From contig KZ539041.1 in the NCBI GenBank assembly GCA_000934665.2, positions 62,001 through 104,917 of the forward strand: DNA of 42,917 bases. The letters are read 5' to 3'. The DNA is from Catajapyx aquilonaris. Lineage: Eukaryota. Within the stretch, counting starts at the first letter, position 1, and every line of letters starts with the position of its first letter. Both the position numbers and the translations under genes were made by a program. The notes beneath the pieces are model-generated. The model worked only from the letters and a program-made list of their open reading frames with translations. It searched no databases and had not been told where the DNA came from. This document shows, one piece after another, positions 1 to 42,917 of this stretch.

Positions 1-3000
1 CGCAGATAATCGCCTCTAGGATTGGGATGATTTAGGGTCAACCTCCCCCTTGCCAACGTCCCTTTTCGCTTCAAAATTTTTATGGCTACAAAATGGCAAT
101 GACGTCATTGCCATATCTACCCATCGCTAATTTGGAACTTACCTTGTTAATGAAAGAAAAAAAAATCGGTTTTCCAAACTTGGCCGGTTTAATTGACCGG
201 CACTAGCGAATAGCGTGTTTTGACTTGCAAAAAGAACAGAGGATGCATTTCAGCGGCTTCTAAACGGCAAAACACAATTTGGAAAGGACTGGAATGTTCT
301 CCAACGGGTTTTGCAAGCACTTTGGAGAGGACTTACGCCCAACTGATAGACTACGTATCATTCGCAGGGATTCAGGTATTGCCTTGCAAAATAAGTTGTT
401 TTTTTCTACAATGAAAAGGGTGATGAACTTAGGATACCGGGTATTCTACAGAAAAAGGAGCTACTGGTATAAGGACACATTGCGGAAGAATAAGGCTGAG
501 GTATTAGGAAAAAATGGGCGGTCTGCCTCTATGGCGTGTTGAGCGACGTTCTCATCTGGTGGTGCCGCGTTTATTATTGTGCCCATAAAAGTGTTTCCCG
601 CAATATAAACTAACCACTTTAGGTCAAAGAGCACGCCCCTAAGGCCACATCACCTGCTGAGAATTTTATTAATGGAAATACGTACTAACAAATTGTACAT
701 AACTTTTGCAATGAAAGCAACTCCCAGTGTCCCCAGTCGCAAAATGTACGGTTTAATTTTTAAATAATATGGCCACGCCCAATTAAGATAATTCATCTCT
801 ACTGCATAGTATGATAATGAGTTCTATTTTTTCTGTCAAATAATTCCCTCGGAGCGATTATGTATTTCATTTTACGTACATAAAAAACGTTGTGCACTTC
901 AACAGCATGAAATATCGTCGCAGTGGAGAGATAAATGTTTCTCACATTACGTCAGCTAACCTCAAACATTTTAATTAAAGTATTTGTTTCGGGTGACTAG
1001 GAACGTTGTTGCAATAATAATTCATCATTACATTACACAGTTGTTGCCACGCTAATGAATACCAGTCTCGCATTACACAGTTGTTGTAATAATATTTTCC
1101 TAATTAGAAAAATATGCAGGACATGAGTCCGCTACACGCGAGGGGTTACATTAGCATACAAACAAGGACGGCAAAGCTCACTAAAAGTTGCACGACCCTG
1201 CTGAGGTCAAGAATAAATACCGTACTATAAAAAAGCGGGTAAACAACAACAACAACAAAACAATAACATCGGCGATAGCAGAGCGCACGTATCAAGATTG
1301 ACGGTCGAGGCTCCCTAATAAAAAGCTACTCACGATCCCAGATTATGCACAGCACTGTCCCAGCACCCAGGCCCCGTGATAAAGAAGGAGGTGTTGGCAG
1401 CCTCCGTAAATCTTCGGCAGGGGGGAATGGGGGGGAAAGGGTGGGGAGACCTGACAGGGGAGAAAGGGGGAAGAGGGGTGTTCTAGTGATTCTCAACTCC
1501 GATACTTTCCATCCAAGTCGCCATATAATAGATAGGAAGTAGACTAGTTTAGAGTGTGATTAATTTAGCATTGAATGTTTCAAAATTGGCGCCCAAAATA
1601 ACCCACAATGAATTGAAGAAGATGCCATTATCTTCACCTGTCCCCGTCTTGAACCGACTTGGACCACCATGTACATGCAGCAAAATATAAGCGTCAATAT
1701 TTAAACACAACTTGTATCATCTATAATAGTTATTATTAATGTAAAGTAGGATTGCGTGTGGAATCTGCGCATGACTTCCGCTTTTATATATATATATATA
1801 CCCACAGTGTGCAATATACACATTTTAACGCTGAAACACATATAAATTGTAGTAAATGCACTTAGCCAACTGCAGTTCTGGCAACCAGGAAAGAAAAATA
1901 ATCAGGAAAGACTGTTAATCAGCACACATTCCACTGAGTTAACAACTTTTGTCCAGGCAAAGTGTGTAACTAACGCTGGAAATTGCCAGTCCAAAGTAGG
2001 AAGGATCCGCCCTTCATAAAACAATCCAGCTATTTCATGTGCCAGTTAGAGTAGAATGGTGGAGTTCAGGTGGGGGTCAGGTGGACGGGGTCAGGTGTAG
2101 GGTATACAGGTGGGGTTGGGTAGTGGTAGAGTTACGTGAGAGCGGCCATCTGAGACCCGTCTTCAATTGTTTGCACGCCCGCCGGAAGATGTTTAAGACA
2201 TTTTTGCGAGCCTTGTTTCGATTCGCATCAGCAATTCCTCCCAGCATAAGCTCATGGTGATACCTCACTTTGAGGATGAAAAGAGATGGAGAAGGGGGAG
2301 GGGGGAATATATTATTCTAGGCCTAGTGTAGAGAAGGAAAAAAAACACTTAGTATTATCATTATCATTATCGTCACGAAAGTAGTGTCGGAGTCTAAAAT
2401 GGGAAGGGACAATGGTTGAATCTTCCTTTCCGAATTTGTTATGGTGTTTGTGTGGATGGTACCACTTTCTCTTGAGTGGTTGTCAGGATTATTGTCACCG
2501 TTTAACGTGTGATAGAGTAAGAATACGGCTTTTTATTTATTTTTGGCTTTTTCTGAAAGGTGCATTTTTCGATGGAGAATTGAGTTAGAACAGGTGTTAT
2601 AGGAAATGGAGGGTGTTTCAGTTTTAGAGGTTTTAAATATACACGTTGCAGCGCAGATGTAATTATTTTATTTTGAACAAAAATACGAGATAGAGAAAGT
2701 CATCATTTTGATTGGTGGAGTGTTATCTTCCGGTGATATGGAAATGATATCAGTGTAAAAGAGCGCGCAAACTGGCTATAATACCATCGTCCACTACTGG
2801 CGCAAATTTTTAAATAAGATTCACCAAACTGTGGACAAACAGAATTTGAATTCTCAGGTTGAAAATCCTGTCCCCTATTTCTCCAAAGCTCAGCGAATTA
2901 TAATGACTATAGGTGATTTATATCATCATCTAAAATTATTAAGTAGGATGTACACCAGTTACGATTGGCTTACTAATAAAATTACTCCTAACTGTATATA

Positions 3001-4634
3001 CGTAGATCAAAAAATAATAAGCTACAAATTTGCGAAGCTTTTCTGTACACATCAAAGTAACGCTGCAAATGTTGGACGAAAAGGGGGGAAACTCGAACGA
3101 CCCCTAAAAAATAGTAGTAAAGAATACAAAAAAAAGGGTGGGAGGGTTGAAAAAGTTGAAATGTGGGAAGGAAAGATCTTCCACCTTAAACGTTTCGTGG
3201 TCCCTTGTCTCGCGTGATGATGAAGACCGTTCAAAATTGGCTAGATTATAGATATTTATCCCTTTTCATCTGGCTGCATGTGCACAGGGCTTTGTTGTGT
3301 GTAACCAACAAGGGACTCCCCAAAGTTCCCCTCCCAACCCCACCTCTTCCACTCTTATCATCAGAGAAGCTCCCCTCTTATGATAAGAAGATACTCCTCA
3401 GATTTGACTATAAAATGCTCATTATGTAGTGAAATTAAGCTTTGAGGTAATTGCACGGGATTTTGCCTGAACCTATATCTTTGCATAGTTACTCGGATTT
3501 CAGAGACAATATTAGCATGAGGAAATTACAAATGTTCGTTTATGGATAGTTTGAGCATGTTTTTGTTTTCTCTATCTATCCATGCTCCTGAGGCCACAGG
3601 TCCGGCCGCAAAAATGGTAAGAGAATGGTAACGCCCATTTGGTAGGAAGCCCCCCAAAAGCTTCTCAAGAAGCAGCCAGCGTGAGAGATAAGCCGAGATG
3701 GAAGAAGATAGCAAGAGGAGTCATGCAGTCTGTCTTAGTATCGCGTGAGCTTCTCGAGACCTCCCTAACCCATTTTCCTCACGAAGATTCCCATTAGCCA
3801 CCACTTTGCCATTCATCTGGCTACCCTGCACGACGTCACGCGCCCTGCCACAAACATGGCTGCCACAGGCGTGAAGCTGATTTTGGTGATCTTGGTGGTC
3901 AAAAATATTTTTTTTGTAGGTCTATAGCTAGTGGAAAAGTCAGTTGTATCGAAGATTAGGAGGGGAAAAAATCCGATTATGTCTAATTCACAATTAATTA
4001 TAACTTTTCTTATCCCTTTTTCAATTTTTTTCTGTCGGTGGCTTTGGCGCGACTTTTTTTTCCCTCTTGAACGGTCCACTTTTTTGGAAGGGCCAATTTG
4101 CCCTTTACACGGCCATCAGTCTTTGTTAGGCTAACCAAAGGTGGTCACTGAGCTGTGCAGCCCAATGCGGCGGCACATCTAGCTCCATTTGTCACATGCC
4201 TCGTTCTACTCGATGAAAGCCCATGAAATACGGTTAGCAATTCGAGAATTTTTAATATTTTTCTACCTTAAAGTCCTTACCGCTTATTTTTAGGGAGACC
4301 CATGCAGAGAGAGCGTCATTTGTTAAAATGGTTCAGTTTGGTGCCCAATGTTGGCGCCCCTTATCCACAAACCATCGCAAGCTTCTAATTACAAATGGCC
4401 GGCCTAATCGCCACGCACCGCTGCATCCCCCCGTAGCTTTCAAGAAAATAAAAATTACAAAAAAAACCAAACCCATAATCTAACCTAACATATCATGGTG
4501 CTGTTAATGAAAATTGCCCAGGAACCTGTAAGGACGTGAAAATTATGTTCTGTGGTCACAATGGCCACCCCAGGGAATCTCAGTGGTACGTTGCCAAAAA
4601 AATATATATTATATACGGTACTATACACGTTTTG

Positions 4635-5030
4635 TCAACAGATGGCACAAGTTGCATAGACACTTTTAGAGAAGCATGAACTACTCTGATGAATAAGTGC
4701 AGGATTTGTGTCGGAAAAGTGCCGCCACATGTCACGTAGGATGTGTGAACAGAAGTGATTCGTGACACTCGCATTTTGGCCGCCTCTTTGCAACATAAAA
4801 GACACACCAGACCATGAATAGACCGAGATGTCACACACACTTTCAGTCCCATACATCAAAATCCTGTTTGGGAAAAGTGCAACTCAGGAGGGTCTCAGGC
4901 TTCCACTATTCAACTGATAGTCTGAATACGGCCGACACCAGAATGTGATAGACCTCCCATATCGACCACTGACGACTGATTGTTACGAGGCCTCCCATAC
5001 CATCTGTCTGTGTGAGATGTACTAGATTTG
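4635..5030 (-). mobile_element. Decayed RTE-like LINE 3' fragment (post-RT region)
   Basis: Minus strand reads HILVSAVFRLSVE*W (cf. RI.KAS.AF.RL...W), then ILMYGTES (cf. LLYG.E.W), then FCSHILRDMWRHF..TN (cf. CLRRIL.I.W...V.N), in the expected order. Confidence 0.5.
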
Positions 5031-5950
5031 GTGGGGGTTTGCAGGTGATGGATTTTGATGGCATAATGTTTTTCAGATTGTGAGAGATAAGGGTAGCAGC
5101 TGTGGGCCAGTTTAGCGGTAATTGTATATTACAGGGTTGGCTTGAAAGCTGTGGTTTCAACGTTGTGTTTATAATATTGAAGTGTTCATTTCAAATTCCG
5201 GACGTGATTATTGAACTTGGTGTATTAATTAAATCTGAGGACAAAAACTAGAAAAAGGAGGCCGAGGTTGTCTGCTATAGACAGAACATATCGCTTCCTC
5301 TATTATTAGTCATTTCCTGGATATTTATCACCTTTTAAGAACTGGATGTTGTTTAAGTGCCTGGAGGTTGAAAGTAATTAGAGTTGATTGATATTATCAC
5401 TATAGTACCAGAAGGGTAAACTGACCCCTTAAAATGTTCTCAAAGACATTGTGCACCATGTGGTTCACGACAGATTTTCTATATGCTCACTATGATTCAG
5501 TAATTGTTCATAGCCCTCGATTAGTTACATCTACTAGGCCAGCAAAAATATTTTAGTGCGTGGAATATTTTGATGAGTCTTCTACAAATAGACAACTGCA
5601 TGCAAGGAGACAGCGATTTCTTGGCCTGTGGGTAAACAGGGGTTCATATCATGACTTCGACTGCTGGTGGTTTCCCAGTGGGTCATTTCTCAGTGTCAAA
5701 TCTACCACATTTATTTCAATTATGGATCTGAATATTTATCAGAATAATGATTTTACTATCCAAAAAGTAGTGGCATAACAAGCTGCTTATTATTTATTAC
5801 AAAATTTTGATAACTAATACGGACAGTCCAGCTGGAAAGCATGTTTGGAAGGAGAGTCAAATAATGTTAGACAACAAGAGATTATCTGTATAGGACACCC
5901 ATTTTTTTGGGCCACTAAGATTATTGGTGCAAATAGTGCTTGATAGTGAC

Positions 5951-6176
5951 CAAGGTGTTCCAGATTCGTGGGTCACTTTTTCATAACTGATATCGACCGA
6001 TAGCAGTTTTTTGTAGCTTGTTGTGCTTCTAACTATGTGCTCCATTCCACTGGGGGTCGATTATAGCAGGTGCTATAGAATGGAGCACATGCTTAGGGGC
6101 ACAACAAGCTGCAAAAAATAACTGCTATCAGGGATATCAGTTATCAAAAAGTGACCCACGAATCTGGAACACCCTG
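5951..6176. mobile_element. Tc1/mariner-type MITE (foldback, ~100-bp imperfect TIRs)
   Basis: Left end CAAGGTGTTCCAGATTCGTGGGTCACTTTTT mirrors right end AAAAAGTGACCCACGAATCTGGAACACCCTG, which is followed by TA. CAGGGTG termini with TA are typical of Tc1/mariner. The left TA is not preserved. Confidence 0.85.
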
Positions 6177-8086
6177 TATAGCGAAGTGGGAGCTATAATT
6201 TCAAACCAGCTTAGACACAGGGATCAGAACGTTGGGAATTTGTAATTTGTGCAAGTTTCATATGACCACAGAAGGGGCCAGGAACCTAAAATTATTTGAA
6301 TTTTTATGACATTTGGACGGTGTTATGCAATAATGAGTCAACCCACATGAGACCAGTTTTGAGAAAAAGGGCTTTGAAGGTCATACCTGTGAAATTAATT
6401 CCATGTTCTTTTCGGTAATTTATGGCACAAGTATATGCAGATTTCATCAGCTTGATTTTAACTGAATGAAGTAGGATCCTTTAGGTATATGTTCCTGGGC
6501 TTAGCTCAATTTTGACATTTTGTGGGTTGACAAATTATTCCATCACAGCGTCCATTTATAGGTGATGCAAAATAATAATAGACTAGTCACCGGTGGCCAA
6601 AATTTGACAAAAGTGGTTAGTATGGTAAAGGCAGCAGCATCGAAGCGACATCCGACGGTGAAGTGCAGAAGTAGGAGAATGGCGACCGGTGGCGCCTGGC
6701 GCGAAGGAAATGGGAATTCCGTGGAACTGGCGACGTCGCGGTTTTTTTACTTTTTTGTGTTTTATAAATTCCCTGGGCACTATTTCCAAACAAAAAAGTG
6801 GTTTGCAAATATAGAAAACGCGGGCAAAATTTTGCACCACTTCCAATGCTGTAGGCCGTACACAGCGGGAGGTGTTTCCATGACAGTCGGGCTAAAGATT
6901 ACCCAACATGCTTCGTTGTTTTTACAGCTATTTCTGTCAATTTGTTTGCAGTACACAGTCACACGACACGAATTTTCTTCTACATTTTGTATTTACCTCT
7001 ATATTAACGAACTCGAGCACAAAAGCAACGACTCCATGAACAGTCTTTGTTTCAACGACTACTTCCGTCCGTTTTTAGAAATCTAAGCTTCGATCATCCC
7101 CTCCACATTTTTCAGCAAAAAAAAATAAATACCAAATATAGGCTGACATATTCCAAAAAACTGCTCAATTGGATGCGGCTGATATATACATCTTCTCCTA
7201 GCATCATCAGTAATACTCCTGGGAAAAAAGAAAAGCTTCTTGTCTCATCGTAAATAAAAGAGAAGAGGGGGCCTCCTTTCCTCCTCTGGCATATCTGGAG
7301 AGGTATTGCCGACTTCATCGGTGCAGAAAGATAAAAAGGAGAGTCTGTGCGGGATTTGAAGCTCACTGATTGGGAGGCGCGTGCTGGCATAGGCCCCATC
7401 ATCATCCCGGAGTTGTTGCAACGGCTCCTGCGCGCATGCAAAAAGGAACTCGAGAAATTCGCTCTACGCTTCCCTGGAGAGGAAAGCGGGAAGGAAACAA
7501 GGGAGCGCCAAGGCCTATCATTGGCCCGACCCACTCACTTCATCCTTGGCTGGGCTGCTTCAGAAGAAGTCTTTTCAAACACCGGACTAATTCTTTCCCT
7601 TTTTGCACCAACAACCCTCCCCTAAGCTAAGCCCAAGTCTGAAGAAGCAGCAATGTTGTATGCAACACTCCACGTTTTCTTTAATTAAATGGGGGGTGCT
7701 TACTGACGTGATGTAGATGTGCGGAGGCATTCGCTTTTTAGGGATGATATTCACTTTGTGGGTTGGTTGTTAGTGGGCAACTACTATAATTCGGGGTTGG
7801 AAAAGGGGGTAATTATTTGCGGAAGAAAGGATGCTTGCATGATGGAGTTTTTTTTTGGCGGGGGGGGGGGGGGGNTGCTGGAGCTTATGGTAATGCGAGC
7901 GGTGTGTCGTGATCTTTTCTAGATGCTGCTTCCTCATGCACCGTAGGCGACAGGAATGGAAGGGCAGTATGAATTAGTCCCAAGTTGGCAGGTTATGGGT
8001 TCGACATTGAGCCAATGGTCAAAATTTTTAGATGGAACGTGTGCGTGCAATAAGCAGATAAGTGCAAGAAAATTGATTTGTAACTA

Positions 8087-8245
8087 CAGTTGAATTCGGA
8101 TATAACAGACTTTAAGGCACCGCGAAAATCGGTCTGTTATAGCCGAATACACAAACCATATAAAAAATATGCCGGGACCGCCATTTCTAGACTGTTATAA
8201 CCGAAAGTCTGTTATAGCCAAGGCTGCTATATCCGGATTCAACTG
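8087..8245. mobile_element. pogo/Tigger-like MITE
   Basis: TA|CAGTTGAATTCGGATATAAC ... GCTATATCCGGATTCAACTG|TG terminal inverted repeats, with internal subterminal repeats CTGTTATARCC. CAGT termini plus TA are typical of Tigger/pogo-derived MITEs. Confidence 0.8.
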
Positions 8246-8607
8246 TGGAGGATACTAGAATCTTTACAAACTCGATATACCATAGGATCAACTCAAAATG
8301 TAATACGTCTAAAAGCCATAGGACAACATCCATGGTTAGGAGACGGCAATACCTGCTGGCTCTTTGATACCAGAATGTTCTGTAATGGCCAAAGGCTGTT
8401 ATAAAAGATTATGGGAGACTTATTAGGCACCAAGGGATCAATATTTTTGGCGTAAATGGTTCATGATGGTGTCAACAAGAAAATGGCAAGCTAAAATTAT
8501 GCGATATGGGCTGGTCTCTGCTTCGATTTGATGGGTGGAATGGTGATAATAAGCAATTTTTCAAAAATATTAAATAGCTACAAGTAGCTCTGGAAGTCTT
8601 AATATTA

Positions 8608-8630
8608 TACAGGGTGTTCCATTTGAATAT
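8608..8630. mobile_element. Solitary Tc1/mariner-like TIR end
   Basis: TA|CAGGGTGTTCCATTTGAA has the same terminal motif as the MITEs at 5951 and 32846; I saw no partner TIR. Confidence 0.35.
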
Positions 8631-9557
8631 CTACACTGCTCATTTAGTTCCATTATAAATGCACACACATCATAATGTTAATATGTTATCGCCACATGAT
8701 GATTATATCGACAATATTATTATTATTTATTTATTTTTTATATTTTATTTTACGAGAATATTGTTTTTCTTCGAAAACAGGCTACCCCATAACGATGCAC
8801 TTCCTTCTTCCTCGCTTCAGTTTTATAGACAGGGGCAGTAAATTGCGCTAGAAAAAAAGACTACTCCATAAGTCGACTCCCCGGCGAGATATCTTGGCGC
8901 TAGGCAGGTATGCAGAGAGCATTTTCTTGTAGGTGCAGATAGATTCCCGTGAAATGATTTGGGCAGATACGCTACTTTACGAGCCCCACATGCCAGGAGT
9001 TTTCGAGGACAAAAGCATCAAACCATACACAAGACCTGTTTCACCCATACTGTGGATTTTCATTCCGTTCCGTCAGTCATGCTGGTTTTTTCGGCCAAAT
9101 CCAGATTAATATTCAGCCATGTAGAAATGATCATTAATGCAAAAACCGAGCTAGAGCATCTGCTCATTTTTGATCCGGGCCGAAGTTTGAGTATTAGCCA
9201 GCACCTGAATCAGCCGACCCACTTCTTTAATGGCCCAGAACTATTCCACCACAAACGGCCCACCCCCTCACAAATACCTGCGAGACATGCACGATAAGGG
9301 GACAAAACAGCGATTAAGCAAATGAAACCTTGTCGTGTGCATTTTTCCTCAGCAAATGTGTTCCATCGCGATAAGTGTCGAGGTGAATGTCACACTCGGC
9401 CGAAATGCACTTGATCAAAGCTCCAAAGTCTTCCAGGCCTGACGGTGACAACGCGACAAGCTGCGCTACTTATGATTATGATTTTTCCAGTTGGTTTCTA
9501 CATAAGATTGTAATTCTTTCTATAGGGTGGGTTTCTGCTTACGATTATGGTACTTCC

Positions 9558-9813
9558 TATAGTGGATTTGAGTAGATAAAGTTATCCTACTCTTTCCCTG
9601 TATCCCTTATGAGCCTAGGCCTAGCTAGGCCTAGGACATGCGCAATCATACCCGTTCTTCTGTGGTCGACCCAATCACATCCATATATGGTGGATTTGAG
9701 TAGATAAAGTTATCCTACGATTTCCCTGCATCCCTTATGATCCTAGGCCTAGCTAGGCCTAGGACTTGCGCAATCATACCCGTTCTTCTGTGGTCGACCC
9801 AATCACACCCATA
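9558..9813. repeat. 128-bp tandem duplication (2 copies), each with a CCTAGGCCTAGCTAGGCCTAGG palindrome
   Basis: Copies 9558-9685 and 9686-9813 differ at only a handful of positions. Palindromes lie at 9614-9635 and 9741-9764. Confidence 0.95.
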
Positions 9814-12259
9814 CCAGGCGAGTGGCGTCGTTGGGACAGTGGGGACGATAATCAGCCGGTCTAATCCTGGCAGCACACGAGTAGCTCCATAAAGCGCAGG
9901 AAATTGGAAAAGGGCAAGATGAGAGCGGTGCAGGCGGGGTCAGCTACCTGTACTATGATGGTAGGGGAGGATATTTCAGTGGGGTAAGGTGGGGGAAAAT
10001 TTACGGCGTCTCGCACGGCCTGTTACGACCTCACACTCCGCCCTTCTCTACACCCACCTTGTGCTCATCCTTGTCTCTCTCTAAGCACATTTGTTGGTGT
10101 ATGGCAACAGTGGGGGTCTACCTGCATGCCCATCTCTATTTTGATTATAGTCAGGCCCTCTCTCGTGTTGCATGCTCCCTCACAAACTCCAGGGAGGATT
10201 GCTCCTACCTAATGACACCTTTTTAGCATGGCGGTTGCGGTTTGTCGGTTTCGTGGCGTGACCTCCCCTTTAGCCCCCCCCNCCCCCCCTCCTCCTCCAC
10301 ATCATGATACTCCCATTTGTCCCTTTGCCATCCCAAGGGAGAGATCTGAATTGCAGCAACAGACGTTAGACTTGGAAAATAAAGCCATTAAAAAATTGTT
10401 TCAGATTGATGGGTGGTGCAGAAGAGCCGGATGGACAGCTGTCGGAGTGACGAAGATTTAGCTTCTCCTGAAGACTAACCGGCTGCTTTGAGTCGCCGGT
10501 CTTATAGCGGTAAGTTAAGTAAATGGACCTAATGTTGTGGGAAGATCCGACTGATCTGATGCTGTAAAAAAAATAGGAGGAAAAAACTACACCAGGTTGT
10601 TGCAATAAGGAAATCGACGTGACAATCCAACTGGCTGCACCCCCTTTTTTGGTGATATGAAATCACCAGTCCGTGCATTCGAAATCCTCCATTTCCTTTC
10701 GAATGTATGTCCGTCTGCTGACTTCATGGACTCTAATCTTTATTGTGGCTCACAAAGCGGTGGGCATTCATTTCAAACGGGCATTTATAGCTGGGGCTAC
10801 TCACTAAGCCATATTTTATTATTAGCGTTATCCGCAGCACCGGATTTACAGTGCCACCCAATGAGAACTTTTAAACACTTGGCACATCATATCGAGCCAT
10901 TTGCACCAGCCTGGTGGGTTATCCACAATATATGATAATCCGAGCTATCTCTAAAAAAAAAAGGTCAATGGGGTGGACCTTTCTTCATTTCGCATTGTAG
11001 CACACTCATTTATAGCTTGGTTAGCGTAAGATCGTGTATGGGAAAGAGAGGGTCAGTTTAGGGTGTTGAAATACCTCATTTCCTGGTCTCTAATATTAGA
11101 CAAAAAAAAATTAGATCAATAGCTATCAATCACATGTTTCGCCATATTTGTGCCAACCTTTTTGCTCACGAGGGTACATGCCCTGGACACAAGAAAAATG
11201 TGGCTGTGGCACCCCCTTATTGATCTGATATGCAACATTTTATAGAACTTGATCAAATGGGTGGGGTCAAGCTCCGACATGTAGGCTCGTAAATCTAAGA
11301 AAAACTATTTAAGTCGGATTCTTTCTGTGATTGGTGACGTAACACCAGGCCTCTCAAGGATTGGCCAGGGTCACAACTGTGCAGCTGTGCTTTGAAGAGG
11401 TCATTCGATCTCTATTTTCTCACTTATTGGGCCCGGACCCAAGTTGGCTAATCATACAATGACAATTATTAGGTCTATTTAGAGACTTAGGCCTAGTTAG
11501 TGTGATTTGACTCAGTTTGAAAGACCACCCCCGCACCTCCCCCATACCTCCCCATCTCCCATGATAATAATGGGGGTCTCAGGTTCTTCCTACACGCAAA
11601 TCCAGAGGGATTAGAGCAATGGCCTGCTTAAGGCCCATTAGGAGAGGTCCCCGTGTGAGGTGTCCACTGCGGCTAATTTAAGGCTCCGTCGCGTGCCGGA
11701 CAACCTAAAATACTCTTTAAAAAAATAGGGGGAAAAAATGCATCACGAGTTGAATTTTTAGATCTTGCCATTCTTCTTATCCGTTCTTTATTTTTGGGGA
11801 GTTTGTGCCAAAAATGAAGGAGAGATTAGTTATTTTTTGTGTATTTTTAGATTCGTGTGAAACTCTAGGGGTGAAGGACACCAGGTGTAATTACTCTCTT
11901 TCCAGGTTTTTAGAAGGGAAGAAAGGGGGGTAAAATTTGCGTGAAAATTTTGATTCGGATTCTCACATGAAAACTACGCTATGGTAGAATTTACTGTAAT
12001 TTTGAGAGCAAGGAACTTGACACTAATGAAGATTATTTTCGTCTTTCAAGGTGTGTGGAACAGTATCATTTTCTGCTGTTAAGAGTTTCACGTCGGTTTT
12101 TTTTGGAGGCTGTGGATAAAATATAAATTGTACCACCTGTATGTTAGGGATATGTTGTATAGAAAAATATTGAGTTGAATTCCTGAAGTATTTTGAGTCT
12201 GAATTTTTGAAAAGAAATGTCTGGAATTTTGGCTGCAGTTGAAATTCCCAGCTAAATTA

Positions 12260-12260
<1 letters not shown>

Positions 12261-12311
<51 letters not shown>
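12261..12311. repeat. (ATT)17 microsatellite
   Basis: Uninterrupted ATT repeat; it is the source of the poly-Asn run in ORF 12252..12458. Confidence 0.97.
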
Positions 12312-15300
12312 GCCTGGTGATACTACGATTTGTACAATATTTCCCACTGCCTTTCCAGATGTGGAACAAGCAAGTGTTACTCTGGATTTGCATGCAAACA
12401 TGAAACATTTCGCCTTTGCCATATAAACCTTTCGGAATGAACATCGTGTGACAAGCATTTTACATTCTCACCTGCCTGAGAAAGGAAAAAAAGACACGAA
12501 ACAGGCTTATCTGGCTGTATGCTGACATATCCTCACACCTGCTTGCTCTTGCTTCTATTGATATGTAGCACCTGCTTTCTTCCTGCCTGTTCAAGTGGCA
12601 TCATTTTTCTTAAAGAATCAACCACCACGTAAAAACATAGAAGTAACTTCGTTAAACATGTGTTTGGTCACCATATCATATAACCTTTTTTGGAAAGCAG
12701 AGAGGATGGAGGGTAGGGGCAGGGGATGGTGATTTGTCCCACCCAGTGTGGATGTGAAAAAAATAGTCCTTTTCCAACGTCTTCGTTTTATCAAGTTAGA
12801 AAAAGGGGTAAAAACTAGCTCGACCACAGGTAAAAAGACAATTGATGACGTCCCCCTGCTGAACGTAATTGGGCCTCTGTTTCACTTAGTTTCAAAGAGC
12901 GATATATCCAATTACCAAGCCATAGATTAGGTCAAGCCCACGCCAGTTCTACTCGTGAGCCATACGATTTGGTTGATAGCGTTTAATGGCGTGATACTGA
13001 GAGAGCGAGAGAAAAAAAAAAGTTTGTAATTTTTCCCACCTTACTGTAATGTCGCAATATTCCTCATAAAACTGGAGAGTAATTATTGGGGCCCATAAAT
13101 TTGAAAAAATATGACATGTCGAATATTGTATTAGGAGGCTAGATCGCAGGGGTAGGTGAAGTGCATCTCCTGAACCAGTGAAGTGCGAAACGACCTCACA
13201 GCAGGGAAGGAAGTAAAATATAATAAATCCCAGGTCAAAAGTTAGGCTCGTAATTCATCCGCTAGGAAACAATATTTCGAGCAGGTTAAATTAAAACCAA
13301 GCTCAACTCATCTTATTTACCTGGGCGTGTTTCATAATATTGACTCGTATGAAGGCACGACCACATTTGTCACAGCAGGACACGAGTTTGGAAGGGGGGT
13401 TGGGGGGGGGGGGNCCCCCACACACATCATCCCATGACCATTTTAGGACATCCTAGTGCGCACATGTAAAAAACCGCGGGATACGTCGCACTTATACACG
13501 AAAGGGTGAAGCACCATTCTGTGCCCACCAGAAAATGATATTGCGTGCAGATTTTTTTTTTTTTAGGTGGAGGGGTTGAATGAGGGTGTGTTGGCGAGTA
13601 TGTAGTAATAATGGAAGGAGTCACATTTGTGATACCTGTTTTCCTGTGGTGTAGTCAAACGGCCTAGTATATATAGTGCGCTTATATAGAGTTAGTTGGA
13701 ATGCACAAGCCCCTTCCTAAGAAATGCTAATATGCCCATATACATTCAAGGGGAAGCCCTTTGAGTTTTTTGGGCGACTCGCCCACATCTTTTCTACCAT
13801 TCCTGTGTTGTCAAAGGACTTGGCTGTACCACCACCACTTTCATACCAAGGTTGAACACTTTTCTTGCAATCTTTTCGCACATATTGGCTGGTCATGCAT
13901 AGAGATGATTCAGCATCCTCTTCCTCCACTTGCAGTTATGTGGTATTAGCATGGCTCAGGGAGCAGACATTGAATGGGTGTATCCAGTTCCCAAGGCCAT
14001 GGTGCCAATAACCACTTTATACCAAGGTCAGCTCCAGGGGTCGTGACCTCCCCAAGAGTTATCACGAACTCTGGCGACCTACGTGTGCTTAATTTGTCCT
14101 CAAATGACCACTCATCCCATCATCCACTTTTGTGTTTGAAATAGTCGCGTGCCTGGAATGCTTGCTATAACTCGCCCATCATCAATCTGTCTTTTTATAA
14201 GCCTGCTTGAGACGGAAGAAGGATCATTGTTCTCAAGTCTAGTCTTCGCCTGCAGGAATTATGTCACAATGAAAAACAGTAATCAATAGGAAAAGTGTTC
14301 CCTGGTGGCTTGTCCTCATCCGTGTGCTGGTACAGGGTCATTAAAACAGATTTATTGATAAACAGGACCGTTGCGTTAATATGACGTTGATTCTTGGCCT
14401 GGAAATGTACGCTGAATAGAGGGCTGGATTTTATGAATATGTTGCTAGCATTTGCATTTTTATTTATTTATTGTTCCTCGCGGGCAAGAATGATGTTTAT
14501 CGGTTGATTCGTCCCACACACCATGGAGGTGGAAACAATGGCATCCGTTGTTTTTTTCAAGCCGGGCAATCGGAAACACATACTTTACTAGGGGACACAT
14601 TGTTCTGCCACGTTGGTAGGGGAAAAAATGGGCCGCTTTGTTTCCCGGTGCGTAAATGACGTTTTCATGCCGAGTGTAAAGGTAATTATTATTCCTTCTA
14701 CTTTGCCTCATTCACAAGCGGTGAACGGGTCACTCAACTCGGGTCCTTCGGGTCAACCCCTGATGTCCTAGATGCACACAATTCGTTGGACCGAAACGAA
14801 CATTCAATTTTTCTTACCAACCCGTTTGCAAATTCACTCTTGCGTTCATTAGTGATACACTTTGTATTCAAAAGTACCGTACCTCCTCCCTCCCATCTAT
14901 TTGTGACTCTGGGCGTGAATTCAACATGGCCGCCAACTTCCTTCCCGAGCACACGCCGCCTTCCTTGTTTACAGAGGCAAAAGCTGCTAATTCGCTCTTT
15001 GGCCATGCAGCTCAGGAAGGAAGGAAGGAAGGAGACAGCCATTGGCATGCAGCTCATTTTGGAAGCAACCAAGCCTTCCGACTCACTAATTAGCCTCCCC
15101 GCCTCTCATGACGGACCCGGATTATTAATCCGAGACGCCACCGCCCGACGCCGCCACCTATGCCCTCCATTTTAGGCCACCCTGTGTGTGCTTCTGCATA
15201 TGTACACAATTTTTGCTGCAAGGGGCATTTTGAGTGGCGCTCCCTCAGTTTAGAAGACACCTTTACAACTAGGGTGGGGATAGGTATGTCACAGTACTAA

Positions 15301-15789
15301 ATTTCGCCACTGGGCAAGCAAGTTACACCCTATTAGGTCACATTATCACACTAGGATTATTATAAGGGAGCCATACCTTTTCTCCCTCGTCTAGGAGAGG
15401 AAAAAATGGGCTAGACTGCGGCTTTCTTTTCCTTGTGCAGCGACAGGCGAGCGAAAGAATAAAAAAGGGACGAAAAAAGGGGGGGCCCTTGAGCTTATCG
15501 AGTCCCCATCGGCCCTCGTCAAATTTGAATTCCACACACCCTCTGACCCTAACTCTTGGCCCTGGCGCAGCCACTTCATCAGGGGCCAGCAGGTCCCAAA
15601 CTTGAGAGTTGGGGAGGAGGAAGGTTGAGGGACTTGCGGGGTGCACACACACACACACACGCCCACATATATAAAAAGACTAGATCTTCAAGGGCATTGC
15701 TTCAACTTTTCTAACCGTATACTGCTTCTGGCTGATTTTTTTTTGGTGGGATGACACTTGTAGGAATGAGGATGAAACTTGGTGTAGTG

Positions 15790-16075
15790 GCCGAATTAAC
15801 TCTCTTAATGGAATTTTCCCCTAAGTTGTAAATGACCGCGTCACTTAGGGTTACTTTACCGCAACATTACGCACCACAGAAATTCTACCCCTTCTCTGGC
15901 AGCACCCACATAAATTGTTTTGTCACAAGCAGACCTGGGTCCTTTTACCCTTTTCCTGAACTGGAAATTATTCTCCCCTTCCTTTGCCTCATTCTTTCTG
16001 TCGGGACACACCTTGAGGTACAACCATGGAGCTATCTTATACCTCCATGGGTGCAACCCTCAGACTGCTTCTAGA
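15790..16075 (-). pseudogene. Possible relic of a Mutator-like transposase C-terminus
   Basis: Minus-strand fragments CTHGG, LHG, KVCPD/CDKTIYVG and DAVIYNLG resemble, in order, C.HG.TQN.NES.H..IW..CPK..FVG.....DAV..FN.G. Multiple frameshifts are required. Confidence 0.3.
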
Positions 16076-19000
16076 CATCCAACCTTCCCAGGCCATCTGT
16101 TTTTTTATTCTTCTTCTTCTTCTTTCCAAGGGAGCTGGAAAAGGGAAGATCGTCTTATTTTTGGGGGTCTTTGGGTTGCTCGGTTGGGGGGATAAAGAAT
16201 GGGGAGGGTTGGCTCGTCCAAATGGTAAAAGGGTTTTTTTTTAATTTGATTTTTTCAAGGTTGAACCCATGGAAGAATTTCTGGAGCCAACCTCCCCAAC
16301 ATTTCACTCCCTCCCCATCACTTCCAAATCCTTTGTTGTTTGTTTTGTACAGCGGAACACATAAGTCATTAGGGTGACATTTTCGTAACGTGAAGGAAGT
16401 CAACAAACATGGTCATTATTCATCCTATCATTATTTTCATGCATCGGACGCTTCAAAGGACAAATATCTCGCTTAGCCTCATATGTCATTCCATTAATCT
16501 CTCACACACCACTGTTTCATTCTGTGATTTGATTCTTGCCCAACAATTGGTGCTCTCATTCTAACCAGGACAGAAAGGTGTTTCCTCTGGGTGTAAAACT
16601 ACAAGATAAACCCCTGCCACGTGTCAGTGGTGAACAGGTGTGGTAAGGGGATAACTTTCACCACAGGAGTCTTTGTCCAGTGGCGGTCAGAAATTTCGGG
16701 CTCCTTTTCAAATGGTGGCCCAAAAGTACGCTGCTGGGACTGGCATCACTCCAGAGGTTCAGGTTAACCAAAAAAGATCCTTAACGACACAGGTGGGGTC
16801 CGTCCGAGGTGGATAGTAATGTCCAAAAGGGACAACGCACTTTCCACTTTGGAAGGTGATGTCACTTTTTTTTAATAGTCTGGTTGTGAACTGTGAAAAG
16901 CTTTTTCGTGTTGAATAATAAACCACTGCACGTAAACATTGTTGGGTGGAGTACCGTGTGCGGGAATAAGAATGGTGGTCGAGCAAAAAAAAAAAAAAGA
17001 CAGATGGACGCCGTGTTCCTCACGCCGTGAGTTATATTATGTCTCATTTGAAATACAGATTGATCAGTAACGGGGGTTGTGTGAAGGTTTGTCTCTGTTG
17101 CCTGGGCGTGAAGAAACTTGCTAGTGTGGCATTGTCATATTCTATGGATGCATGATTGGGAGCCCCCACCATTTTATACTGCGCCAACCTATTCCTGACA
17201 CCAATTCCATATTTCTATTTTAAGATAGGCCTTCCTTTTTATTGAATGGGTCACTCAACGGCGAGACAAGTTTTGTGACGTTACTTAGCTACGTAAGCTG
17301 TAATTTTCCTGCCTGCCGTTGCTCGATAATTTCCGCATTAGACCCCCACCAACCCCACCCCAACAGCTCCTTTCCTTCCACATAGTGTTTAGCGTGGTCA
17401 GCTTCGACATTGACGTCATTCAAATGAAGCTTCAGTCGACTAAGGCTTATGACCTGTGTAGACTAACCTTATTTCGTTCTGACGCGCCTGATGTTAACCT
17501 TCGCCCTCCTAAATACCAGCATACCAATTTACATTCAGCTGAATGCACAAATAAGTCGTAAAATATACAGTGCATACTCAAAATGCTAATCGTATGTGCT
17601 GGATGGGGAACACAATGGCTGCAGGTCGTAGTGTATAGGCCTCTAGAGGGTGTTGCAACTTATTGTGAGGATTCGTTATCAAGGGTTTGGCACTTAGTTG
17701 TTTTTTTTATTGAGCAGTTGCGGTTATTTTTCAGGGATTCAAAAGTATTAGTTATATGTAGAATATTGCATGAATGTTGCAAGTGTGTAAAAAGCACTGT
17801 AAAAATAACTTCAATTAAGTCAGCGAAAATAATGCTTCTTGCTCAACCTCGTTAGTCCATTATTAGATATTTTTACTGTCCTTGTACTGGCATTATTAAT
17901 ATATTGCTTAATGAAAAGGAGCTTAGGGCCAAAATAATTATTTTAACAAAACGAATGAAGCCGGTGGAATTTAAAAAAACTTTACATGTACTAAGTAGGA
18001 CAAAAATTGCGATAATAGCTAAAAACGTTTAGGTTAGCAGATTGAACTGGGAGAACTTTTCAAAAATCAATTAACTTATTGGCCGTTCTTTAGAAAACAG
18101 TTTTTTGAAAAAATTTCTGCCCTGCCAGATGTAGCTGCAACTTTTGCTAGTCATATGATTTCAACCAATGGCAGACACCAAGACGTCTTGGCTGCTTCCA
18201 GTTGATTTGGAACGTGTAACCAACAGTGATGCCATATTGCCATTCAACCAACAATCATCCACCGTTTCTCTCAATAACAATTCAAAATCCTCATGTCCCT
18301 CCCACTACACTCGAATGTTTGAAATCATCAATGTACCAATCAAAAGATTGAAAAATACTCCCAAATTAATTACAATAATGCAACGTTGAGGAGAGGGTTA
18401 AAACTAGTGGATTCTCCCCATGGGTAACCTCCTCCTCTTTTTTTTTGGAGGGGGGTGGGGGGGGACCGGAGGCAAAAAGCACTCCATCACGTCTCTTATG
18501 GCTTCTCCTCCTTCTCATTCCCCCATCCTTTACCTCTCTCGAGCCAGCTTCCTTTTTTGCATTCCACCTGCCTCCATCCCTTTGGCCCCCCTCTTCAGTA
18601 CCACCAACCCAACCACCATCTAAAAACCTCTGTGGAAATCCGATTTCCATGCTTCAATTTCACCAAAAATCTTTTGCCGACCCCCAACTTTTAGGAACCC
18701 ACGTGCTATGAACTTATAAAAAAAATTTAAAAGCAGAAAAAAATGACAACAAAAGGCACGATGATGAAAGGTTGCACATGCCTAGGCATTGCGACTAATA
18801 AAAAAGACCGCCCTGATTTACCCAGGTAGGCTTGAAGATTGGTCCACAATAATAGGGCTTGTTCAAAGCCATGTCTTAATACGCCGATGTATGACGCTGC
18901 AACTTTTTTAGGATCTTCAGTAAGATGGGGAAATATATAGGCAACGTGGCAGATGGAAGATTGGGCAACCAGGCCCCTGCCCCCTGGCCCCAGGTATGAG

Positions 19001-19289
19001 GTTGGCCTTGGTTTGGGACGACAGGTGAATGCGCCTGCCTACCTGCCACGGGATGAAATGGAATGGGGGATGCAGCGAGCCAACCCTATCAACTCAGGCC
19101 CCTATTCTCTTCATTCCTTATATATTTTTTTTGGTAAGGGGTGGCCAACTTTGGTTGTGACTGTGGGTTGGGATATGGCTAAATAATAGGCTGCATTGCT
19201 ATTTTGCGGGGTGTAACTATAGGTCTATAAAAACACTCATATAATCGGGGAAAATCTTCATAATATGCGCTCTGTCTACAAAGCGACTA

Positions 19290-20290
19290 ATTACACTGTT
19301 CATACAGCGTGTGAGATGGTGAGACACTTGGTAGCAGAGTTAAGCACCTGGTAATGATGGTACAAAATTAGGCCAGGATTTTTTTTTCTGGGATGGTAAT
19401 CACCTCAAGTGTATACCACGTGTCGTCCCCCCATTGACATTGACATAAAGGTGTCCTCTCAATGGTATGGGAATCAGGATTTGCCCTCACATATCTGTCC
19501 CATGCCCTCAGTGATTTCGACATCGGTGGTCATTGATACAGTCGAAGTCGAGGAAGGTGGAATTTCAAACACGAGTCTAGGCCTTTCTAAAAATAAGTCT
19601 GGATATATCCGTTCTTTGACCTCTCTGACACCAATGTCGAACACTGATCGGTGCACAAAGCCAGCTAGCTGTGAGCTTCCAAACCTGTAGCCATAAGTGG
19701 GGAGGTGATATAATAACCGAATTCAAGAGCGTGGGTTGGTGCCCCAACACTAACCTCATATCGGTCTAATCTGCAGGTTTGGGGTCAAAATACTTTTAGA
19801 CATTTCTAGCTACTGTATAGCCTATCGCTTCAAATGGACTGATAAGAGTCTTTTCTGTCTGTCTCCAGGTTTGGGTCGCCTGTCTGAGTGCAGCAGCTAT
19901 ATGGCCCAAGACTATCTTCACCTCAGGTAAGTCCAGAAATAGTCACGTCACAGGTATTTCAGCAGGTCACTTGATATGTTCAAAATTGGCTACCAAATTT
20001 TGATACGCCCCAGCCTGGAATAATATCCAAGCCCGGTTTGTAATAGGGTCCTGTCCGGAGCTGTTAGGACCAGTGTGATTAGGCCCAGGGCTGTGATGTT
20101 ATCATCTCAAGTGCGAACTGACTGATCAATTGGCCGAGCATCGTCTTAATGAGCCCCGCACGCACTGACATCTCATCAAGGTTCTCATTAAAACGGCCCC
20201 CACCTACACTTTGCAAAGTCTCAATGTCATCGGTAATGAACTTCTTGGCCCATTCCACAACTGTGCCTCCATCATTAATGTCCAATTACT
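19290..20290 (-). mobile_element. Highly decayed LINE ORF2 fragment (APE endonuclease to start of RT)
   Basis: Minus-strand motifs occur in the expected order across frameshifts: VGGGRFNENLD (cf. GGDFN), GQLISQF, LDII, SSD..IPV (cf. SDHxPV), EITEGMGQICEGKS (cf. EI..AI..LK.GKSPG), WYTLEVITIPEKK (cf. W..A.V..IPK), NF..VLNSATKCLT (cf. NYRPISLLN..YK.L). Confidence 0.55.
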
Positions 20291-21436
20291 CGCGGGGGTT
20301 TTATAGTGTTATTAGCACCGCCACTAACCCCTTTTTCCCCTATGGGCAAGACACTTCAAGTACAGTACCTCATGTTACATACTGTCTGCACGACCGGATT
20401 TTCTTAGGCGGAAGCATATGTAACTAATTTAATTACTAGCCAATATTTGTATTAACAGGGGGGTCGTAAAGAAAGAACGGTGTTTTCGTTTTCTCGCACC
20501 GGAAAGTCGTTAAGAAACGGATGAATATTTCACAGGTGTGGCGGACCAATCACGACAATGCTGGTTCTCCCACATGACACTTAACGACATTATGTGTCCC
20601 CCCACATGTCGATAAATCAAGGGCAAATTAGTGCCGGCAACCTCGTGCGACTCAAATTGTTCACGGTTTATGATAGACATTTAGTGATAGTCATCGCCAG
20701 TTTTTCACGGGGGGGATCTTGATGGAATTCAACTTGGAAGTTGGTTTTTTTTCTGGGAAGTGGGAGGGGGGAGGTCCACAATAATTGTGGGCCACTTATT
20801 TTACTTTATGTTCGGACCTGTGATAACATTTTCAGCTAGGCCTTTACATTTCGTGAAATAAACTATTTTCTACGGTCTATTATGCTTGAGTTATGAGAAA
20901 AGGCTATAGCCGTATCACACAAAGTAAGGCACCAAAAAACGCTAATCTTTTTATTGTAACTTGTGTTGTACATCGTATAGAGACTATCTTTGGATCTTTC
21001 AGCAGGGCCTACAAAAAAAACAATGAGCTTTCCCTAGAGGGCTGTAATGATAATTGCTGAAATCATGCAACACATCATCAAATCTGCGGTGATAGATGAA
21101 CTTTTGATTAACGCATGACTCTACTTTCCATCAGATATTATATGTACTTTTTGTACACCATATTGAGCTCTGTAGTTGAAATTGTGCAGTGTAACATTTC
21201 ACTGTTAATGGAGTGCTAAACAAATACTTAGCCCCAGTTATTTTCAATTACAAGTGAGGGATTTCCCTACAGTGCACGAATTTATGTGCATTGCTATCAT
21301 TTCCACTAATCACGTGCTATTGTCTATGCCACGATTAACTCTGGAACATGCCTGTTGACAATCATACTTACAATATACTGTCCAGAGTCATGCACGAATT
21401 ATATTTGATACAACATATAGGTTTTGTATACAATTT

Positions 21437-21461
21437 TGTGTGTGTGTGTGTGTGTGTGTGT
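21437..21461. repeat. (TG)n microsatellite
   Basis: Run of TG dinucleotides. Confidence 0.95.
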
Positions 21462-23234
21462 ACTGGTGATAACTTGTCCCAGGGCAACACCTGGGGGAAG
21501 TTTCCCTCCAGAAAGTTCTTCCATTGCTGCCCGAAAAGAGGTTGAGGGCCCTCTTTGGCCGTGGGAAGAAAGACCAACCAGTTAACCCCTTTGGCAGACT
21601 GGTTTCGGTCACGAAAGCCTCTCTTCCAGCAACCTAGACCAGAATACCCAATGAATTTGCGATACGGAACAACACTCTATAATTGTCGCCAGGAAAGAAG
21701 AGAGAATTGGGGGAGAGGGAGGGGGGTCGTAGGCTGTTTCGTATAGGGATTTATAGACGTCGTTTTTCTGGGCACATTTTATGACTTGTGTTATGTCATG
21801 CAAAGGGGGGGCTAATTTTTTCTGTCACGGAAAGCAGTTCCCACAAGTATGGAGATACAGCTTTATTACAGGCCGTCTTAAGGAGACAGGTCTCGTCAAA
21901 AAATTTGTTGACCGGTTAACATAAGGGAATGCACCTTTTGAAGTGTGATTTCACATTTGCCGCAGCTTTTTTTTAAAAAAGCAGGACCTCAAAAAAAAAA
22001 ATTACAAACCTTGCATACAAAAAAGGCAGGAAACATGCACTGTATAACACTATCATGGCTATTATCAGTGCTCTTCACACGTACTATAAGATGAACAAAA
22101 AAATAATTGAGCGTGATTTTTTGGGGGGTGGAAATTGCAAGATGATAGGTTGATATTTTATATACGTTGTTGCAAAAAAAAAAAATGTCAGTTCCGGACA
22201 CTTGCTTGATTTTGATGATCTATCGTCTTTAAAATAATCAGTGTATGAAACTCGTACCCAAAAATTGCGAAAAAGAGGAATCCGGTCGAATTGAGGCGAA
22301 AAACGAGCAAAACAACCATGTTCGCTGTAATTAAATCCCACGACATTGTTTCTTGTAATAGTCGCCAAGTTGTAAACATATCAGGAGAGCTTTGGTTTGG
22401 TGCGCGTTGGGAATATTAAGCGAAGGTAATTGGCGAACACTTTTGCCTCTGAATCTAACCCTCAGTTTGTTGTAGTAGAGAGAGAGGGGGGGGGGGGAGG
22501 TAGTTGGGGAGGGTTCCCAAATTGCAAGCTGTCAATGCTACAAGTGCAACGCCCCTTATCACAAGGTGTGGTAAAAACGTTTTGGGCCCAACCCACTGCC
22601 CTTGCGGCTTATACCAAATTCAGCAAGAGGGGAACTTTCAATCAAGACAGGTCTTGCAGAAAGCCCTCCTAAAAAGACGGTAATTGTAGGGGAATTAAGT
22701 GGTGCACTATTGTTGTGGGACAGGAAGGTAAATTTTTTAGCACAAGAGGTGGATGTATATATTTTTTTTGTACAAAAAAAAAATACTAAGATTAGATCAA
22801 TACTTGAACGTTCTCAAGAGGAAAGTATATCGTGCCACATAAGATTTCAATTTGGATGATGAGGAAGGCGTCTCAGGAGGGGGCAATTAATGTTATTAAA
22901 AGTAGGGGGGTATATCATTTCGTTAAAATGCGTCTCACATCTAGTGGCTTAGCGGGCAAATCCGGCGGAGAATATTTTTTTGACGTTTGACAAGTATAGG
23001 AGATTTCACTGATTTTAGTAGATATAGATTAATCCTGTAATTAGCGGCTTTATCGTTCCATACATTCTTGAGACGTCACATGGATAAGAAGAGTTCAGGG
23101 TTTTTTTTTTGTACATCTTCACACTAAAAACACGCTTTTGTAAAGCAGGATACATGTGAAAGACAGGCGTCATATGATTTTTTGGGTAGGTTAGGTCAGA
23201 CATTGACTCGCAACTAAATTATACATACTGATTT

Positions 23235-23346
23235 TGGGTGGAATTTTCATCGTACTACTAGTTACTTCTAACTTAGCAGTACCAGTGTAGTGCAATGGTA
23301 CTGCTAAAGTTAGCAGTAACTAGTGATATGACGAAAATTCCACCCA
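23235..23346. mobile_element. Palindromic MITE-like foldback (~50-bp arms)
   Basis: TGGGTGGAATTTTCATCGTACTACTAGTTACTTCTAACTTAGCAGTACCA pairs with TGGTACTGCTAAAGTTAGCAGTAACTAGTGATATGACGAAAATTCCACCCA with a few mismatches. Superfamily and TSD are not clear. Confidence 0.7.
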
Positions 23347-23746
23347 TTGTTCCAAAATTTTGTGTGTATTTAATTTATTGGATTGTACGTTCCAATTAGT
23401 TATGGCAAATGATTTTATCTATACGCACAAAAAATTCAATGAACATTGTTACACAAATGGCTCTCATATTCTAGTACTTACTACGCCCTTGGTTAGTCNC
23501 CCCCCCAAAAAAAAAAGTGAACTTGCAGATAAGCCTTGAAAGGTATAGGTGCAGGTGTCAATCGGAACAATAATTGTCCTCGCCATTGTAGCACACGAAT
23601 ATGCAGATACACATTCTTCAACTCAAGGACACAATCAGGACACGTGAAACATCTTGAATGACTTAACGCCTGCTTACTGACTGTCATTATTTAGCGGGTT
23701 TTGAGTCCCTAATTTTTGGTTACATTCAGATACCAATTGAGAATAA

Positions 23747-23938
23747 AGGCTCATTCACACAGGCCGTTGACGGTTTTGGTTTTAGTTTTGGTTTTGGTTT
23801 TGGACCAATCAGAACGGGCCCTCACATAAACAACGCGTCATAGTTACCGTGAGGGCCCGCTCTGATTGGTCCAAAACCAAAACCAAAACTAAAACCAAAA
23901 CCGTCGACGGCCTNGAGAGAGAGAGAGAGAGAGAGCCT
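23747..23938. mobile_element. Foldback MITE, probably PIF/Harbinger-like, with internal (GGTTTT)n/(AAAACC)n arms
   Basis: Near-perfect inverted repeat across 23761-23913. Outer left end is TAA|AGGCTCATTCACAC; outer right end is ...GAGCCT, but with N+(GA)n in place of the expected GTGTGAAT. Confidence 0.75.
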
Positions 23939-24210
23939 TGTGTATAGGGCAGATGGGTTGGGCAAAGGCACTCTTGCCCACTCAGCTCGTCAGTCGTCTT
24001 TTTGAGGGCCTCTCAGCACCCAGCAAGAATCGAACCCTGCACAAAAGTGATACACAAGGAGTAACCGCAACAACAATGGGTGGTACTGTTGTGACGTGAT
24101 AATGTCCTACTGTCAGTCAGGTGAGACCCTATAGGAGAATCTATTGTTTAATATATGTATTTTAGATAACTAAAAACTGTACATAGACAGTCATATAAAT
24201 GTGTCTATTC

Positions 24211-24282
24211 CATTATCATATTATCCTTATATTACCCTATATTAGCATATTACCTTATATTAGCATATTACCTTATATTACC
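24211..24282. repeat. AT-rich minisatellite of TATTACCTTA / TATTAGCA units
   Basis: Alternating 8-10-bp units: ATATTACCCT ATATTAGC ATATTACCTT ATATTAGC ATATTACCTT ATATTACC. Confidence 0.85.
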
Positions 24283-26639
24283 AAATCATAATTAGCACGT
24301 TGCGTATTGGTATTGACCCATCAGGATATTTTAAAGACGTTGATCAAAAGTTTCTAGGTGTTTCATTGCGTGTAAGTAATGTGACATTTTACATTTTTAC
24401 GATAGGTTTAATTGCTCATCAGGGAACGTAATTAGCCACAGCGCATGACGATGGTAAAAACATTTGGGCTTCTTTTTTTTGGGAAGGGTACCCACAGTTA
24501 GTGTTGGTTGGGAAGAGCCATTTGTTGTTGGTTAGCTGTAGAAAAGTTAAACGCACGAATGAGAGATCAGCTTCATTATTTAGATTTGGTATATTTACCG
24601 TGTAAGTTGCGATGATTAAACCCCCCACCTTGTTTTTATATCCTGGTCGAAGCATGTGTGCTGTACACATTATATTACACGGTAATATATTGCCGTAAAA
24701 ATTTGGGACTCGAAAATCACCTGGCCAGGGTCGTGACCAGATAGAATTTATCATCAAAACAATCCCACTTTGGCATCCCAAAAACGACATACGCACAAAA
24801 AAAGGAAAGTTTCTCGACTGGTCAAACTCGATGGCAAGGTTGTAGAATTGCCAATAAAGAGAAACCGTGGATGAAAAAGGAAACATCCGGTTTTTTTGGG
24901 GGGGGGGAGGGAGACTCTAAATGAGGCCCATTCTGAATTAATGTCATGGCAGTTTATAAACCGCGTATATGCTAACTTCTTCTGAATTGCTAACGAGGGG
25001 TCTTGGCGACACAGTGAGGAAGGTCATGAAGGCGGGGTCGCTCACCCAGATGACCGTCAAGAGACAAATGAATTAATAACATTCAGGCACAACTGCACCT
25101 CCCATTTGTAACCCTCAACGCGACATTCTGTTTTGTTACTTTCTTTTTTCATTTATTTTTTTGCAGAAACACATAACATGCTTGAAAATTCCAACAATGT
25201 TATTAGCACACACATATTGGTACAAAGTTGCAGATCAGTCGTAATAAAGGTGATTTCCTGGACTCTTAAAAGTTTTATAGCTCCCTTAAAAATGTTTACG
25301 AGTTTACGCCTAAGGCATGAAATCTTTATGTCATTTGGAGTTTCCTTTCGACAAGCTCAAGAAATGTCACGAAATCGATAATGAATCCCCAACATAGAAA
25401 ACTTTTTTTCTCCATAAGCACCAGACACGGTGTTGCTTCAAATGGTTATTTCTTCGCACTAAGTATGTAGTAAGCTCTACTAAATGGAAAACAATGAAAG
25501 GAAGGGCCAATGTCCTGCTTATATTTTTCACCTGCTTGGCCCTAGAGTAGCAAGGATCATCTCTTAAAAGCCTGTTTGCCTTGATCCGCCTTCTCAATTT
25601 ACCCTCGCCTCCAGCCACCCCCCCCTTAACCTCAACTATCCTCTTAGCATACCTTGAAACCCCAACCCCTACCCCCAACCCATCTTAAAACCATGGCTTG
25701 ACATCAATGCTTTTCATTTCAGTGGCTGGCAGATTCCTATCTGATGATGTGACTCCAAAGCTGGTTCGACTATGAAGGTATGTGACTATTGCGTTGTATC
25801 GTACCAGTACTTCCTGTTACCGTGAAGCACCTGTGTACTGTTTGTTTTAAAAAAACTGTGATGCAATGTGATTAGATAGTTGTATTATGCGCACATGTAC
25901 AGTCATGACAATAACATTTTATCATTGACTCAGTGCACGTACGGTAGTAAACATTTGACTACATGCACATACTTCATCAATGAGTCGAGGTCTCGAGCCC
26001 AACTGCGCCTAAGAATGCTTAGGGCCCCAGTTATCCGAGGTAATTGGTTTCACTGCGGATAAGTGAAACCAGTTATAATGTTTTTAACATATAACTGTGA
26101 TATGTTTAATATACGAATTATACACCTTCAATCATGAACCAAAAAATTAACACTAAAATAGGATACAGTACTGCACTGCAATTTTTGAAATATTTTGATT
26201 AATATTTATTGAATATTTTCAAACCGCTAATTACGAGGGCTGAAGGGGAATAAATGACCAGATAATCGAAGGCCAGGTACACTTTCCACTAGTTTGAAAA
26301 TTACACGTAGCAATTTAACACAACCTCCTGAAAATACTGCCAACTCGGTTCTTCGTTGAATTGCATGTAAGGCTGAATATTTTTTTTATTATTATAGATT
26401 TATAGTACCCGAAGTTTTCATATAATGTAACATCACCTTTGGAGAGCGGATGGTGAGATTCTCGTGATGTCGTTGATGTTTGATAAAGGGTTTGCAATAC
26501 CTTATTAGGCAATTATCTGAAAGCAGTCTTCACGTCTTTCGACTTAATATATAGTTGCCACCAACGCTTTAATGTCAATCATTGTGACTGCCATTTTTAA
26601 GGTGCCTCTTGCGTTATGTAAGGAGACAAGAGGATTGGC

Positions 26640-26757
26640 CTGTTTGTGGCAATGTGGTCATTGGAGAAGGGGGAGCATCAGAAGCGCAATGTCGTGTTTG
26701 CGGGGTTGTACTTATAGAGAGGTATGGGGAACCCTGCCCATGTAACATCTCCATGGT
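26640..26757 (+). pseudogene. Possible decayed BED zinc finger (hAT-type transposase relic)
   Basis: MWS followed by AQCRVCGVVL..YG and a frameshifted M*HL resembles the BED pattern W..F...A.C..C...L...G...M..HL...H. Confidence 0.25.
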
Positions 26758-29082
26758 GGTTACTTTCTCTGGCACGTTTTGCATTGACTCAACTAAGCAG
26801 ATATATCACGGAAAATATTCTCCTGCGAGTAAGGTGCTAGTATTAACGCGAATTATAGTTTATATTATTACCAATATAATGCATAGGATTTATTCTTTTC
26901 CAGCCCGATCAGACCCTAAGTTTCATTAATTTATTCGGCAACTATAAGTTAAGAAATGAGGTTGTCCTCATTCATATGGGCAGCTGCTTTGAACAACTTG
27001 GTGAATTTGCCCATGAACCATTGCACCTCTTTGAACTAAAGGACTTAATACGTACTGCAGGCCTGCATTCAGTCAAGAGGCTCAATTGAGGAAGATTAAG
27101 CACCATGTTCGTCCACTCGACTGTTTCACTTGCACAGGGTTTATGCCATACTCGTATAGTAACTTTATTACGTAACATACTTCATGAAATGGAATTCTTG
27201 ATGCAAATTGCATTTGTGCTCGCTGAAAACAGTATTAATGAAGATCCCGATGCTTGTCATATCCATGGAATGTATAGTTGATACACAGTATGCATTGCGT
27301 ACTCAGGAATGTGTAGCCGAGTAATTAGAATACATTAGAGCAATTTGGAAAGATTAATTGTTCTAGTAGTTGTCGACAACTTATTCATCAGCAACTGCCG
27401 ATGCTGCTGGTTTATAATGCAAATTGTATTAGACTATAAAATCGCTTGCCCTGTCAGCGTAAGCAAATAGCCAAAAAATCCTTCAGGCGGACAATATCGT
27501 GAACTTGTCAAATGCTTTCATGGAACGTCGTGGCTGTTTTTATTATTATTTAAATTATACCGTAGTAACGGAACGAAATGCATTGGCCCATCTTATCTCT
27601 CATTGTTGTAGTTTTAGCCAGCAATAGTTGTTGATGTAAAATTCCACACTTATCAGTATAAAGAGTATTAGAACCTTATTTCATAATTCATTGCAGAATG
27701 GAATATAGCATTCAAAATTAGGAGGCACCAATAATAGTTAATTGATATTGAATGCAATATCAATGATGCGGAGTCTATAGTACAACAGAGGAATGGGTTG
27801 TATGCAATTTGAATGCTCAAGCTATGAATGGTCAGGGGGTTAATTGATTAATTTAACTCGCAATTATTGAATGAAGCACATCATGTGTTCCGTCACTATC
27901 CATGTAAATCTACGAATATTTGGTAGCCTATGTTCTTAGTATACGTCAGTGACTATATTGCAAATAACAGTGTGCATAATTTGATTTTTTTCTGCAAGTT
28001 TTAGGTCATATACTGTATAAACATGGACCATATCTCATAGCAGTACCAGAATATATTGCTATGGTTAATATTTACGTAGGTCAATTACACAGTCATATCC
28101 AGGTTATAAATGTTTTGATGTCACAAACACTAAATTATGTAACCGACGTAGGTGAGATTAATTGAATCACTTCTGATTATAATTAGATCTACAATGCAGG
28201 GGTGGAGTAATAATAATAATATAAATTAGAAGTGGACACATCCATCAAAAACAGTTAAACTTAGGCATAGGCCCTTTTTGGCAAGTACTCAGCAGTGAAT
28301 GATGGACTTTTTCACCTTGATGAAAAATTATCTTCCGCCTTACCATACGAAAATTATTCGTAAACGGCTACTTGTACGCAATAGCTTGTTTGAGTCATTA
28401 ATTAAAAGAAATGAGGGAGCGGGTGAGAGTGGCAAGGGAAATACCTACAATGGCATGTATTTTGAAGCATTGTAGTCAGATGTTATACTTTGAGAAAAAC
28501 ATCGGTTATTTAGAAAATTTCAAGTACTGTCCACATTGACTGAGGCAATTTGGTATTATTTAGATATAATTGAGTCAACGAGAATGAAAACTGCTGCAGT
28601 CCGGTTTTTGGCAAAATCGAGTTATTGGTTGCAAAATATTATTCAAAGTTCAAAGTCCTATCGGATATTGCGGAAACGTGCAATGATGAAGTGTCCAGCA
28701 GAATGCATAGCCATTAGCCAATAAGGAAAAGGCCCAAGTCAACATTGGCCACATACTGAATCATGATTGGCAGGCTCTAAAATGAGCTAAATGAATGTGT
28801 GCATTATTTCTATATGTACTTTAGTCACCGTCCATGTGTATGTCTCTTGGCATCAAGGTCGCACGAACATTTGGCAAGACGCTCTCTGTTGTCCATCTGG
28901 AATGGCTGGGACAGGGTACTGGACCATAAAAGTCATTTTTCTTTTTGTTCATAAAGAATGGGGCACGAAGTTGGTAACGATTTATTGTTTCAAATTTAGC
29001 ATATGGTGAATCACATTATAAGCATGTACTAATCTTTTATGGCATCGGAAATTATGCCTGAAGTTTCAAAGTTTGAGGACAC

Positions 29083-29144
29083 TTGCACAGCACTATCATT
29101 TGCTTGGACTAAATGTAGTCCAAGCAAAGGATAGTGCTGTACAA
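29083..29144. repeat. 62-nt near-perfect hairpin (mini-MITE or miRNA-like)
   Basis: TTGCACAGCACTATCATTTGCTTGGACTA-AATG-TAGTCCAAGCAAAGGATAGTGCTGTACAA: 29-bp arms, two mismatches, 4-nt loop. Confidence 0.85.
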
Positions 29145-30683
29145 AGAGAGAGAGAGAGAAATGCTTTAGTGAAACTGCGAGATTTTGTCCCTTATTGTAT
29201 ACATTAGTGAATTCAAAATCAGAATAACCACTTATATGAAATCTGCAGCAATTGATATGTATAGGCTGTACCAGTAGTGATGACCTTGAGCAAAATATTC
29301 TGACCCTGGCAGGGTATGCAACCCACCAGTGCTAGGAAGTTTCCATGTTGAATTCCTAGCGCTAATTCAATTGTCGCTTTATTCTAACCCACCACAAAAA
29401 AAAATAATCCTGGAGCATGGCCCCATGATTACATAACCACCCCCTGACTTGTGTGTGCTCTTGGAAAGGCTCCGGAGACGGAAGCACGGCAGTTGCGTGG
29501 AACCTAACACAAAAGAAGGCTTCGTACAATAAGTCTTTTTACACAATCCGCCATCGGCAAAAAGTCCCCCCAAAAAAAGAGGAAAACTGAGCACCAGAGA
29601 GAGAACCTGGCTCGAAAATTTGAATACAAACTCAGCCCTGCTCTGCAAATTGGGTTTGGGGGCGGCAAAAAGCAGCGGGGGAGTTTTTGGTTTGACAAGA
29701 GTCAAAAGGGTTGCTTTGGAACCTTCAAGAAGCATGTTGGCTCAAAGGGACTAGGTGACGGGGTGCGGTGGTGCCAGTGGTTGGTGATGGTGGTCTAGTC
29801 GCGGTATGAAATCCAGATTGAGACCCGGATTCCCACCCTATACACCCCTCATTTCTCCTGAATGGAAAGTCTCCCTAGGTAAGTCACACTCATTTATCAA
29901 AGTCAGATTGCAAAAACGTCAGGCGTGCAAAAGAAATATATCAGGAGGGGTGGCAGGCAGGCGGGTGATTTTTTTAAAAAGTTAAAAGGTGCAGGGTACC
30001 TTTCTTCTTCAATGGGGGAACTATTTTTCCTCGTCACTTTGCAAAATGGAAGAATAATAGTGCTGAATATTCAGGCATCAATTTAGGTACTTTACCAAAT
30101 TGGGCTCCCCATGGAGTGAAACATTACATATGTGACAATAATAGTTTTCCCTAAGTTGGAACACTTACTGTGCAATGATAACAATGGCTTGATTCTTAAG
30201 AGTCTATAATCATACCCAACGTAGACTTTTAAGAATGAATAGAAAGCACTACTATGAATGAATAAAATCATGCCCCACATATTCACTAAATAGTGTTTTC
30301 TATTCATTTTCATGCCAAAATCATGCAAATTTAGTTTGCAATTTTGGCTCACATCTACTCAGAATGTCTATACCAGAGAATTTACAAACCACCATATTAA
30401 GCACCCGATTCACCATTGCGAAATTGAGGAAATGACTAGCCGAGCCACAATATTATCACCTGCATGATTGGAAAAACATGCCAAAATTTGCAACGTAACG
30501 TTGCAGCTGCAAAACCTCCCCAACTTTCTTTTTCCAACCCTGAAAACATGGGTCCAAGAGACCCCCCGCCCCCCCCCCCAAAAAAAAAACATCCAATATC
30601 TGGAGTATGGCATGTGCGAAATGAGGCCCCTACGGCCATGAGAAGGAATGGTCCATCCAGCTGGCGTGAAAATAGTTGCGAAT

Positions 30684-30697
30684 CTGCCATCTGGTGG
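30684..30697 (-). promoter_or_regulatory. Consensus CTCF-binding motif
   Basis: Minus strand CCACCAGATGGCAG matches the CTCF core CCASYAGRKGGCRS. This is a motif match only. Confidence 0.45.
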
Positions 30698-31174
30698 CGA
30701 CGCTGCCCAATTAAGTCAGACCAGTCCAGGTGGAAGAAAATGGCTTCCGTATCACCATCCTCCGGATAAATGGAATCCGGTCAGACGCAGGCTGATCCGG
30801 ACAGTATATGGGCACGTTTTGAAGGCAAATTTATATGTTTGATTTGAAGGGGGTGAACCTGCTACACGGTGGGGGTTATTAATGGGTCGGAAACAATACG
30901 CGACTGGCAACCCAGGAGGGTAATCAACTTTCAAACTTTCCATTAGGGGGCTGTCAATCCCATCTCGCGGCCGCCGATGAAAAACTGCACGTCCCGCCAA
31001 CTTTGCCGGCGTGCCCCGGGCAAGGATGCGCCTGAAGGCGGCAGCCAGATGAGTAGTGTCCTCCCCCCCACCCCTACTTCTCTTCCAAGCTATGCCCCGG
31101 GGCAAGATGCTCATTTACCTACTCGAAAAGATTGCTCAAGGTTAAGGTCCTGTCAGAGCCGGATTCAGCCATTT

Positions 31175-31365
31175 TGTACTTATACACGTTACCTTGTGTA
31201 CTGTACATGTTACCATGTGTACTGTATACACGTTACCTTCTATACTGTACATGTTACCTTATATACTGTACACGTTACCTTCTATACTGTACATGTTACC
31301 TTCTATACTGTACATGTCACCTTGTATACTGTACATGTCACCTTGTATACTGTACATGTCACCTT
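31175..31365. repeat. 21-bp minisatellite, ~9 copies (TATACTGTACAYGTYACCTTN)
   Basis: Tandem units are directly visible. The 21-bp period explains the YTVHVT(F/L) and YCTC repeats in the overlapping ORFs. Confidence 0.95.
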
Positions 31366-32845
31366 AACCTTCTGTGTTCATGGCGTATTCTACGTTGCTG
31401 GGTTATTCATGAAATAAGCCTTCAGGTTCATGCCGCGTTTTTCGCGGATCAAACCGGTTTTCGGCAATGCTTCCTGCCACGTGCTGGTAGTTTTTCTACA
31501 CTGCAACATTCTATATCACGAGCACAGTCACGAGCAGAGTCCGAACCAGTTCAGCATCAAACATTCAAACCGATGATGTCTCTGCTGTATGAGCAGCTAC
31601 ATAAAAAATCTCATTTTGCTCTAGACTGTACATCTCACATGGCCTGTGCATTCGTGCACCTTTTTTCCTTATCCCTTACACTTATATCTCACGTCCCAAC
31701 TTTAAAGCCATAATTATGCATAGCGATAACCCCAGCCCCACCGTCCCCATACCTATATATATAACACACTCATTCCGTAATCATGGCACAACCGATTGTT
31801 TTGTTTCCTGCCAGACCAACCGTCATTAAGTCCGACAAGAAGAAAAGCAGTTGTTGACACGCTCGGCACTTTGGGGGCGCCAAATCTTGTCACTGCATCT
31901 CTTTGCCACCGATCTCATTTTTCCCTCTTCAGCTGCTGTCACCCCCCACCTCATGGCGTTACTTTTGAATAGAATGACAAAAAAAAACACTAACAAAGCA
32001 GTTAATGAAGCTAAGAAACTGGGTGTGTTCAGAAACGCTAACTGTTAAAAAAATTGTGGAATCACAATGCACCCATCTTTAATAACAAAAAAAAAACAGA
32101 CTTAATTCATAGAGTTGGGTTTCTCGCACAATTAGTTTGGCGAGAAGGGTTTTTCTCGCTTCCCCCCCCCCCCNCCCCCCATTTCTCCTTCCAGCTCATC
32201 GTTTCCTATGAGCGAATCTGACAGTTCCAGCGTAATTTATTTCCGAGACGCCTAATATTCTGTCATTATGAAGGATCCTGTCTCTGGCTTTTTGTTCTGT
32301 TCTGGGGCGGAAATGATTTACAGGAGGCGAAGGTGGAACACCTGTTGAATTGGATTTGGCAGGGAGTTTTCTCGCTGATGCCCCAACTCCTTACATACAG
32401 AAGGGGGGAGGAAAGTTCGAAAACAAACGGGTGGGAAGGAGGAGAAAAAACAACAACAAAAAATATATCCTGAATGGGAAAAAGGTGGGGCGGTTCTGGA
32501 AATGAGGAGTAAGTCATTCGAAAATGATGTGGCGTAATTCCTGCCGTTCCGAACGGTTTGAAACTATGCTTGAAGCTAGAAAGGAATTGTTGGACTGACG
32601 TGTTTTCCCCTTTTCCTAAAAAAAAACAACAAGAAAATAACCCCCCCAAAAAACCGCGAAGGCGCCAAGAGGATTATTTTGGAGAGAATTCTTGCGATTT
32701 ATTTGCGGTCGGAATTTATGCGGTAATAAAATGTCAAATTTTTGCTTTGTACGGTGTTTCCAAGCCGCAAAGATCAAATTAAGGCTTGCTAGTTCCGGTA
32801 CTTATGTGCAAATATGTAAGTACTATGGTATGCCATATTTACATA

Positions 32846-33180
32846 CAGGGTGTTTCAACTTTTTTGTCCGAACAGTTATCGGAAAATTGCACGTAGCTGC
32901 TACTTTGTAAGCAGTGACTTGCAAACGGTGATTTTTTCGGAGGAACGGGGAATATTCCCTGCGGATCGTATAGGTTGAAGTGCTGGCATAGTGCTGCCCG
33001 CTGAAAATTGAGGGTCAAGTCTGGAAAAAAGAGGGTCACACATGCCATGGGAGGTGTGAACCTCCTTTTCCCCATTTCCCATTCCTCCTACAAATCACCG
33101 GTTGCAAGTCACTGTTTACAAAGTAGCAGCTACGTGCAATTTTCCGATAACTGTTCGGACAAAAAAGTTGAAACACCCTG
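32846..33180. mobile_element. Tc1/mariner-type MITE with long near-perfect TIRs and TA target-site duplication
   Basis: TA|CAGGGTGTTTCAACTTTTTTGTCCGAACAGTTATCGGAAAATTGCACGTAGCTGCTACTTTGTAA... is mirrored by ...TTACAAAGTAGCAGCTACGTGCAATTTTCCGATAACTGTTCGGACAAAAAAGTTGAAACACCCTG|TA. Arms are about 90-110 bp. Confidence 0.93.
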
Positions 33181-35674
33181 TATATGAGGGGTTTGAAGTT
33201 TCTATACCATTTTTACGTTTTGGTCAGATATTCAGGAGAACCTGAAGTCATAGGAAACTAATAATAATAATTAGTGAGGTACTGAATTTTCTGATATAGA
33301 TAAATTATTTATCTGTCAGAAAAAATTCCGTGTCGCATTATATCGATCAAAATTTTGCTGTCCTTCACTGTATGACCTCATTATTCGTCTTTCTATTTAC
33401 AGTCCAGTTTGCACTAATACCAGCCCCATAATTAGAGCTAGTTACAAAAAAATTATTATTGAGAACCCATGCGATGCAAAATAGCGCATTGAGTTGGAGG
33501 TCATTGCAACACGCCCAGCTAAATTAATACACTTGTGCATGAACCGTATTTAGTAATTAATCTGCAATTAACCAGCTCGACATACCCCACCCAATCCGGA
33601 ACCTAGCTTTATAACATATGACATTTAGCAATATTTTGGATTCTGACTGCCCCGCTGGGCCTACACCATTTTTACCTGCCTCTAAAAAAAATTAATTAGT
33701 GTCAAAGGTGACCAGATGGAATCTCCTAAATCCTCCTCACAAATGACCCGTACTCACTGTCTTCGTTTTTTATCCTTCCCGCGGTCCTTGTGTCGGCAGC
33801 AAATATTAATGCGGATCCCATCGCAATAAATTAACAGCTGCAGGGGAGAGGAAGTCCCCAAAGGAGGGGGGGCCCAAGATATCAAAATAAGTCAAGCCAC
33901 GAGCAGGTGGGCTTAAGAATAAGGGACAACCAAGACAATGCCAACTGTCTTTGTCCTTTAAAAAAAATTATAAATATAAAAAAATAAAAAATAAAGTTTT
34001 TATGGGTGTGGAATGGTAGCCCTCTTATTACAGATTGGAATCTAAGCGTGTAATTAGTCGCCGGAAGCCAAGTGGTTGCAGAGTCGGCCGACAAAAATCG
34101 CGTCGTAAATCCGACGTGATTTAGTGGAGCGGGGTTGAGTCTCGCGTAAATCAGTCACATGTCGGCAGGACAGCGTAATTTTCGGTGTCGCTCACAGTTT
34201 GCTTTACATTGGATTGGATGGATGGGGGGTACAGGAGTTGGTTTCTCGTGGTCGTAAAATTTTGGGTGAGACGTTTTCCCACCTTTAGTAATGTGTAGGG
34301 TAGTTTGAAAGTGGTCACCAGGACGCAATTACTGATCAAATGAAAGAAAGGTGTGTGAAAGTGCTACCTGAAATTTGCCTTCAAGGCTGGGTTGCTAACT
34401 CGATAACATTTTATTTAAAAAAAAACGTTCAAAACTGGGACGGTGGAGTTTCATATACACTACAGTGTTGCCCTGGAGGTTAAGCGTTAATGAACAACAA
34501 AGTAGAAAATACAATTATGTTGGCAGTTGAAAAATTGGAGGGTGTGAAAACACAATATGTGGTTGTGTGCATATATTATGATGGGCCATAAATTATTCCA
34601 GGGAAAAATATGAACACAAAATAGGTTAATAAGATTAGTGCCTCGAACAATTAATGACAAAAAATATATTGAATAGATTCCCGCTATGCTATTATGTATT
34701 TTAGCACAGGTATTATACAGCACTATATATACTACTTCAATATATTCATCGGTTTTTACAGTGCGTTCGTTGGGGCCTTCGACATTTTGCTCACGATTGT
34801 ATACGTAATGTTTTAACTGACCACTCTAAATTATTTTTGAGCGGTTTCGGCTCATTCTTCACTTGAAATTGCAATCCATAGAATTTTTTACATGGCATGG
34901 ACTGAAAAATTATTGTAAAAAATCAGTATCAGTGAGCGAGGAATTTCTTCTCCAAAATTCTTCCAAAATTCCGATTTTAAGTGTAGAGCTAGTTAAAACT
35001 CCAGTTAAAATCCACTCAAAATTATGTCGAATGAGTAATATCCACTTGAAAATCTGAACATATGCCATACCATCAAATTGTAAAAACCTCATATCATACC
35101 ATGCATATTTGCATACATCTCACACCATCCTTTTACTGACTGCTACACATTCCATGTAAGTTATACCCACCTCCCATTATTTCTCCCAAGAAAAAAAAAT
35201 AGGCTCGAAGAAAAGACCCTTTGGTACGCTCTTATAAAAAAAAATGGTGGAAAAAAATGCACCTTTCGTGATCGTGGGGATTATGTTGCTAGAGGGTTTA
35301 AAAAAAAGAAGAGAAGAGGTCCCACCCAAGCCTCAATCCAACTCTGGGATTCCTTACAACCACTGATGCCAATGTTAACCCCTTTGAAGCCCACGCATAC
35401 TCCAAAAAACACCTACATCCTGTTGTATGGGTTACTATTTTTACACCACCATTTTTATCGTTACAGATGGACCTATTGACATCTCGCTATCGCACGAACT
35501 GGTAAGTTGCATTTACGACCCAGTCAATTTTAACCTCTTAAAAAAAAAATAGTGACCATACCTCCCCCCTGATTTCTGCACGCCAACAATAATTTGAGCC
35601 AGGTTTTATGTCGTAAAAGAACATTTCCTGTTCTTTTAGGCTGGACCATATGGCTATACTCCCCCCCCCCCCCC

Positions 35675-35972
35675 NNNNNNNNNNNNNNNNNNNNNNNNNN
35701 NNNNNNNNNNNNNNNNNNNNNNNNNNNNNNNNNNNNNNNNNNNNNNNNNNNNNNNNNNNNNNNNNNNNNNNNNNNNNNNNNNNNNNNNNNNNNNNNNNNN
35801 NNNNNNNNNNNNNNNNNNNNNNNNNNNNNNNNNNNNNNNNNNNNNNNNNNNNNNNNNNNNNNNNNNNNNNNNNNNNNNNNNNNNNNNNNNNNNNNNNNNN
35901 NNNNNNNNNNNNNNNNNNNNNNNNNNNNNNNNNNNNNNNNNNNNNNNNNNNNNNNNNNNNNNNNNNNNNNNN
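35675..35972. other. Assembly gap (298 N) between a C run and a G run
   Basis: Run of N in the sequence. Confidence 0.99.
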
Positions 35973-36363
35973 GGGGGGGGTAACGTAACCCAAATTTTGG
36001 CCGCATTGTTATGGAGAATAAATTGGGGGGGATCATAAATTTGGGCATTTCCCAGCACCCCCTTTTTTTTGCTAAAGATTTATCGTGTTTAATGCCGTCC
36101 CAAAAAATTTTGCGGTGATAGGATGGGGCGGGTGTAAGGGTGGGAAATATCAAAAATCTCTAGAGGTGAAAACTGAGGCAGTTATTAAGAGGCGCGATCC
36201 GATCATTAATCCAGACTAGGTTAAGTGAAAGTGGCAGCTTGGTAAACTCTGGGCCAATTGCGGTAGGAACGAGCTTGGAATAACCGAGTTTGGACATCCC
36301 TTTTTTTTGGAAGGGGTTGACACACTAATTTTGTCAACCTCAGGGGACCCTGAAATGACCCAA

Positions 36364-36790
36364 AAATGCTGATGGATTAATCACTCCATTAAATTTGAAG
36401 AAATTATTATGTACTAGTAACTACTACATAATAATTTCTTCAAATTTAGTGGAGTGATTAATCCATCAGCATTTATTAGTAACTGATACATAATTATATA
36501 TAACCATTGTATAACTGTTATATATAATAGTTATGTAGTAGTTACTATAGTACATAATTTCTTCACATTTAGTGGAGTGATTAATCCATCTGCTATACAT
36601 AACAATTATATATATATATATATAACCATCGTATAGCTTATATATAATAGTTATGTAGTAGTTACTAGTACATAATTTCTTCAAATTTAACTATCCATAA
36701 TTTGTTACAATATTGAAAATGTTTATGTAGAATAATTTAAAATAGTTATAAATAACCATTGTATAACTGCTATATATAACTATTTTAAAC
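36364..36790. repeat. AT-rich compound inverted and tandem duplication
   Basis: A ~49-bp-arm hairpin at 36364-36474 is followed by ~122-bp-period direct copies (TAACCAT.GTATA...ATGTAGTAGTTACTA..GTACATAATTTCTTCA at ~36501 and ~36623, partial at ~36753). Confidence 0.9.
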
Positions 36791-37782
36791 TCATACGTAG
36801 AAATTATGAATATATTGCAATAAATTTTTGGACAATTTTTGCCCCCCCCACCCCCACGACTATGACGTATATGGTAGATGTAGATAAGGGCCTGGCACCT
36901 TCATGTATCCATTCCGCAGCCGTGCTGCACAGGTGTATGAAGCGTGGTTATATGAAGTTTCTTATCGGTCGGGCGTGAGTAATCAATCAGCATCAGCAGC
37001 CCGCCAATTTTTCAAACCTGGCTGACCCTTCTTTTTGTACATCCTGTAGTCTGCGGACTATTATTACGCGGCCGATTGAAGGACAGGGTATAAATCGGGT
37101 TAATTCTAATCATTAAGAGTGCAAAAAAAAATACAATAAATTCTTTATGGTCTTTACGGTCTGGAACAGTATAGTTTTTTAAAAAAAATTGGGCCATAAA
37201 TTTGTTAAATTTGTTAAGATTTACAGCCAGTTGAATACGTTTGAAGTAGGGTGCACCACAGTTAATTGATACTGCGACACGAAAAAGCTTTGGAGCTGTT
37301 ATCGCCTTTGCTATACTTTTGATAGTAGCAAACACTTTTAAAATGTCCCGAGGTTGAAACCTAAGAGTGTAGCGTTTGGATTGAAAGGGGTAGACCCTGT
37401 TATAGGTCCTCCCTTTTTCAGNCCCCCCCCCCACACCCGAAAAAAAAGTTGCCAAGTTTAGTAATTATTTCTCTGGAGTCGTCTAATTACGGGGTGCATT
37501 GTAGCGTGTTGTTTTCCCGAAAAAGCCCCTTTTGTGTGGAGTCTCATTAGTTGATTTAGGCTTCACCCCAACCCCACCCCAGGTTTTTCCCCCACGCACT
37601 TATCGTCAGCAAAAACCCCTTTTTACCCTCCCTACGGCAAGGACCTAAAGTTATAACGGCCTTAAGTCTTGACATTCCGTATAGTAATTTTCGCCCTTTC
37701 ACCTTTGCTTACCGTTCATATACTTAGTATCAACCTAACTTTCCTTCCCGGCGGATATACCCCCCCCCNCCCCCCCCCCTAT

Positions 37783-37840
37783 CATTCAGCGGATACATGC
37801 ATATGGTCAGCGGATACAGGCGTATCTTTCAGCAGATACA
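37783..37840. repeat. Short ~22-bp tandem repeat (TCAGCGGATACA core, 3 copies)
   Basis: TTCAGCGGATACA, GTCAGCGGATACA and TTCAGCAGATACA at ~22-bp spacing. Confidence 0.7.
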
Positions 37841-38149
37841 ACCCCTGGGAAAGTAGGTAAAAAAGTGCGACGTCTCCCGATATGAAAGCATAGCCGTTTC
37901 AACTACTGGTCAGGCACGTGGATACCCCCCTGGTTTTTAGTTAGGCCCGGTATCAAGCTAGCATTATACCCAACCTGACAACGATCCGCCACCGCTTCTA
38001 TTATACATATGAAAAAAAATACTCCGGTGTCGCCAGAGTGGTTCAAAAATCCCCCTTCCCCTCCCTGGGTTTGTTACCCCCTATCTACTCCCCCCCCCCC
38101 CTCTTTTTTACCTCCCCCCCTCCCCATGTAAAAAAAATGGTGGGGTAAA

Positions 38150-38360
38150 AGTGGGCGTGTCCTGTCTCCTTATTGGTCGGGTTAGAGGGGGGTAAGTGGG
38201 CGTGACTAGATTGGATGCGCGGGTTGGTTGGGTGGGAATGGGAGGAGCGAATAGGAGGCAGCCATGGCGGGTTGGGGGTGAGGTGTGGTTCAGGTCTCTC
38301 GCGCTAGCCGGCAGCACGCGATGGCAGTCTCGAGGCGGCAGCAGCGCCGAGCGGAGGTGC
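38150..38360 (+). promoter_or_regulatory. Candidate Pol II promoter (GC boxes, inverted CCAAT boxes, Inr, DPE-like), probably for pri-miR-276; predicted TSS ~38326
   Basis: GTGGGCGTG at 38151 and 38196, each followed by ATTGG (38172, 38210). Inr-like GCAGTC with A+1=38326, G at +24 (38349), and GGAGGT at +28..+33 (one mismatch from DPE GGACGT). The region is locally GC/CpG-rich. Confidence 0.55.
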
Positions 38361-38682
38361 TCTCGCGGTGCTCTGGTGGTGCGTACGTACTTTTGGTGGT
38401 ACTTTGGTGCTGGTGCTTGGCGAACATACTTGTTCCTATCCACTACCCCCCTCTACCTACCCTTACAGTATATACACCCCCCAGCTGCCAGTCTGTGGTT
38501 AGTGTACCAGCAACGCGGTCGAGTGACATCTGTTCGTAGGTTGGGCGCGAATTGTGACGTGAGCGGTGAGTCAACGCGATTGCATACCATTTGTTGGTAA
38601 AGCGGTTTTTTTGACGCTAGTTTTTACGTTTGTGATGCGGGACTCGTAACAACCCCTACTCTACGACATACAACCAGAACAT

Positions 38683-38753
38683 GCTCTCATAGCTCAGTTG
38701 GAAGAGCAACAGCTTATAGCTGGAGGTCCCAGGTTCGATTCCTGGTGAGGGCA
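38683..38753 (+). tRNA. tRNA-like gene/element with contracted anticodon arm (nominal loop CT-TAT-AG); not a canonical tRNA
   Basis: Acceptor stem GCTCTCA/TGAGGGC, D arm GCTC-AGTTGGAA-GAGC, variable loop AGGTC, T arm CCAGG-TTCGATT-CCTGG, discriminator A. A box (TAGCTCAGTTGG) and B box (GGTTCGATTCC) are intact, with TTTT at 38766-38769. Only 16 nt lie between the D stem and the variable loop instead of the usual 18. Confidence 0.85.
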
Positions 38754-41489
38754 CAGCTGGTTTAATTTTCAGGTACCTTCTATAAGCGAGGTCCGCATCA
38801 CAAAAGTTTTTTGATGTTTAAAAAAAAAAACTGGTATGCAAGTGCGTCACTCTACGCTTTTATTTCGGGAGTTGCTGACTCAGACGGGAGTGCTTTTTTT
38901 TGTGTGTGGAAAAGGGCGGGTTCTGTGCGTAACGCTTTTTTTATATATATAACTTCGGGTAAGTCATGACATTAAGATGACATCAAAGCCGTGCTTGCTG
39001 CTTGTCACGCTCGGTGCATTTTTCCCCTCCAATGTTATATTCACGGCCAGATCATATGCATGTTTCTAAGGGGGTGACAAAAAAATACTAGGAACCCTCA
39101 GGGTCGTTCCGCGCCCGGAATAAACCTGCCCTGAATAATAATATTTTCAGAACCAGTAACAAAAAATCGGTTGCATGTCCATCAATGTAAACTTGGTTAG
39201 AAACGTACAGAACAGTTCAGTCGGTCTTCCTCCCTCCCCCCCTCCAAAATTTTTTGATGTGATTTGAAAAATCACGTCTTCGGCAATCAGCTATAGGGGG
39301 AGGAGGAAGACCCCCCCCCCCCNCCCCCCCCCCCCAATTCGCTTTACGAAATATCTAATGTAGTTATATCTATATAGACTGCGCGTTTCCTTCTTTACCA
39401 GTAACTGGAATTATGGGTGGAAAATTGGGTTGCTAGAGTCGGGATGCGTGAAACCACGAAAGAGTATAAATAGGAAGGCGATTGAAATAGTGCGTGTGTT
39501 GTGTTTTTTTTTCTGAAGAAATGTTTGCCAGCTTGCTTTCGGAAGGGAGTGATGATGCCACCTGCTGCTCTCCGGAAGGGTCCATCTTAGGGGGAAAAAA
39601 TAGCCGTCAGTTGGAAGGCAGTTAGTAGTATCCCCTAGTCACGACTTGGGAGGAAACTATAACCAGTAGCAGGAAAAGCCATAAAAAAATTTGAGAACTT
39701 CGCAAAAATAAGCGCCACGTGTGGTATGTTTGACAAAAATGTTCTCCTACTGAGTAGTTTTTTTTTTAAGTTAAAAATGTGGCCTCCAGGGTTCACTCCA
39801 CGTGAGGTACCATCTGCGTGACTACATTTTTCGTCCCTACCAACATCTTCAAGTTACTTTTTTGTTGTTTTTAGTGGGGGAGGCCCTCCCAAGGCGGAAT
39901 ATTTTTTTGTGCTCATATTGCGCTTGATTGCTGTTAAGGCAAGTGGACTCCTTAGGCTCATTTCCCTCTACTTGAAAGAATCCCTAAGTCGATGACCTCA
40001 TCTAGAAAAAAAAGGCGGGGTTTAAAAAAAAAATTGTTTTAAATATTATAATTACCGCGTTTTTATATTGGGTGTCGAGACCCCTTAATGATGACCGACA
40101 TTTTTGCAGCCTAGGCAATATGCGCACTGTTGAGAAATTTTTGCGAACATGTGCGAAAAGGGTGGTTCGAAACAGCGTGGGTCGTAAAAGATGTTTGTAA
40201 GTTGTCAAGGGCAAGTTCTATCTGCGGTTAGATAGTTTTCGCAAACTGTGGTTTTGTGCTTCCCGGATTTTACGGGTTTCCGCTCGGTTTTTTTTTTGTG
40301 GTCTTCCCCAGTCTACTAAAAACGTAAGGGCTGAGCTATAAATTGAATGTTGTGTAGTTAAACAAGTAATTTTAACAAAATCTTGCAGCTGTCCTCTAGG
40401 GCGTGTGGGAGTGGGGTCAACACATGTCATATGACAAAAAAAGGGACCTTTTGCCCTGTAGATTCCAAACGGTGATATTGTTGAGTGACAATAATGGTCA
40501 AAATAGTGAATGAGTCAGACGCTGTACGTGGCACTATTTTTGCAATTTCAACAATGACGTAATCCTGCCTGGCATCCACCCGTCCAACCTCCTATGCCTG
40601 CCAGCTCCATTTTTGCTGACCGTTTTGCCACTTTGCTTATCTGCACGGAAATGATCTCACCAACCTGAAACCCCAGACCGAACAAAACGTTAAGGTCAGC
40701 TACACGAGCACATTATCACCCACATTTAGGTTTTATGTTTGCAGAACAGGAGTCGGCCTGCTGTGTGCAATGACGTCAGCAAGTTGACCCGCGGTGTAAC
40801 ATACACATACAAAAAAAAAGCAAAACAAAAGGTCAGACGTCCGCTTCCAACAGACTGTAAGTCTATTATCATATTTAATTACAGTTTTTTTTTTTAAATC
40901 CGCATGTGGGCCGCAATTTGCATGGCGAAGAATATTCTCAATGCGACATTCGCATAGCGTTCGTTAAAATCGGTGCGAAGTTTCGCGATAACTGTTAACA
41001 GCAATCGGGTATGCTGTGCGAAACTCGCAATGTGAATAGTGATGAATATCACATTGCGAAATGCATGATTGTTTTGTAAAAGTAAGATGGTAATGTTGCC
41101 GTTCGATTTTTATAGGCCACGTCAAATGTGCCGTAACCAGTAATCTGTTCTTTTCCCACCTCAACGACATTTATCTCGCAAGACTTTCTTTATTAGAGCA
41201 CTGACCCGATTCTAAATTGCTGACCCCTGACCTGTCCAGAAAGTAAATTGTCCAACAGCTAATGACAGTGTCGAAGGTTAGTCAAGGCTAGCTCTTTTTT
41301 TGTCTCTATTCCCACTCGCCCTCCCCCCCACCTTTAATATCGCCATAGTCTTCCATCCACCACATTTTTAAACAAATTGTCCACTGGCGTCGTCATGAGC
41401 GCCATCTTTGTAATTGCATAAAAAAATGGCGGCTCGGAAGAAGAAGGAAGAAAAAGACCGCAGGGTTGGCGAGGTGGGAAAGCGGCACG

Positions 41490-41570
41490 TGGCATGAGTC
41501 GAGAGCGAGGTATAGAGTTCCTACGTAACTTATAAGGTAGGAACTTCATACCGTGCTCTTGGTCATGCCA
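41490..41570 (+). ncRNA. mir-276: microRNA miR-276 precursor hairpin (5p 41504-41525, 3p 41538-41559)
   Basis: 41538-41559 TAGGAACTTCATACCGTGCTCT matches the conserved miR-276(a)-3p as I recall it; 41504-41525 AGCGAGGTATAGAGTTCCTACG matches the conserved star arm. The arms pair, and a lower stem TGGCATGA/TCATGCCA extends the hairpin. Basal UG at -14 (41490-41491) and CNNC (CAGC, 41576-41579) at +17 are both present. Confidence 0.98.
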
Positions 41571-42917
41571 GACTACAGCATTCAGGGTGCCAACCTGCGC
41601 GAAATGGCTGCTTTGTATATACAAAATGGCGGCTCATTTTTAGGCGCGAATAGTGGCCAATTTTTGAATTATAATCGGATAAATTTTTTTGTGGTAGGCA
41701 CAGGTTTGTATTTCACAGTTCCTCATGCTTAGCAGAGACCAACTTCATGGCTCACAGCCCTGAAATCTTTTTTCCATTAACGAATCTCGCAAAAAGTCAC
41801 CCCTCTCGAAGGGAATCAATAGCAAATGTCGCTTTTTTTTGTTTAGAAAAAAATATATAAGAATTTAAGAGTCTGGCAACTGTGGGTGCCAGACATGTTT
41901 GGCGACATTAGACAGAGTATACATTGTGCGGATGTGGCAGGACTTGTGGTTCACACTTGAATTGTTAATACGAAAGGCGGATGGAAGCCGTAAGAAACAG
42001 GATGTGAGTCGCGCAGCCATTTTTCTCGGAAGGTTGAGGGAAACACTTCTAGAAGTCTTATCAGCGACCTTTGGTATGGCAAAAAAAAGGTGGTTAGGAG
42101 GGGAGTAGGAGGTGGGCAACCCTTTGGCCTTTTGGAGAAACAACTTAATTTTGCATGAATGCGACGCCGAAAGGAAACGAGGGAAAAAGTCAGTGCTGGT
42201 CTTTTTTTTATTAAATGAGTTATGTTGATGACTAACACGAGTGTCTTTTCAGATGGAGAAGTCCTTTTTTTCTTCCCGCAGCAGCCCGCATTTCATGGAC
42301 AATGTTCAATTGTTAGTAATGTAAAAAAGAATTCGTATATTGTTCAGATGTAATAAACATGTCATTGAAGCTTGAGTTTGTTGCTTTACTGTTGTGTATA
42401 CCTTTACGTCGTCACTGGAGCATACTGTTTTCAGAGAGGATCATTCAACCTGGTGAGCCGTTCACATCAAAAAATGGATTAATCTGATTATTATAACCAG
42501 CAGGCGTGTAAAAGACAGATATTCGGATTAATCAGTGTTGGTGGGAAAGTCTAGTAATTATCAGACTGAGCTGGGGTCTTATCATCACTTGGGACGAGCG
42601 GATTGTAGACTATATAAAAAAAAAGGTAAGACCTACCTGTATACCCACGTGCACACCACACCAGTAATAAATGCTTATCTTAGAATTAGAGCATCATACT
42701 GACGAACGAGACCTGTAATTGAACATTGGTGCATGTGGTTACAAGTTAATATTAGAGTCGAAATTACAGGTAGGGTGATATTCCACTTGTCATTTGAGTC
42801 CGTATACAAACCTAGGTTGGGCCTAAAAATTGCATGATTTTCCCGCCTTTTATTCAGACCGGAGGGAGAAATCAGTGGACACGCTGTCCAATTCTCAGAA
42901 ACGGTGATGAGTATAAT

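Follow-up and report, generated by a model that had tools for sequence, protein, structure and literature searches.

In the TMERs of gammaherpesviruses, a tRNA-like unit is fused to pre-miRNA hairpins in a single Pol III transcript, and tRNA genes (tDNAs) can also act as insulators. Processing of long non-coding RNAs by way of tRNA mimics is, to our knowledge and within a non-exhaustive literature search, described for vertebrate MALAT1 and NEAT1, some plants and the herpesvirus TMERs, and we know of no arthropod miRNA locus where it occurs. For mascRNA and menRNA, the excerpted description in PMC11693755 gives smaller D regions and missing linkers, and the part of PMC8457004 that deals with mascRNA processing reports that extension of the acceptor stem by leader-trailer pairing is important. 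The GUT15 tRNA-like molecule of Arabidopsis is, in the portion of PMC6152437 devoted to it, a Pol II-derived and intron-encoded product for which autonomous Pol III transcription is not possible.

The window considered here, a stretch of 42,917 nucleotides from Catajapyx aquilonaris (contig KZ539041.1), contains a tRNA-type cloverleaf upstream of mir-276, at the centre of an imperfect palindrome. We conclude with moderate confidence that this is a tRNA-gene-derived unit of the Pol III type, probably a non-decoding copy or pseudogene, lying inside a fold-back that was generated locally or is a relic.

The cloverleaf and its Pol III-type signals

The main features of the unit and its neighbour are as follows.

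38683..38753, + strand: tRNA-type cloverleaf, 71 nt (ARAGORN, Rfam tRNA match, minimum free energy fold)
38690..38701, + strand: A-box-like internal Pol III promoter element, TAGCTCAGTTGG (sequence reading)
38732..38742, + strand: B-box-like internal Pol III promoter element, GGTTCGATTCC (sequence reading)
38766..38769, + strand: TTTT, candidate Pol III terminator, 13 nt past the discriminator base and before the right inner arm (sequence reading)
41488..41572, + strand: mir-276 hairpin, which neighbours the tRNA-like unit and lies 2,735 nt further downstream (Rfam RF00637, 71.9 bits)

The original prediction had described a 71-nt cloverleaf with intact acceptor, D and T arms, and this description is upheld by three approaches. 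ARAGORN calls a tRNA-Ile (tat, anticodon UAU) at 38683-38754(+), and Rfam model RF00005 (tRNA) matches 38683-38753 with 55.3 bits (E 2.3e-09), exceeding the gathering score of 29 bits. When folded alone, the 71-mer adopts the cloverleaf as its minimum free energy structure (-27.9 kcal/mol), with an anticodon arm of 5 bp and a 3-nt loop. The other helices are an acceptor stem of 7 bp, of which one is a U-G pair, a D arm of 4 bp and a T arm of 5 bp.

The anticodon arm, CAGCT-TAT-AGCTG, has a loop of 5 nt, or of 3 nt if the U-A pair is closed, against the tRNA standard of 7. The claim that this arm is 2 nt short agrees with the RF00005 alignment, in which the loop has 3 letters versus 5 in the model and the first anticodon-stem pair is flagged as non-standard. 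A canonical 7-nt loop on a 5-bp anticodon stem is not formed, and ARAGORN keeps a 7-nt loop only by using an anticodon stem of four positions, one of which is A-G. By enumeration, a single contiguous 2-nt deletion in a standard 7-nt loop with U33 and purine 37 kept cannot yield the short loop, and the history of the loop must therefore have involved more than one step. Because the loop is 2 nt too short, the cloverleaf should be unable to decode, and we infer that decoding was lost by this copy.

The A and B boxes that had been predicted were located by sequence reading at 38690-38701 and 38732-38742, and were named according to what we take to be the A-box and B-box consensus. By this reading, the locus has the layout of a canonical tRNA gene, in which both promoter boxes lie within the gene and a T run follows it. 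A further run, TTTTTT at 38807-38812, lies directly behind the right inner arm of the palindrome. The sequence thereby suggests that the unit may be used by Pol III; given the T runs at 38766-38769 and 38807-38812, the polymerase would stop far short of mir-276. Several more T runs of 4-11 nt occur between the tRNA-like unit and mir-276, and the position of the cloverleaf 2.7 kb upstream of the hairpin is taken as neighbourhood only. As to other genes, the window looks like a gene desert: its 10 longest frames from stop to stop contain no Pfam family.

The palindrome and copies of its parts

The elements that flank the cloverleaf are listed below, strand being given only for the helix halves detected in folds.

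38562..38677: full extent of the left side of the palindrome (aligned collinearly with 38757-38858 in reverse complement)
38757..38858: full extent of the right side of the palindrome (collinear alignment with 38562-38677)
38574..38595: left outer arm, with perfect 10-bp core 38580-38589 (inverted repeat I1, 22 nt, 82%)
38826..38847: right outer arm, with perfect 10-bp core 38832-38841 (inverted repeat I1, 22 nt, 82%)
38626..38646: left inner arm (inverted repeat I2, 21 nt, 86%)
38787..38807: right inner arm (inverted repeat I2, 21 nt, 86%)
38672..38677, + strand: leader half of a 6-bp leader-trailer helix, AACCAG (folds)
38757..38762, + strand: matching trailer half of this helix, CTGGTT (folds)

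Two nested stems had been proposed around the cloverleaf, and both were recovered (inner 21 nt, 86%; outer 22 nt, 82%); the letters given for their 18-nt inner and 10-nt outer cores agree with the sequence. The leader-trailer helix and the collinear palindrome extending over the whole flanks are additions to that description. In the alignment of 38562-38677 with the reverse complement of 38757-38858, which contains indels, 75 of 96 columns (78%) are Watson-Crick pairs, and its score of 49 compares with 19.5 +/- 3.5 for shuffled sequences (maximum 35, n=500). The arms, of about 115 nt each, end 3-5 nt short of the tRNA ends, and the axis of the palindrome, 38717, is the middle of the anticodon loop. 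Collinear flanks, indels and 78% pairing are what a decaying inverted duplication would look like. Whereas the arms have decayed to this extent, every helix of the tRNA body is still paired; the body may be under constraint, may have been renewed by gene conversion or may be younger.

Folding of the 285-nt stretch places the cloverleaf at the apex, with an energy of -96.3 kcal/mol (z -5.32; none of 200 shuffles as good). The argument that G-U wobbles point to folding of a + strand RNA is not borne out by these calculations, since the minus strand folds to -92.8 kcal/mol (z -5.59), and the 21 mismatched palindrome columns include 3 G-U wobbles for the + strand against 1 for the - strand. The equal folding of both strands and this distribution of wobbles therefore suggest that the palindrome exists at the level of DNA, nothing in them pointing to an RNA of the + strand, and the arms of about 115 nt do not look like a selected RNA hairpin. 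The arm-to-arm score is reached at 23 of 1561 sampled window positions, clustered at three other loci, and perfect or near-perfect inverted repeats of 40-92 nt are present at 5951-6176, 23761-23913, 32843-33183 and 36364-36474; the window has at least three fold-back loci that are stronger than the palindrome around the cloverleaf.

Copies were sought at a likeness of at least 80% in contigs of the same organism from samples X1 and X2, which are possible sources of the window DNA. In both samples, 38679-38757 is matched by contigs that depart from the window exactly at the tRNA ends. Among the pieces listed, at least six of this kind occur in X1 and at least six in X2, with 2-9 other letters and 1-3 gaps, the placement of indels in these body-matching contigs being too ambiguous to point to one parent tRNA family or anticodon. 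Loose contig ends pile up at 38681-38685 before the cloverleaf and at 38753-38760 behind it, and the flanks beyond them have a consensus agreement of just 0.46-0.68. The summed word depth, which is not a copy number, amounts to 773 (X1) and 910 (X2) in bin 38642-38755, compared with 14-26 in most X1 and X2 bins, including all three bins to the left. The combination of body-matching contigs that have unlike flanks with a high word depth implies that the body belongs to the tRNA gene population of the genome. A pattern with the same acceptor stem and the same T arm gave no matches in the viral_contigs and genome_contigs collections, where arthropod DNA is not expected.

The arms behave differently from the body. 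The stretch 38300-38641 is covered only by the contig of the locus itself, and a second copy of the arms was found neither in the contigs of the organism at a likeness of at least 80%, nor within the window, nor in 23 other arthropod loci. The arms are also not covered in a related organism, B, and in sample X5, but with sequence runs of just 27 and 32 million letters this carries no weight. With a body shared with tRNA genes, unrelated flanks and single-copy arms, the locus is therefore neither a SINE nor an active MITE, which confirms the earlier view that no such element sharing its flanks is present, since at the 80% threshold each arm occurs once and contigs leave at 38753-38760. A shared body or tail of SINE type behind the tRNA head is absent, the contigs that match the head having unlike flanks, and no target-site duplication is visible at 38561/38859. 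Terminal inverted repeats, as used to define MITEs and fold-back elements, are present.

Origin of the locus

We propose that an ordinary nuclear tRNA gene was copied and that the short anticodon loop abolished decoding, while the requirements for type-2 Pol III transcription were kept in the form of both promoter boxes, the short helix between leader and trailer, and TTTT 13 nt downstream. The copy is most likely a pseudogene of a tRNA, or else a tRNA-like Pol III unit that does not decode. If a Pol III transcript is made, it would begin some 10 nt before the cloverleaf and end at the TTTT at 38766-38769, and thus include the leader-trailer helix and exclude the inner and outer arms. Two origins of the palindrome can be envisaged. 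The inverted repeat of the acceptor stem may have been extended outward by strand-switch (quasi-palindrome) copying during replication, or the palindrome may be a relic of a fold-back or MITE-like element, several of which occur in the window. It would be a remarkable coincidence if a tRNA had inserted by chance into the very middle of an older fold-back, and a neutral pseudogene of the same age as the palindrome would not be expected to have a fully paired body; both points, like the history of more than one step that the short loop requires, count against the explanation as a degenerate tRNA gene copy.

The locus could instead be a functional tDNA that acts through chromatin, by recruiting TFIIIC or Pol III, as a boundary or promoter-proximal element that separates the GC-rich promoter-like region from the regulatory region of mir-276, the RNA being irrelevant. 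A Pol III/TFIIIC-type tDNA beside a promoter-like region had been the second option of the original prediction, and it fits the boxes, the TTTT and the GC-box/CCAAT-like pairs that were recognized by motif reading at 38149-38214, some 470-530 nt upstream of the cloverleaf. Perfect A and B boxes next to a broken decoding part, and a body that is preserved relative to its flanks, also agree with such a role. We nevertheless judge it unlikely, as the unit is a lone one rather than part of a tRNA cluster and the palindromic flanks are left unexplained.

A quite unlikely explanation is that pri-miR-276, or else a non-coding RNA associated with the promoter, is transcribed by Pol II through the fold-back and cut at the apical cloverleaf by RNase P and RNase Z, as in MALAT1/mascRNA, which would sever or shape the transcript upstream of miR-276 and release a 71-nt tRNA-like RNA. 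A tRNA-mimic module acting on pri-miR-276 had been the main inference of the original prediction, and the analysis yielded no support for it. The acceptor stem and T arm, which are read by these enzymes, are intact, and the body is better kept than the arms. The compact anticodon loop resembles that of mascRNA and menRNA as excerpted in PMC11693755, and a leader-trailer helix lengthens the acceptor stem, a feature that promotes mascRNA processing according to the relevant part of PMC8457004. The GC-box/CCAAT-like pairs, together with GGTGAGT at 38565-38571, a possible splice donor by motif reading, might represent the promoter and first donor site of a Pol II gene just upstream. However, a score of 55 bits is that of a near-standard tRNA, unlike diverged mimics, and the hairpin shows no strand bias. 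An A-rich tract directly 5' of the cloverleaf is missing: 38647-38682 is rich in A and C without an A tract, and an A11 tract at 38820-38830 lies downstream. A scan of 37800-41700 against Rfam (E<=1, + strand), which presumably holds a mascRNA-type model, returned tRNA and mir-276 only and no mascRNA-type match.

Comparison with other mir-276 loci lends no support to such processing. Seven distant arthropod loci include 2.8 kb or more of sequence upstream of mir-276, and none of them carries a tRNA-like element there, the hairpin alone being alignable. The only upstream block seen to be conserved in related organism B is 40568-41037; situated behind the tRNA and ahead of the hairpin, it contains promoter-like motifs and resembles a proximal promoter region, so that the pri-miRNA may begin downstream of the tRNA. 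A more specific proposal is that a Pol II transcript begins in the GC-box/CCAAT region around 38150-38300, extends to miR-276 and has the fold-back as an RNase P/Z cleavage signal near its 5' end, perhaps in its first intron and directly behind the GGTGAGT at 38565-38571, with the leader/trailer duplex remaining after cleavage; this is very improbable.

Two further similarities among these loci were considered and rejected. The left outer arm (38570-38587) resembles a site that follows mir-276 at a distance of about 70 nt in L006, L018 and L021, three loci that look like one species (17/18, E 0.043); nothing similar lies behind the window's own hairpin, and the match was judged to be chance. 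Rfam tRNA matches of 82 nt and 29-32 bits occur downstream of mir-276 at 176-257 (-) in L016, where further sequence is found behind the tRNA-like head, and at 2641-2722 (+) in L020, where the sequence stops 3 nt past the match; they were read as SINE heads that are unrelated to the cloverleaf.

An assembly slip, by which the halves of a normal tRNA gene with a 7-nt loop were misjoined via k-mers shared with paralogues, is likewise given little credence. The long contigs of X1 and X2 end at 38710 and resume at 38724, on either side of the loop, and 38711-38723 is bridged without differences by none of the pieces listed for these samples. The occurrence of N within homopolymer runs of the window, e.g. 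at 37769 and 39323, indicates that base calling is imperfect. The loop itself, on the other hand, has no homopolymer longer than 2 nt, and breaks of graph contigs at this position are to be expected because paralogues share the flanking words. Moreover, 21 of 71 X1 records are at least 99% alike, some of which may bridge the loop.

An old MITE-like mobile fold-back with a tRNA-derived core, whose other copies have decayed below detection, would agree with the terminal inverted arms around a short core and with the several MITE-like fold-backs in the window, but is hardly probable, in view of arms that are matched by no other contig of the organism at 80% or more and have no second copy in the window, no target-site duplication at 38561/38859, and a tRNA core that is far better kept than the arms.

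Comparison with known systems

The likeliest meaning of the locus is that it represents one more degenerate tRNA gene copy, of which the palindrome centred on the anticodon is the sole unusual trait; it may illustrate how a larger DNA palindrome is seeded by the inverted repeat of a tRNA itself. If a Pol II precursor of miR-276 were indeed cut at the cloverleaf, the importance would be much greater, as mascRNA-type processing would then have a parallel in arthropods, linked to a miRNA gene.

With MITEs and fold-back elements, several of which lie in the window, the locus shares inverted arms about a short core, and it differs from them in its single-copy arms (at 80% likeness or more), its tRNA core and the lack of a target-site duplication. 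As in the TMERs, a tRNA-like unit lies upstream of a miRNA hairpin on the same strand, but here the hairpin is 2,735 nt away; because of this distance and the several T runs that intervene, one Pol III transcript cannot hold both the cloverleaf and mir-276. Like GUT15 as treated in that portion of PMC6152437, the unit could be intronic to a non-coding RNA made by Pol II, but unlike GUT15 it has textbook A and B boxes and a candidate terminator.

The mascRNA and menRNA units, from the 3' ends of MALAT1 and of the long isoform of NEAT1, have in common with the cloverleaf an intact acceptor stem and T arm and a compact anticodon loop, to the extent that the excerpted accounts describe them. Compared with those accounts, the D arm and junction linkers found here are those of a standard tRNA, and the locus has no upstream A-rich tract, triple-helix element or Rfam match of that type. 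From nuclear tRNA genes it differs in the anticodon loop of 5 nt (or 3 nt) instead of 7 and in the palindrome of about 115 nt per arm centred on the anticodon, whereas the 55.3-bit cloverleaf, the A and B boxes, the short T run, the leader-trailer pairing and a body shared with many tRNA genes are the same as in nuclear tRNA genes and pseudogenes.

Structure of the cloverleaf and its palindromic surroundings

We are inclined to regard the tRNA-like element upstream of mir-276 as a unit of the Pol III type that was derived from a tRNA gene and has lost its decoding function. The features on which the discussion is based are the following.

38683-38753 (+): cloverleaf of 71 nt, the single tRNA-type element within the window
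38690-38701: A-box match TAGCTCAGTTGG
38732-38742: B-box match GGTTCGATTCC
38766-38769: TTTT run downstream of the cloverleaf
38672-38677 with 38757-38762: third (leader-trailer) helix, 6 bp, AACCAG with CTGGTT
38626-38646 with 38787-38807: inner stem, 86% over 21 nt
38574-38595 with 38826-38847: outer stem, 82% over 22 nt
41488-41572 (+): mir-276 hairpin, Rfam 71.9 bits

The boxes, which we assigned by what we take to be their consensus sequences, and the TTTT run were found by reading the sequence. ARAGORN annotates the cloverleaf as tRNA-Ile with anticodon tat, and the Rfam tRNA model matches it with 55.3 bits (gathering score 29), leaving three letters in the anticodon loop versus five in the model and flagging the first anticodon-stem pair, an A opposite G, as non-standard. 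Folded alone, the 71-mer yields a cloverleaf (-27.9 kcal/mol) with an acceptor stem of 7 bp including one U-G pair, a D stem of 4 bp, a T stem of 5 bp, and, in the anticodon arm, 5 bp around a loop of 3 nt. Thus, the cloverleaf with an anticodon arm 2 nt short of standard that was originally predicted is indeed present, as assembled. The hairpin lies 2,735 nt downstream on the same strand.

The nested stems of the original prediction were also recovered, both as inverted-repeat arms and in the fold of the 285-nt stretch (-96.3 kcal/mol, z -5.32, equalled by 0 of 200 shuffles), which has the cloverleaf at its apex. In the folds, the leader-trailer helix is separated from the acceptor stem, which it prolongs, by an internal loop of 5 nt and 3 nt. 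The left flank (38562-38677) and the reverse-complemented right flank (38757-38858) are collinear over their whole length, with 75 of 96 columns Watson-Crick and several indels, and the palindrome is symmetrical about 38717, which is the central base of the anticodon loop. The proposal that G-U wobbles point to folding of the + strand RNA was not confirmed, as the 21 mismatched columns comprise three that are G-U on the + strand, one on the - strand and 17 that are neither, which is too few to decide; a fold just as good is obtained from the minus strand (-92.8 kcal/mol, z -5.59). The palindrome alignment score of 49 is far above that of shuffled sequence (19.5 +/- 3.5, maximum 35 in 500 shuffles), yet such palindromes are not rare in this genome: when the window was scored every 25 nt, 23 of 1561 positions reached at least 49, clustering at about 6.0-6.4, 32.9-33.0 and 36.4-36.65 kb.

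Other repeats were noted as well. Inverted repeats whose arms of 40-92 nt are nearly perfect (93-98% complementarity) occur at 5951-6176, 23761-23913, 32843-33183 and 36364-36690; they resemble MITE or fold-back elements, and some are nested or arranged in tandem. Part of the left outer arm is duplicated 61 nt further upstream as a 28-nt direct repeat (71%; 38511-38538 and 38572-38599), giving the right arm alternative registers in which to pair (inverted repeat I9, 38518-38527 / 38846-38855). Furthermore, there is an array of about ten 21-nt tandem units (31162-31373) and a 128-nt tandem duplication (95%; 9558-9813). Pfam matched none of the window's ten longest open frames.

Candidate promoter regions upstream of mir-276

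The cloverleaf is preceded, at a distance of about 470-530 nt, by two tandem units of a GC-box-like GTGGGCGTG followed by ATTGG (38149-38176 and 38194-38214), which are succeeded by a G+C-rich stretch. A splice-donor-like GGTGAGT (38565-38571) is located at the outer margin of the palindrome's left arm. Together these may mark the promoter and first exon of a Pol II transcript, close upstream of the tRNA-like unit. Contigs from a thin run of the related organism B (X6) cover 40568-40790, 40918-41037 and 41421-41640 with few differences, have 140 nt replaced between the first and second of these blocks, and leave the arms uncovered. The retained sequence includes a CRE-like TGACGTCA (40771-40778) and an octamer-like ATTTGCAT (40916-40923), and TGACGTAA (40555-40562) just precedes it; mir-276 may have its proximal regulatory region in these blocks. 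All of these motifs were named against what we assume to be the consensus sequences. The motifs would be compatible with Pol II initiation near 38.2-38.3 kb, placing the fold-back inside a transcript, as well as with a proximal mir-276 promoter near 40.6-41.2 kb, leaving it outside. A tDNA acting via TFIIIC or chromatin beside a promoter, for which tDNA insulators form the background, is unlikely.

The hairpin itself is bracketed by two + strand copies of the 12-mer AAATGGCGGCTC (41424-41435 and 41624-41635), 200 nt apart, versus 0.16 matches expected; one of 100 shuffles reached two. The core of the 12-mer presumably resembles a YY1/Pho site, and a related GCGCCATCTTTG occurs at about 41400-41411.

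Relatives of the element and of its locus

Contigs of four public runs, three from the same organism (X1 and X2, from which the window itself may derive, and, from another sample, X5) and X6, were matched to 38300-41700 at 80% likeness. Long X1 and X2 contigs end at 38710 and resume at 38724, and among the X1 and X2 matches listed no difference-free piece crosses the anticodon loop, so that the 2-nt loop shortfall is known from the assembly only. We consider it quite unlikely that the gene is a normal tRNA gene on which the assembly slipped. Elsewhere, long C or G homopolymer runs broken by a single N (10261-10286, 37769, 39323 and others) reflect assembly uncertainty; X1 and X2 have 10-12 nt fewer in the run near 39312-39325.

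The arms drew cover from the locus's own contig alone, and word depth was 14.1 (X1) and 18.7 (X2) in each of three bins from 38300 to 38641. In the bin holding the cloverleaf, summed word depth was 773 and 910, respectively, sums that are not copy numbers. Among the pieces listed, six X1, six X2, two X5 and two X6 contigs match 38679-38757 alone, differing from it by 2-9 letters and 1-5 gaps; the points at which they leave the window cluster at 38681-38685 and 38753-38760, where flank consensus agreement is poor (0.46-0.68). Judged by the coordinates of the pieces, the lengths of these relatives range from 3 nt below to 5 nt above that of the unit in the window, and differences above a 10% share are limited to 38714-38721, where 1-3 nt are inserted. 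They may well be the ordinary tRNA gene population cross-matching the cloverleaf, from which the window's copy would depart in the anticodon loop. Since no shared body follows the cloverleaf, the element is not a SINE, and since the arms are unshared, it is not an active MITE, in agreement with the original prediction; a degraded tRNA-carrying MITE is very improbable.

An exact-match scan of metagenome contigs with mature miR-276 gave 23 loci, which must belong to distant arthropods since the window aligns to them in the hairpin alone. ARAGORN found no tRNA in the 23. The Rfam gathering-level scan covered 20 (L002, L015 and L017, each with at most 222 nt upstream, were left out); all 20 have the hairpin, and two have a tRNA match.

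L016, 176-257 (-): tRNA match, 82 nt, 29-32 bits
L020, 2641-2722 (+): tRNA match, 82 nt, 29-32 bits

Both lie 1.3-1.5 kb downstream of mir-276 on insect-like metagenome contigs. We read them as SINE heads and not as counterparts of the window's element. Further sequence follows the head in L016, and the L020 contig ends 3 nt past the match, which leaves no body for comparison. The seven loci that include 2,805 nt or more of sequence before the hairpin (L003, L004, L006, L012, L013, L014, L022) gave no upstream tRNA-like or mascRNA-like match at E<=1, which suggests that mir-276 is not anciently associated with an upstream tRNA in arthropods. None of the titles in a non-exhaustive survey of the literature on mir-276 and on mascRNA points to a tRNA-like unit at an arthropod mir-276 locus.

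Origin of the element and comparison with mascRNA

In a tRNA-derived Pol III-type unit, a precursor made from the internal promoter would begin about 10 nt before the cloverleaf and extend as far as the TTTT at 38766-38769, holding the 6-bp leader-trailer helix and excluding both arms. A Pol III transcript reaching mir-276, in the manner of the gammaherpesvirus TMERs, is ruled out by the T runs at 38766-38769 and 38807-38812. A link of the element to miR-276 is as yet unsupported. The palindrome would be a product formed at the DNA level. Quasi-palindrome strand switching, with the acceptor-stem inverted repeat as hinge, could have copied one flank inverted to the other side, which would account for the axis on the anticodon; the palindrome may also stem from an old fold-back element. 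Against a plain neutral pseudogene count the intact body, while the arms decayed to 78% pairing, the exact centring of the palindrome, and the short loop, which in an enumeration from the standard anticodon loop cannot be reached by one contiguous 2-nt deletion that keeps U33 and purine 37. The element is best seen as a degenerate tRNA gene copy in an unusual palindromic setting.

We consider it unlikely that the element serves a Pol II transcript as an RNase P/Z module of the mascRNA kind. Published accounts of mascRNA describe intact acceptor and T arms with a compact anticodon loop (PMC11693755) and an extended acceptor stem (PMC8457004), and the window's element shares these traits. However, inspection of the sequence upstream of the cloverleaf revealed no A-rich tract or triple-helix element, Rfam at E<=1 gave tRNA and mir-276 alone on the + strand, and, unlike mascRNA, the element has an entirely standard D arm and junction.
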